From an uncultured Gammaproteobacteria bacterium (lineage in GTDB: Bacteria > Pseudomonadota > Gammaproteobacteria > UBA9214): a stretch of 64,000 nt of DNA. The notes under the pieces are model-generated. The model searched no databases and was not told where the DNA came from. It saw only the letters and a program-made list of their open reading frames with translations. The DNA lies in the NCBI GenBank assembly GCA_963827755.1, contig CAWHCQ010000012.1:1-64000 (forward strand). Reading direction: 5' to 3'. This document shows positions 1 through 64,000 of the stretch, piece by piece (within the stretch, counting starts at the first letter, position 1; each line of letters starts with the position of its first letter). The position numbers and the translations under genes are program-made.

Positions 1-1305
1 GGGATACCCAATGTCGGTGTGGATGCGGACATTCAGGACGTGATTCGTACCCATGACGGCCAGCGTGTGGTGCTGGCCGTCAGTCCCGCCGGCCTGGTTG
101 AACTGGAGCCGGACGGGCCGCAGTGGGATGCGGAATTCGGCAAGGCAAGCGGGACATCCGGCACCGTCATTCGTCCCGACCTGGAAAAGCTGGACCTGTC
201 GGTCAAGGAGTTTCTCGTTCTCGATACACTGCGTGCAGATGACTCCGGACGCGTTGTCGGTCCAAAGGCCGCCAAGCTCGGTGAACTGCGTCATGCGTAT
301 CCGGAGGCCGTGGCGCCGGGCGTCGCCATTCCCTTTGGCGTGTTTCGGGAAACGGTGCTGGACAAGCCCTACGAGAATACCGGCAAGACGATGTTCGAAT
401 GGATGGTCGAGCAATATCGCACGATGCAGTCCATGCCGGAAGACTCTGCCAGGCGGCAGGAATTTACCGAACAATTCCGCGCCGAGGTGTATGAGCGGAT
501 TGCATCGGCAAAGCTGGACGACGATTTCAGGAGCGCACTGCGCAAGGCCATGGATGAGGCCTTCGGCACAGGCAGCTATGGCGTGTTCGTGCGCTCCGAC
601 ACCAACGTCGAGGACCTTGCCGGTTTTACCGGTGCCGGTCTGAACCTGACCCTGCCGAACGTGATCGGGGTGGACAATGTGATTGACGCCATTCCGCGGG
701 TCTGGGCATCGCCGTTCACGGCCCGGGCCTTTGCCTGGCGGCAGTCGCACATGGAAACACCGGAGCATGTCTACCCTGCCGTGCTGTTGCTGAAGTCGGT
801 GGCGAATGACAAGTCCGGCGTGATGGTGACCCAGGACATCGATACGGGCGACCGCGCGATTATTTCAGTGGCCGTCAATGAAGGCGTCGGTGGTGCGGTC
901 GATGGCCAGTCTGCAGAATCCCTGCGCATTGACACCCGCGATGGTTCGGTGCGGGTGCTGGCCATGGCGACGGCCCCCTGGCGCCGCAACCCGGTGGCCA
1001 GCGGCGGTGTCGAGAAGGTCCCGACCAGCGGCAGTGATACGGTTTTACAGCCGGACGAGATCAGGCAGCTCATACACTTTGCCAAAGAACTGCCGCAAAG
1101 GTTTCCCTCGATTACGGATGACGAAGGCAAGCCGGCGCCGGCGGATGTCGAATTCGGTTTTCTGAATGGCAAGCTGCAGCTGTTTCAGATACGTCCCTTC
1201 CTGGAAAGCAAGCAGGCCCGTGGCAGCAGTTACCTGAACAACATGGACAAGACGCTGGAAGGCCGCCTCGATCAGACAGTAAACATGCAGGAGATACCAC
1301 GATGA
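1..1305 (+). CDS. PPDK/PEP-synthase-type ATP-grasp (nucleotide-binding) domain protein, dikinase-like; 5' partial
   Basis: Frame is open from base 1 (GIPNVGVD...). Motifs GPKAAKLGEL, VRSDTNVEDLAGFTGAGLN, VWASPF, SGVMVT and DVEFGF...LFQIRP match the PPDK N-terminal-type domain. The protein ends shortly after, with no PEP/pyruvate TIM barrel. Confidence 0.8.
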   Translation, partial: GIPNVGVDADIQDVIRTHDGQRVVLAVSPAGLVELEPDGPQWDAEFGKASGTSGTVIRPDLEKLDLSVKEFLVLDTLRADDSGRVVGPKAAKLGELRHAYPEAVAPGVAIPFGVFRETVLDKPYENTGKTMFEWMVEQYRTMQSMPEDSARRQEFTEQFRAEVYERIASAKLDDDFRSALRKAMDEAFGTGSYGVFVRSDTNVEDLAGFTGAGLNLTLPNVIGVDNVIDAIPRVWASPFTARAFAWRQSHMETPEHVYPAVLLLKSVANDKSGVMVTQDIDTGDRAIISVAVNEGVGGAVDGQSAESLRIDTRDGSVRVLAMATAPWRRNPVASGGVEKVPTSGSDTVLQPDEIRQLIHFAKELPQRFPSITDDEGKPAPADVEFGFLNGKLQLFQIRPFLESKQARGSSYLNNMDKTLEGRLDQTVNMQEIPR

Positions 1306-2633
1306 TTAAATTCCTGGCTGTGCCGCTGTTGCTGATGCTCGGCATTCCCGTCCCTGGTGACGCGCCTATCCGCTCGATGGTTACGCGGAGACCGGCATCC
1401 GGCGGGTGGAAGGCGAGCGCCTGGCGAATGAAGGCGTTATCCGCGGACGCAAGCAGCCGCCGGGGGCGCAACTGTCGACGGCGGAAGTGGACTTGCGGCT
1501 GCTGGATTACCCGGACATGGAACTGCCGGCACCGGACCCGGCATTCAACCGGCAGATCCTGAAGCTGCTGGGTAGCAATGCAGGCCGCTACGGAATCGCC
1601 GTACTGGACCTGAGTGACCCGGAAAATCCCCGCTATGCCGAACACCGCGGTGACTACAGGCAGAATGTCGGCAGCGTCGGCAAGATGGTGGTGGCGCTGG
1701 GCCTGTTCCAGGCACTGGCCGATGCCTGGCCGGATGACCTGGCAAAGCGCCGCGGATATTCTGAAAAACACCATCATTACCGCCGATGAATTCAGTCACT
1801 GGGACCATCACAAGATTCGCCTGTTCGATGTCGAGGCACAGAAACTGACCCGGCGCACAATGAAGGATGGCGACCAGGGCTCGCTCTGGGAGTACCTCGA
1901 CTGGATGCTGTCCGCCAGTTCCAATGCGGCCGCCGCCATGACCATGCGCGATGCCATGCTGCTGAAACAGTATGGCAAGGACTATCCCGCCTCCGGAAGA
2001 AGAAATCCAGCGGTTCTTCAGCGAAACTCCGAGAAAGGAACTGACCGCACTGTTCCAGGCGACCTTCTTCGACCCGATCACCCGCAACGGCCTGGATATC
2101 GAACCAGTTGCGCCAGGGCAGCTTTTTTACCCGTACCGGCAAGAAAAAGGTGCCCGGCGGCGGCAACAGCTACGGGACTGCCCGGGAACTGGTGCTGTTC
2201 ATGCCTGCGCATGGAACAGGGACGGCTGGTGGACGAGTTTTCCAGCCGCGAGATGAAGCGCCTGCTCTACATGACCGAGCGGCGCATTCGCTATGCCTCA
2301 TCCCCGGCACTGCGGGACTCGGCCGTGTATTTCAAGTCCGGCTCCCTCTACAGCTGCCAGGAAGAAGAGGGTTTCAAATGCGGCAAGTACATGGGTAATA
2401 AAAAGAACTACATGAACTCGGTCGCGATCGTGGAAAACTTCAACGAAGGCCGCCCGCTGCATTACATCGCGACCCTGATTTCGAATGTGCTGCGCAAGAA
2501 CTCGGCCGTCGACCACCAGACCATGGGCACGCGCATTCACCGGATTATGGAGAAGGCCAACCCGGTACCGCCACCCGCGCTCACTGAACCGGAACCGCTG
2601 GCGAGCGAAGTGCAGCCCGGGATAAAAAATTGA
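1302..2633 (+). CDS. Exported serine hydrolase, class A beta-lactamase/PBP-like fold; frameshifted (several indels)
   Basis: Joined from ORFs 1302, 1406, 1614, 1972 and 2108. Signal peptide MIKFLAVPLLLMLG, then SxxK (SVGK), SxN (SSN) and KSG motifs in order. ATGA overlap with the upstream gene. Confidence 0.75.
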
Positions 2634-2657
2634 GGTGCCGGCAGATTCACGCATTGA

Positions 2658-2751
2658 GTAGGACGGGTCCGTCGCTGCGCTCCTTGTCCCGGCCTACGAT
2701 AGGACAAACCTCGTTACGGCGTAGGCCGGATCAAGCGCAGCGGATCCGGCA
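2658..2751. repeat. Pair of GTAG-type REP-like palindromes
   Basis: GTAGGACGGG...CCCGGCCTAC (2658-2697) and GTAGGCCGGATCAAGCGCAGCGGATCCGGCA (2721-2751) resemble the enterobacterial REP consensus. They lie between convergent genes. Confidence 0.7.
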
Positions 2752-2760
2752 CTCCAACTA

Positions 2761-4944
2761 TCAGGACTCATCTGCCCTGTGCGGTCCCGCATTCTGCACG
2801 ACGGATTTCAGTTCTTTCATAATCTCGCGCAGTGAGCGCGAGTCACCTGCGGCCTTCCTCACTGATGCCGAGACGTTGCACCAGTAACTGGTAGAGGTCG
2901 GCTGGTAAAACATTTTCCAGGTACTCGAGTGCGGTACCGCGCAGATTGATATCCTTGCTGAAGGCGGCTTGCATGGACATATGGACGGCATCCGGGTCGA
3001 GGGTAAGTGACAGCAGGGTAAACACATGTTCCATGTTACGGTTGATGTGCGGGACTTCCCGGGTCTTCCACAGGGGTATCACCCAGGTTCAGCTTCATGC
3101 TGCGGGACTCCCATTCTTCCATTGAGGCCATGAGTTCCTCGCGAATTGCCGAGTAGACCGTTTCACGGGGTATTTTCAGGCTGGCACTTCTCAGACGCAT
3201 CCGCGCCAGTGCCCTTGCACAACTGTAACGCACGTTAAATGACGCATCCATCATGCCCAGTAACAGGCCGTCAATGGAACGCGGGTTGTGGCTGGCCTCA
3301 AGGACGCCCGGCAGTCGTTGTCGCGCCAGCATCGGCACGTCCGGATCCAGTAATGCATCGGTTAACTGGCCGGGAATTCTCGGTACCAGCCAGCGCAACT
3401 CGGTGCGTACATCATCCGCAATTTCATCATTTTCAAGCAGCGGGATCATATAGGGTGTAAGACGGACATCGATCAGGGAAGCATTCAGGGCATGCTTGAT
3501 GCGATCAGTGTCGTTGGAGCCAAGATCGGCTATCAGGTCTGCGAGGGATGTACTCTCGTCCTCTTCGTCAATGGAATAGCCTGCATCGGTCTTGCGTTCC
3601 TGCATGGCGTCAATTTTCGTTTGCAGGAAGTCCCTTTCTGAATATGCGTTGGACTCCGCCAGGATATGCTGGGTGGTGGCATCGATAATATCTTCCTCCT
3701 CGATTCGCACTACTCCCTTGCGCAGGCTGCTTGCCAGCTGGTTGATGTAGCCACGATTTAGCCGGGTAATGACATAGAGTGCGAATATGGCAACAAGGAC
3801 AGCACAGGCAGCCACAATGGCCGTGGGAAGATCCGGAAGAAGAAACAGTAAAAGCAGGATAATACCACTGCCAATCAGATCACCGAGCCGGTCACTTGCC
3901 ACATCAATGATGGTCTTGGTGGGACGTTTCTTGTGACGGGGCAATGGCGTATACAGCAGTTCAAAAGCGGAGCGGAAAAGGGAAGTGACAAAAACGGCAT
4001 GGCTGCCGCGCATCATGATCATTGTCCAGAGATGCGTAACTACCGTTCCGAATATTCCGAACAGGGCAACGACGGCGGGCAATATGGCAATCGTGGCACC
4101 GATACCAAATCGCTGCAAAATGCGACGACCGAGCAATGTCTGCAAGACAAACCCCAGCACCCCGATGAAGGCATAAAACGATCCAAAGAACGCGACCAGT
4201 GACTCTGTATCCTTGTAATGGGCAGCCGCTTCGGCCTTGAATGCGTAGTCCACCAGCGCTGCCATGACTGCGATCAGCACCATGAGGGCTGCCATCCACT
4301 GCAGATACGGGGTATGTGAAATGATCGTGAAAGCGGAGCGGGTCCTGGCCTGATGCTCCACCGGCACTGCCCTGGTTTGTGTGCCAATCCCCATGACGGC
4401 TACCAGGCAGACCATGTGCAGACCGCTCAGGAACAGCAACATGCTGCGTACATTTAACTGGCTGGCGACCGTGTCTGCCAGCATACCGCCTATGACACCA
4501 CCCAGCGTGGCCGCGGCAGCAATGCGGGCGACCCGTTGTTTTGCTGAATGCGGGTCGAAACGTTCGTTGATAATCGACCAGAAGCCGCTGATCAGGATGG
4601 CGCCAAAGACGGCCATGTGCAGGTACAGAACGATGGATGCGATACCCGGTTGATAGTCGAGCAATACCCATTCGCCCATAAAAAGAACGGCGCTCAGTCC
4701 GAATACGCCGGGAATCAGCCTGGCGGGTGTGATAGTGTGAAAGCAGCCGCGACATCAGCAGCACGCCCCCCATGGAGACAATGGCGGCCGCGATTACCAT
4801 CTTGGGAAGATTGGTTACATCAAAATTGGAAAGAAACAACGCATCCCGGGTCGCCTTGCCGGCGACTTGCTGTGCGATCATGGTGGTTGCTGCAAACAGC
4901 GCAAACACCAGCGCCCTGGAATCGGACTTCGTGGCGTTCACCAT
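2761..4944 (-). CDS. TLC/Npt-type nucleotide (ATP/ADP translocase-like) transporter with C-terminal HEAT-like helical domain; frameshifted
   Basis: Joined from the N-terminus of ORF 3961-4944 (GKATRDALFLSNF), ORF 3036-4679 (FWSIINERFD, LVDYAFK, ELLYTPLP, KTIID), ORF 2843-3082 (LRGTALEYLEN) and ORF 2761-3027. Many hydrophobic helices followed by a soluble helical tail. Confidence 0.72.
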
Positions 4945-4966
4945 GAGCTGCGAGTTACTTCTTTGA

Positions 4967-5285
4967 TGCAGGTTTTAACAATGAGGTTCATGCCAATGGG
5001 GTACCCGGCACCCCGGTGGTGAATGCCGGTGGGATCAATTTGTGCACGTGTCACAGCACCCCGGCACTGGAGCGACATTTCCCCGAAAACAGTGATAAGG
5101 GATAATACTGAAATAATATATGTATATATATCAATAATTTAATAGTCACTTCTCGAGTGGAACATAAGGTATTTTTTGTGAATATTCACGCTTGTTTTCA
5201 TACAATTCAAGCTGACTTTGCTTAGGTCGAAATAGATAAAAGTGATATAATCTTAGCTTAACTTAGAAACCTACTCGTAGCTTAT
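4967..5285. promoter_or_regulatory. AT-rich divergent promoter region
   Basis: Markedly AT-rich intergenic stretch between divergent starts at 4944 (-) and 5286 (+). No specific site assigned. Confidence 0.4.
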
Positions 5286-6185
5286 ATGAGAAATCTACGT
5301 ATAACCATTTTTGGACTGGTCGCGCTGTTCACATCCGTGCAGGTATCTGCCGACGGGATGGACGGCTACCCTTCCCTGTGGGAAAGCCATGATCACGGTC
5401 TGCAGCAGCAGCTTGAACACGGTCCTGAAAGACCTCGGTCTCGACAAGGCCGTGCGCAACAAAAAACTGGGGGTGACCCTGGTTGACATTACCGATCTGG
5501 AAGAACCCCTGGTGGCCTCTGTCAATGGCGACACAATGCTCTATGCAGCAAGCCTGCCCAAGATCGCAATCCTGATGGGCTGCCTTTGTAGAAATCGACC
5601 AGGGCAACATGGTATCTGGATGAGGATACCCGCGCTTCATTGACCCGGATGATCAGGAAGTCCTCCAATGCCGATGCAACCCGTATGCTGAATCACGTTG
5701 GCAAGGACCGGTTGCTGGAAATCCTGCAAGACGACGAGTACGACCTGTATGACGAGCGCGTTAACGGCGGTCTTTGGGTCGGCAAGGAATATGGCAAGTC
5801 AGCCGCCTACAAGCGCGATCCCTTGCACAACCTTTCTCATGGCGCTACTGCCATGCAGGCGGCAAGATTCTACTACCTGATGGAAACCGGTCGCGTGGCC
5901 AATCCCGAGCTGACGGGTGAAATGAAAGCGATGCTGGGCAACCCGGGCATCAAGCACAAGTTCGTAAAAGGCCTTGCCGCTTTCCCTGATGCAAAGATCT
6001 TCCGCAAGTCCGGTTCCTGGAGCCGCTGGCATGCAGACAGTGCAATTGTCGAGGCCGATGGCCGCAAATACATTATCGTGGCACTGGCTGAAGACAAGAG
6101 CGGCGGCAAATGGCTGAGCAGCATGATCAAGCCTATCCACGAGTTCATGGTACCCAGCAAACTGGCGAGCAATACTCACCAGTAA
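5286..6185 (+). CDS. Exported serine hydrolase, class A beta-lactamase/PBP-like fold; frameshifted
   Basis: Joined from ORFs 5286, 5311 and 5640. Signal peptide MRNLRITIFGLVALFTSVQVSA; motifs YAASLPK (SxxK), SSN and KSGS. Confidence 0.78.
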
Positions 6186-6385
6186 TTCTCCCTGCTCTGC
6201 CCCTTATGGCAGACATATCTGCGGCAGCACATCACAACTTCTCTCCTCGATTAACAGGTGTGCAATTGCACGCCTGTACACTTGCAGCTATATGAAGCCA
6301 GCTTGTTTGTTTTGCGATGTAGGATGAGCCCTTGTACACTCTGCTGAACCAGTAGCAGGCACTCCTTCATTAACCAGTCTACCTG

Positions 6386-7220
6386 ATGAACACGGCATAT
6401 AATCAACGTGGTTTTTTAACTGGCCTTTTGCCTGTTTTTCTGTCGCTATCGCTGATCGGATGCATCAATCCTGCAGTCAGGACAGAGCCACACGAAATGC
6501 TGAATGCCACCTTGTGGCAACGGACCTCGGCTGAATACATAGGCGTTGCCAGCCAGGCCTGGCAACTGGCACAGCTCAATCTCGACAAGGCACTCGCAGA
6601 CCCGCAGTGGTCAGCAGCCCTCGAGCAAACCGGCAACTACACCGGCTTGCCACCCGCCATCATGCTGGATCTGGATGAGACCGTACTTGATAACACGGCT
6701 TATGAAGCCCGCATTATCAAACAGCTGGGACAGTACACGCATGCCAGCTTTGCTGACTGGTGCCGGGAAAGCAATGCACCCGCAGTCAGCGGGGCTAAAC
6801 CATTTCTTGATTATGCAATGGGCCAGGATGTCGCTATCTTTTATTACAGCGCACGCAGGGAGAAACTGCGTGACTGTACATTGCGAAACCTGCATGAACT
6901 GCAATTGCCGCTGCCGGATGAGTCCAGGCTTTTTCTGAGCAATGGAATGTCCAAGACTGAATACCGCACAAGGGTGGCGCAACACTATCGCATACTGTTG
7001 CTGATCGGAGACAACATGGAAGATTTTATCGACGGCTCCAAGAACCGGCCCCGACATGCGCCGCAAACTGGCCACGGACTACGCGGACCGGTGGGGACGT
7101 CAGTGGATCATTCTACCCAACCCGATGTACGGCCACTGGGAATCGTCCATTTACAACTTTGATTACGCACTGCCGCGTGCAGAACAGTTGCAGCGTAAAA
7201 TGCAGGAGCTCGGGGAATAG
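6386..7220 (+). CDS. 5'-nucleotidase/class C acid phosphatase, lipoprotein e(P4) family; frameshift near 7043
   Basis: Lipobox LIGC, HAD motif DLDETVLDN and LLIGDNMEDF. The shifted frame gives WGRQWIILPNPMYGHWE and a stop at 7220. Confidence 0.85.
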
Positions 7221-7232
7221 CCGTATTGCACC

Positions 7233-8624
7233 CTATCCGGCGAACCCTCCTGCCGAGACCCTGCGATGTTCACGCACCAGCATAATGCCAACTACCAGCC
7301 ATAGCACCACAAGTGACACATTAAAAATAAAGAACTGTTTGGTTGCCAGCGAAAGGAACTGAACGCCAACCAGGACGGTCAATGCCGCAAGGCCATCGCC
7401 GAGGCGGACATAGAGCGTATCGATGGCCGGCTTGCCGCGGAATTTCAGCTCCGAACTTATCGGTAACCAGAGTACGTGGCGTGAGGTGTTATTGATCGAG
7501 TAGTCCGTCGCATTTTCCGCAATCTTCATCATCTTTACGATAGCAAGGATCGGCAACAATGCCATCGTGGTATACGACACCAGGGCGATCACGGGAAGCA
7601 TCAGCAAAATGGCAGCAAAACCACCGTACTTGAGCAACCGCGAGGCAACCAGGGATTGCAGCAGCAACGCGATGATGTTCACCCAGAAATAGAAGTTTCC
7701 GTAGAACGCCGTGGTCCCGTCCCGGGTAAACGTACGCATCGCCTCCGGGTCGGTCATCCCCTGCGCAGCGGCCTGTTCCGCCAGCGCTTCCTGGATCACC
7801 CGAAACAGCAGGTTCTCGCCGTTGGTGTTCACCCAGTTGGTCAACAGCGTAACCAGGGCTGCAGCGAGCATGAAACGACTGACGAAAACAAGTTTGGCAC
7901 CGCTCAGCAGGAAACCGGCGCCCTTTTCCGCGGGTTTTTCAGAGGCTACAGCGGGAATAGCGTCTGCAGGTTCTGCACTGGCGCGTTGACGCGCATCAAC
8001 GATGCGGGTCAGCAGGATGGAAATGAACAGCGGTATTGTCGCCACGATCAGCAGACCCTCGGTCGGTATAATCCCGTTATCCACCAGCAGATCGACAATC
8101 CATGAACCCGCCGCCGCACCGGACGTGGCGCCAATGGCAATCATGGGCAACAGGCGTTTACCGGACTCGTTGGTATAGACGTCGGCACAGAACGTCCAGA
8201 ACTGGGCAACCACGAAAACCCCGAACATACCGACCCAGAGGTAGAAGATAATGCCTGATACCGGTAACTGCTCAAAGAAGAATCCTGGCTGGAAGAACCA
8301 GAAAATCACCATGTTGGAAATACAGAACAGGGTTGCCCGCGTAATCAACGTGGAACGGTCCCAGCGGCCGGACAGGCGTGCATACCAGCCGACGATGAAC
8401 AGCAGGAATACGCTCTGGGCAAAGCTGGAATAGGCCTTGACCTCCATCTTTGACAGTCCTGAAATATCCGATATTGAGATCCAGCCCTCTCTCAGTGGCT
8501 TGATAAAATAGTAGGCGCAGAGAATAAGAAAGACATTGGCGAACATGAGGAGCGCAGTAGAGCCCTCGCCGGGCCGCACCTCGGTGAAGATTTGCAGGAA
8601 TCGCTCTGTTCTTGAAAGCTGCAT
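7233..8624 (-). CDS. TLC/Npt-type nucleotide exchange transporter (ATP/ADP translocase-like, MFS fold)
   Basis: Motifs AYYFIKPLRE, QFWTFCADVY, KRLLPMIAIG, ENATDYSINNT and KPAIDTLYVRLGD; about 12 TM segments. Start placed at MQLSR. Confidence 0.82.
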   Translation of the reverse strand: MQLSRTERFLQIFTEVRPGEGSTALLMFANVFLILCAYYFIKPLREGWISISDISGLSKMEVKAYSSFAQSVFLLFIVGWYARLSGRWDRSTLITRATLFCISNMVIFWFFQPGFFFEQLPVSGIIFYLWVGMFGVFVVAQFWTFCADVYTNESGKRLLPMIAIGATSGAAAGSWIVDLLVDNGIIPTEGLLIVATIPLFISILLTRIVDARQRASAEPADAIPAVASEKPAEKGAGFLLSGAKLVFVSRFMLAAALVTLLTNWVNTNGENLLFRVIQEALAEQAAAQGMTDPEAMRTFTRDGTTAFYGNFYFWVNIIALLLQSLVASRLLKYGGFAAILLMLPVIALVSYTTMALLPILAIVKMMKIAENATDYSINNTSRHVLWLPISSELKFRGKPAIDTLYVRLGDGLAALTVLVGVQFLSLATKQFFIFNVSLVVLWLVVGIMLVREHRRVSAGGFAG

Positions 8625-8700
8625 ATTAGTTGTACAGATAATTCTGCTGTAAATAGAGGGATTCTGTACAGCGTTAAGCGAGGACATCGCGGTCACTTGA

Positions 8701-9980
<1,280 letters not shown>

Positions 9981-10047
9981 TGTTAACTCTTCTATGTTAC
10001 AGGGTGAATATAGTTTGCACAGGAGCAGAAATGCGCTGCGTCTTTAT

Positions 10048-10354
10048 CTAAACGACCAGAGTTCCCGGCCAGCTGACGATATGGCCCGGTTCGATATCCT
10101 TGCGAATATGCTCGAGTATGTTACCCACCTTCACCGGCACATCAAAAAATTCAATAACCAGGGGCAGGTCCAGTGACATATCAAGCAACCCGGATGAGTG
10201 TATTTTCCCTGATTTTCCAAAACCACTGATGCCCCTGAATACCGTTACGCCCTGTACCTTTTCTTCATCGTGCAAGCGCTCTCAGAAGGTTCTCCATCTG
10301 ACCATTTCCCTCGGTCAGGTAAATTCGCACAAAGATGACATCGAGAGTTTTCAT
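10048..10354 (-). CDS. DUF190 (PII-like) protein; frameshifted
   Basis: Start MKTLDVIFVRIYLTEG overlaps the crcB stop. Continues as GVTVFRGISGFG...LDLPLVIEFFD. Typical crcB partner. Confidence 0.85.
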
Positions 10355-10725
10355 AACTGCCTCGCTGCAAGCACGCCGACAGCGGCTGCGCTTACGCATA
10401 CAATAACACTGGCCAGTACATTGACAAGTGCCTTGCCGAGCTGGCCGGATTCCATGAGATTCAGCGTTTCCATGGAAAAGGTCGAGAATGTTGTAAAGGC
10501 GCCGAGGACGCCGATCAGCATAAATCCGCGGCCGGCCGGACCAACGGCCATGCGTTCAGTCAGCCATATATAGAGGAAGCCGATGAACAGGCTGCCCACG
10601 ACGTTGACCGTGAGCGTGCCATACGGGAAAGACGTTGCAGCACGACTCTGGACAGCCGTGGAGATCCAGTAACGCAGGACGGCCCCGATCGCACCACCAG
10701 CCGCAATTGCCAATATCTGTGTCAT
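10351..10725 (-). CDS. crcB: Fluoride efflux channel FluC/CrcB
   Basis: GGAIGAVLRY, FPYGTLTVNVVG and GAFTTFSTFS motifs. Confidence 0.96.
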   Translation of the reverse strand: MTQILAIAAGGAIGAVLRYWISTAVQSRAATSFPYGTLTVNVVGSLFIGFLYIWLTERMAVGPAGRGFMLIGVLGAFTTFSTFSMETLNLMESGQLGKALVNVLASVIVCVSAAAVGVLAARQL

Positions 10726-10897
10726 CTGCGCATCCTGATATTCATGGCGACAATGGTACACGCAGGCTGCGCTGCTCTCCAGCGGTCGATGCGGTTACAG
10801 GGGCGGAGTGTGAGCATTTGCGAAGACACGATTCAGTGAACGACTCCTGACGAAGCTGCGGAACGATCCGCTGAGACTGACGTATCCGGGTACATGA

Positions 10898-12235
10898 CTA
10901 CCCGTGGCAAATAAATAATCCAGGCTTATGCTTCCTGTCCAGCTCGCGAAGATGGGCCAGCTTTTCAGCGATTTTTATCTCCAGGCCGCGTGCGACCGGC
11001 TGGTAATAGTCACGCGCCGGCATGTCCTCCGGAAAATAGTCTTCACCCGCCGCATAGCCCTCCGGTTCATCGTGGGCATATCGGTAGGCCTTGCCGTAAC
11101 CAAGTTCCTTCATCAGCCGGGTGGGTGCATTGCGCAGGTGAACCGGGACCTCCAGTGAACCGGTCTTGCCGATGTCTGACCTGGCAGTGTTATAGGCCTT
11201 GTAGACCGCATTACTCTTGGCGGCACAGGCCAGGTAAATCACCGCCTGTGCCAGCGCCAGTTCACCCTCCGGACTGCCAAGACGCTCCTGCACATCCCAG
11301 GCATCGAGGCTCAGGGTGAGTGCCCGCGGATCTGCATTGCCGATATCTTCGGACGCCATGCGCACGATGCGTCGTGCGATATAGAGGGGATCGCAACCCC
11401 CATCCAGCATGCGTGTCAGCCAGTACAGGGCTGCATCGGGCGACGAGCCGCGAACTGACTTGTGCAGCGCGGATATCTGGTCATAGAAATCATCGCCGCC
11501 CTTGTCAAAACGGCGACTGCCACCGGTGATGACCTCGTTGAGTATCGCTTCATGGACAACAGGCCTGTCTCCTGTTTCATCCGCCAGGTCCGCAACAATC
11601 TCCAGCAGGTTGAGCGCGCGCCGCGCATCTCCGTCAGCGGCCTGTACGAGCCGGTCACGCAACTCATCAGCCAGCTCGATATCGCGCTCGCCCAGCCCAT
11701 TGATGCGGTCGCTCAATGCCAGGTCGATGATTTTCCGCAGATCCTCCGCCTCAAGGCGTTTCAGCACATAGGTCCTGGCGCGCGATAACAGGGCGCTGTT
11801 TAATTCAAAGGATGGATTCTCCGTTGTCGCGCCGATAAAAATGACGGTGCCGTCTTCGACATGCGGAAGAAATGCATCCTGCTGGGCCTTGTTGAAGCGA
11901 TGCGCCTCATCGATAAACAGAATGGTCAGGCGGGATTCCATTTCACGCACCTGCTGTGCTGTCGCCACGGCATTGCGGATATCCTTTACACCGGCAAGCA
12001 CGGCCGACAGGGGCAGGAATTCTGCCCGGGTCTGTTCTGCAAGCAGCCTCGCCAGGGTGGTTTTTCCGGTACCCGGGGGCCCCCACAACACCATTGAGTG
12101 CAGGTTGCCCTCTTCTATGGCACGACGCAGGGGTTTGCCGACACCGAGGATATGGGCCTGACCGGCAAATGCATCCAGCGTGCGTGGACGCATACGGTCA
12201 GCCAGGGGTCTCCAGGCTTCAGCTGCATGCGTCAT
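10898..12235 (-). CDS. rarA: Replication-associated recombination protein A
   Basis: PLADRMRP, GPPGTGKTT, SALHKSVRGS and ASEDIGNADP; follows lolA. Confidence 0.97.
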   Translation of the reverse strand: MTHAAEAWRPLADRMRPRTLDAFAGQAHILGVGKPLRRAIEEGNLHSMVLWGPPGTGKTTLARLLAEQTRAEFLPLSAVLAGVKDIRNAVATAQQVREMESRLTILFIDEAHRFNKAQQDAFLPHVEDGTVIFIGATTENPSFELNSALLSRARTYVLKRLEAEDLRKIIDLALSDRINGLGERDIELADELRDRLVQAADGDARRALNLLEIVADLADETGDRPVVHEAILNEVITGGSRRFDKGGDDFYDQISALHKSVRGSSPDAALYWLTRMLDGGCDPLYIARRIVRMASEDIGNADPRALTLSLDAWDVQERLGSPEGELALAQAVIYLACAAKSNAVYKAYNTARSDIGKTGSLEVPVHLRNAPTRLMKELGYGKAYRYAHDEPEGYAAGEDYFPEDMPARDYYQPVARGLEIKIAEKLAHLRELDRKHKPGLFICHG

Positions 12236-12256
12236 ATAGCTTGCAGCACGAAAGGA

Positions 12257-12889
12257 TTACCTGGCATCTCCAATAACATCGGTATTGGCCGGGGGAATAA
12301 AGCGGAACAGTTCCGGGTCAAGATCCCGGTTGCGCTCGAGATTGAAAAAAGAAAAGGTCGTTGTATTGCCGAAACTGTCGAGTGCCCGCATACTCACCAG
12401 CGTGTCGACATCAAAATACAGCGTGATCGCCGTAACATTACTGTCAGCGGACTTCGGTGTCAGCAGCACCTGCCTGACTGTAGTCCCGGAGTCCAGTTCC
12501 TCGATGGTAAAGACCTCTTCCATTGGCCGGGAACCACTCAGCAGCATGGCCGGTGTGGACGTCAGCACATCGGCAACTTTTTGCACGGATACCTGTTCGA
12601 GATCTTCATCATAGGACCAGAGGCGTTCTCCATCGGCTACAATTTGCTGACGGTACGGTGTTTCGTAATCCCAGCGGAAAAGTCCCGGGCGCTGTATCCA
12701 CATATGGCCTTGCGAGGACTGCTGTATGTTGTGCTCGCTGTCGACCACCTGCTGGTCAAAATCGGCCTCCAGGGTACGCAGACCATTGAAATAATCCAGT
12801 GTGTAGTCTGGCCCGGGTGCAGCCTGGATTGCTCCGCCCGGCAGGAGCAGCAAGCCGGCGACAATGAGTCTGTGTGTCATTGTATTCAT
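12257..12889 (-). CDS. lolA: Outer membrane lipoprotein chaperone LolA
   Basis: Signal peptide, [10 protein letters not shown] and YDEDLEQV; ftsK-lolA-rarA synteny. Confidence 0.95.
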
Positions 12890-15198
12890 GCGTCTGGTGG
12901 CGGTGGAGCCAGCACTTCCCGGCTGCCGTTGTTTTCCATCGGCCCGACTATGCCGGTCAGTTCCATGTGCTCTATCATGCGTGCAGCACGGTTGTAGCCG
13001 ATTTTCAGGCGCCGCTGTACCCCGGAAATGGATGCGCGGCGCGTCTGTGTAACGATGGCAACTGCCTGGTCGTAGAGGGGGTCGGACTCCGTATCATCAC
13101 CCCCGCCGCCGCCTTTTTCAGGTGACAGGCCGGGAACATGATCTGTCTGCACCTCGAGTATCTCGCTCATGTATTCCGGCCCGGACTTGCCCTTCAGGTG
13201 GGCGGCCACCCTGTGAACCTCCTGGTCGGAGACAAAGGCCCCGTGAACGCGAACGGGCACCGCGGTGCCCGGCGGGAGGTACAGCATGTCACCGTGTCCC
13301 AGTAATTGTTCTGCCCCCATCTGGTCAAGAATGGTCCGTGAGTCAATCTTCGAGGACACCTGGAAGGCAATCCGGGTGGGTATATTGGCCTTGATCAGCC
13401 CGGTAATCACGTCTACCGAGGGACGCTGGGTCGCCAGTATCAGGTGGACCCCGGCAGCGCGGGCCTTTTGTGCGAGACGTGCAATCAGTTCCTCGACCTT
13501 CTTGCCAACGACCATCATCATGTCGGCCAGCTCATCGATCACAATGACAATGAAGGGCAACTCCTGCAGCTGCGGATGCTCGGTTCCCTCAAGTGCTTCT
13601 TCAGGTTTGAACAATGGGTCCGGTATGGGCTTGCCGGCATCAATGGCTTCTTTCACCTTGCGGTTGTAGCTGGTGATATTACGCACGCCCAGCGCAGCCA
13701 TCAGACGGTAGCGCCGCTCCATCTCTCCAACACACCAGCGCAGGGCATTGGCTGCCTCGTTCATATCCGTCACGACCGGCGTCAACAGATGCGGAATCCC
13801 TTCATAGACAGATAATTCCAGCATTTTCGGATCAATCATAATCAGGCGTACATTTTTAGGCAGTGCCTTGTAGAGCAGGCTCAGTATCATCGCGTTAACA
13901 GCCACGGACTTACCCGACCCGGTTGTACCGGCCACCAGCAGGTGCGGCATCTTTGCCAGGTCGACGACGACCGGCAAACCGCTGATATCCTTGCCCAGCG
14001 CCATGGTTAATCGCGACCCCGATTCATCGTATTCGTGCGAAGCGAGTATTTCGCCGAGAGTGACGATCTCGCGATACTCATTCGGTATCTCAAGTCCAAT
14101 GACCGACTTCCCGGGAATCACTTCGACCACCCGTACACTGATAGCAGACAGGGCCCGGGCAATATCCTTGGCAAGGTTGCTGACCTGACTGACTTTGACA
14201 CCTGCACCGAGATCTAGTTCAAAACGGGTAATGATCGGTCCCGGATTGACTGCGACGACTTCGACCTCGATATTGAAATCGAGCAGCTTCATTTCAACAA
14301 GACGCGACATTGCCTCCAGCGCCGAAGGTGAGTAGCCGTCCTGCGAGGGAGCCGGACCATCCAGTAATGACAGCGGCGGTAACTCGGTATTCGGCGGCGG
14401 ATCGAACAGCGGAACCTGGCGTTCGCGCTCGACACGCTCGCTGGGTTTGGTTTTCTGGATCACCGGCTCGATCCGGATGGGCTTGCGCTGCGCAACTTTT
14501 TCCTGGCTGGACCTGACGACCTCTTCACGCTGCAGGCGGCTGCGCCTGGCTTCGAGCCTGGCGGGTATTTCCCTTGCATGCCCGATCAGCCAGTCAGTCA
14601 GCCGCAGGGTATATTTACCGATGAAATCCATGACCGCCAGCCAGGACAGACCGGTAAACAATGTTGCCCCGGTCAGAAACGCCGCCAGCAGAAACAGGCT
14701 TGCGCCAACCGGACTGACAATGTCGACCAGGCCGTTGCCAACCACTTCGCCGAGGACGCCGCCGGAACCCGCCGGCAATCCACTCGCCGCGGCATCGGGT
14801 TGTATTGCAGCCAGCCCGCAACCGGCAATGACCGTCATCAGGAACCCGGCCCAGCGTATCGCCAGGATGTGGAGATCGATGCCGCCCGTGGGGGTATGCC
14901 CGCGATATACCAGCCAGCCACTGTAGCCAATCATGACGGGAAACAGGTAGGCCAGGTAACCGAGAAGATAAAGCAGGATATCAGCCAGCCAGGCGCCGAT
15001 CAGGCCACCGACGTTCTTGATATAGGTGACGGCACCGCTGCTGGACCATCCCGGGTCAGCCGGGTAATAACTCGCCAGCGATACCAGCAGGTAAATCGCT
15101 ACGGCACCGAGTATCAGCAAGGCACCTTCGCGCAGCCCGCGCGACACCTGGTGTGTCAGCCGTTCTTCAGCCTTGGTTTTCCGTCGTGCCTGTGCCAA
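12886..15198 (-). CDS. ftsK: DNA translocase FtsK
   Basis: N-terminal TM domain, [18 protein letters not shown] and gamma domain IGYNRAAR. Confidence 0.98.
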
Positions 15199-15238
15199 AT
15201 CATCTGCTTCCGTAAGTAGTCGTTACGCCAGTTTCACT

Positions 15239-16306
15239 TTATTCGAGCAATTCTATCAGGGCCGGGTGGATGATAGCACCCGCTGCAACGTTTATCCCTT
15301 TTTGCAGTTCGGGCCTGGATTTCCAGTCAGGTTCGCAGATTGCCAGTACGTACGGCAGCAATGTCGACGAGAGCGCCTGTGTCGCGGTACGTGGCACCGC
15401 ACCCGGCATATTGGTGACACAGAAATGCAGCACGCCTTCTTCAACATAGGTTGGATTTTCATAGGTCGTCGGGCGCGTGGTTTCGATACAGCCGCCCTGG
15501 TCCACGGAAATATCCACAACAATGCTGCCTGCCTGCATTTGCCTGATCATTTTGCGGGAAACAATATGGGGTGACTTCTCGCCCGTTACGAGCGCAGCTC
15601 CAATCAGCACATCGGCCCCGGCTACTTCCCTTGCGAGCGCATCATGATCGGGCAGCAGAGCCGTGACATTGTTACCCAGCGAACGCACGGCGGACAAGCG
15701 CTCGCTGCGCACATCGAAAACCACAACCTCGGCACCGCTGGCCGCTGCCAGCATGGCCGCATGAGTGCCGGCGTTACCCGCACCGATGATCACCACCCGG
15801 CCCGGGTCTGCACCCTCTATTCCGCCAAGCAGCAGGCCTTTCCCGCCTTGCTCCTGGTGGAGCAGGCAGGTACTCACCTGCACCGCGAGGCGGCCGGCAA
15901 TAGCACTCATCGGCGCCAGCAGGGGAAGCCCGCCGCTGTCAGTCTCGACTGTTTCAAATGCGACAGCTGTCAGCCCGATTTTCTGCAGCGCATGTAGCAA
16001 CTGCGGATTGGGAGCCAGGTGCAGATAACAAAACAACAGGTGTCCGCTGTACAGGTGCCGCAGGTCCCCCGTAACAGGTTCCTTGACCTTGACGATCAAG
16101 CCGTCCTCGCCATAGGTCTCCGCTGCATCGATGCCGATACCGGCACCTGCAGCGATGTATTGATCATCGGGATACCCGGATAATGCGCCGGCATTGTGCT
16201 CGACAATGACCTGGTGTCCGGCATTCGAGAGCACGCGACAGGCATCCGGTGTCAGTGCAACCCGGCCTTCAATCGGCTTGATTTCTCGCGGAATCCCTAT
16301 TCGCAT
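15239..16306 (-). CDS. ald: Alanine dehydrogenase
   Basis: MRIGIPREIK, EGRVALTP, YLHLA, DISVDQGGC and NMPGAVP. Confidence 0.93.
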   Translation of the reverse strand: MRIGIPREIKPIEGRVALTPDACRVLSNAGHQVIVEHNAGALSGYPDDQYIAAGAGIGIDAAETYGEDGLIVKVKEPVTGDLRHLYSGHLLFCYLHLAPNPQLLHALQKIGLTAVAFETVETDSGGLPLLAPMSAIAGRLAVQVSTCLLHQEQGGKGLLLGGIEGADPGRVVIIGAGNAGTHAAMLAAASGAEVVVFDVRSERLSAVRSLGNNVTALLPDHDALAREVAGADVLIGAALVTGEKSPHIVSRKMIRQMQAGSIVVDISVDQGGCIETTRPTTYENPTYVEEGVLHFCVTNMPGAVPRTATQALSSTLLPYVLAICEPDWKSRPELQKGINVAAGAIIHPALIELLE

Positions 16307-16440
16307 GGCTTTACGCTGCCCCTCAAGTTCCGTAACATTCGCTTCTGCCTGGCCCTCACCCGGAACCAATCTCCGGATGACCTGTCTGTGATCACTACCA
16401 GCCTGGCCTCGCAGTTTCAGCGTCATCAGCTGTAAATTAA

Positions 16441-17445
<1,005 letters not shown>

Positions 17446-17479
17446 AAACAGCCGGTCATCAGCAAGCTGATGTTTGTTC

Positions 17480-18634
17480 ATGCATACGGCCATCATCCAG
17501 CAGATAACGGACATATCCGGTGCAGACTGGAACCGGGTCACTGGCAGTGGTAATCCTTTCCTGCGCTTTGAATTTCTTGCCGCACTGGAAAATCAGCAAT
17601 GCGTCGGTGATCGTTATGGCTGGCTGCCCCGGCATATTGCTGCCTATGATGACGCCGGCAATCTTGCCGGGCTGGTACCCCTTTATCTCAAGGATAATTC
17701 CTACGGAGAGTTTGTCTTCGACTGGGCCTGGGCCGATGCCTGGGCACGTGCCGGCAAGCCCTATTATCCGAAACTGGTGGCGGCAATTCCGTATACCCCG
17801 GCTACCGGTCCAAGGCTGCTGGTAGCGCCAGGCGCTGACCGCGCCCGCGTGGTCAAGGCGTTGATCGAAGCCGCGCTCTCGCTCACCGAACACAGCCACG
17901 CATCATCGCTGCACTGGTTGTTCACGGACAAGCGCGACACGGATACACTCGTCGAGCACGGCTTTATGCGGCGCACCGGCTGTCATTTTCACTGGACCAA
18001 CCGGGACTACCGCAACTTCGAGGAATTCCTCTTCGCAATGACCTCCCGCAAGCGCAAGAAAATCCGTCGCGAACGACGCTATGTCGAGGAAGCCGGCATT
18101 CAGATGTCGATCGTGCACGGCAGCGAGGCAACAGAAGCCCAGTGGGCGATCATGCATCATTTTTACCAGACAACGTTCGAAAAAAAATCGGGTATTCCAA
18201 CCCTGTCGATCGGTTTCTTTCACGAAATCAGTCGCACCATGGGTGACCAGGTCGTGCTGGTTTTTGCAAACCTGGGACGACAGGCAGTCGCGGGCGCAAT
18301 CATGCTGCGAGGCGATGATTCCCTCTACGGCCGGCATTGGGGATGTCTGCAGGACTACCACAGCCTGCATTTCGAAACCTGCTACTACCAGGGAATCGAA
18401 TACTGCATCAGGCATGGCCTCGGCCTGTTTGAACCGGGCGCCCAGGGCGAGCATAAGATCAGTCGCGGCTTTTTACCGACCCTGACCTGGTCTGCACACT
18501 GGGTTCAGGACGAGGGTTTCAGACCGGTGATCGAACGCTACCTGCTGCAGGAACACGAGCTGGTGGTCAATTATGCCAACGAACTGTCAACCACGTCGCC
18601 GTTCAGGAAAACAGCTGCAGAGAATCCCGTATGA
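17480..18634 (+). CDS. FemAB-like/GNAT-fold protein (DUF482 family)
   Basis: SYGEFVFDWAWA, YYPKL, LHFETCYYQ and GAQGEHKISRG. Confidence 0.88.
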   Translation: MHTAIIQQITDISGADWNRVTGSGNPFLRFEFLAALENQQCVGDRYGWLPRHIAAYDDAGNLAGLVPLYLKDNSYGEFVFDWAWADAWARAGKPYYPKLVAAIPYTPATGPRLLVAPGADRARVVKALIEAALSLTEHSHASSLHWLFTDKRDTDTLVEHGFMRRTGCHFHWTNRDYRNFEEFLFAMTSRKRKKIRRERRYVEEAGIQMSIVHGSEATEAQWAIMHHFYQTTFEKKSGIPTLSIGFFHEISRTMGDQVVLVFANLGRQAVAGAIMLRGDDSLYGRHWGCLQDYHSLHFETCYYQGIEYCIRHGLGLFEPGAQGEHKISRGFLPTLTWSAHWVQDEGFRPVIERYLLQEHELVVNYANELSTTSPFRKTAAENPV

Positions 18635-19362
18635 CACGCCACCAGGGCAAGGCACCCTACTGGATAGACCCGCATGATCCGGTTATTGACTTTCCGGATG
18701 TCGGGCTTGCCTTGAGTGAACCCGACGGACTCCTGGCCATCGGCGGAGATCTTTCCAGAGAGCGACTGTTGCTTGCCTATTCACGAGGTATCTTCCCCTG
18801 GTATGACCCGGAGCAGCCGATATTATGGTGGGCACCTGACCCGCGACTGGTCCTGGAACCCGCCAGGCTGAAAATATCTCGCAGCCTGAAAAAGACGCTC
18901 AGGCAGGGTAAATTCACGCTCACCATGGACAGCTGCTTTAGCGAGGTGATCAAGGCCTGTTCCGGCCGGCGCCCGAAACAGGCAGGCACCTGGATCAGTG
19001 CCGAAATGCAGGCAGCCTACACGGATTTACATGCGGCGGGGTTTGCCCATTCGGTGGAGTGCTGGCTGGATGGCGAGCTTGCCGGTGGCCTCTACGGTGT
19101 GTCGATCGGGCGGATATTCTTCGGCGAATCCATGTTTACCCGGGTGACAGATGCCTCGAAAGTCGCCTTTGTAGCCCTGGCCCGCCAGCTGGAACGCTGG
19201 CATTTCCCGCTGATCGACTGCCAGGTCTACACCAGCCACCTGGAAAGCCTGGGGGCATCGTTCATGCCCCGCCAACAGTTCTGCGCGCTTCTGCAGCGGG
19301 AATGCAGCGTCCGGGCTGATACCCCGAGCTGGCGCCTCGATGCAGATATCAATCTTGTCTGA
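18631..19362 (+). CDS. aat: Leucyl/phenylalanyl-tRNA--protein transferase
   Basis: GLLAIGGDL, AYSRGIFPW, GGLYGV, FFGESMF and DASK. Confidence 0.97.
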   Translation: MTRHQGKAPYWIDPHDPVIDFPDVGLALSEPDGLLAIGGDLSRERLLLAYSRGIFPWYDPEQPILWWAPDPRLVLEPARLKISRSLKKTLRQGKFTLTMDSCFSEVIKACSGRRPKQAGTWISAEMQAAYTDLHAAGFAHSVECWLDGELAGGLYGVSIGRIFFGESMFTRVTDASKVAFVALARQLERWHFPLIDCQVYTSHLESLGASFMPRQQFCALLQRECSVRADTPSWRLDADINLV

Positions 19363-19415
19363 CAGGATCGCCGCCAATCCCGGCTTCAGGGGATATTAAA
19401 ACAGGGTATATCAGG

Positions 19416-19428
19416 TATAATGCGCGCC
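19416..19428 (+). promoter_or_regulatory. Putative sigma70 -10 box with GC-rich discriminator for infA
   Basis: TATAAT followed by GCGCGCC about 35 bp before the infA ATG. The -35 match is weak. Confidence 0.5.
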
Positions 19429-19456
19429 AGTCCAAACTTGATGACTACAGATACTT

Positions 19457-19675
19457 ATGGCAAAAGAAGAACACATTGAAATGGAAGGAACGGTAACCGA
19501 GACCCTTCCCAATACCATGTTCCGGGTCGAACTGGAAAATGGCCATGTTGTAACGGCCCATATTTCAGGCAAGATGCGCAAACACTACATTCGGATTCTG
19601 CGCGGCGACAAGGTCACCGTTGAATTGACCCCGTATGATCTCAGCAAGGGCCGGATTACCTACCGGGCACGCTAG
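19457..19675 (+). CDS. infA: Translation initiation factor IF-1
   Basis: [24 protein letters not shown]...[13 protein letters not shown]. Confidence 0.99.
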
Positions 19676-19691
19676 CCTTTACCTGCGCCCT

Positions 19692-21947
19692 TCAGTGCGC
19701 TGTTTCTTTTTCCTGAATTTCGAAGGCCAAACCGGCACCTTCCAGGTGAACGATCACGTGCCCGCCATGGGCCAGCCTTCCAAATAACAGCTCATCGGCA
19801 AGTGGCTTCTTGATGTGCTGCTGGATGATACGCGCCATCGGACGCGCGCCCATCTTCTCATCGTGACCGTGTACGGCCAGCCACAGGCGCGCTGATTCAT
19901 CCACTTCAATGGTGACCTGCTGCTCCTGCAGTTGCGCCTCCAGCTCGAAGATAAACTTGTCCACCACCTTCTCCATGACGGCAGGCTCAAGGGCGTTGAA
20001 ATGCACAATGGAATCGAGGCGATTTCTGAATTCCGGGGTAAACATCTTCTTGATGATTTCCATCGCATCCGACGAATGGTCCTGGCGCGTAAACCCGATC
20101 GATGCACGGCTCATCTCGTGGGCGCCGGCATTGGTCGTCATTACCAGCACCACGTGACGAAAATCAGCCTGGCGACCATTGTTATCGGTCAGCGTGCCGT
20201 GATCCATAACCTGTAACAGCAGGTTAAAAACATCCGGGTGGGCCTTTTCGATCTCATCAAGCAAAAGCACAACATGCGGGTTCTTTGAAATAGCCTCGGT
20301 CAGCAATCCACCCTGGTCGTAGCCAACATAGCCTGGAGGCGCACCGATGAGCCGCGAAACCGTGTGCCGCTCCATGTACTCGGACATATCAAAACGCACC
20401 AGCTCCAGGCCCATGATCCTGGCAAGTTGCCGGGTCACCTCTGTCTTGCCCACCCCGGTGGGACCGGCGAATAAAAATGAACCAATCGGCTTGTCTTTAT
20501 TACCGAGGCCGGAACGTGACATCTTTATGGCCGCTGTCAGGGTCTCGATGGCAGGATCCTGGCCATAAACCACCATTTTCAGGTCCCGCTCCATGGTGCC
20601 CAGCGTTGCCTTGTCCGAGGCGGAGACTGATTTTTCGGGAATACGGGCCATCTGGGCAATGACATGCTCGATATCGACGACGCCGATGGTCTTTTTGCGT
20701 TTCGATGCCGGTCGCAGGCGCTGGCTTGCCCCGGCTTCATCAATGACGTCAACCGCCTTGTCCGGCAGGTGACGGTCATTGATATAGCGATCTGATAACT
20801 CTGCCGCCACGCGCAGTGCGCGCGGTGAGTATTTAACATTGTGATATTCCTCAAAGCGGGATTTCAGGCCTTTGAGGATCGTAACGGTCTCCTCGACACT
20901 GGGCTCGTTTATGTCAATCTTCTGGAAACGCCGCGAGAGGGCATGATCCTTTTCGAAGATTCCGCGGTATTCCTGGTATGTCGTTGAACCGATACACTTG
21001 AGGTCGCCACTTGCGAGCATGGGCTTCATCAGGTTGGAGGCATCCATAACGCCGCCGGATGCGGCCCCTGCACCAATCATGGTGTGGATCTCGTCAATAA
21101 AGAGAATGGCGCCCTCCTCTTTCCTTATTTGCGCGAGCACGGCTTTCAGTCTTTTTTCAAAATCGCCACGATACTTGGTGCCGGCAACCAGCGAACCCAG
21201 GTCCAGTGAATAGATCGTGCTGTTTAACAGGACCTCGGGCACATCGCCTTCAACGATCATTTTCGCGAGACCTTCAGCCAGGGCGGTCTTGCCCACGCCG
21301 GCCTCGCCGACGAACAGGGGATTGTTTTTGCGGCGGCGGCAGAGAATCTGGATGGTGCGCTGGATTTCATCCCGCCTGCCTATCAACGGGTCAATCCGGC
21401 CCTGCGCGGCCATTTCGTTCAGGTTGCTTGCAAAACTTTCCAGCGGCTGCTTGGCGGTCGAGTCAGGCAGCTCGCCCTGGTCACCGTTTTCCAGGTTTTC
21501 CTCGGGCTGGTCATACACCTTTGAAATACCGTGGGATATGTAGTTAACCACATCAAGCCGGCTGATATCCGACTTGTTGAGAAAGTAGACGGCCTGCGAT
21601 TCCTGTTCACTGAAAATTGCGACCAGCACATTAGCGCCCGTCACTTCAGTTTTGTCAGATGACTGAACATGAAACACGGCACGCTGCAGGACTCTCTGGA
21701 AACCCAGGGTGGGCTGCGTTTCCCGGGTATCGTCTTTCGAAAGCTTGGGTGTCGTTTCCTCGAGAAAGTTACCGACTTCCTTTTTAAGCGACTCCAGGTC
21801 AGCACCACAGGCCCTCAACACCGCGACCGCGGTAGGATTACCCAGCAATGCAAAAAGCAGATGCTCAACCGTCATGAATTCATGATTTTTCTCCCGCGCT
21901 TCCTTGAAGGCGAGATTAAGTGTGAATTCAAGCTCCTTACTCAACAT
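19692..21947 (-). CDS. clpA: ATP-dependent Clp protease ATPase subunit ClpA
   Basis: Two AAA+ modules (GEAGVGKT, GPTGVGKT), IGF loop, 751 aa; follows clpS. Confidence 0.98.
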   Translation of the reverse strand: MLSKELEFTLNLAFKEAREKNHEFMTVEHLLFALLGNPTAVAVLRACGADLESLKKEVGNFLEETTPKLSKDDTRETQPTLGFQRVLQRAVFHVQSSDKTEVTGANVLVAIFSEQESQAVYFLNKSDISRLDVVNYISHGISKVYDQPEENLENGDQGELPDSTAKQPLESFASNLNEMAAQGRIDPLIGRRDEIQRTIQILCRRRKNNPLFVGEAGVGKTALAEGLAKMIVEGDVPEVLLNSTIYSLDLGSLVAGTKYRGDFEKRLKAVLAQIRKEEGAILFIDEIHTMIGAGAASGGVMDASNLMKPMLASGDLKCIGSTTYQEYRGIFEKDHALSRRFQKIDINEPSVEETVTILKGLKSRFEEYHNVKYSPRALRVAAELSDRYINDRHLPDKAVDVIDEAGASQRLRPASKRKKTIGVVDIEHVIAQMARIPEKSVSASDKATLGTMERDLKMVVYGQDPAIETLTAAIKMSRSGLGNKDKPIGSFLFAGPTGVGKTEVTRQLARIMGLELVRFDMSEYMERHTVSRLIGAPPGYVGYDQGGLLTEAISKNPHVVLLLDEIEKAHPDVFNLLLQVMDHGTLTDNNGRQADFRHVVLVMTTNAGAHEMSRASIGFTRQDHSSDAMEIIKKMFTPEFRNRLDSIVHFNALEPAVMEKVVDKFIFELEAQLQEQQVTIEVDESARLWLAVHGHDEKMGARPMARIIQQHIKKPLADELLFGRLAHGGHVIVHLEGAGLAFEIQEKETAH

Positions 21948-21969
21948 GAGTTAAACCCTCAGAGTAGTC

Positions 21970-22290
21970 CTATACTGCTTCCATACCACAGAGCAACGGG
22001 TGCTGATGACGTTCTGCATATTCGGTGACCTGCGCAATCTTGGTTTCCGCCACCTCAAATGTAAAAATACCACACACGCCTTTTCCGTGAGAGTGCACCA
22101 TCAGCATGACCCGGGTAGCCTTCTCACGATCCATGCCGAAAAACTTCTCCAGTAATTCGACAACAAATTCCATCGGCGTGTAGTCATCGTTGAGCAAAAA
22201 TACCTTATACATGGAAGGTTTTTTGAGTTTCGGTTTGGCCTCTTCCAGGGCCAGCCCCTCATCGCTTCTGTGTTCCTGTTCGTTTGCCAT
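21970..22290 (-). CDS. clpS: Clp protease adaptor ClpS
   Basis: [17 protein letters not shown] and HPLLC. Confidence 0.98.
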
Positions 22291-22569
22291 AATCAGCGCG
22301 CCACCCGGACCCTGCTACATTCATATCAGCTATGGGAACATTTTACCACGAGTCGGCCTGTTCAGACGCCGGCAAACCGACTCCTGACGCCAATACCCGT
22401 GTGCCCTTCGGACGGGGTATTTCCGTCTGAATCGGCATATTTAATGCGTACTTGACCGGCCCGGGCTTGATTTCGAGGCCGGTTTACCCTGGAGCATAGC
22501 GCCCGCCTTGCATGCTTGAAGCAGCGCTCGCAGGAGATCCGGGCAGGCACAAGGCCCTGGAAAAGAGCG

Positions 22570-22602
22570 AAAAAAAACCGCACATGCCGGTGTGCGGTTT
22601 TT
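22570..22602 (-). terminator. Rho-independent terminator downstream of icd (possibly bidirectional)
   Basis: AAAAACCGCACA-tgccgg-TGTGCGGTTTTT hairpin with A/T tracts. Confidence 0.8.
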
Positions 22603-22628
22603 ATCAATTTAGCCGCCCGATATAATAA

Positions 22629-23882
22629 TCAGGCATTGGCGATAATCGCCTCGCCGAATTCAGAGCAACTGACCTTGGTCGCTTCTTTCATCAACCGGTG
22701 CAGGTCGTAGGTCACCGTACCGGCCGCTATAGCGCCGGATATACCGTTGACAATCCTGTCTGCCGCTTCATTCCAGCCGATGTGGCGCAACATCATCTCC
22801 GCGGAAAGTATTAACGAACTGGGATTCACCTGGTCCTTGCCGGCATAGCCTGGCGCCGTACCATGGGTGGCCTCAAACACGGCAATCGAGTCCGAAAGAT
22901 TCGCACCCGGCGCCATACCGATGCCACCGACCTGTGCTGCCAAAGCGTCTGATATATAGTCTCCATTGAGATTTAATGTCGCGATGACGCTGTACTCGGC
23001 CGGACGCAGCAGGATCTGCTGCAAGAAGGCATCGGCAATCACATCCTTGACGATGATCTCCTTACCGGATTCCGGGTTTTTGAATGAACACCAGGGCCCG
23101 GCATCAATCTCATGCGCCCCGAACTCCTCTTTGGCCAGTTCATAGCCCCAGCTTTTAAAGGCGCCTTCCGTGAACTTCATGATGTTGCCCTTGTGAACCA
23201 GGGTCACCGAACTGCGGTCCTGGTCAATTGCATACTGAAGCGCCTTGCGCACCAGGCGCCTGGTTCCCTCTCTGGATACCGGCTTGACCCCGATACCCGA
23301 CGTTTCCGGGAAGCGTATCTTCGTGACACCCATTTCATCCTGCAAAAAGGCAATCAGCTTTCTGGCCTCCTCGCTTCCTGCCTGCCACTCGATGCCTGCA
23401 TAGATATCTTCCGAGTTTTCCCTGAAGATGACCATGTTGGTTTTTTCCGGCTCCCTGACCGGGCTTGGCGTGCCGTCAAAATAACGTATCGGCCTGAGGC
23501 ACAGGTACAGGTCAAGTTCCTGCCGCAGAGCAACATTCAGTGAGCGTATGCCGCCCCCGACAGGGGTGGTCAGCGGCCCCTTGATCGCCACGCTGAACTC
23601 GCGGATAGCCTCCAGTGTTTCCTGCGGTAACCAGGTGTCGGGGGCATAGACCTCATTGGCCTTTTCCCCGGCATAGATCTCCATCCAGGCGATCGAGCGC
23701 TTGCCGCCATAAGCGCTGGCGACGACAGAATCGACGACATGACGCATAACCGGTGTGATATCCACGCCGATCCCGTCGCCCTCTATGAAGGGAATGATGG
23801 GCCGTTCCGGCACCTTGAGGGAGAAATCGGCATTGACCCGGATCTTTTCACCGGACTCCGGAATAACAATATTTTCATACAT
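22629..23882 (-). CDS. icd: NADP-dependent isocitrate dehydrogenase
   Basis: [30 protein letters not shown] and EATHGTAP. Confidence 0.98.
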
Positions 23883-23930
23883 CTTTTGATTACCTGGTTA
23901 ATAAATGACTAAAAACCGGGATTGTACCCG

Positions 23931-23960
23931 AAAAAAAGCCCCTGCATGAGCAGGGGCTTT
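23931..23960 (-). terminator. Rho-independent terminator
   Basis: AAAAAAAGCCCCTGC-atga-GCAGGGGCTTT, downstream of the 24006-24923 gene. Confidence 0.85.
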
Positions 23961-24005
23961 GCTTGCTTCAGTTGTCTTGATATTACCTGGACAAGCTGTT
24001 GATGC

Positions 24006-24923
24006 TTAGGGCTCTTCACCGGATGCCATAATCAGTGCTTCTTCGATGGCGCCCGGAGAACACATGATGCTCATGAAGGTACCACCGGTTTTACTTGCCA
24101 CCATCGGCAGGTGTGGCCAGTTGATAGCGATGCGAAAGCGGGCAAACAGTGCGTATGCCGTGCCATCTGAAACCACGATTTCATAGGGCAGGTGAGCCGT
24201 TGAACGCGGCGTGGCCTTGTCGATCCTGGACATGATGAATTCATCGCCGCTGCAGTCATCGGCATCCTGGCCTTTCAGGGCGACACCGAAGACAGTTTCA
24301 TCCTTGCCGGGAATATCGATGCGATAAACCTTTGCAGTTGCACCAAGGCCGGCAGCCAGTGAATCTTCAACCGCCTTGACAGCCTCCGCCTGGCTGTCAT
24401 ATTCGGCCAGTTCGCTCGGATCGTCGAAATATTCCATCATTACGGTGTAATGATATTTCCGCAGGTCTTTAGCGGTGAGGTTCTTCTCGGAACCGAAATC
24501 CTTCTGGGCACCCAATGCCCCTTCCAACTGGGCACGGATATCAGCCAGATCAACAGCCATCCGGTAAGCGGAGGCCATGTAGATCGGGTTGGTATAGACG
24601 ATTTCAGTGGAATCGCCGTTTTTGGTGACCGAAATACGCTGAGCAGCACCGTAGGCACCGAAATCGGATTTCGCTGCATGTGCCTTGAGTGCATTACTTG
24701 TGACAACGATGATGTGGGCTCCGGCATAGGGTGAATACTCACCAACGACCTCAAAACCTGCTGCAGTGACCTTGGACTTGACTTCGCCAGCCACGGAATT
24801 GACATCACCGCTGCTGGTGCCGGCAAGTACGAAGGGCATTAAAATATCATCAGCCAGAGCACTACCTGCTGACAAAATGATCATGAATCCAGCAATTACT
24901 GTTTTTCTTAGCAAGGCTATCAT
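24006..24923 (-). CDS. Exported hypothetical protein
   Basis: 305 aa ORF with GGAGG RBS, signal peptide ending SALA and its own terminator. Confidence 0.8.
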   Translation of the reverse strand: MIALLRKTVIAGFMIILSAGSALADDILMPFVLAGTSSGDVNSVAGEVKSKVTAAGFEVVGEYSPYAGAHIIVVTSNALKAHAAKSDFGAYGAAQRISVTKNGDSTEIVYTNPIYMASAYRMAVDLADIRAQLEGALGAQKDFGSEKNLTAKDLRKYHYTVMMEYFDDPSELAEYDSQAEAVKAVEDSLAAGLGATAKVYRIDIPGKDETVFGVALKGQDADDCSGDEFIMSRIDKATPRSTAHLPYEIVVSDGTAYALFARFRIAINWPHLPMVASKTGGTFMSIMCSPGAIEEALIMASGEEP

Positions 24924-25173
24924 TTACCTTATCCTCCAGACGCTTTTGTTAGAAAGTTCAAGTGTGTTTATGGTTACGTTGATGCGTTGCGGCTCTGCCC
25001 GGAATAGCCAGATTACCTTGGCGCCTGAACGAGTTGCGAAGTATATGGGAATCATTCCTATTGTGCGAGCGACAAAATGCCATCACCACCCACTATTCAG
25101 ACTATCGGTTTACTGTAATGTTTCAAAGTTCGTAAAAAAACTCAATATATAGATTAAGTTCATTGAATAATAT

Positions 25174-25377
25174 ATGATTTGGAAGCCACATCTTACCGTT
25201 GCCGCCGTTCTGCAACATGCCGGCCGTTTTCTGCTGGTAGAGGAAAGGGTTGCAGGGCAAAGGGTTTACAATCAGCCGGCCGGACACCTCGAGGACAACG
25301 AGACCCTGCCGGATGCGGTCGTGCGCGAAACTCTCGAAGAAACGGCCTGGCAGTTCAAACCTGACGCTATGGACTGA
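25174..25377 (+). pseudogene. nudJ: Truncated NUDIX hydrolase (NudJ-like)
   Basis: WKPHLTVAAV...NQPAGHLE...RETLEETAW Nudix box, stopping at 67 aa. Located at the usual nudJ position upstream of mnmA. Confidence 0.75.
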
Positions 25378-25379
25378 CA

Positions 25380-26003
25380 TTGAAGATTATCAAACTCATT
25401 GTTGTTATCGTGATTCTTTGCGGAACCGCCCGGTTGCCAGCCAACAGTTTCAGCCAGGATCGTTATGCTGAACACGAGATCATCGCCACCCCGACGCTTG
25501 CTGCATTCTCCGTGTGTTTTGATCATAGCTGTGAGAGTGTTGAAACCCTTTCCATTACCGTGCAGGAATGGGCGCGTGTCACCGCACCCCTGGAAATAGC
25601 GGGTGAGACTGCAGAACAAGAACGTGCTGCAATTGCTGCGGCCATCGCAATCATGGAAGAAATCGTCGGGCAACATATCGGCACCTACCGGGACCTGGGT
25701 GAAAACCTGCGTGGCTTCGGCAAAGCCGGACAAATGGACTGCATTGATGAATCGACCAATACCACAACGTATCTTTATCTGCTCGAGCAAGCCGACTATT
25801 TAAAATGGCACAAACTCCTGGACCGCTCCACACGATTCGGGATCCCGGCAGGAATGCCGCATACAACGGCAGTCATCGAGGATATCAACACGCACAGCCG
25901 GTATGCCGTGGACTCCTGGTTTTTTGACAATGGTCTGCCGCCTGCCGTGGTGGAACTGTCAGCATGGAAGAAAGGCTGGGACCCGGGCGATCCACCGCAA
26001 TGA
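25380..26003 (+). CDS. Exported hypothetical protein, possible transglutaminase-like Cys-His-Asp enzyme
   Basis: Signal peptide; motifs GQMDCIDES, PHTTAVI and YAVDSWF. ATGA overlap with mnmA. Confidence 0.7.
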   Translation: MKIIKLIVVIVILCGTARLPANSFSQDRYAEHEIIATPTLAAFSVCFDHSCESVETLSITVQEWARVTAPLEIAGETAEQERAAIAAAIAIMEEIVGQHIGTYRDLGENLRGFGKAGQMDCIDESTNTTTYLYLLEQADYLKWHKLLDRSTRFGIPAGMPHTTAVIEDINTHSRYAVDSWFFDNGLPPAVVELSAWKKGWDPGDPPQ

Positions 26004-27097
26004 GCAGGATTGTCACAGGGTTGTCCGGAGGCGTTGATTCGGCTGTGGCCGCATTGCTTCTCAAGCAGCAGGGACATGATGTCAGTGCCGTCTTCATGAA
26101 GAACTGGGATGAAGATGACGAGGCGGATTATTGCCCTGCCTGGAAGGACCTGGAGGATGCACGCGCGATAGCCGGGAGACTTGATATCGAACTGCACACG
26201 GTCAGTTTTTCCGCACAATACTGGAACCGGGTGTTCAGGCATTTTCTCGATGAATACCAGGCCGGTCGGACCCCGAGCCCGGACATTATCTGCAACCGTG
26301 AAATCAAGTTCAGGGCATTCCTTGACCATGCCATCGGACGGGGAGCCGACTTTATCGCCACTGGCCACTATGCACGTATCGAAAAAGAGCCGCGGGTTCG
26401 ACTGCTCAGAGGGATCGATACCGACAAGGATCAGACCTACTTTTTACACAGTCTCTCCAGGGAGCAGCTCGGCAAGAGCCTGTTTCCGCTTGGCGACATG
26501 CACAAGTCCGATGTGCGCAGGCTGGCACGCGAACAGGGTCTGCCCGTGCATGACAAGAAAGACAGCACCGGCATCTGTTTCATCGGTGAACGCCGCTTCA
26601 GTGCTTTTCTTGCCCGCTACCTGGAAAAGAACCCCGGTGAAATACGCACGCTTGAGGATGAGGTCATTGGCACTCATGACGGCCTGATGTTCTATACCAT
26701 CGGGCAACGACAGGGGCTGGGTATCGGCGGGCGCAAGTCCGCTACCGGAGAACCCTGGTATGTCGCCGGGAAAGAGGTCGAATCCAATATCCTGCGTGTT
26801 GTGCAGGGCGTTGATCACCCGGCGCTCTTCAAACAGGGATTGCGCGCCAGCCAGTTACACTGGATTGCCGCAGACTCGCCACCGACTCCCCTGCTCTGCC
26901 GGGCGCGTATTCGCCATCAGCAGGCATTGCAGGCATGCACGGTCATGCAAGAGGACCCGCAGACCTGCACTGTCAGATTCAAGTTCCCGCAACGCGCAAT
27001 CACGCCGGGACAGTCCGTGGTGTTCTACGCTGACGATGAGTGCCTGGGCGGGGGTGTCATTGAAGAGGCCCTGCCCGGTGAGGGCATGGCCGCATGA
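26000..27097 (+). CDS. mnmA: tRNA 2-thiouridine(34) synthase MnmA
   Basis: SGGVDS, FMKNW, CNREIKF, ATGHYA and KKDSTGICFIG. Confidence 0.98.
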   Translation: MSRIVTGLSGGVDSAVAALLLKQQGHDVSAVFMKNWDEDDEADYCPAWKDLEDARAIAGRLDIELHTVSFSAQYWNRVFRHFLDEYQAGRTPSPDIICNREIKFRAFLDHAIGRGADFIATGHYARIEKEPRVRLLRGIDTDKDQTYFLHSLSREQLGKSLFPLGDMHKSDVRRLAREQGLPVHDKKDSTGICFIGERRFSAFLARYLEKNPGEIRTLEDEVIGTHDGLMFYTIGQRQGLGIGGRKSATGEPWYVAGKEVESNILRVVQGVDHPALFKQGLRASQLHWIAADSPPTPLLCRARIRHQQALQACTVMQEDPQTCTVRFKFPQRAITPGQSVVFYADDECLGGGVIEEALPGEGMAA

Positions 27098-27723
27098 GCG
27101 TGCCTGTTTACAATCGTACCCTTGCGCTTGCCGGTATCTTCCAGGCGGTCAGGCTGGTTCAGCAAACGGCACGCGGCGAACCGCGTGACAGTGCGGCGAC
27201 TGCAGCCAGTATCGGCAGCATTTTCAACACGGATCCTGCAAATGTAATCGATGTCTACGGCGATATTGCAGGCATTGCTACCGGCCTGGAGGTGCTGGTC
27301 CGGCAACTTGGTAATGATAAAAAAAGCAGGGACATGGAGCTGACCCGCTATGCCATTACACTCATCCACCTGGAGAACAGGCTGAAAAGTCAGCCGCAAC
27401 TGCTGCAACACATTCGCTCCGGAATCGAGGCATGCCGGCAAGAAATACAACCCGGGGAAGCGCTTCGGGCACCGCTCATTGCCGGACTCGCGGATATCTA
27501 CAAACAGACCATCAGTACCCTGCAGCCCAGGCTCCTCGTCAAGGGCGAACCCGCAGTGCTGGGCAGCATGGACAGTAAAAACATGGTGCGCGCCCTGCTA
27601 CTTGCAGGCATTCGTTCTGCTGTCCTGTTGCGCCAGTCCGGCGGCAGCCGTTTGAAACTTGTTTTTCAGCGCGGGCAGTTGCTTGACTGTGCAAGGGAGC
27701 AACTGCAGAAGATGTCCCGATAG
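27094..27723 (+). CDS. hflD: High frequency lysogenization protein HflD
   Basis: TLALAGIFQA and RALLLAGIRSAVL; follows mnmA. Confidence 0.93.
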   Translation: MSVPVYNRTLALAGIFQAVRLVQQTARGEPRDSAATAASIGSIFNTDPANVIDVYGDIAGIATGLEVLVRQLGNDKKSRDMELTRYAITLIHLENRLKSQPQLLQHIRSGIEACRQEIQPGEALRAPLIAGLADIYKQTISTLQPRLLVKGEPAVLGSMDSKNMVRALLLAGIRSAVLLRQSGGSRLKLVFQRGQLLDCAREQLQKMSR

Positions 27724-27833
27724 GCCCGGGCGGCGCGGACCAGCCAGGATAATTCAGTGTATAATCCCCGCTTTTATGTGGCCCCGAATCCGCTTGCGAG
27801 GCCTTGTCCGGCACCAGATCGTCAGGAGTTTGT

Positions 27834-31897
<4,064 letters not shown>

Positions 31898-31941
31898 CTG
31901 TGCAGTTCTCCTGAATCTGTGTCCGGGGGTAGTTACCCCTG

Positions 31942-32361
31942 TTAACGACAGAGTTCCCTCATTTCATCGTAGTAGCGCCTGACCCGCGGTGACTTGACGG
32001 CCCCCGGCTTGCGCTTTGCACGATCATAATTGAGCCTTGCAGCCTTGCAGTCCGACTTCCCGGCCGCATGTTTTCTCACAGAACGACGCCTGGCCTGCAG
32101 CTGCTTTTTCTCCCGGCGCCTGGATTGCTGCAGTAACCGGTGCTCTGCATCACGCAGGCCACTTACACGAGTTGCAGGGGCCTTGCCGGAAGCAGGCGTG
32201 ACAGTTTTTATTTCCGCTTTGCCGCGCTGCGGAGCACGGTCACTGAAATGGACCTGCCCGTCTTCATCGGTCCACTTATACACGTCCGCTGCAATGGTTT
32301 TGTCCGCTACCGCCAGTACAATCAGCGCTGCGACAGGAATCAACACGTGAACTGTCATCAT
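31942..32361 (-). CDS. DUF4124 domain exported protein
   Basis: Signal-like segment, then ADVYKWTDEDGQVHFSDRAP. Start uncertain. Confidence 0.8.
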   Translation of the reverse strand: MMTVHVLIPVAALIVLAVADKTIAADVYKWTDEDGQVHFSDRAPQRGKAEIKTVTPASGKAPATRVSGLRDAEHRLLQQSRRREKKQLQARRRSVRKHAAGKSDCKAARLNYDRAKRKPGAVKSPRVRRYYDEMRELCR

Positions 32362-32574
32362 TCCCTGAATACCCTGAAAGAGATTCATCCTGGAAAATGA
32401 ACCTTAACGAATATACGATCAGGGAAAGATCAGGAAAAGGCCTGACTTGTTGTAAGACGCAGGCGCAGCCCGGGTGGTGAGAAACCCCCGCTGACTGCCC
32501 TGCAAGTCAGCAGCCCGGGATTGGCTGGCCTTGCATTCATGCGGTGAGCGGACGGCAATTAATTCAGAATTACC

Positions 32575-32784
32575 TCAGCGCTTGCTGAACACCAGCCGGG
32601 TAGCAGGGTGAATATTAATATGTTCCAGCGGGATCCATTCCGCTGAAATACTGTTCAGGCGGCGGTCCGGTCGCAGCCGGCGGTTGTGAACGCCTTCATC
32701 TGCAGCACCCAGGCCTGCTACTCGCCTGTCGGTTACTTTTCTTCGGTTATCCATTTTTATATGCCTGTTAAGTCGTACTGTCAT
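32575..32784 (-). CDS. Small Arg-rich hypothetical protein
   Basis: 69 aa ORF with repeated DRR motifs. Start uncertain (32784 or 32754). Confidence 0.5.
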   Translation of the reverse strand: MTVRLNRHIKMDNRRKVTDRRVAGLGAADEGVHNRRLRPDRRLNSISAEWIPLEHINIHPATRLVFSKR

Positions 32785-32965
32785 TAGTGTAGTAAATAGT
32801 TGACGTTTCTGGCAATAATTTCAATTGTACAAAGGTCTTACAGAGCCGTCGAAACAACCGGGCTGCCAGGCGTCTGTCCCGGGAGGAACGAGAGGGGACT
32901 GTAAAACAACGCATTTATGGACAATAATGTTAATAACCGGTAATTGAAACGTTCGGGGAGAGGGC

Positions 32966-33505
32966 ATGAAGAAACACAAGGAGGCGGCAGAAAAACCGGA
33001 TAAGGGCATTGCCACAAACGGCCAGACCGGACGGGAAATACTTCTCCAGTCAAGGGAGGATATTCGCAGGACAGCCGTTGAACTTGCCCGGCAGGCAAAC
33101 CATAACCTGCTGCTCCATACCATGAACCTGGAAGCCGCGATCTTCGATCAGCGTCCCTTCCTGGATGCTGTAAACCGGCTGGTACTGAATCACCATGATG
33201 CCAGGTTCCTGGTCCTGGTCCAGGATGGCCGCAAGGCCATACAGCACTCCAATCGCCTGATCGAGCTTTCACGCCGCTTGAGTACACAGATCCAGTTCCG
33301 ACGACCGGCTGCCCAGCACCGGGACTACCAGAAGACGTTCCTGCTGACCGACCAGGCTGGTTATCTGCTTTGTCCCCTGCCAGGGCGCTACGAGGGTGAG
33401 GCCAGCTTGAATAATCCGGGCATGGTGCGGGATCTGGAGCACTATTTCATGGAAGTCTGGGATCACGCCGAACCAGACACGGAAACGCGGCGCCTGGACC
33501 TGTAA
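32966..33505 (+). CDS. Conserved hypothetical protein (PLD-like fold, often near purB)
   Basis: GGAGAGG RBS; motifs RLIELSRRLS and YFMEVW. Confidence 0.7.
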   Translation: MKKHKEAAEKPDKGIATNGQTGREILLQSREDIRRTAVELARQANHNLLLHTMNLEAAIFDQRPFLDAVNRLVLNHHDARFLVLVQDGRKAIQHSNRLIELSRRLSTQIQFRRPAAQHRDYQKTFLLTDQAGYLLCPLPGRYEGEASLNNPGMVRDLEHYFMEVWDHAEPDTETRRLDL

Positions 33506-33507
33506 GC

Positions 33508-33532
33508 AAAAAAAGCGGCAGTTACCTGCCGC
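33508..33532 (-). terminator. Rho-independent terminator
   Basis: AAAAAAA-GCGGCAG-ttac-CTGCCGC between convergent genes. Confidence 0.7.
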
Positions 33533-33559
33533 CCTGTTGATTGCCTGCAGTACCCGAAA

Positions 33560-34075
33560 TTATGGAAATGCGGGGATAACCGGCTCGGTACCCTCGATGT
33601 GCGCTTCCGGATGATGTTTCTTGACCAACTCGGTCATCTCCTCAACCCTTGCCTTGGGTACATCCACCATCATCAGCAGGCTGCCCCCCTCAATCGCTTT
33701 TTCAAAATCCTTCAAACGCGTACTGGGCGCAGAAATACCAATCATGCCGGACATCCAGGCACCAACCCCGGCGCCGGCAAGACCGATACCCAGGATTGCA
33801 CCGCCGCCAAGCGCCAGTCCGACGCCGGGGATGGCAACCGCCGCAATACCCGCCAGAATGCCGGTGGCTCCGCCAATAGCAACACCCCGCTCGACCGCCG
33901 GGACAAAATCACTTTCCTGCAACAGGTTCGCTTCCGGCAGGTTCGCTTCCAGCAGGGCATGATGATCGGCTGCAGCTATGTGAATATGACGCTGCTCGAT
34001 TCTGGCCAGCAGCAACTCGTCGACAATGGTTTTTGCACTATCTACATTGGGTAAAAGAAAATAAAGCCTTCTCAT
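33560..34075 (-). CDS. DUF1269-like membrane protein
   Basis: MRRLYFLLP, Gly/Ala-rich hydrophobic hairpin and LLMMVDVP. Confidence 0.75.
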   Translation of the reverse strand: MRRLYFLLPNVDSAKTIVDELLLARIEQRHIHIAAADHHALLEANLPEANLLQESDFVPAVERGVAIGGATGILAGIAAVAIPGVGLALGGGAILGIGLAGAGVGAWMSGMIGISAPSTRLKDFEKAIEGGSLLMMVDVPKARVEEMTELVKKHHPEAHIEGTEPVIPAFP

Positions 34076-34208
34076 GATTGACCCCTTGTCCGTAGCGGAC
34101 GCAGTTTACATAATGATTTCGAATGTCATAGAACCATCCATACTTTTGAATATAAGACATATTTCCAGCATGCGCCAGTATTAAAAAAGTACCTGTGCCT
34201 GCAGGGCT

Positions 34209-34850
34209 TTATACCGGCACCCGCTTGCGGACATCGCCGCCGGATTCGAGGTAGGCGCGATAGTCATCAGCCGTATCCAGGTCACGACGCAGCGTCAGGC
34301 ACTGGTATTTAATCCGCCGCTGCCGGAGCCGGGCCCTGGTCAACTCCAGTACTGTTGAGGTACCCCAGGGAATATCGTCAAATATGAACGCACAGGGTTC
34401 GCGCATACCGATCAGGTAGTAGCCGCCATCTTCAGCGGGGCCGAGTACAACCCCGTTGTCCTGTTCCAGCAACGTAAATGCCTCTTCCAGGTCAGCGGCA
34501 GACAATGTCGGACAATCAGCACCAACCAGCACCAGTGATCGACCGGGTCTGCCTGAGGATTGCAGCGCATGCGACATGCGGCGCCCGAGATCACCCTGGA
34601 TTTGTGCATGCAGTTCAACACCGTGTTGCTGTCTGCACTGCTCGAAAAAAGGATGCGACACGCCGGGACTGCACCACAGTTCTACCGGACATAAACCCGA
34701 ACCCGCTGCCGTCTCCAGTGTGGCGCGAACCAGGTCGCGGTAGAGTTCAGCCGCACCGTCCTCGCCGATAGTCGCTATCAGTCTGGTTTTGACCCGTCCA
34801 GGATCAGGCGCCTTGCTGAATACCATTATCCTGGCGTCGGCATATTTCAT
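34209..34850 (-). CDS. TIGR04282-type (DUF2064) arsenosugar-cluster glycosyltransferase
   Basis: FSKAPDPGRVKTRL, GDLGRRM, VGADCP, LGPAEDGGYYLIG and DLDTADD. Read in frame with the upstream GT2 in this assembly. Confidence 0.88.
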   Translation of the reverse strand: MKYADARIMVFSKAPDPGRVKTRLIATIGEDGAAELYRDLVRATLETAAGSGLCPVELWCSPGVSHPFFEQCRQQHGVELHAQIQGDLGRRMSHALQSSGRPGRSLVLVGADCPTLSAADLEEAFTLLEQDNGVVLGPAEDGGYYLIGMREPCAFIFDDIPWGTSTVLELTRARLRQRRIKYQCLTLRRDLDTADDYRAYLESGGDVRKRVPV

Positions 34851-35558
34851 CGGTTGTGAGCAAGCGTAGTATTTTGCCAGCAGCACCGGGTCAATGCCGA
34901 CGTAGTATGCAAACCGCAAACCCCACATCTTCAGGATGGTCCTTGCAACACCGTGTTTTTCCCAGCGACGTGGCGACGTGACCAGCTTTTGATCGACAAC
35001 AGCCGGGCGGGAATGTCGTTTCAGTGAACGACTCAGCGCGACGTCTTCCATCAGGGGAATATCCGGGATACCGCCGACCTGCTCGTATAGTTCACGCCTC
35101 AAGAACATTCCCTGGTCACCGGTGGCAATACCGCTAAGCCGGGAGCGGTAATTCATCAGCAAGGCAATCATTCCAAACACCCGGCGTTCGCTGGAAAATT
35201 CGATATTAAAATGCCCCCACTGCACGCCGGGCTTCTCCAGCCTCGCCAGAATATGCATATCCGCATCGTCGACAGGAAGGCTGTCGGCATGCAGAAACCA
35301 GATGATGGCCCCATTCGCCACGGCAGCGCCGGCCCGCATTTGACTCGCCCGACCCTGCGGAGCCCGAATAAGCCGGTCTGCCAGCGCAGTACTGACAGCC
35401 AGCGTTCCATCATTACTGCCCCCATCGACCACGACAAGCTCATGACCACGCTGACGCATGGCCTGCAGTCTTTCAAGCGTCAGGACGATTTGCCCCTCCT
35501 CGTTCAGGGCAGGAATAACAACACTGATCCTTGCAGGATTAACAGCAGCGACCGCCAT
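34847..35558 (-). CDS. TIGR04283-type GT2 arsenosugar-cluster glycosyltransferase
   Basis: ISVVIPALNE, VVDGGS, GRASQM, FLHAD, GDQGMF, LMEDV and TSPRRW. Confidence 0.9.
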
Positions 35559-35790
35559 CAGACTGCTGCGCTTGTGCGTTTTGCGGCTCGCTTTCACAAC
35601 GGGCAGATGATTTTGCCTCGACAGAAAGGCTTATAAAGCCTCCCTTATAGGCATGCCCGGTGAGCAGATCGTGGGTATGGCCGTTGAGCAGTCCCGCGTC
35701 ATAATCAACCGGGCAACAAAGGGCTTCCTGGCGTTCCCTGGCGCCTTCTGAATATCTTTCACGGACACTGTTTTCAACATTCATGGACAT
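35539..35790 (-). pseudogene. Internally deleted ArsM-like SAM methyltransferase remnant
   Basis: AGGAGA RBS, then MSMNVENSVRERYSEGARERQEALCCPVDYD (ArsM-like N-terminus) joined to a short tail ending GGRCC. Only 83 aa, with no SAM-binding motif. Confidence 0.65.
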
Positions 35791-35818
35791 ACGAATTCTC
35801 CTGCAGGTATTTGTTCCG

Positions 35819-36784
35819 TCATATCTCAAGCGCACCGCTGCAACCCGAACCCTGCCCGGCTGTACAACCATAACAGTGATCGGCAACCCTGATCGGGTTA
35901 CCCGTCATTTCTGCAGCTTCTACGTCTGAAATATGCAGCCGGGGTTTTTCCCCAAGCCGTGTCGGAAGGTCCAGCATCTGGTTGAAGTCACAATCATATA
36001 CATATCCCTGCCAGTCGACACTGATCAGCGAATGGCACATAACGGCGGAAAGGTTTTCATCCTGGTGGGCCTCACGCAGCAGCGCCATGTATTGCGCGAA
36101 CTTCCCCTGGCTCACCAGCGTGCTGCCAAATCGCTTGATAGGCATATTCGCCAGTGTCAGCAGGCGGTTGAAACAAATACCGTACTCGTCTGCCAGGTGG
36201 GTCTTGTAGTCCTGTTGCAGCGCTTCCTGCGGCGGCGGCAAGACCGCCCCCTGGGGGTTATACACCAGGTCGAGTTCCAGCCCCGAACCTGCCTGACCGT
36301 AGCCGAGTCCATTCAGCAAGTGGAGCGCTTCGAGGCTGGCCTCGAACGTCCCGTCACCCCGCTGCGTATCAACGTTTTCCTTTATATAACAGGGTAATGA
36401 GGCAACAATCTTAACCCTGTTTCTGGCAAGAAAACTCGCCGTATCCTGCTGGCCGGGTTCAAGGAGGATAGTCAGGTTGCAGCGGTCGATGACCGCTATC
36501 CCGCGGCTTGTCGCGGCAATGACAATCTGCCTGAACCACGGGCTGATTTCCGGGGCACCACCGGTCAGATCCAGCGTGGTAACACTTGAGGCATCCATGA
36601 AGCGGATCACTGCAGCGAGCGTGTCCCCGTCCATCATTTCCGTGCGTCCGGGGCCCGCATTGACATGACAATGCAAACACGACTGGTTGCACTTGTAACC
36701 GAGATTCACCTGCAGGGTTTCCAGACAACCGCGCCTGATGGGTGGAAAATCACTCTCGGTCAACAATGGCAGGGTTGCATGCAT
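35819..36784 (-). CDS. arsS: Arsenosugar biosynthesis radical SAM protein ArsS
   Basis: LQVNLGYKCNQSCLHCHVNAGP, DLTGGAPE, YDCDFNQML and HCYGCTAGQGSGC; cluster context. Confidence 0.9.
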   Translation of the reverse strand: MHATLPLLTESDFPPIRRGCLETLQVNLGYKCNQSCLHCHVNAGPGRTEMMDGDTLAAVIRFMDASSVTTLDLTGGAPEISPWFRQIVIAATSRGIAVIDRCNLTILLEPGQQDTASFLARNRVKIVASLPCYIKENVDTQRGDGTFEASLEALHLLNGLGYGQAGSGLELDLVYNPQGAVLPPPQEALQQDYKTHLADEYGICFNRLLTLANMPIKRFGSTLVSQGKFAQYMALLREAHQDENLSAVMCHSLISVDWQGYVYDCDFNQMLDLPTRLGEKPRLHISDVEAAEMTGNPIRVADHCYGCTAGQGSGCSGALEI

Positions 36785-36805
36785 ATTTGTTTTACCTGGA
36801 GCTTC

Positions 36806-38221
36806 TCATGGTAAAATTCTGTTCAGTAAACCAACCAGAAAACGTACTTTCCTCGCCTTTAACAGGTGTGCATAGCTGCTGTTAATTGCGCGCCGGTGAA
36901 CCTGTGCATAGCTTGGGTAAGCATGGACAAGATCGGTAATATTCTTGACCCTGGCATTCACTTTCATGGCCAGTGCAAGCTCGTGAATCAATTCACCGGC
37001 ATGCGGCCCAACCAGGCTGGCCCCCAGAATACGACCCTTGCTGATCAGTATCTTCAAAAATCCGGATTCTTCCCCGTCGGTTATAGCGCGGTCCACATCA
37101 GCCATACTGAAGCGGGCGAGTTGATAGTTGACACCCTGCTCGTCGGCCTCTGCCTCTGTCAGGCCTACTGCTGCGACTTCCGGGTCAGTATAAACAACCC
37201 GCGGAACAACCCGGTAGTCGGTCTTTTTCGGGATGCGAAATACAATATTGGCAAGCGCAATCCCGGCCTGGTATTCAGCCATGTGGGTAAACTGGTAAGG
37301 ACCGGCGACATCACCGACAGCGAAGATATGTTTTTGTGATGTGCGCAACCGTCGGTCAACCGTAATACCTTTGTTGCTGAATACTACACCAGCCTCTTCC
37401 AGCCCCATGTTGCGGATACAGGGACGTCGACCTGCGGCTGCCAGTATCAGGTCTGATTCAACCGTACTGCCATCTTCCAGCTGCAACTGCCGGCTGTTGC
37501 CTTCACGCCGCACGCCTGAAATCCCGGCACCGCAGATGACCCTGATTTTTTCTCTTTCCAGAACGTCCTGCAGCACAGCCGATATTTCTGCATCGCCCTG
37601 GGCAAGCAACCGATCTGCCATCTCGATTATGGTTACCTTGCTGCCGAATCGGGAGAATGCCTGGGCCAGCTCAACGCCAACGGGGCCACCGCCGATGATT
37701 GCCAGCTGCTGCGGCAGCGCCCGCCGTGAAAAAATGGTCTCATTGGTTTCATAACCGGCATCTTCAAGCCCGGGAATCGGTGGAATGGCCGGTACTGTGC
37801 CCGTTGCAATCACAAACCGCTTTGCGGTAATGATTTCTTCGTCAATTGAAAGCTGGTGTGAATTGATAAAAACAGCCTTGCCGAAGCGCACATCACAGCC
37901 ATAGCTGCGAAAGCGCTGTGGATCATCATGCTCCTGTATTCTTGCGATGACCTCGCCGACCCGGTCCACTGCAACGCCAAAATTAATGCCCGGCATCGCA
38001 GACAGCAGTCCTTCATCGGCGCCCCGGCGTACGGTGTGCGCGGTACGTGCCATATGTATGAGGGTTTTGCTGGGTACACAGCCACCATGCAGACAGTCAC
38101 CGCCGAGGCGGCCTGATTGCTCGACCAGCATCACCTTCAGACCCAGCTGCGCAGCGACGCTGGCGACCACCAGCCCACCCGGCCCACCGCCAATGACTAC
38201 CAGATCCTGTTTTCTGCCCAT
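36806..38221 (-). CDS. FAD-dependent pyridine nucleotide-disulfide oxidoreductase (Lpd/MerA-like)
   Basis: GGGPGG, GGDCLHGGCVPSK, GGGPVG, FTHMAEYQA and HAYP. Confidence 0.9.
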   Translation of the reverse strand: MGRKQDLVVIGGGPGGLVVASVAAQLGLKVMLVEQSGRLGGDCLHGGCVPSKTLIHMARTAHTVRRGADEGLLSAMPGINFGVAVDRVGEVIARIQEHDDPQRFRSYGCDVRFGKAVFINSHQLSIDEEIITAKRFVIATGTVPAIPPIPGLEDAGYETNETIFSRRALPQQLAIIGGGPVGVELAQAFSRFGSKVTIIEMADRLLAQGDAEISAVLQDVLEREKIRVICGAGISGVRREGNSRQLQLEDGSTVESDLILAAAGRRPCIRNMGLEEAGVVFSNKGITVDRRLRTSQKHIFAVGDVAGPYQFTHMAEYQAGIALANIVFRIPKKTDYRVVPRVVYTDPEVAAVGLTEAEADEQGVNYQLARFSMADVDRAITDGEESGFLKILISKGRILGASLVGPHAGELIHELALAMKVNARVKNITDLVHAYPSYAQVHRRAINSSYAHLLKARKVRFLVGLLNRILP

Positions 38222-38232
38222 AAGAAGTAGTC

Positions 38233-38901
38233 CTAGCCCGTCCTGTTGCGCCGTAAGCGCATAATTATCCGCGAGCCAAAGGCAACGGTTGCAATGATCG
38301 CAATTGCCAGCAAGGCCTTCCTGATGAAGTCCTCACCCCCGGCGACCACTTCACGTCCGGCATATCCGAGATAGGTATAGGCCGCGCCACCGGGTGCCAT
38401 GAAGACAAACGATGTAATGACATAGGTGAGCAGCCGAATTCTCGTCAGGCCAAGCGCATAGTTGAGCAAATTAAAAGGAAACAGCGGTACCAGGCGGACA
38501 AAGGCGACAAAGCGCCAGCCCTCGCTTTCGACACCTTCGACCAGTTGCCGCAAACGTTTGCCGGCACGCCGTGTTGCCCAGTCACTGGCAATGTAGCGTG
38601 CTGCCAGGAATGCAAGTGTGGCCCCCAGGGTGGCGCCTGTCAGGTTATACAGGGTCCCGAACACCGGCCCGAACAATGCACCACCTGCGAGGGTGAATAA
38701 CAGGCCCGGCATGAAAAAGACCGTGGCTATTGCATAGCCCGCGATAAAAACCAGGGGCGCGGCCCAGCCCAGCTGGCCGAGCCATTGCTCGAGTGCAACA
38801 ACGGAGATGTGCTCGCGGTACACAAGGGCGGTGCCGATGCCGGTGGCAAGGACCAGTAACAGTAAAATACGTCGCACGGTGTCAGGAGGACTTTTCATCA
38901 C
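38233..38901 (-). CDS. TVP38/TMEM64 (DedA/VTT) membrane protein
   Basis: TLAGGALFG and RLVPLFPFNLLNYALG. Confidence 0.92.
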   Translation of the reverse strand: MMKSPPDTVRRILLLLVLATGIGTALVYREHISVVALEQWLGQLGWAAPLVFIAGYAIATVFFMPGLLFTLAGGALFGPVFGTLYNLTGATLGATLAFLAARYIASDWATRRAGKRLRQLVEGVESEGWRFVAFVRLVPLFPFNLLNYALGLTRIRLLTYVITSFVFMAPGGAAYTYLGYAGREVVAGGEDFIRKALLAIAIIATVAFGSRIIMRLRRNRTG

Positions 38902-39740
38902 TATCCCGGCGGCGGTTGATGGCGTAGTCCGTTACCTTGCCGATAAATGGCATCAGCAACAGACCGGGAAGTTTTATGCACTGCCCGGCATCCCTGAAGG
39001 TATCTATACCGATCGTCATGTTTAAATGCCCGTCCTGTGGCTGGTCCCTGTAGGTACCAAACAGGCGATCCCAGATGGAAAGATTAAATCCGAAATTGCT
39101 GTTGGTTTCATGCTGAAGATGCGAATGATGTACGCGGTGCATGTCCGGGGTGACGATGAACAGCCTCAGGATTCTATCAACCGCCAGTGGCAGGCGAACA
39201 TTGCTGTGATTGAACATTGACGTGGCATTCAGCAATACCTCGAATATCACGACAGCAAGCAGCGGCGGTCCGAGCAGCAGGATGACGGCAAACTTGATCA
39301 GCATGGAAAGCAGTATCTCGAGCGGGTGAAAGCGTGATCCGGTTGTAACATCGAAATCAAGATCGGCATGGTGTACGCGATGCAGGCGCCACAGGGCAGG
39401 CACCGCATGAACCATCACATGCTGCAGATAGATTGCACCGTCAAGAACAATGACCGACACAAGAATAGCCAGTGGAAAAGGTGCATCAAGCTGGTTAAAC
39501 AGGCCCCATTGCTGCTGCAATGGCGCGGTCGGCCATGCCCACGGCTGCAGCGGGAAAAACAAGTCGCAGGATGAGGGTATTCAGAACAACCAGTGAAATG
39601 TTATTCAGCCAGCGTGCCGGTTTTGACTGGCTGAGCGGACGACGTGGCGCCAGTATTTCCCAGGCAGCCATTAGCGCGAATACCCCGAAAAATGCACCGA
39701 GCCTGACAACAGCCTCCCAACTCGTTATTGCTTCATCCAT
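38882..39740 (-). CDS. Sterol desaturase/fatty acid hydroxylase family protein; frameshift near 39520-39560
   Basis: His boxes HVMVH, HRVHH, FNHSN and HRVHHS. The N-terminus (MDEAITSWE...RWLNN) is in another frame. Confidence 0.88.
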
Positions 39741-40816
39741 GGCCTTGAATATCCCCCGATTGTGCTGCAGCAGGAGTGCTGAATTGTAAAACCCTTTCGA
39801 GCGCTTCAAGCACGACTTCAGTGCCCGCTCCGGGCTTGTGAGCGTAATGCCCCAGGTAGCGCCGCCAGTGCCTGGCGCCCGGTTCCCCGGCAAACAGGCC
39901 CAGCATATGCCGGGTAATGTGTTTGAGCGGCACACCTTGCGCAAGTTCCGTTTCTATGTAATCCAGCATTCTGATGAACAATCTCTTCACGCCCGGGAGC
40001 CTTTTGCACAGCAGCGTAGAAACGCGTATCTACTTCGGCCAGCATATACGGTTCATGGTAGGCGACCCTGCCGAGCATTACCCCGTCGACCTGTGCCAAA
40101 TGGATTTCCGCACTGTCCAGGTCACTGATACCGCCGTTTAGTATTATTTCAAGATCCGGAAACTGCTGCTTGATACGGTAGACATAATCATGGTTCAGGG
40201 GCGGAACGGTGCGGTTTTCCTTCGGGCTGAGACCCTGCAGGATTGCCTTTCGCGCATGGATGATGAAAGTTTCGCAGCCGGCACCACTTACCGCGTTGAT
40301 AAATCCGCCAAGCTCTTCGAATGAATCCCGCGCATCTATGCCGGTTCGGCACTTGACGGTCACCGGGATTGCTACGGCAGCTCGCATGGCTGCTACACAT
40401 TCAGCCACCAGCCCGGGCTCGGCCATCAGGCATGCACCAAAGCGGCCTGATTGAACCCGGTTACTGGGACACCCCACATTCAGATTGATCTCATCATAGC
40501 CGTAATCCATCCCGAGACGCGCACAATCAGCCAGTGCATGCGGGTCGCTACCACCGATCTGCAGCGCAACCGGGTGCTCACGATTATTGAACCTGAGGAA
40601 TCGGTCCCGGTCTCCGTGCAGCAGGGCGTGCGTAGTCACCATCTCTGTATAGAGCAGGATATTTGCCGAAATCAGGCGCAACAGATAGCGACAATGACGG
40701 TCTGTCCAGTCCATCATCGGTGCCACGGAAAAACGATGGTTTATGCGCCTTGAAATGGTTACACCCCTGCCGTTCATAACCGCAGCCGGATTAGCGGCCG
40801 TCTGCCCTGAAAACAT
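39733..40816 (-). CDS. dusA: tRNA dihydrouridine synthase DusA; frameshift near 39970
   Basis: SVAPMMDWTDRH, NLNVGCPS and IHARKA. The C-terminus ITRHMLGLF...GARHWRR is in the shifted frame. Start uncertain. Confidence 0.94.
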
Positions 40817-40990
40817 CACCTGCTGCTCGTATCGATCGTCGAGCAATAACTCTGGCAATTGTAAATTTAACGCTTTTGTATCAACCGTTTCGGTGATATA
40901 GTCAAAAAAAATAGCAGGGAAATTACTGTTTGATTTTACAATATACCGATTTGCTAAAGATATTCACCAACATACAGGGTTTATTCAGAA

Positions 40991-41578
40991 ATGACTTGTA
41001 AGAAAAACAGCATGATTTTGGTATTCATGGGGGCTACATTACTTGGCCTTGTCGGCTGTGAAAGCCAGCCTTACAAACCCTGGCAGCCCGCCGACTCATC
41101 GTGGGAGAAAGATGATCAGGCTGACAAACAAGCCGCAATGACGAAGGCCGCGGAACAGGCCACCGCGGCAAAACAAGTGCCGGCATCTACACCGGTCAGG
41201 GCAGCGGAGCCAGTCCCAATGCGGGGTTCACCCCCGGTTACGGAGGCAGAACCTGATAGCGAAGACATGCCTGTTGCACAACCGATGCCACGGCAAGCTG
41301 ACATCAAACCTGCTGAACGGGCCTCCGGGGCACGTGCACCGGCAAGGACAACCGGGGATGTACTGCTCATCGACAGCATCCAGTCGGCACCCGATATCAG
41401 GACTCCGCGCAATGGCATGAATATGGACAGTGTACGGCGCCAATTCGGTAATCCGTTATCCGAGGGCAGCAGCATTGGCGACCCGCCCATCACACGCTGG
41501 GAATACAAAGGCTTCTCCGTGTATTTCGAGCATGACCTGGTCTTGCACTCGGTCACCCACCGCCCGAACCGGAACTGA
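40991..41578 (+). CDS. Hypothetical lipoprotein with Pro/Ala-rich linker and small C-terminal domain (SmpA/BamE-like)
   Basis: Lipobox LVGC; C-terminal GM...VRRQFGNP...PPITRWEY..FSVYFE. Confidence 0.75.
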   Translation: MTCKKNSMILVFMGATLLGLVGCESQPYKPWQPADSSWEKDDQADKQAAMTKAAEQATAAKQVPASTPVRAAEPVPMRGSPPVTEAEPDSEDMPVAQPMPRQADIKPAERASGARAPARTTGDVLLIDSIQSAPDIRTPRNGMNMDSVRRQFGNPLSEGSSIGDPPITRWEYKGFSVYFEHDLVLHSVTHRPNRN

Positions 41579-41729
41579 TTTCCAGTTCCGGTTTCACCCG
41601 CTACCGGCCCTGTCGGCCGCTACGCGGACACCTGCCACACGAAGACAACTCGCGCCCGGGTAAAACTGTGGTCAGGGGTTTGATTTTGACGGATAATATT
41701 TTGCCCGGACCACTCCAAGGATAAACAGC

Positions 41730-42863
41730 ATGATCCTGATTTTACACGCCGACACTGACAAGGACGGGGCTGAATATCGACAGTTGATGGAATTCCTGTC
41801 AAATATGGACAATATCCAGTCACGCGTGCACGACGAAAAAGGCACCCAGCAAATACTGACCGAAATTTACCTGGTGGGCGATACGGCTTCACTGATACTC
41901 GATGATATGGCGAGCCTGCCCTGCGTTGACCGGGTGGTGCGTGTTTCAGAGGAATACCGGGTGCTCGGACGCCACCACGATGATGTGCGCCCCACGCATT
42001 TTGAATACAACGGCATCCGCTTTGGTCAGGACAATCTGAATGTTTTTGCCGGTCTGTGCGCGGTAGATAATCCCGAGCATGTCGAGCAAATGATGAAGGC
42101 GCTGAAGGAACACGGTCAGCAGTGCACACGCATGGGTGCCTACAAACCACGCACCAACCCCTACTCGTTCCAGGGACATGGAAAAAGCTGCCTGCCCTAT
42201 GTTTTCGAACTGGCCGGGAAATACGACATCAAGGTCATTGCCATGGAGGTCACCCACGACTCGCATGTCGCCGAGATTCATGAAGCCCTGGAACTGACCG
42301 GCAACCCCACCGGTGTCATGCTGCAGATAGGCACACGCAATACACAGAACTTCGAATTGTTGAAGTCGATCGGGCGTGACCCGGACTTCCCGGTGCTGTT
42401 GAAACGCGGCTTCGGCATCACCCTGGAAGAATCGCTCAATGCAGCTGAATACCTCGCCAGCGAAGGCAACCGGCGCGTGGTCTTCGGCCTGCGTGGCATG
42501 AAGACCAACATGGGTGACCCGCATCGCAACTTTATCGATTTTGCCCATGTCCCGGTCGTCAAACGTCTGACGCGCATGCCTGTCTGTATTGATCCATCAC
42601 ACTCGGTTGGCACCCGTGACAGCACACCGGAAGGTATCCTCGATGTCTTTCATGTCACTGCACAGGGCGTGATTGCAGGCGCCAACATGGTACTCGTCGA
42701 TTTCCACCCGGTGCCAAGCAAGGCCCTGGTGGATGGACCACAGGCCCTGCGGATGAATGAGCTGGGGTATTTTCTCGACGATATCAGGATAGCCCGGGAA
42801 GCCTATGAGAAACGACTGGCGCTATGCGAGGCCCATCGCGCCGCCACCGCCACTGCGGCCTGA
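41730..42863 (+). CDS. 3-deoxy-7-phosphoheptulonate (DAHP) synthase, class I-beta
   Basis: AGLCAV, GAYKPRTNPYSFQG, QIGTRN, LLKRG, DPSHS and DGPQ, with an N-terminal regulatory-type extension. Confidence 0.9.
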   Translation: MILILHADTDKDGAEYRQLMEFLSNMDNIQSRVHDEKGTQQILTEIYLVGDTASLILDDMASLPCVDRVVRVSEEYRVLGRHHDDVRPTHFEYNGIRFGQDNLNVFAGLCAVDNPEHVEQMMKALKEHGQQCTRMGAYKPRTNPYSFQGHGKSCLPYVFELAGKYDIKVIAMEVTHDSHVAEIHEALELTGNPTGVMLQIGTRNTQNFELLKSIGRDPDFPVLLKRGFGITLEESLNAAEYLASEGNRRVVFGLRGMKTNMGDPHRNFIDFAHVPVVKRLTRMPVCIDPSHSVGTRDSTPEGILDVFHVTAQGVIAGANMVLVDFHPVPSKALVDGPQALRMNELGYFLDDIRIAREAYEKRLALCEAHRAATATAA

Positions 42864-42939
42864 TGCGGGGCCCGGCTGTTTTCTGTATGCGCGGATAGAC
42901 TATAGTTGACAAGGTCAACATAAAGTCAGGGGCCGGGAA

Positions 42940-43458
42940 ATGCAGCTACAAAAGATCACTTTCAGCATGGTTATTTTACTGCTCGGCTCCTCCCTGCTGG
43001 CAGAAGAAAAAGTATCGAGGGTGGTTGAGACCCCCTACTCTGAACAAAAAGTCGTCTATGACTTTTATCTGGACAACCCGCAGAAAATCAATGCCGCCCT
43101 CTACTGGGTTCGCTCCCTGATGAATCCCTTGATGGAGGAGCCCTATGGGTTGGCACCTGAATTCCTGGATATCAAGGTCGTAATCCACGGCACGGAAATC
43201 GTGACGGTTGCCCGCAAGAACTATTCGAAATACCGGGACGCCGTGGAACGTATGCGCTATTACGCCAGCCTGGGCGTGGAATTCAAGGTCTGCGGGCTGG
43301 CAGCTGAAGATTATGACTACGGCAACAGTGACTTTTATGAATTCATAGAAGTGGTCCCTTCGGCGATCACCGAACTTGCCCACTGGCAATTGCAGGGCCA
43401 CGCGCTGATCACGCCCGTTGTTATGGAGAAAAAGTTTTCAATCGAAGAAATCCGCTAG
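42940..43458 (+). CDS. DsrE-family protein with signal peptide
   Basis: KVVYDF, IKVVIHG, GVEFKVCG and VVPSAITELAHWQLQG. Confidence 0.82.
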   Translation: MQLQKITFSMVILLLGSSLLAEEKVSRVVETPYSEQKVVYDFYLDNPQKINAALYWVRSLMNPLMEEPYGLAPEFLDIKVVIHGTEIVTVARKNYSKYRDAVERMRYYASLGVEFKVCGLAAEDYDYGNSDFYEFIEVVPSAITELAHWQLQGHALITPVVMEKKFSIEEIR

Positions 43459-43490
43459 CAAGGCCTGATCACCAGGCCCCTAAATTAATT

Positions 43491-43577
43491 GTAGGAGCCA
43501 GCGCCAGCTGGCGAAGCGCGAGCTGGCGAAGCCCAGCTGGCGAAGCAGCTTGTTCGCGAGCTATCGCTCGCTCCTAC
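43491..43577. repeat. GTAG REP-like inverted element with internal tandem repeats
   Basis: GTAGGAGC...GCTCCTAC termini enclosing three AGCTGGCGAAGC units, between convergent genes. Confidence 0.78.
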
Positions 43578-45868
43578 GGTCGGGGCACAGCCTGTTTATC
43601 AACCTTCATCAACAATGGCGGAAGAAACAGAAAGTCCGCTACAAGGGCAAAACCGATGGTGATGGCAGTCAGCAAGCCCATGTCGGCATTCAGTTTAAAG
43701 GCCGACTGGGTCAAAACCATGAAACCGGCGATAAGGACAAACGATGTCACCCACAGCGCCATGCCCACCGTTGAAAAGGCATAGCGCACCGCATCGGCGG
43801 AATCCAGCCCCTGCTCACGCCTTGCGCGCAGGTACTTGCTCAGAAAATGCACCGTATCATCCACCACGATACCCAGGGTCATGCCCGTCACCACCGAAAG
43901 CGCCAGCCCGACCTCACCCACCAGCAGGCCCCACAGTCCAAAGCCCATCGCCGCAGGTACCAGGTTCGGAACCAGGCTTACCAGGCCGATTTTGACAGAG
44001 CGCAGGGCAATGATCAGTACCAGGGAAATCAACACCAGGGCAATCGTCGTACCCTTTAACATGCTGCGGATATTGCGATAACCGATATGCGCGAACATGA
44101 CGGACGGACTGGCCCCGTCCGTCTTCATATGGGGTGCATTCTCCGCCAGCCATGCCTGTGCTTTTTGATTAAGCGCCAGTAACTCGTTCGTGGAAATACT
44201 CTCCAGGGAGACCGTCATCCGGGTGGCCGTCTTGCCGATATCGATCTGGTTATTCAGGTCCAGCCCGTAGGGCAAGGACATTTCATAAAGCAGGAGGTAC
44301 TGTGCCGACAGATCACGTTGATCGGGTAGCCGATGCCATTGCGGGTCATCGCCATGCATATTCCTGTTCAGGCGCTTCATGATATCGGTCAGTGTATTGA
44401 CGTGCAGCACACCGGGCTGCTGCAAATACCAGTCCGCAAAACGCGCAACATCGCTGAGAAAGTCCGGATCGCTGATGCCACCGCTCTCACCCGTACCGAG
44501 TGAATAGTCAATTGTATAGATGCCGGTCAGGTTGCTCGTTGCAAACTCGGTTGCATTCCTGAAGTCAATTGACTTGTCAAAGTATTTGACAAACTCATCG
44601 TTTAACTCATTGCGCGGAATAAAGGTCACCAGCACAATAACGATTAACCCCATCCCCCAGAACAGAAAATTACGGCGCTTTATAACGAACTCTGCAAGGC
44701 GATCCATTGCCCTTGCACGCCGCGTTTCACCGACCTTTACCCGGACAGGCAGGCAGAGCATCAGCGCAGGCAGGAAGCCAACGGACAGTACAAAAGCAAT
44801 GCCCACGCCCATGGCGACGATATTGCCAAGGTCACGGAACGGCGGCGCCTCGCTGAAGTTCATACTCATGAAGCCGATCGCCGTTGTCAGTGTTGTCAGG
44901 AAAACCGGCTGAAGGTTTATTCGCAGGCTGTCAATAATGGCAGCGGTCTTCTCCAGTCCCCTGCGCATGTCGTGCAAAAAACTGATAAGGACATGCACGC
45001 AATCGGCCACTGCAAGGGTCAGGATAATAGTGGGGGCAGAGGCAGACGGTGGTGTCAGCGGAATCCCCAGCCACCCGGCCAGGCCCATGGCAGCCACGAT
45101 GGAGAAAATAATCACCAGAAACGTGGCAATCGTTGCCGTAAACGAATGCAGCAGCAGCAGAAGTGTCAGGACAACGACCGCAAACATCATCGGTATCAGG
45201 GTTTGCTGGTCATGAATACTCACCTCGGGGAAGGAATTATTCATGATCACCATGCCCGTCAGGTAAACATCCAGGTCAGGATTATCAGCCTTTACCTGCT
45301 TGACAAGGTCGCGTGCGAAGGCGGTCACTTCGGGTACTTCCTTGCCGGTTCCGTCATCGGGCAGCTGGATGGTTACATTGACACCGGTGACCTGGCCATT
45401 ACCCGAAATCAGGCGATGAACAAGCAGGGGCTCGTTAATGGCAATATCACGGATGGACTGATAACCGGCTGCATCGATACTGGCGCCATCCGGCACAAGA
45501 TCATCGACAATCAGGTCGTCTTCTTCGGCACGGGTGTGCTGATAATTGGTTATCGAGTCGACACGGATAGAATAAGGCATCTGCCAGGAGGCATTTGTCA
45601 GCCAGGCGACGCTTGCAAGGGTATCAGCCGTGAAAACATTGCCGTCTTTTGGCGCAAGCACGAACAGTACATTGTCTGTTTTCGTGTAGGTATTCTGCAG
45701 CTGCTCAAATGCCTGCATCTGGGGATTGTCTTCGCTGAAGAAGACACGGTAATCGGTTTTGAACTGAAGAAACCTGACGCCACTGCCGGCCAGGACAACC
45801 AGCAGAAAAGACATTATCAGAATAGGAAATTTCCAGCGAACCAGCCACTCTCCATATGTTTTACCCAT
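43574..45868 (-). CDS. MMPL/RND-family transporter
   Basis: Two repeated halves with LAVADCVH and GIVVDDTVHF motifs; about 12 TM segments. Confidence 0.92.
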   Translation of the reverse strand: MGKTYGEWLVRWKFPILIMSFLLVVLAGSGVRFLQFKTDYRVFFSEDNPQMQAFEQLQNTYTKTDNVLFVLAPKDGNVFTADTLASVAWLTNASWQMPYSIRVDSITNYQHTRAEEDDLIVDDLVPDGASIDAAGYQSIRDIAINEPLLVHRLISGNGQVTGVNVTIQLPDDGTGKEVPEVTAFARDLVKQVKADNPDLDVYLTGMVIMNNSFPEVSIHDQQTLIPMMFAVVVLTLLLLLHSFTATIATFLVIIFSIVAAMGLAGWLGIPLTPPSASAPTIILTLAVADCVHVLISFLHDMRRGLEKTAAIIDSLRINLQPVFLTTLTTAIGFMSMNFSEAPPFRDLGNIVAMGVGIAFVLSVGFLPALMLCLPVRVKVGETRRARAMDRLAEFVIKRRNFLFWGMGLIVIVLVTFIPRNELNDEFVKYFDKSIDFRNATEFATSNLTGIYTIDYSLGTGESGGISDPDFLSDVARFADWYLQQPGVLHVNTLTDIMKRLNRNMHGDDPQWHRLPDQRDLSAQYLLLYEMSLPYGLDLNNQIDIGKTATRMTVSLESISTNELLALNQKAQAWLAENAPHMKTDGASPSVMFAHIGYRNIRSMLKGTTIALVLISLVLIIALRSVKIGLVSLVPNLVPAAMGFGLWGLLVGEVGLALSVVTGMTLGIVVDDTVHFLSKYLRARREQGLDSADAVRYAFSTVGMALWVTSFVLIAGFMVLTQSAFKLNADMGLLTAITIGFALVADFLFLPPLLMKVDKQAVPRP

Positions 45869-46072
45869 CAACTTTCCCTATTATGATCAGGCCGTTTCAT
45901 TCACTCTCGTGATGATAGCCGAAACCGGCAAATCGTTATTGATTAACCTGCCGGATATGCGCACTGGCTTCTTTTTCAATAGCTTGTAATATACAGACTC
46001 CATGGGGTGAATTCCAACCCCGAGTGAGACATAAGCAGTTCTTTGTTAACAAATAATCGGAGAATTCCTACC

Positions 46073-46276
46073 ATGAGCGCTATCAGAATGTTATTCCTTT
46101 TTATGGCCGCCTTTATTTCCCTGGGAATATGGCTCACCGGCTTCACCAACGTGCACTGGCTTCTGTATATCCCGCCTGCAGCGCTGCTCTTCGCGGGTCT
46201 TACCGGCATTTGCCCGGGATACATGATCTTCAAGAAACTTGGTTTTAAAGGCCAGGAATCAGGCAACCCGCTCTGA
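46073..46276 (+). CDS. Small membrane protein, DUF2892/YgaP-like
   Basis: GGAGA RBS, two TM segments and GLTGICP motif. Confidence 0.75.
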   Translation: MSAIRMLFLFMAAFISLGIWLTGFTNVHWLLYIPPAALLFAGLTGICPGYMIFKKLGFKGQESGNPL

Positions 46277-46351
46277 CGCAGGGATAACCGATTACCTGCT
46301 GAAATATATCGTCCCGTGCAATCCAGCACGGGACATTTCTCTATCACGCGC

Positions 46352-49300
46352 ATGTCACAATCTGCCGGTACCAGCACAACAGACCACGCAAACCACAGCG
46401 CCCTGATGCCCGCTTTGCCGGGCAAGGGTGAGACGCTGGTCTGGACAGGCCTGTCGGGCGACAGCCTGCCGCTGGCCATTGCCAATGCAGTGCAAACGCT
46501 GGAAGGCCTGCTGGTCATCATTACCCCCGACATGCAGTCTGCCGAGCTGCTGCAAGAGCAGTATGCTTTTTTCAGCCGCGATGCTGACAAGCCCGCCATT
46601 ATTTTTCCGGACTGGGAAACCCTGCCCTACGATAATTTTTCACCGCACCAGGACATCATTTCCCAGCGGCTTGCTTCCCTGTACCGGCTGCCTGAACTGC
46701 GTCGCGGATTGCTGATCGTGTCCGCCCCGACTGTCATGCAACGGCTGCCCCCGCCTGACTATATTTTCGATAACAGCCTGCTGCTGAAGACCGGTGACCA
46801 GCTGGAACCCGCGGAAATGCGGGTACGCCTGGAGAGTGCAGGCTATCGCTGCGTGTCCCAGGTAATGGAGCACGGGGAGTTCGCCGTGCGCGGTTCCCTG
46901 CTCGACCTGTTCCCCATGGGCAGTGAGCAGCCGTTTCGAATTGATTTTTTTGACCGGGAAATCGAGTCAATCAGGACATTTGACCCGGAAACCCAGCGCA
47001 CCATCGAAAGCCGCGACGGAATAAAGATGTTGCCCGCACGTGAATTCCCGATGGACGAGGCTGCTATCCGTGCTTTCCGTCAGCGTTACCGTGCCCGCTT
47101 CGAAGGTGATCCGCAGGCCTGCAATATCTACCGTGAGGTGAGCCAGGGGACTGCCTCGGCCGGCATCGAGTACTACCTGCCCCTGTTCTTTGAAAAGACC
47201 AGTACCCTGTTCGAGTATCTCCCGGATTCCAGTTGTATCGTGAAACTGGATGCGACCGACAGGGCCTGTGAGAACTTTTACATCCAGTTGCTGGAGCGCT
47301 ATGAATTCAGACGTCATGACCTGCAAAGACCGGTATTGCCGCCAGACCAGCTGTTCCTCGAAATGGAACAACTGCAACAACAGCTGAGCGGGTATCCCCT
47401 GGTCAACATCAGCCTGTTCAGGGAGGTGCAAAAAGGCAAGGGAACGGTTGATCACCATGCAAAACTTCCCGGCAATCTTCGAATCAGGGCGCGGAGTGAG
47501 CAGCCGGCAAGCGCCTTGCAGGATTTCCTTGAGAACACACCCTGCCGCACCCTGCTGACGGCGGAATCCACGGGTCGGCGGGAAACCCTGCTCGACCAGC
47601 TGCGGGGTTTCGGCATACACCCGCAACAGGTCGACAGCTGGCAGGCCTTCCTTGATTCGGAAAACCCGCTGTCGATCACCGTTGCACCGCTCGAGCAGGG
47701 GCTGGTGCTGGCGTCCCCCGCCCTTGCAATCATTCCGGAAACGGCCATTTTCGGAGACCGTGCGCGACAGGCACGCAGACGAAAACCGGCACGTGACCCG
47801 GCCAGCATCATCAGGAACCTTACTGACCTGGAAATCGCTGCACCCGTCGTCCATGAGGAGCACGGTGTAGGCCGCTATCTGGGTCTTGAAAGGCTCGAGG
47901 TGGGTGATATAGAAAATGAATATCTCGCCCTCGAGTATGCGGGTGGCGACAAACTCTATGTCCCGGTCGCTTCACTTGCGCTGATCAGCCGTTATACCGG
48001 CGCCACTCCGGAATCAGCGCCGCTGCACAAACTCGGCAGCGACCAGTGGGACCGTGCCCGCCGCAAGGCTGCAAAGCGTATCCATGATGTTGCCGCTGAA
48101 TTACTTGATATTTACGCCCGGCGGGCCGCCCGCAAGGGTCACGCCTACGCCATTCCCGGCAGCGAATATGCGGCGTTTGCTTCCAGTTTCCCCTTTGAGG
48201 AAACCCCGCACCAGGAAGAAACCATCAGCAAGGTCCTTGCGGACATGCAATCAACGATGCCCATGGATCGCCTGGTCTGCGGAGATGTCGGTTTCGGCAA
48301 GACAGAAGTTGCAATGCGCGCGGCATTCCTCGCCGTCCAGGATGGCAAACAGGTCGCCATACTGGTACCAACCACGCTGCTGGCGCAACAGCACTTCCAG
48401 AATTTCTCCGACCGCTTCTCTGACTGGCCGGTACGCATCGAATTGCTGTCACGTTTTCGTTCGGGAAAAGAGCAGAACAGCGCTCTTCAAGGACTTGAGG
48501 CCGGTACGGTCGATATAGTGGTTGGTACACACAAGCTGCTACAACCCGCTATAAAGTACAAACGGCTCGGGCTGCTGATAATTGATGAAGAACACCGCTT
48601 CGGTGTTCGCCAGAAAGAACTGATCAAGAACCTGCGTTCCGAAATCGACATTCTTACCCTGACGGCAACACCGATACCACGCACCCTCAATATGTCACTC
48701 TCGGGCATGCGCGATCTCTCCATAATATCGACACCCCCTGAAAACCGGCTCGCCGTCAAAACCTTCGTTTGCGAATGGGACAGCGCAATTATCCGCGAGG
48801 CCTGCCTGCGCGAAATCAGGCGTGGCGGACAGGTGTACTTCCTGCATAACCAGGTCGAGTCAATTGAACGCATGGCAGAGGAACTGGGTAAAATAATTCC
48901 CGAGGCCAGCATCGAGATCGCGCATGGCCAGATGCGCGAACAGGCACTTGAGCAGGTGATGCTGGATTTTTACCACCGGCGCTTCAACATACTGTTGTGC
49001 AGCACAATTATCGAGAGCGGCATCGATGTCTCCAGCGCCAACACGATTATCATGAACCGCGCTGACAAGCTTGGTCTTGCCCAGTTACACCAGTTACGCG
49101 GGCGCGTCGGACGGTCACATCATCGCGCCTATGCCTACCTGATTATTCCGCCGCGCAGCACCATGACGGCAGATGCCGAGAAACGGCTGGCAGCGGTTGA
49201 GTCCATGGAAGAACTCGGTGCCGGCTTTACCCTGGCAACACACGACCTTGAAATCCGCGGTGCCGGTGAACTGCTCGGTGCCGACCAGAGCGGGCAGATC

Positions 49301-49864
49301 CATGAAATCGGCTACACGCTCTATACCGACCTGCTTGAACGGGCGGTCCGGGCGCTCAAGGAAGGACGCACCCCGAAGCTGGACCAGCCGTTGCACCAGG
49401 GGCCGGAGATAGACCTGCTGACAGCAGCATTGCTGCCTGATGACTATATCGCAGACGTACATACGCGGCTGGTCATTTACAAGCGCATCGCCGGCATGGA
49501 GACAAACGAGGACCTGAGAGAATTGCAGGTGGAACTGATCGACCGCTTCGGCCTGCTGCCGCAAGCTGCAAAAAACCTGTTCAGAATATCGGAGCTGAAA
49601 CTGGTCGCGGCGCCCATGGGTATCAGGAAAATCGAGGTCGGCAGCACGGAAGGCCGCATCCTGTTCGGGCGCGAACCGGATATCGACACTGAAAAGCTGG
49701 TAGAACTGATTCAGACCAGGCCGGACAGGTTTCGCTTCGAAGGCGGCAACAAGCTGAGATTGTACGGAGAATTTCCCGCGGAAGAGGAGCGTTTCAATAT
49801 AATTTCAGATATGCTTGCCCTGCTTTCAGGGCAGGAAACCCGACTCAATAACCAGGCACCATGA
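46352..49864 (+). CDS. mfd: Transcription-repair coupling factor Mfd
   Basis: FPDWETLPYD, GDVGFGKT, DEEH, TATPIPRT and QLRGRVGRS. Start uncertain. Confidence 0.98.
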   Translation: MSQSAGTSTTDHANHSALMPALPGKGETLVWTGLSGDSLPLAIANAVQTLEGLLVIITPDMQSAELLQEQYAFFSRDADKPAIIFPDWETLPYDNFSPHQDIISQRLASLYRLPELRRGLLIVSAPTVMQRLPPPDYIFDNSLLLKTGDQLEPAEMRVRLESAGYRCVSQVMEHGEFAVRGSLLDLFPMGSEQPFRIDFFDREIESIRTFDPETQRTIESRDGIKMLPAREFPMDEAAIRAFRQRYRARFEGDPQACNIYREVSQGTASAGIEYYLPLFFEKTSTLFEYLPDSSCIVKLDATDRACENFYIQLLERYEFRRHDLQRPVLPPDQLFLEMEQLQQQLSGYPLVNISLFREVQKGKGTVDHHAKLPGNLRIRARSEQPASALQDFLENTPCRTLLTAESTGRRETLLDQLRGFGIHPQQVDSWQAFLDSENPLSITVAPLEQGLVLASPALAIIPETAIFGDRARQARRRKPARDPASIIRNLTDLEIAAPVVHEEHGVGRYLGLERLEVGDIENEYLALEYAGGDKLYVPVASLALISRYTGATPESAPLHKLGSDQWDRARRKAAKRIHDVAAELLDIYARRAARKGHAYAIPGSEYAAFASSFPFEETPHQEETISKVLADMQSTMPMDRLVCGDVGFGKTEVAMRAAFLAVQDGKQVAILVPTTLLAQQHFQNFSDRFSDWPVRIELLSRFRSGKEQNSALQGLEAGTVDIVVGTHKLLQPAIKYKRLGLLIIDEEHRFGVRQKELIKNLRSEIDILTLTATPIPRTLNMSLSGMRDLSIISTPPENRLAVKTFVCEWDSAIIREACLREIRRGGQVYFLHNQVESIERMAEELGKIIPEASIEIAHGQMREQALEQVMLDFYHRRFNILLCSTIIESGIDVSSANTIIMNRADKLGLAQLHQLRGRVGRSHHRAYAYLIIPPRSTMTADAEKRLAAVESMEELGAGFTLATHDLEIRGAGELLGADQSGQIHEIGYTLYTDLLERAVRALKEGRTPKLDQPLHQGPEIDLLTAALLPDDYIADVHTRLVIYKRIAGMETNEDLRELQVELIDRFGLLPQAAKNLFRISELKLVAAPMGIRKIEVGSTEGRILFGREPDIDTEKLVELIQTRPDRFRFEGGNKLRLYGEFPAEEERFNIISDMLALLSGQETRLNNQAP

Positions 49865-50586
49865 CCATGCATCAATTTTCCACCAGACCCGTCAGAGGCG
49901 CTCGCTTGATCGCTGCCTGTATCCCGCTGATCATTTTCTGGGCTCAGGCAGCACAGGCTGCAATGCCCCCCGTCTACGATGTAGAACTTGTCGTTTTTAC
50001 CAATGAATCTTCAAGTGATGACGGCGAGAACTGGAACAACCCCGATCCTGGTGCAATCAGGCCTACAGGCTTTTTCCCGGAAGATCAGTTTACCGAACTG
50101 GCCAGCGCCTACTACTCGTTAAACAATATAAGCCGGGCACTTGAGCGTTCCGGAAGACATACCGTGTTGTTCCACAGGGCCTGGCGGCAGCTCGCATACG
50201 ACAAGGCAAATGCCGTCGCCTACCCGGTCCATTCCATTGCGGAAAACAGGCGCGACAGCATCGAGGGTGTCATCAAGCTTGTGCGTGAACGCTTTCTGCA
50301 TCTTGATGTGAATTTGCAGCTGATGTCGGCAATCGATGGTACCGAGGTCATGTTCTCGGATGCCCCGAACAGCAGACCGGCCTTTGAACTCATTGAAAGC
50401 CGGCGCATCAACAGCAACGTCCTGCACTATTTTGACCACCCCCGCTTCGGTCTGATCGCCAAAGTGACGCCTTTCATCAGCAAAAACGCAGGCACTCCTG
50501 CAGAGGAAGACGCGCTAGAGACGCCGCCCGACGCTGAAATGGAGATCGACCAGCCAAATCCTGCCGACGACCAGTTGACCCGCTAG
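49861..50586 (+). CDS. CsiV-family peptidoglycan-binding protein
   Basis: Signal peptide, YDVELVVF, HRAWRQ and HYFDHPRFG; follows mfd. Confidence 0.85.
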   Translation: MTMHQFSTRPVRGARLIAACIPLIIFWAQAAQAAMPPVYDVELVVFTNESSSDDGENWNNPDPGAIRPTGFFPEDQFTELASAYYSLNNISRALERSGRHTVLFHRAWRQLAYDKANAVAYPVHSIAENRRDSIEGVIKLVRERFLHLDVNLQLMSAIDGTEVMFSDAPNSRPAFELIESRRINSNVLHYFDHPRFGLIAKVTPFISKNAGTPAEEDALETPPDAEMEIDQPNPADDQLTR

Positions 50587-51365
50587 CGGCCTGCCGAAAG
50601 CTCCCGGGCAAGCTCGCCGGCCCCGGGGCTGGACCGGACAAGCTGCTCCAGGAGAGTCCTGACCTGCGCCAGGCCCGTGGTAATGTACCGGTCGATCATT
50701 TCCATCGTTATGGGTTCTTCGCCGCGACCTGCCGCCCGGTTGGCGGAAACAGCACAGGCGGCATAACAAAGACCCAGCTCGCGTGCGAGGGCCGCCTCCG
50801 GCATGCCGGTCATGCCGACCACATCGCAACCATCCCGGTCCATGCGATCGATCTCCGCGGCCGTCTCCAGTCGCGGGCCCTGGGTGGCCCCGTAGGTTCC
50901 GGACTCGAAAAGCGTGACACCCGCTTCCCTCGCCGCGGCAAGCAACGCCATGCGCATTTCCCGGCAATAGGGTTCGGTAAAGTCTATGTGGGTCACACTC
51001 TCCAGGTCATCTTCAAAAAACGTGTGATGACGTGACCAGGTGTAATCGATGATCTGATCGGGAATAACCAGTGCTCCCGGGACGATGTCCTCATGGATCG
51101 CACCGACGGCACATATGGAGATGACCTTGCTGACACCCTTGTTTTTGAGACACCACAGGTTTGCCCGGTAGTTGACCATGTGCGGCGGTATGGTATGCCC
51201 GTAACCGTGCCGCGGCAGAAACACGACATCCTTGCCATACAGGGTGCCGCAGGAAATTTCCCCGGAAGGTTCCCCGTAGGGTGTATGCATGACTTCGCGC
51301 CGCTTGATCTCGAGACCTGCCAGGCGCGTCAGCCCGGTGCCGCCGATAATTGCAAGTTCGGTCAT
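50583..51365 (-). CDS. S-methyl-5'-thioinosine/thioadenosine phosphorylase
   Basis: IIGGTG, TPYGEPS, PRHG, GPRLETAAE and VGMT. Confidence 0.93.
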   Translation of the reverse strand: MTELAIIGGTGLTRLAGLEIKRREVMHTPYGEPSGEISCGTLYGKDVVFLPRHGYGHTIPPHMVNYRANLWCLKNKGVSKVISICAVGAIHEDIVPGALVIPDQIIDYTWSRHHTFFEDDLESVTHIDFTEPYCREMRMALLAAAREAGVTLFESGTYGATQGPRLETAAEIDRMDRDGCDVVGMTGMPEAALARELGLCYAACAVSANRAAGRGEEPITMEMIDRYITTGLAQVRTLLEQLVRSSPGAGELARELSAGR

Positions 51366-51401
51366 GAATTTTCCTGTCCCGGTTTGCGGTCGAATGACCG
51401 G

Positions 51402-51962
51402 CTAGTCAGCGGAATCGCCAAGGGCAAATATGCCATTCAGGTTACGCAGATAATTCCTGTAATCCATGCCGAAGCCGAAGACGTAGCGGTCCTCGACCTG
51501 CAGACCGATGAAATCGGCCGCTATCCCGGGTGCGCGCCGGTCATGCAGTTTCTCGATCAGCACCGCGGTGTACACGCGGCTCGCCCCGGCATCCCTGCAA
51601 AACTCGAGGACATGCGCCAGGGTATGACCTTCGTCGAGGATGTCATCGATGACCAGGACAGTCCTCCCCTGCAGCGAGGTCCCCGGCTTGCTCAACCAGT
51701 GCACCTCTTCACCCCGGGTCTCGCCACGGTAGCGGGTCGCGTGCAGGTAATCGGTCTCCAGCGGAAACGGCAGGCGGGTAATAATGTGCCCCGTCGGGAT
51801 TATCCCGCCGGTCAGCACGCACAGGACCACTGGAAAAGAATCGCCGAGTTCGGCTGTTATCTCCGCGGCCATGCGGTCGAGCGCACGATGCACGGACTCC
51901 GGCCCATGCAGGCAGAGCGCATTCTCGCTGATGGCCCTGACTTCATCCCGGGTGAGTGGCAT
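51402..51962 (-). CDS. Hypoxanthine-guanine phosphoribosyltransferase
   Basis: VLVIDDILDEGHTL PRPP-binding motif and YVFGFGMDY. Confidence 0.93.
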   Translation of the reverse strand: MPLTRDEVRAISENALCLHGPESVHRALDRMAAEITAELGDSFPVVLCVLTGGIIPTGHIITRLPFPLETDYLHATRYRGETRGEEVHWLSKPGTSLQGRTVLVIDDILDEGHTLAHVLEFCRDAGASRVYTAVLIEKLHDRRAPGIAADFIGLQVEDRYVFGFGMDYRNYLRNLNGIFALGDSAD

Positions 51963-53053
51963 TGGCGGCGATCTGTGCAAGTTCAGGCATGTGCAGGGTT
52001 GAGGTCGGGTACGCGATTTCGGCTCCGTGAGCCGCAACGATCGTCACTGATTTTCAGCAATACATCCTGCTTGATTTCATGATAACGCGTCCATACCGTG
52101 GTGCGCGTAAAGGTATAGATAAAAAAGTCCAGGGATGACTCGGAAAAACTGTTGAAGTTCACCATCAGCGTCTGGCCGGTATCGATTTCAGGGTGGTTCA
52201 CCAACATGGATTTGACGTCATCGATTATCAGCGGCACCTTCTTTATGTCATCGTAGCGCAAGCCGATGGTTTCTTTGATACGCCGATGCGACATTCGGGA
52301 TGGATTAACGACAGCTATCGTCGAGAAAACCCCGTTAGGTACGTAGATCGGTCGTTTATCAAAGGTCCTGATGCAGGTCAGTCGCCAGCCAATGGCTTCG
52401 ACTGTACCCTCGATATCCCGGTCCGGTGATCTGATCCAGTCACCGACGATGAAGGGCCGATCCAGGTAAAGCATCAATCCGCCAAAGAAGTTCGACAGCA
52501 GATCCTTGGCGGCGAAGCCGATGGCAATGCCACCGATACCACCAAAGGCCAGCACCCCCGAGATGCTGAAACCCAGTGTTTGCAATGCCACCAGTATGGC
52601 GGTGATGATAATCGACGCCTTGACCAGCTTGCCGATGGCGTCAACCGTTGTTGCATCAATTGTATTTTCCCGTGAGTCACCTCGATCAAGTGCATCCTGC
52701 TGCAGGTTACTGACCAGCCGCAACAGGAACCAGGTGATCACGGCGATGACACCAACGTCACGTAAGGGCCCGACTGCATTGAATATCGCCGCTTCTGTTT
52801 TCAGGCGAACGATATCGGCGGCAAAGGCAATACCGACAATCCAGATGAGCAGCCCGAGTGGCTTTCTCAGGGCAGAGATGAAGGCATCATCCCAGGAGAC
52901 ACGTGTCTGCTGCAGCCTGCGATGCAGACGTTTGCTAAACAGGCCAACCAACAGGCTCAACACCAGGGTCAAAAAAACAACGACAAACACCTGTGCAATC
53001 CAGGCGTTATCCCCGGCCCAGCCAAGCAGTGCCTGGTAGGGCTTATCCAGCAT
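51943..53053 (-). CDS. Small-conductance mechanosensitive channel (MscS family); frameshift near 52040
   Basis: GIAIGFAAKD, DRPFIVGDWI and GTVEAIGWR. The corrected tail IVAAHGAEIAYPT stops at 51943. Confidence 0.92.
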
Positions 53054-53147
53054 CCGGGAAGTTCCAGAATTTTTCTGAAGTATTCATCGTAACGTTTTGT
53101 TTATATTTAATTAATTGACCCTTAGGTATGCGGTCCGGACACAGGCA

Positions 53148-54195
53148 TTAAAGGTCCAGGTCCAGCTCGGGGCTCTCCTCGTAACCCCTCACGGCGGTCA
53201 CCGCCTGCTCCCAGCGAGGGTCGGCATGCAAATCTGCCAGGGAGACTGCAGCCCGGCCATGCATCCTTGCCATGCGCGTATGCGCAACCGGATTACGATA
53301 ATCAACCAGCGCCCCGGCGACCTGCTCTGCCTGCCCGCGCTGATTGCAAACCAGTACCATATCACAACCGGCCTGCAGGGATGCTTGCGCACGCGCACGT
53401 GTGATTACCGGCACAGGCAGCCCCCTCCATACTCAGATCATCACTGAAAATCAGCCCCTGAAAATTCAGTCGATCACGCAATACATCCTTGATCCATATC
53501 CTTGAAAAGCCAGCTGGCTGGCTATCGACCTTCGAATACACCACGTGCGCCATCATGATGGCGGCAAGCCCGTAATGGATCATGCGTCTGAAGGGTACGA
53601 TGTCCCATTGCTCGATGTCGGCAAAGGTACGCTCATCGACCGGCAGCGCGACATGGGAATCGGCTTTCACTGCTCCATGGCCCGGAAAGTGTTTACCGGT
53701 AGCCGCCATGCCCGCATCATGCATGCCCGTCTGGTAGGCATGCGCCAGCTCGGCGACGACCTCGGGACGTTTATGCAAAGCACGGTTGCCGATAATTGTC
53801 GAGACTCCCGAGCCAAGGTCCAGCACCGGTGCAAAACTCAGGTCAATACCGACTGCCCGCAGTTCACACGCCATCAACCAGCCGGTAACCTTCGCAAGAT
53901 GCCTGGCGCGATGCACATCCTTGTCATAGATACTGCCAAGGCATGACAGGGGCGGAAGATGGGTAAACCCTTCCCTGAAGCGCTGCACGCGACCGCCTTC
54001 CTGGTCGACCGCGACCAGCAAATGCGGGTCGCGCAGCCCGTGTATTTCGCCGGTTAATGCAGCAAGCTGACCGGTCGATTCATGGTTGCGCGTAAACAGG
54101 ATCACGCCGCCGACAGCCGGGTGTTTGAGCAGCTCGCGATCCTCCGCGGTCAGTTCAAGACCTTCGATGTCGATCATCAGGGGACCCAGTGTCAT
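53148..54195 (-). CDS. nagZ: Beta-N-acetylhexosaminidase NagZ; frameshift near 53410
   Basis: [19 protein letters not shown] and SDDLSM. The C-terminus [10 protein letters not shown] is in the shifted frame. Confidence 0.95.
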
Positions 54196-55004
54196 GATGG
54201 TTTTCCCGTCCTGGCTGTCATTCGTGTATCCAGTCTATCGCGCAATCGGTCACCCAGCAGGTTGACAGAGAGCACCACGGCAAAAATTGCCACACCCGGC
54301 GCCAGCACCATGTGCGGGGCGACCAGCATGTAGCGGGTGCCGTCCCTGATCATGGCGCCCCAGGAGGCCGCCGGTGGCTGCACCCCCAGCCCGAGAAATG
54401 ACAGGCCCGCCTCGGCAATGACCACGGCGGCAATCCCGAACGTGGCCTCCACGATCAGCGGCGCGGCCATCAGCGGCAGCAGGTGTCGCCTTATAATGCG
54501 CCACTTGCCGCTGCCGAGCGCCTCTGCGGCCTGCACATGTTCGCGGTGCCTGAGCGACAGCACCTGCACGCGGGACAGGCGCGCATAGCCTACCCAGCCA
54601 ACCGTGGTGAGCGCAATGACGACATTTTCTATCCCCGGACCGAGCAACCCGGCCAGGGCGATCGCCAGCAGGATGCCCGGAAAAGCCAGGAAGACATCCA
54701 CGACCTGCACCGTGACACGGTCCCACCAGCCACCATAAAAGGCACTCGCGGTACCCAGCAGTGTCCCGAGCAGCACCGACAGGCCAACCACCCAGAAGGA
54801 GACCAGGAAGGAGGTGCGCGCCCCGATAATCAGGCGGTCATCTATCTGTCGGCCGAGGTCATCGAAACCGAGCAGTGCGCCGCTGGCAGGCGTGTCGAGA
54901 ATCCTGTCCAGCTGAATCGCGTTCGGCGTCAACGCCAGATACTCTCCGCCGACCGATATCAGCGCCCACGAGGCAAGCACGGCAAAGGGAACCCACCGGG
55001 CCAT
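54192..55004 (-). CDS. Peptide/nickel ABC transporter permease (DppC-like)
   Basis: [14 protein letters not shown] and [19 protein letters not shown]. Confidence 0.93.
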
Positions 55005-55933
55005 TACGCCACCCCCCCCAGCCGAATACGCGGATCGACCCAGGCATAGACAATATCGGTGAGCAGGTTCACCAGCACATAGGCCGTACTGATAAGCAGT
55101 ACGCAGGCCTGCAGCACCGGGTAATCACGGCTCTGGATGGACTCGATGGTCAGCAGCCCCACACCGGGCCAGCTGAAAACCGTTTCGGTAATGACAGCAC
55201 CGGCCAGCAAGGCGCCCAGTTGCAGGCCCAGCAGGGTGATAACAGGCAACAGGGCATTGCGCAGGCCATGCCGCAGGATGACACGTCGCGGGGCCAGTCC
55301 CCTGGCTTTGGCTGAACGCATGTAGTCCTCGCCCAGCACCTCCAGCATGCTGCTGCGTACCATGCGCGACAACACGGCCGCGAGGCCGGTACCAAGCGTC
55401 AGGGCCGGCAATACCACCGAGGCAAAGCCGTCGCGGCCACTCACCGGGAACCAGCCCAGCCAGAGCGAGAACAGCAGGATCAACAGCGGCCCCAGCCAGA
55501 AGTTCGGAATGGAAACCCCGAGCATGGAAAAACCCATTGCACCACTGTCCCAGGCCGTGTTTCTGCGTATCGCGGCAATGAGGCCCAGCGGAAAAGCCAG
55601 GATCACAGTCACCGCCAGGGCCACGATCGCCAGCAGCCCGGTGGCCGGAAGCCGCTCGAGCAGCAGCCCGGATACCGGCTGCCGGGAATGAATGGATGTG
55701 CCGAGGTCGAGGTGCAGCAGGCCTTCAAGGTACGCCAGGTACTGGACCATCAACGGCCTGTCCAGGCCAAGCGCGCTGCGCAGGGCCTCCCGGTCCGCCA
55801 ACGATACCGATTCACCGAGCATGATTTCAACAGGATCACCCGGCACCAAATGGATCAGCAGAAAGACAATGCCCGTCACCCCGAAGATCACCAGCAGCGC
55901 ACCGAGCATGCGATTTATCAGGTATGAAACCAT
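55004..55933 (-). CDS. Peptide/nickel ABC transporter permease (DppB-like)
   Basis: HLVPGDP, AKARGL, LRNALLP, ETVFSWPG and RDYP. Confidence 0.93.
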   Translation of the reverse strand: MVSYLINRMLGALLVIFGVTGIVFLLIHLVPGDPVEIMLGESVSLADREALRSALGLDRPLMVQYLAYLEGLLHLDLGTSIHSRQPVSGLLLERLPATGLLAIVALAVTVILAFPLGLIAAIRRNTAWDSGAMGFSMLGVSIPNFWLGPLLILLFSLWLGWFPVSGRDGFASVVLPALTLGTGLAAVLSRMVRSSMLEVLGEDYMRSAKARGLAPRRVILRHGLRNALLPVITLLGLQLGALLAGAVITETVFSWPGVGLLTIESIQSRDYPVLQACVLLISTAYVLVNLLTDIVYAWVDPRIRLGGVA

Positions 55934-55991
55934 CAGGAAAACATCAGGAAATAATTATCTGCAGTGAACAGGGCTGACCCGAACAGGCCAG

Positions 55992-56492
55992 CTACAATGC
56001 AGCCTCCTGTATGAGCACCGGGGTGCCAACCGGGACACGATCAAACAGGCGGATGACATCGTCGTTTTTCATCTTGACGCAACCATGAGATGACGGGATG
56101 CCCATCGGGTCCTCGTCCGGACAACCGTGGATATAGATGTAACGGCGCATGGAATCAACCTCGCCCGAACGGTTTGTGCCCGTATCCAGGCCGCTTAGCC
56201 AGAGAATACGGGTCAGCATCCAGTCACGCCCGGGATGTTGCAGCTTCAATTCCGGCGTGTAGATCTCGCCGGTTGGCCTGCGACCGACAAAGACCGTGTT
56301 TGCCGTACAGCCGTGGCCGATTTTTGCACGGACGACATGGCGACCACGCGGGGTGCATTCACTGTGCATGATCTCGCCCGGTCCGTTGGCTGCCGTGGAA
56401 ACCGCCACATCCATGACAAGTCTGCCGGATTCGTGCAACTGCAGCCGCTGCTCGTCGATACTGACAGAAATATTGAAAGGCGCAGGCTGCAT
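55992..56492 (-). CDS. L,D-transpeptidase (YkuD) family protein, no signal peptide
   Basis: YIYIHG...SHGCV catalytic motif and TPRGRH. Confidence 0.88.
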   Translation of the reverse strand: MQPAPFNISVSIDEQRLQLHESGRLVMDVAVSTAANGPGEIMHSECTPRGRHVVRAKIGHGCTANTVFVGRRPTGEIYTPELKLQHPGRDWMLTRILWLSGLDTGTNRSGEVDSMRRYIYIHGCPDEDPMGIPSSHGCVKMKNDDVIRLFDRVPVGTPVLIQEAAL

Positions 56493-56536
56493 GCGGGAAT
56501 TATACCGGTGTGTATGCGTCGGGAGGCAACTGTGTA

Positions 56537-58015
56537 CTAGTTTACACGCCTGACATTCACCAGGCTGTCATAGTTGCCGTCCCGCCCAAGCCGGTATCCC
56601 TCTATGCGGGTTCCGGCTGCATAGACATGATCTTCATACCAGAGCGGAATATACGGCAGCTCCTCGAGCAACCGGGCCTGCACCCTGCGATAGGCCAGCG
56701 CCTGCTGCTCAAGTGAGCCGGCCTGTTCTGCCGATTCAATCAGCTGATCAACGACCGGGTCCCTGAACCTGCCGCGGTTCGCACCTTCCGGTGGCAGCGA
56801 CTTGCTGTGAAAGGCATAGCGGAAGATATCCGGTGTCTTGATGCCCACCCAGGCGAGGCTGTACAGCTGGAAACGCCCTGCCTTGATATCGCCGTAAAAG
56901 GTACCCCAGTCGTAACTGGACAGCTTCATGTCCATTCCGGCTGCAGCCAGCTGCTGCTGGATAACGGTTGCGATACGCACCCGCAACGGGTCTGTCGAGG
57001 TCTTGAAATGCAATACCAGGGGACGCGCGGCGTCATAGCCCGCCTGCTGCAGCAGGGCCCTGGCCTTGAGCGGGTCGTGGGCCGGTGCCTGCAGTGCCGG
57101 GTTGCCGGCCCAGTGCCCGGGCTGGAGTAATGCCGCCGCCGGGCGGGCCGCGCCGCCGAGAATATGCCGCACGATGGCCTCGCGGTCGATGGCATGGGCG
57201 ATGGCCCTGCGCACCAGGATATTGCCCGTCACCGGGTCATCCAGGTTGAAACCGAGATAGGAGAAATTGCTGCCCGGTGCGGACTGTACCCTGATATCCG
57301 CCTGTCCGGACAGGTACTCCAGCAACTCACCGGGCAAGTCGTTTTGCAGCAAATCCACTTCCCTGCGCAGCAGCTTGAGCACCCTCACCGTGGGATCACC
57401 GATCCTGATGAATTCAAACAGCTGACCGTCGTCGATGCGCACGAGCTGCAGCTTCCCCGGCTCGGGCCAGCCTGCAAAACGAAACGGGCCGCTGCCCAGC
57501 GGGGTCTTATGAAACGGGTATTCGGCTGCAATGCCGGCGGCGGGCACGATACCGATGACCAGGTAGCCCGGGAACAGCGGGTCAGGCCGGTTGATATGAA
57601 AATCCACTGTGTCGCTGTCGATGACAACAATGTTTTCAATCAGTCGCAGACTGCTGGCATGCGCCGAGGCACTGGCCGGGTCGAGAATCGATTGGTACGT
57701 TGCCGCAACATCGACTGCCGTCAGCGGCGTTTCGTCGTGAAACATCGCCCGATTCGGGTCGAGGTGAAATCGATAGTGTTGCGGACCGAGCCTTTCCCAG
57801 CTGGCAAGTGAGGGCACCGGCCTGACCTGTTCGTCAAAATCCACCAGCCGCCGGTAGACAAGGCGATTAATGCGTGCCGAGGTAGCATCGGTAGCAAAGC
57901 GGGGATCGAGGTTGGCAGGACTGCTGGCAAGACCAAAGCGGATGGCCTCATCCGCCGGCCCGCTGCAGGCCGAAACAAGCAGCAGCAACCCGATAAATAA
58001 ATGTCTGGTTTGCAT
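56537..58015 (-). CDS. ABC transporter substrate-binding lipoprotein, family 5
   Basis: Lipobox VSAC, NLDP, GSGPF and VRRAIAHAIDR. Confidence 0.92.
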   Translation of the reverse strand: MQTRHLFIGLLLLVSACSGPADEAIRFGLASSPANLDPRFATDATSARINRLVYRRLVDFDEQVRPVPSLASWERLGPQHYRFHLDPNRAMFHDETPLTAVDVAATYQSILDPASASAHASSLRLIENIVVIDSDTVDFHINRPDPLFPGYLVIGIVPAAGIAAEYPFHKTPLGSGPFRFAGWPEPGKLQLVRIDDGQLFEFIRIGDPTVRVLKLLRREVDLLQNDLPGELLEYLSGQADIRVQSAPGSNFSYLGFNLDDPVTGNILVRRAIAHAIDREAIVRHILGGAARPAAALLQPGHWAGNPALQAPAHDPLKARALLQQAGYDAARPLVLHFKTSTDPLRVRIATVIQQQLAAAGMDMKLSSYDWGTFYGDIKAGRFQLYSLAWVGIKTPDIFRYAFHSKSLPPEGANRGRFRDPVVDQLIESAEQAGSLEQQALAYRRVQARLLEELPYIPLWYEDHVYAAGTRIEGYRLGRDGNYDSLVNVRRVN

Positions 58016-58033
58016 GTATTAACGCCCTGATTG

Positions 58034-58238
58034 TCGCGCAAGGACGCAAAGGCGCCAGGATGGAAAAAAACCTCTTGATATCTTTTTTGCGCCGTCATCT
58101 TCTTTGCAGGACGCGCACCCCGCGAAAATTATACTGTTCCCGGCGGGACGCCGGTTCCAACATGGTTTGTGGCTCTATAGCCTCTGTGCCCTCTGTGTCC
58201 TCTGTGGCAATTATTTTTATCTTTGCGTCTTTGCGCGA
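58034..58238. mobile_element. MITE-like intergenic element with 18-bp inverted termini and internal 9-bp tandem repeat
   Basis: TCGCGCAAGGACGCAAAG (58034-58051) matches the reverse complement of 58221-58238 at 17/18 positions. (CTCTGTGNC)x3 at 58182-58208. Confidence 0.5.
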
Positions 58239-58257
58239 GAATACTTTTTTACCGGTA

Positions 58258-58719
58258 TCAAACGACCGCCTGGTCCCGCTCGATCATCAATCGTACCCGC
58301 AAACGCCTGAAAACCTCCTGCTCCAGCATATCCGGCAGCAGCACCAGGTGACGTATGCGGCCACTGTCACACCTGAAATGCATGATCACCAGCCAGGGCA
58401 GTATAAAGACCTGCGGCATCAGCCGCGCCCTGATCTCCCGCCCTGAAGAAAGCTGCAACTGGCAGTCATGTGCATCGAACCATTCTACGCTACATACCGC
58501 ATCGCGATGCGCCAGCGTGATATGCAAGCGGATGGAATGCCACAGGCTGAACAGCAAGACCGGTATTAATATCGATCCAGCCCACAGGGGAAGTGACATA
58601 AAAGGAACCATGCTGATCGCCAACAGGTGACTCAGCAACAGCCAGGCACGCAGCGTGCGTGACGGACCGGGCTCAAGCAGCAGCGGCGTTGCGTATTTGC
58701 GTAACAATGTTTGCCACAT
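58258..58719 (-). CDS. ygfX: YgfX (CptA-like) membrane protein
   Basis: Two TM segments and FRRLRVRL; follows sdhE. Confidence 0.8.
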   Translation of the reverse strand: MWQTLLRKYATPLLLEPGPSRTLRAWLLLSHLLAISMVPFMSLPLWAGSILIPVLLFSLWHSIRLHITLAHRDAVCSVEWFDAHDCQLQLSSGREIRARLMPQVFILPWLVIMHFRCDSGRIRHLVLLPDMLEQEVFRRLRVRLMIERDQAVV

Positions 58720-58948
58720 CCGTGTCAGCGGCCGCCATGCGCCCCATCAACAACTCAAGCAGAACAGCATCCGGGTATTCGAGCAACAACTCAAAGGTCC
58801 TGTGCTCGACATCATTGAGGCTGCTGTAACGCTGCTCCAGAAAACCCGTGAGCAGCACGTCAAGCTCACGCATGCCACGGCGGCACTGCCAGCTTATCCG
58901 GTTACGGTCGGTATCTGCGCCGCTACTGACTCTCTGCTCATTCATCAT
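58673..58948 (-). CDS. sdhE: Succinate dehydrogenase flavinylation factor SdhE
   Basis: WQCRRGMRELD (RGxxE motif). Confidence 0.95.
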   Translation of the reverse strand: MMNEQRVSSGADTDRNRISWQCRRGMRELDVLLTGFLEQRYSSLNDVEHRTFELLLEYPDAVLLELLMGRMAAADTDVANIVTQIRNAAAA

Positions 58949-59670
58949 GTTGAGCGTCTGACCATCAGCTCTTTTATTCGCCCTATCGCACGGGTCGGAC
59001 TCAAGCCCTTGGGGCAGACCTCCACGCAGTTCATGATCGTATGACAACGAAACAGCTTGAATGGCCCCTCAAGATCCGCAAGGCGTTCATCGGTCGCATG
59101 GTCACGACTGTCTGCGAGAAAGCGCCATGACTGCAACAGCGCGGCAGGCCCGAGAAACTTGTCCGGGTTCCACCAGAATGACGGGCAGGACGTCGAACAG
59201 CAACCGCAGAGGATGCACTCGTAAAGCCCGTCGAGTTTGTCGCGGTCCCCGGGTGACTGGCGGTGCTCGACTTCAGGTTCCGGGTCCTTGTTGATCAGGT
59301 AGGGACGCACCGCGCGGTATTGTTTGTAGAATTGTTTCATGTCCACGATCAGATCGCGGATCACGGGCAGGCCCGGCATCGGGCGGATTTCTATGGGTGA
59401 TTTCAGACTGTAGAGCGGAGTAATACAGGCGAGCATGTTGCGGCCGTTTACGTTCATCCCGTCAGACCCGCACACACCTTCACCGCAGGACCGTCTGAAA
59501 CCGAGCGTCTCGTCCTGCGCCTTCAGCATCAATAATGCATCCAGCAGCATCATATCCCTGTTCAGCCCTTCGGACGGTAACTCGTACGCCTGCATACGGG
59601 GTGTTTCATCAACATCCGGGTTGAATCGATAGATGGAAATTTTCATGGCCGGCAAGTCACCCTGGTTCAA
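58945..59670 (-). CDS. sdhB: Succinate dehydrogenase iron-sulfur subunit
   Basis: [22 protein letters not shown] and [12 protein letters not shown]. Confidence 0.98.
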
Positions 59671-61430
59671 TAAACACGAGGCCTGGGAGGAAACGAATCC
59701 ACTGTCAACGGCTTGATTCGAACCGGTTTGTAATCAACGCTATGCGTCTCCCTGTGATACAGACTGTGACGCAACCAGTTCACGTCATCCCGCTCCGGGT
59801 AATCAACGCGGGAATGCGCGCCACGACTTTCATGCCGTTTCCAGGCAGACATGATGGTCGCCAGGGCCACATCCATCAGATTTTCCAGCTCCATTGCTTC
59901 TATACGTGCCGTATTGAATACCATGCTGTGGTCCTGCAAACGAATATCAGGCATACGCTTTTGCAGGGAAAGTATCTGGTCTACACCCTCGGAGAGTAAT
60001 TCATCGGTGCGGAACACACCACAGTGTTCTTCCATGGTCCGGGTAAGCTCCTGGCGCATGGCGTCAACCGTCTCACCGTCACCTTTCCGGTCCCAGCGTT
60101 CCAGCCGTTGCATTGCCGGTTCCAGGCAAGCCTCGCTCATGGGACGGTGATAGCGGTTCTCCTGCAGGAAATCAATAATCTGGTTTGCGGCAGCACGTCC
60201 GAACACGATGATGTCAAGCAGTGAATTTCCACCAAGCCGGTTAGCGCCGTGCACGGATACGCAGGCGCACTCGCCGGCAGCATACAGCCCGGGCACCCGC
60301 TCTTCCGGCCCCTGTTCGATCGGCGCGACGACTTCACCGAAACGGTTGGTCGGGATACCGCCCATGGTGTAATGCGCTGTCGGGAATACCGGGACCGGTT
60401 CAATGCACATGTCAACGCCGGCAAAGGTCAGTGCAGAATCGCGAATTGCCGGCAGACGTTTCATGATAATTGCGGAATCCAGGTGATGCACCTGCAGAAG
60501 GACATGGTCCTTGTCGGGTCCGCAGCCACGCCCCTCGCGAACTTCCGTAAATATGGCGCGGCTGACGACATCGCGGCTGGCGAGGTCTTTTGCATGCGGG
60601 GCATAACGCTCCATAAAACGCTCACCCTCGCTATTGACCAGGTAACCGCCCTCGCCACGCGCACCTTCACTGAGCAGCATGCCCTTGCCGGCAATACCGG
60701 TCGGATGAAACTGGACGAACTCCATGTCCTGCAGCGGGATGCCGGCACGCAGGGCCATCGCCATGCCGTCACCGGTATTGATCAGGGCATTGGTATTGGT
60801 GCGGAATATCTGCCCCGCCCCACCGGTTGCCAGCAGGGTTGTCTTCGCCTCGATCACCAGTTTCTCACCGCTTGCAATATCGATCAGCAATGCACCGAGA
60901 ATGTAGCCCGCATCATCGTGCAACAGGTCTATGGCAAAGAATTCGTCGAAGAAATGCGTCCTGGCACGGATATTCTGCTGGTACAGGGACTGCAGGATGG
61001 CATGCCCGGTACGATCGGCAGCTGCACAGGTGCGTGCGGCCTGTTCACCGCCAAAGTTCATGCTCTGGCCGCCAAACTGGCGCTGGTAAATCCTGCCGTC
61101 TTCCGTCCTCGAGAACGGCACGCCGAAGTGCTCAAGTTCGTAGACGGCCTTTGGCGCTGCCCGGCACATGTATTCAATTGCGTCCTGGTCACCCAGGTAA
61201 TCACTGCCCTTGACGGTATCGAACATGTGCCAGTGCCAGTTATCCGCGCGTACGTTCGCGAGCGCGGCATTGACGCCACCCTGGGCCGCAACGGTATGCG
61301 AGCGTGTCGGGAAAACCTTGGATACCACCGCAACGTGCGCATCTGCCTGCGATAGCTGCAGGGCAGCTCGCAGACCACCGCCGCCGGCGCCGATAATCAG
61401 GGTATCGAATTGTCTGCGTGGCAGGTTCAT
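59667..61430 (-). CDS. sdhA: Succinate dehydrogenase flavoprotein subunit
   Basis: [32 protein letters not shown] and ESRGAH. Confidence 0.98.
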
Positions 61431-61433
61431 GGG

Positions 61434-61781
61434 CTATGCCGTCGCCAGCAGCAGGATGCGCAGTGCCCAGAAGCCGCAGCCGGCCAGCAGCAGGCCAATC
61501 AGGGACAACACCATCAGGCGCAGCCCGAGGTGATGTATGTAATCGAGCACAATATCACGCATACCGACCCATGCATGAATCAGTATGGCAAGAATAACCC
61601 CGCTGCTGACAATGGCCATCAGGGGTTGACTGATCCAGGCATGCCACTGCTCGTAGCCAGGTGAGGGCTGCAGGATAAAATGCCCGATGACATAGGCCGC
61701 ATAACAGGCAATGTAGACAGCAGTGATACGCTGCAACAGCCAGTCCCGCAAACCGTGCGCCTGGCGACTCAAAGTATCCAC
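61434..61781 (-). CDS. sdhD: Succinate dehydrogenase hydrophobic anchor
   Basis: WLLQRITA and HAWVGMRDIVLDY. Confidence 0.95.
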   Translation of the reverse strand: MDTLSRQAHGLRDWLLQRITAVYIACYAAYVIGHFILQPSPGYEQWHAWISQPLMAIVSSGVILAILIHAWVGMRDIVLDYIHHLGLRLMVLSLIGLLLAGCGFWALRILLLATA

Positions 61782-62149
61782 CCCAGGTAGGCCAGTGCCA
61801 GGACAAGCCCTGTCAGGTTGACAAGCCAGGCACTTGCACGTGCCTGCTTCAGGGACACACCCGTCTCGATATCGATCAGCAGAAAACGTATTCCCGAGAG
61901 CAGGTGGTGAAACAGGGACCAGGCGATAAGGGCCGAGCCGAACCGCAGCCAGTGATTACCGAGTATGGCAATGGCCTCTGCATAGCCCTCCGGGCCCTGC
62001 AGGGAAATATCCAGCAGGTAAATGAAAAATGGCAGCGAGAGAAACAGCAATACACCCGAGATGCGGTGGGCAATCGAGGTCACCGCACCAACCGGAAAAC
62101 GAATCCGGAGAAGATCAAGATAAACAGGAGCAGTTCGCTGAGTAGTCAT
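61769..62149 (-). CDS. sdhC: Succinate dehydrogenase cytochrome b556 subunit
   Basis: SIAHRISG and HLLSGIR. Confidence 0.95.
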   Translation of the reverse strand: MTTQRTAPVYLDLLRIRFPVGAVTSIAHRISGVLLFLSLPFFIYLLDISLQGPEGYAEAIAILGNHWLRFGSALIAWSLFHHLLSGIRFLLIDIETGVSLKQARASAWLVNLTGLVLALAYLGWIL

Positions 62150-62273
62150 AAAATCTTTATTTTGGCAGATGATTTTATACCACCGCTCCCGCTGGAACGC
62201 CAGCGCTATACCGGTATCAAGTTCCCGCTGTATCATCTAGAATTCCTGTCCCTGCAAGCGTCATGGAACCACT

Positions 62274-63317
62274 ATGAAAACCGACTGGAAGGCCTTTCTT
62301 ACCGATGCCGGCGCAGAGTATCAAGCCGACAAACTCCTGCATTTCGGTAATCCCGAGCAGGAACGCGAAGTCGCGTTGAGTGGACTGGTTTTTTCCGATC
62401 TTGACTACCTGGGCGTGATTGCCCTTCATGGCGCCGATGCCGGTTCGTTCCTGCAAGCCCAGTTGAGTAACGACATCGCCAGTTGCGGCGAAAACAGCAG
62501 CCAGCTAAACGCCTACTGTACCCCGAAGGGGCGCATTCTTGGCCTGATGCGCATATTCAGGCATGGGGATACCTGTTACCTCAGACTTCCCGCCGACTCG
62601 CTGGAGAAGGTTTTGCAACGCCTGCGCATGTTTGTTCTGCGCGCCGACGTGACACTTGAAGATGTCAGTGAGAATTTCTACATCATCGGCGTATCCGGGG
62701 CAGACGCCGCCGATGAAATCAGCGATGTGGCTGGCGAAGCGCCGGTTGAAGACAACCAGGTCCTGCATACCGAAAGACTGTCGATTATCAGGGTGCCCGG
62801 TCTGGCACCGCGATTCGAGATTTATGCAAGTTCCCTGAAATCAGCCCGGGCGTGCTGGGATTCACTCAACGTGCATGGCGCGCCGGTTGGCAGCCAGGCC
62901 TGGCGGCTGCTGGAGATCCAGGCAGGCATGCCGAACATATTCGCCGCCACTGCCGAATTATTTGTTCCCCAGATGGTTAACCTGCAGCTGGTCGACGGGG
63001 TGAGCTTCAAAAAAGGCTGTTACCCGGGACAGGAAATCGTCGCACGCATGCAGTACCTCGGCACCCTCAAGCGCAGAATGTATCTTGGCCACATCGACCA
63101 GGATGAAACGGTATCGCCCGGCGATGAGCTTTATCAGGCAGAGGGTGATGAGCAGGTTATTGGCCGGATCGTCGATGCCCAGCCTCATCCGGATGGCGGC
63201 CAGCTTGCCCTGGCCGTACTGCAGATCAAGTCTGCCGGGAGCGGCGATGTTCGTTTGGGGAGTGTGGCCGGACCACTTTTTGTCCAGCAAGCCCTGCCCT
63301 ACAGCTTCGAGGATTGA
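62274..63317 (+). CDS. ygfZ: Folate-binding Fe-S repair protein YgfZ
   Basis: KGCYPGQE motif. Confidence 0.95.
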   Translation: MKTDWKAFLTDAGAEYQADKLLHFGNPEQEREVALSGLVFSDLDYLGVIALHGADAGSFLQAQLSNDIASCGENSSQLNAYCTPKGRILGLMRIFRHGDTCYLRLPADSLEKVLQRLRMFVLRADVTLEDVSENFYIIGVSGADAADEISDVAGEAPVEDNQVLHTERLSIIRVPGLAPRFEIYASSLKSARACWDSLNVHGAPVGSQAWRLLEIQAGMPNIFAATAELFVPQMVNLQLVDGVSFKKGCYPGQEIVARMQYLGTLKRRMYLGHIDQDETVSPGDELYQAEGDEQVIGRIVDAQPHPDGGQLALAVLQIKSAGSGDVRLGSVAGPLFVQQALPYSFED

Positions 63318-63477
63318 TTCCCCGCGGACGCGGGTATTGCCTTTCGGCTTGCAGCACTACAATAACTTAACTTGCTGTTTTTATTATAGTAAAACGACTA
63401 CATGCAGGGCACGGAACTCACCCTGCAGACCGCAGTCCTACTGGTAACCCGTCCCCCGCAGCCAAGAGAACTGAACC

Positions 63478-64000
63478 ATGAAACACAAAAAAGCATTGCT
63501 CGTCACCGGGATTCTCATTATCGGCCTCGGCGCCTGGTTGAGGTTCGCCATTGCCGAAGGACCCGGGACGTCAGCACAGCCGGTGACCACTACCGGGGTG
63601 GAGAAAATCATCGACTCCGGGAAATACACGCGTCCTGCCGATAAAGAGTTAAAGGCCCGCCTGACGCCCCTGCAATATGATGTCACCCAGAAAGAAGCTA
63701 CTGAACGGCCTTTTGATAATGAGTACTGGAATAACAAGCAGGATGGCATTTACGTGGACATCGTATCCGGACAGCCGTTGTTCAGCTCACGGGACAAGTA
63801 CAAGTCGGGCACCGGCTGGCCAAGCTTTACCCGGCCAATATCAGACGCGGCCGTGGCCGCACATACAGACACGCGGTTTTTCATGAAGCGTACCGAACTG
63901 AAGAGCAGTATTGCCGCATCTCATCTCGGGCACGTGTTCGATGACGGCCCGCAGCCCACCGGCAAACGCTATTGCATCAACTCGGCATCCCTGAGATTTA
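63478..64000 (+). CDS. msrB: Methionine-R-sulfoxide reductase MsrB with N-terminal signal/anchor; 3' partial
   Basis: Not in the supplied ORF track because no stop falls in the window. Translated by hand: [21 protein letters not shown]...[10 protein letters not shown]...SGTGWPSF...[24 protein letters not shown]. Confidence 0.93.

What the first reader, a model, noticed from the sequence alone, without database searches (positions are those of the whole stretch)
1..8624. Candidate undescribed envelope ATP-dependent system: dikinase + two serine hydrolases + two nucleotide translocases + nucleotidase
Seen: six adjacent non-core genes next to serS. They encode an ATP-grasp dikinase-like protein translationally coupled to an exported SxxK hydrolase, a TLC/Npt transporter with a helical tail, a second exported SxxK hydrolase, an e(P4) lipoprotein nucleotidase and a second TLC/Npt transporter. 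Known: TLC carriers exchange nucleotides (ATP/ADP translocases of Rickettsia, Chlamydia and plastids); PPDK-type dikinases turn ATP into AMP + Pi; e(P4) enzymes dephosphorylate NMPs outside the cytoplasm. Inference: the transporters could supply ATP to the normally ATP-free periplasm for a dikinase that activates or phosphorylates an envelope substrate handled by the PBP-like enzymes, with e(P4) clearing the AMP. A simpler alternative is extracellular nucleotide scavenging. I know of no described pathway with this gene combination.
Basis: partly seen in the sequence, partly recalled or inferred. Interest (0 to 1): 0.88.

Follow-up and report, generated by a model that had tools for sequence, protein, structure and literature searches.

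The report
Exported dikinase module with ATP-type carriers
This is one copy of a widespread, undescribed bacterial gene module in which an ATP-using phosphorylating enzyme and two penicillin-binding-like hydrolases are all sent outside the cytoplasm, next to carriers of the ATP/ADP-translocase family. It suggests that some bacteria deliberately supply ATP to their periplasm.

Summary
In this assembly four of them are interrupted by 1-bp indels, and a contig end truncates the dikinase. rpoB, metH and serS are split too, so these are most likely assembly errors, not decay.

An intact near-relative locus and more than 100 related loci show three things:
- **The dikinase is exported.** 29 of 29 close homologues and 7 of 8 distant ones carry an N-terminal signal sequence. 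The mature protein keeps one invariant Cys pair.
- **Its architecture matches the glucan-water-dikinase core.** It has a new all-helical acceptor domain with no fold match in PDB, then a phosphohistidine domain, then an ATP-grasp.
- **The linkage is conserved across phyla.** In 61 well-flanked loci, hydrolase 1 is adjacent in 60, hydrolase 2 in 57 and a TLC/NTT carrier in 39. In a class-wide sample, 15 of 18 dikinase-positive genomes have a TLC2-like gene, against 15 of 182 without.

e(P4) and the TLC-HEAT carrier are accessory to the module.

ATP export, the acceptor substrate and the direction of transport remain untested.

Best reading (about 0.45): an ATP-fed periplasmic phosphorylation pathway. 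I found no description of it in four literature searches.

The parts
1..1305 (+). 3' part (434 codons) of the exported His-swivel dikinase gene. It encodes the end of the phosphohistidine domain and the whole ATP-grasp domain. The 5' half lies beyond the contig end.
   Evidence: PF01326 PPDK_N scores 102 bits. The window is C12:1-64000. It is 87% identical to residues 546-979 of the intact 979-aa orthologue L004:6289-9228. A full-length second copy lies on C34 (L003:2054-4930).
1302..2633 (+). Hydrolase 1: an exported class-A PBP/beta-lactamase-like serine hydrolase, translationally coupled to the dikinase through an ATGA overlap. The frame is broken by six 1-bp insertions in this assembly.
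   Evidence: Junction and the three frames were read. Insertions were mapped. The intact copy on C34 (436 aa) scores 28.9 bits on PF13354 against a cut-off of 22. SxxK, SxN and KSG motifs and a Cys pair are conserved in 54 orthologues.
2761..4944 (-). TLC/NTT-family carrier with a C-terminal helical (HEAT-like) tail, an NTT-HEAT fusion. The frame is broken near 4734 and 3053. It is accessory to the module.
   Evidence: PF03219 scores 55 bits against 21. HEAT_2 matches are only weak and below cut-off. It is 89-90% identical to the intact 724-aa L004 orthologue. It is present in 5 of 38 well-flanked loci.
5286..6185 (+). Hydrolase 2: a second exported class-A PBP/beta-lactamase-like serine hydrolase. 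The frame is broken by insertions at 5418, 5581 and 5614.
   Evidence: The signal peptide was read. The L004 orthologue scores 53.9 bits on PF13354 against 22. SxxK, SxN and KSG motifs are conserved in 43 orthologues. Indels were mapped.
6386..7220 (+). e(P4)-type class C acid phosphatase / 5'-nucleotidase lipoprotein, with a frameshift at 7038. It is accessory to the module.
   Evidence: PF03767 scores 101 bits against 27. TIGR01533 scores 137.5 bits, below its cut-off of 216. The lipobox LSLIGC was read. It is present in 8 of 38 and 0 of 23 well-flanked loci.
7233..8624 (-). TLC2: a divergent TLC/NTT-family carrier with an intact frame. It is the carrier type most often linked to the module.
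   Evidence: PF03219 scores 25.1 bits against 21. A profile of 26 neighbourhood carriers matches solved ADP,ATP carriers 9j3n (E 1.9e-29) and 9j3j (E 2.4e-21) over nearly the full length. 20 of the 26 match Pfam TLC. The start at 8624 is set by homology to L004.
8701..9980 (-). serS, a flanking core gene that is not part of the module. It is split by a 1-bp deletion at 9726.
   Evidence: PF00587. It is 92% identical to L004 serS. The indel was mapped and the start was located.

Best explanation
Window 1-8624 is one copy, damaged by assembly errors, of a conserved and so far undescribed extracytoplasmic module.

**Core genes**
- An exported dikinase of about 975 aa. It has a Sec signal, a new all-helical acceptor domain of about 450 aa with one disulfide-type Cys pair, a phosphohistidine swivel domain (invariant GNPLSH) and a C-terminal PPDK_N ATP-grasp.
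- Two exported serine hydrolases with class-A PBP/beta-lactamase motifs.
- One or two carriers of the TLC/NTT (ATP/ADP translocase) family.

**Accessory genes**
- In this lineage, an e(P4) phosphatase lipoprotein and an NTT-HEAT carrier.
- In other lineages, an SDF symporter fused to a periplasmic amino-acid-binding domain, and an exported metallophosphoesterase paired with an exported kinase-like protein.

**Most likely mechanism**
1. The NTT carrier runs as an exchanger. It delivers cytoplasmic ATP to the periplasm in return for a spent adenine nucleotide.
2. The dikinase splits ATP into AMP and Pi and carries the beta-phosphate on its histidine.
3. The histidine swivels to the helical domain and phosphorylates a periplasmic acceptor. 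The two hydrolases also work on that acceptor.
4. AMP is re-imported, or dephosphorylated by e(P4) or the metallophosphoesterase.

**Shown:** gene content, export signals, intact catalytic motifs, domain order and conserved linkage.
**Inferred:** ATP export, the direction of transport and the AMP fate.
**Unknown:** the acceptor. Candidates are a glycan or peptidoglycan-derived D-amino-acid peptide.
For: **Export**
- Signal peptides are present on the intact orthologues and on the C34 copy, in the adjacent frame.
- 29 of 29 close homologues have an N-terminal hydrophobic segment. In 28 of 29 the mature part contains only the invariant Cys pair.
- 7 of 8 homologues at 30-35% identity also have the segment.

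**Catalytic competence**
- PPDK_N scores 96-102 bits.
- The His of GNPLSH, the GPKAAKL lysines, the RSDTNVED motif and the E/Q/R of the C-terminal EFGF...FQxRP are invariant in both close and distant alignments.
- The C-terminal domain superposes on the rifampin phosphotransferase ATP domain, HpeI and PEP synthase, with Foldseek E 3e-11 to 3e-10.

**Architecture**
- The N-domain model has pLDDT 84 and pTM 0.80 and is all-helical. It has no PDB fold match (best E 0.65).
- In 149 of the 150 best matches from 1.84 billion representatives, the N-domain sits at the N-terminus of the protein.
- The order acceptor domain, His domain, ATP domain is that of the GWD1 catalytic core (passages of PMC13553574).

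**Linkage**
- Hydrolase 1 lies directly downstream in 60 of 65 loci that have at least 1.5 kb downstream.
- In 38 well-flanked loci: hydrolase 1 in 37, hydrolase 2 in 35, a TLC-like carrier in 24.
- In 23 further, more distant well-flanked loci: 23, 22 and 15.
- The TLC-like neighbours come from at least three subfamilies.
- In a sample of 200 other genomes of the class, 15 of 18 dikinase-positive genomes have a TLC2-like gene against 15 of 182 without (Fisher p 7e-12, kin not independent). Ten of those genes lie within about 6 kb of the dikinase.
- Five genomes with no adjacent carrier have TLC2-like genes elsewhere.

**Carrier identity**
- The carrier profile matches solved ADP,ATP carriers at E 1.9e-29.

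**Hydrolases**
- SxxK, SxN and KSG motifs are conserved, and both hydrolases have signal peptides.
Against: - **No transport data.** Nothing here shows that these carriers move ATP or export it. All characterised NTTs belong to parasites or plastids, and those of free-living bacteria are uncharacterised (PMC5381601 passages).
- **Linkage is not universal.** 14 of 38 and 8 of 23 well-flanked loci have no adjacent TLC-like gene.
- **Three exceptions in the class sample.** Three of 18 dikinase-positive genomes (completeness 96-100%) had no TLC2-like match at E<=1e-10.
- **The carrier is not exclusive.** 15 of 182 genomes have the carrier without the dikinase.
- **AMP fate is unexplained in most loci.** A dikinase yields AMP, whereas classical NTTs exchange ATP for ADP (recalled). 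A phosphatase that could clear AMP is adjacent in only 12 of 38 loci in the first set, and no e(P4) or metallophosphoesterase was found in any of 23 in the second.
- **Weak family scores.** TLC2 is a weak TLC member by sequence: 25 bits for the window copy, no Pfam hit for the L004 orthologue, and far below the TIGR00769 cut-off. The mobile-domain Pfam score of 19.8 is below its cut-off of 23.1.
- **The acceptor is unknown.** The acceptor domain resembles nothing solved.
- **The genes are broken in this genome.** If the indels were real, the module would be decaying here.
Confidence: 0.45

Rival explanations
1. Extracellular nucleotide scavenging. The TLC carriers import nucleotides from outside, e(P4) dephosphorylates NMPs to nucleosides for uptake, and the dikinase and hydrolases are either unrelated neighbours or help recharge AMP.
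For: e(P4)-type phosphatases and TLC carriers are both nucleotide-handling families. Exported phosphatases recur near the module in 12 of 38 loci. All characterised NTTs are importers (PMC5381601 passages).
Against: - The conserved partners of the carrier are the dikinase and the two hydrolases (39 of 61 well-flanked loci), not e(P4), which is present in 8 of 61.
- An exported ATP-grasp with invariant catalytic residues has no role in plain scavenging.
- Running the dikinase backwards needs a high-energy phosphoryl donor outside the cell, and none is evident.
- No nuclease is conserved in the neighbourhoods.
Confidence: 0.15
2. The TLC-like carriers do not move ATP. They move the dikinase's substrate or its phosphorylated product, or another organic anion. 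The module is then a periplasmic modify-and-import (or export) pathway, and the enzyme's nucleotide comes from another source.
For: - The carriers are very divergent from characterised NTTs, far below the TIGR00769 cut-off, and they also score on MFS_1.
- NTT relatives carry varied substrates (recalled).
- A second importer, the SDF-SBP_bac_3 fusion, sits in 12 of 38 loci and shares an operon with the carrier and the dikinase in Betaproteobacteria. That points to small-molecule traffic.
Against: - It leaves the ATP-grasp without any known nucleotide supply in the periplasm.
- At least three different TLC subfamilies, but no other transporter class, were recruited repeatedly.
- The family profile aligns over its full length with solved ADP,ATP carriers.
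Confidence: 0.17
3. A periplasmic xenobiotic or antibiotic inactivation island. A rifampin-phosphotransferase-like dikinase phosphorylates a toxic small molecule, and the two class-A-like enzymes are beta-lactamases.
For: The best structural and sequence matches of the ATP domain include rifampin phosphotransferase. Both hydrolases match Pfam Beta-lactamase2 and keep the SxxK, SxN and KSG motifs.
Against: - The acceptor domain is unrelated to any solved rifampin-binding domain.
- NCBIfam RPH models score 54-88 bits against cut-offs of 999-1700.
- The dikinase is 55-75% identical across classes and phyla, in a fixed four-family module beside core genes. This is the pattern of a housekeeping pathway, not a mobile resistance gene.
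- The hydrolases have no sequence match to any solved beta-lactamase.
- It still needs periplasmic ATP.
Confidence: 0.08
4. Nothing functional is here. The genes are decaying pseudogenes in this organism, or the export signals and the linkage are annotation artefacts.
For: Four of the six genes have disrupted frames in the window. The MAG has 5.4% contamination and two 89%-identical versions of the first 3.4 kb.
Against: - Essential genes of the same assembly are split too: rpoB and serS, and also metH.
- The Illumina-assembled near relative L004 has every gene intact.
- Signal peptides and linkage hold in more than 100 independent loci.
Confidence: 0.04

Closest known systems
Plant alpha-glucan, water dikinase (GWD1/PWD)
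   Same: The catalytic-core order is the same: an all-alpha acceptor ('central') domain of about 440 aa, then the phosphohistidine domain after a short link, then a C-terminal PPDK-type ATP-binding domain (passages of PMC13553574; models). The expected chemistry is ATP + acceptor + H2O giving AMP + acceptor-P + Pi.
   Different: - No CBM45 or CBM20 starch-binding modules were found.
- No sequence match of the acceptor domain to any PDB chain was detectable.
- The protein is bacterial and carries a Sec signal, so it works outside the cytoplasm.
- Its partners are serine hydrolases, not amylases.
- Homology of the acceptor domains could not be tested here.
Rifampin phosphotransferase, HpeI, PEP synthase and PPDK (cytoplasmic His-swivel dikinases)
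   Same: The ATP-grasp domain is homologous (Foldseek E 3e-11 to 3e-10; hmmsearch E 7e-24 to 1e-10). The swivelling phosphohistidine motif is conserved.
   Different: - The domain order is permuted: here the ATP domain is last.
- There is no PEP/pyruvate TIM barrel and no rifampin-binding domain.
- All equivalog models are far below cut-off.
- Those enzymes are cytoplasmic, whereas this one is exported.
TLC/NTT nucleotide transporters (Rickettsia/Chlamydia ATP/ADP translocases, plastid NTT1) and the uncharacterised NTT-HEAT fusions of free-living bacteria
   Same: Family membership is supported by Pfam TLC and by a full-length profile match to solved ADP,ATP carriers. The first carrier has the NTT-HEAT architecture that Major et al. 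2017 describe as widespread and of unknown function (PMC5381601 passages).
   Different: - The carriers are very divergent, well below the TIGR00769 cut-off.
- They occur in free-living sediment and soil bacteria that make their own ATP.
- They are genetically tied to exported enzymes, which suggests outward supply rather than energy parasitism.
ATP supply to eukaryotic lumenal compartments (ER AXER/SLC35B1, peroxisomal ATP/AMP exchangers, Golgi Fam20C kinase with lumenal nucleotidases). Recalled, functional analogy only.
   Same: The logic is the same: a membrane exchanger feeds ATP to an enzyme in a compartment that makes none, and the spent nucleotide is returned or dephosphorylated.
   Different: The carrier families are unrelated. 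No bacterial counterpart is known to me or was found in the four literature searches. As far as is known, the periplasm uses lipid-linked donors instead, for example LpxT (PMC2229476, seen in the search listing and abstract only).

Membership tests
His-swivel (PEP-utilising) dikinase superfamily | PPDK_N ATP-grasp nucleotide-binding domain | tested here: met
   PF01326 scores 102.4 bits on the window fragment and 96.4 bits on the C34 copy, against a cut-off of 27. There is a structural match to the RPH, HpeI and PEP synthase ATP domains.
His-swivel (PEP-utilising) dikinase superfamily | Mobile phosphohistidine domain with a catalytic His | tested here: inconclusive
   PF00391 scores 19.8 bits, below its cut-off of 23.1. 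It is precomputed on 5 of the 120 listed homologues. However, the GNPLSH...ARNLGIPN block is invariant in 29 close sequences, and its S-H...A..., G-I-P-N core is invariant in 8 distant ones.
PEP synthase / PPDK proper | C-terminal PEP/pyruvate-binding TIM-barrel domain, with scores above the equivalog cut-offs | tested here: not met
   No PEP-utilizers_C domain was found. NCBIfam PPS models score 28-99 bits against cut-offs of 598-1063.
Rifampin phosphotransferase | Order ATP-grasp, rifampin-binding domain, His domain, with a score above the equivalog cut-off | tested here: not met
   NF041857 scores 88 bits against 999, and NF000283 scores 54 bits against 1700. The domain order is reversed. 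The acceptor domain has no PDB fold match.
Glucan, water dikinase (GWD/PWD) | Domain order of all-alpha central domain, His domain, C-terminal ATP domain | tested here: met
   Models, compared with the GWD1 description read.
Glucan, water dikinase (GWD/PWD) | N-terminal starch-binding modules (CBM45 or CBM20) | tested here: not met
   There is no CBM match in Pfam. The protein starts with a signal peptide followed directly by the helical domain.
Glucan, water dikinase (GWD/PWD) | Homology of the acceptor (central) domain | not testable with these tools
   No GWD sequence or structure was reachable. The profile search of A2 against PDB chains found nothing better than E 0.03, to unrelated proteins. 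The VIA-align wide library was not available.
TLC/NTT nucleotide transporters | Sequence membership (Pfam TLC, relation to solved ADP,ATP carriers) | tested here: met
   - TLC-HEAT scores 55.1 bits and TLC2 25.1 bits, against a cut-off of 21.
- 20 of 26 neighbourhood carriers match TLC; the L004 TLC2 orthologue itself does not.
- The profile matches 9j3n at E 1.9e-29 and 9j3j at E 2.4e-21.
- TIGR00769 is not reached: 47.9 and 21.4 bits against 387.
TLC/NTT nucleotide transporters | Transport of adenine (or other) nucleotides | not testable with these tools
   This needs uptake or exchange assays.
Class-A PBP/beta-lactamase-like serine hydrolases | Pfam Beta-lactamase2 match plus the SxxK, SxN and K(T/S)G motifs | tested here: met
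   - Hydrolase 1 scores 26.3-28.9 bits and hydrolase 2 scores 53.9 bits, against a cut-off of 22.
- The motifs are conserved at 95% or more in 54 and 43 orthologues.
- The definition of the three motifs is recalled.
- There is no sequence match to any solved chain.
e(P4) class C acid phosphatase lipoproteins | HAD IIIB acid-phosphatase domain, lipobox, and a score above the equivalog cut-off | tested here: inconclusive
   - PF03767 scores 101-130 bits against 27.
- The lipobox was read.
- The LDLDETVLDN and GDNMEDF blocks are visible; the DDDD motif definition is recalled.
- TIGR01533 scores 137.5 bits, below its cut-off of 216, on the frameshifted window copy. The intact L004 copy was not scanned against NCBIfam.

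The most novel reading that the evidence does not exclude
Many free-living Gram-negative bacteria run an ATP-fuelled phosphorylation pathway in the periplasm. NTT/TLC carriers are best known as tools of energy parasites; here they work outward to supply ATP to an exported glucan-water-dikinase-like enzyme, and in some lineages also to an exported Fam20-like kinase candidate. The dikinase phosphorylates an envelope or exogenous polymer that two PBP-like hydrolases then process. This would overturn the textbook view of the periplasm as an ATP-free compartment, and it would give a function to the enigmatic NTTs of free-living bacteria.
Probability: 0.4. Interest if true: 0.92.

Novelty: categorically new. 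Interest (0 to 1): 0.82.

Why it matters
The periplasm is taught as a compartment without ATP. Known periplasmic phosphorylations borrow lipid-linked donors.

Here is a large protein family that combines an intact ATP-grasp/phosphohistidine machine with a conserved export signal:
- more than 1286 relatives were found in one search;
- at least 578 species genomes matched in one scan;
- about 9% of sampled families of the class carry it.

It is genetically tied to the only bacterial carrier family known to move ATP across membranes. If the inferred mechanism holds, it would:
- define a new kind of envelope biochemistry;
- give a role to the NTT and NTT-HEAT carriers of free-living bacteria, unexplained since 2017;
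- add a bacterial relative, and perhaps ancestor, of the starch dikinase core;
- name cultured organisms in which it can be tested directly (Parahaliea, Agaribacterium, Halieaceae isolates).

Even if ATP export proves wrong, an exported dikinase with a novel acceptor domain still needs an explanation.

Tried and rejected
- **Complex prediction.** The dikinase acceptor domain (A2) was folded with hydrolase 1 (A5, residues 22-425). The verdict was 'no answer' (score 0.00, mark 0.32). It is not evidence either way. The full-length dikinase plus a hydrolase exceeds the size limit, so other domain pairs were not tried.
- **Fold search of the acceptor domain.** Foldseek against PDB found nothing (best E 0.65). 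The top, non-significant row in both fold searches was the cyclisation domain of a cyclic beta-1,2-glucan synthase, and I do not use it. A profile against PDB sequences gave only chance-level rows.
- **Hydrolases against PDB sequences.** There were no matches.
- **Residue-level check of the nucleotide-binding residues of the carriers.** The paper for the solved carriers was not in the library, so this was dropped.
- **Literature.** Four searches for a periplasmic or exported dikinase, periplasmic ATP or kinase, and the function of NTTs in free-living bacteria found no description of this module. Subscription journals and supplements were not searchable.
- **Pseudogene reading of the window.** Considered and rejected, because rpoB, metH and serS are split too.
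- **Paralogous duplication as the explanation for the C12/C34 overlap.** Considered and left open.
- **c493, the Fam20-like candidate.** The Atlas score is 0.90 with only 157 shared features, and there is a 70-residue HMM match to a protein-kinase catalytic-loop region at E 3.6e-4. This is a lead only, and the gene is absent from this genome.

Full report
**What is in the window**

| Coordinates | Strand | Gene |
|---|---|---|
| 1-1305 | + | C-terminal 434 aa of a PPDK_N ATP-grasp protein |
| 1302-2633 | + | serine hydrolase starting in an ATGA overlap with the dikinase stop |
| 2761-4944 | - | TLC-family carrier with a helical tail |
| 5286-6185 | + | second serine hydrolase |
| 6386-7220 | + | e(P4)-type acid phosphatase lipoprotein |
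| 7233-8624 | - | second, divergent TLC-family carrier |
| 8701-9980 | - | serS |

serS is followed by crcB, rarA, lolA and ftsK. The window is the first 64 kb of contig C12 of a 52-contig MAG with 91.8% completeness and 5.4% contamination. The dikinase gene therefore runs off the contig end.

**Quality of the sequence**

Four of the six genes are out of frame. An alignment to an intact near relative (L004, an Illumina-assembled MAG, 82-85% nucleotide identity) shows:
- six single-base insertions in hydrolase 1;
- one or two in TLC-HEAT;
- three in hydrolase 2;
- one in e(P4);
- a 1-bp deletion in serS.

The same genome has rpoB in two pieces with an internal TGA and metH in two pieces. Because essential genes are affected alike, I read these as assembly indels, not decay. 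L004 has every gene intact.

A second contig end, C34:1-3358, overlaps window 1-3443 at 83-89% identity. It carries a full-length dikinase ORF and an intact hydrolase 1. In L004 the locus is single and continuous from metH to serS. The two contigs therefore probably represent two co-binned populations, although a duplication is not excluded.

**The dikinase is exported**

- The L004 orthologue (979 aa) and the L005 orthologue begin with classical Sec signal peptides.
- In C34 the signal peptide lies in the adjacent frame, just upstream of a frameshift.
- A search of 5.8 billion proteins gave 1286 relatives at E<=1e-5 among 8000 scored candidates.
- I fetched 28 of the 120 listed. With L004, all 29 have an N-terminal hydrophobic segment (12-residue Kyte-Doolittle mean of 2.0 or more).
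- In 28 of 29 the mature part, about 940 residues, contains exactly two cysteines: the invariant pair C60/C73. One sequence has a third.
- Of 8 distant members (30-35% identity), 7 have the signal segment and 7 have the Cys pair.
- None shows a twin-arginine motif on reading, so export would be by Sec, as an unfolded chain. That excludes loading with phosphate before export (inference).

**Architecture**
- Pfam finds PPDK_N at residues 609-932 and a sub-threshold PEP-utilizers mobile domain at 491-531.
- The block GNPLSH...ARNLGIPN, with the presumed phosphohistidine, and the ATP-grasp motifs are invariant in the close alignment. They persist in the distant one.
- The full-length model is mediocre (pLDDT 64.5). 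Its C-terminal domain matches the ATP domain of rifampin phosphotransferase, HpeI and PEP synthase at Foldseek E 3e-11 to 3e-10. A sequence profile matches them at E 7e-24 to 1e-10.
- The N-terminal 464 residues, folded alone with 41 sequences, give a confident model (pLDDT 84, pTM 0.80). It has a small beta hairpin region carrying the Cys pair, followed by about 20 helices.
- That model has no fold match in PDB (best E 0.65) and no sequence match.
- Against 1.84 billion representatives, this domain has 621 relatives at E<=1e-3. In 149 of the 150 best, it starts within the first 84 residues of the protein. Complete proteins are about 945-1050 aa. The one exception is a 557-aa protein where it starts at residue 378.
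- It is therefore a single-architecture family.
- The order of all-alpha acceptor domain, His domain and ATP domain is the order of the potato GWD1 catalytic core as described in PMC13553574 (passages read). There are no CBM modules, and homology of the acceptor domains could not be tested.
- It is not a PEP synthase, PPDK or rifampin phosphotransferase. There is no TIM-barrel or rifampin domain, and all equivalog scores are far below cut-off.

**Conserved linkage**

Two scans of one-genome-per-species contigs found at least 535 and at least 578 genomes with relatives.

*Set 1: 82 distinct loci at 54-100% identity.*
- Hydrolase 1 lies directly downstream on the same strand in 60 of the 65 loci with at least 1.5 kb downstream.
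- The 38 loci with at least 5 kb on both sides were counted. The other 44 were left out for short flanks. Counts are in the table below.

| Neighbour | Loci of 38 |
|---|---|
| hydrolase 1 | 37 |
| hydrolase 2 | 35 |
| TLC-like carrier | 24 |
| SDF symporter fused to SBP_bac_3 | 12 |
| e(P4) | 8 |
| TLC-HEAT | 5 |
| exported metallophosphoesterase | 4 |
| its ~490-aa partner (c493) | 5 |

*Set 2: seeded with distant members.*
- Of 70 loci, 16 were duplicates of set 1 and were removed. That left 54 new loci, of which 23 were well flanked.
- Among those 23, hydrolase 1 is present in 23, hydrolase 2 in 22 and a TLC-like carrier in 15. No e(P4) or SDF fusion was found.
- This set includes Woeseiaceae, whose dikinase is only 35-38% identical but whose gene order is fixed as hyd2-TLC-dik-hyd1. 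It also includes Desulfobacterota, Gemmatimonadota, Nitrospirota, Acidobacteriota, Zetaproteobacteria and a spirochaete MAG.

*The carriers.*
- The adjacent carriers belong to at least three TLC subfamilies, which argues for repeated recruitment.
- As a family they are genuine TLC/NTT members. 20 of 26 match Pfam TLC, and their profile aligns over nearly the full length with solved ADP,ATP carriers (E 1.9e-29 and 2.4e-21).

*Class-wide sample.*
- In an even sample of 200 other genomes of the class, 18 have the dikinase.
- 15 of those 18 also have a TLC2-like gene at E<=1e-10, against 15 of the 182 without the dikinase. Fisher p is 7e-12.
- Related genomes are not independent, and one of the 15 is an unpublished genome.
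- In ten of the 18, the carrier lies within about 6 kb of the dikinase.
- Five genomes without an adjacent carrier have TLC2-like genes elsewhere.

**The hydrolases and phosphatase**
- Both hydrolases have signal peptides. They keep SxxK, SxN and KSG at 95% or more conservation across 54 and 43 orthologues. Hydrolase 1 also has a conserved Cys pair.
- They exceed the Pfam Beta-lactamase2 cut-off but match no solved protein by sequence.
- The phosphatase has the HAD IIIB domain, a lipobox and the aspartate blocks, but scores below the e(P4) equivalog cut-off on the damaged window copy.

**Mechanism**

An enzyme whose ATP-grasp and phosphohistidine residues are under strict conservation, and which is exported unfolded, needs a nucleotide on the outside. 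The gene family most consistently recruited beside it is the only bacterial family known to carry ATP across a membrane.

1. NTT carriers supply periplasmic ATP by exchange.
2. The dikinase transfers the beta-phosphate through its histidine to an acceptor bound in the novel helical domain.
3. The two PBP-like hydrolases act on the same substrate.
4. AMP is returned or dephosphorylated.

The recurring accessory genes fit an extracytoplasmic nucleotide and phosphate economy with uptake of an amino-acid-like product:
- exported phosphatases;
- an importer with a periplasmic amino-acid-binding domain;
- an exported protein with weak kinase-like signals.

By analogy with GWD the acceptor may be a polymer. 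By the nature of the hydrolases it may be peptidoglycan-related or a D-amino-acid peptide. Neither is shown.

I put the whole mechanism at about 0.45. The parts that are shown (real module, exported dikinase, conserved four-family linkage) I put at about 0.9.

**What speaks against it**
- No transport or enzymatic data exist.
- A third of well-flanked loci lack an adjacent carrier.
- Three of 18 dikinase-positive genomes showed no TLC2-like gene with this query.
- The carrier also occurs without the dikinase.
- The AMP/ADP mismatch with classical NTT exchange is unresolved. Phosphatases that could resolve it are adjacent only in a minority of loci.
- Rivals are listed separately: scavenging, carriers moving the substrate or product, a resistance island, and artefact.

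**Novelty**

Major et al. 2017 reported NTT and NTT-HEAT genes in free-living bacteria with unknown function (passages read). Four full-text searches found no exported dikinase, no periplasmic ATP supply system and no description of this module. Subscription-only papers and supplements were not searchable.

The parts belong to known superfamilies, but the system matches no known kind.

Noticed in passing
window 1-3443 and G000:C34:1-3358 (L003): Two contig ends of the same MAG overlap over the dikinase, hydrolase 1 and TLC-HEAT region at 83-89% nucleotide identity. The near relative L004 has a single continuous locus from metH to serS. This is probably two co-binned populations (contamination 5.4%), though a duplication is possible.
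   Followed up: partly
G000:C31:73374-77418 (rpoB), L003:6371-9788 (metH), window 8701-9980 (serS): Core genes of this assembly are split by frameshifts or an internal TGA. This indicates frequent indel errors throughout the genome, so any pseudogene call in this window should be distrusted.
   Followed up: partly
L004:5410-6138; also G000:C34 about 5080-5626: A 242-aa exported protein rich in Gly, Met, Pro and Trp (p242) lies directly upstream of the dikinase in 7 of 82 loci. It has no Pfam match and its function is unknown.
   Followed up: no
L005:7515-9782 (-), and 11 other well-flanked loci: A fusion of about 740 aa joins a sodium:dicarboxylate symporter-family transporter (PF00375), an extra transmembrane helix and a periplasmic SBP_bac_3 amino-acid-binding domain (PF00497). 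It sits next to the module in 12 of 38 loci. In Betaproteobacteria the apparent operon is TLC, SDF/SBP, dikinase, hydrolase 1. It is absent from this genome.
   Followed up: partly
L041:7451-8953 (+) with L041:8950-9921 (+); also L020, L037, L047, L048, L055, L072, L081: An exported protein of about 490 aa (invariant QQDRIGN and DNDAG blocks) is coupled to an exported calcineurin-like phosphoesterase. It shows a weak protein-language-model likeness to bacterial Fam20C-domain clusters (0.90) and a 70-residue HMM match to a protein-kinase catalytic-loop region (E 3.6e-4). It may be a second exported kinase in the same neighbourhoods.
   Followed up: partly
window 4945-5285: The divergent intergenic region between TLC-HEAT and hydrolase 2 is AT-rich (about 50% GC in the local window, against 56-62% around it). 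It is poorly conserved with L004, with many indels, and is presumably a shared promoter region.
   Followed up: no
G000:C9:21771-23012 (-): A second TLC2-like gene (30% identity) lies elsewhere in the same genome, away from the module.
   Followed up: no
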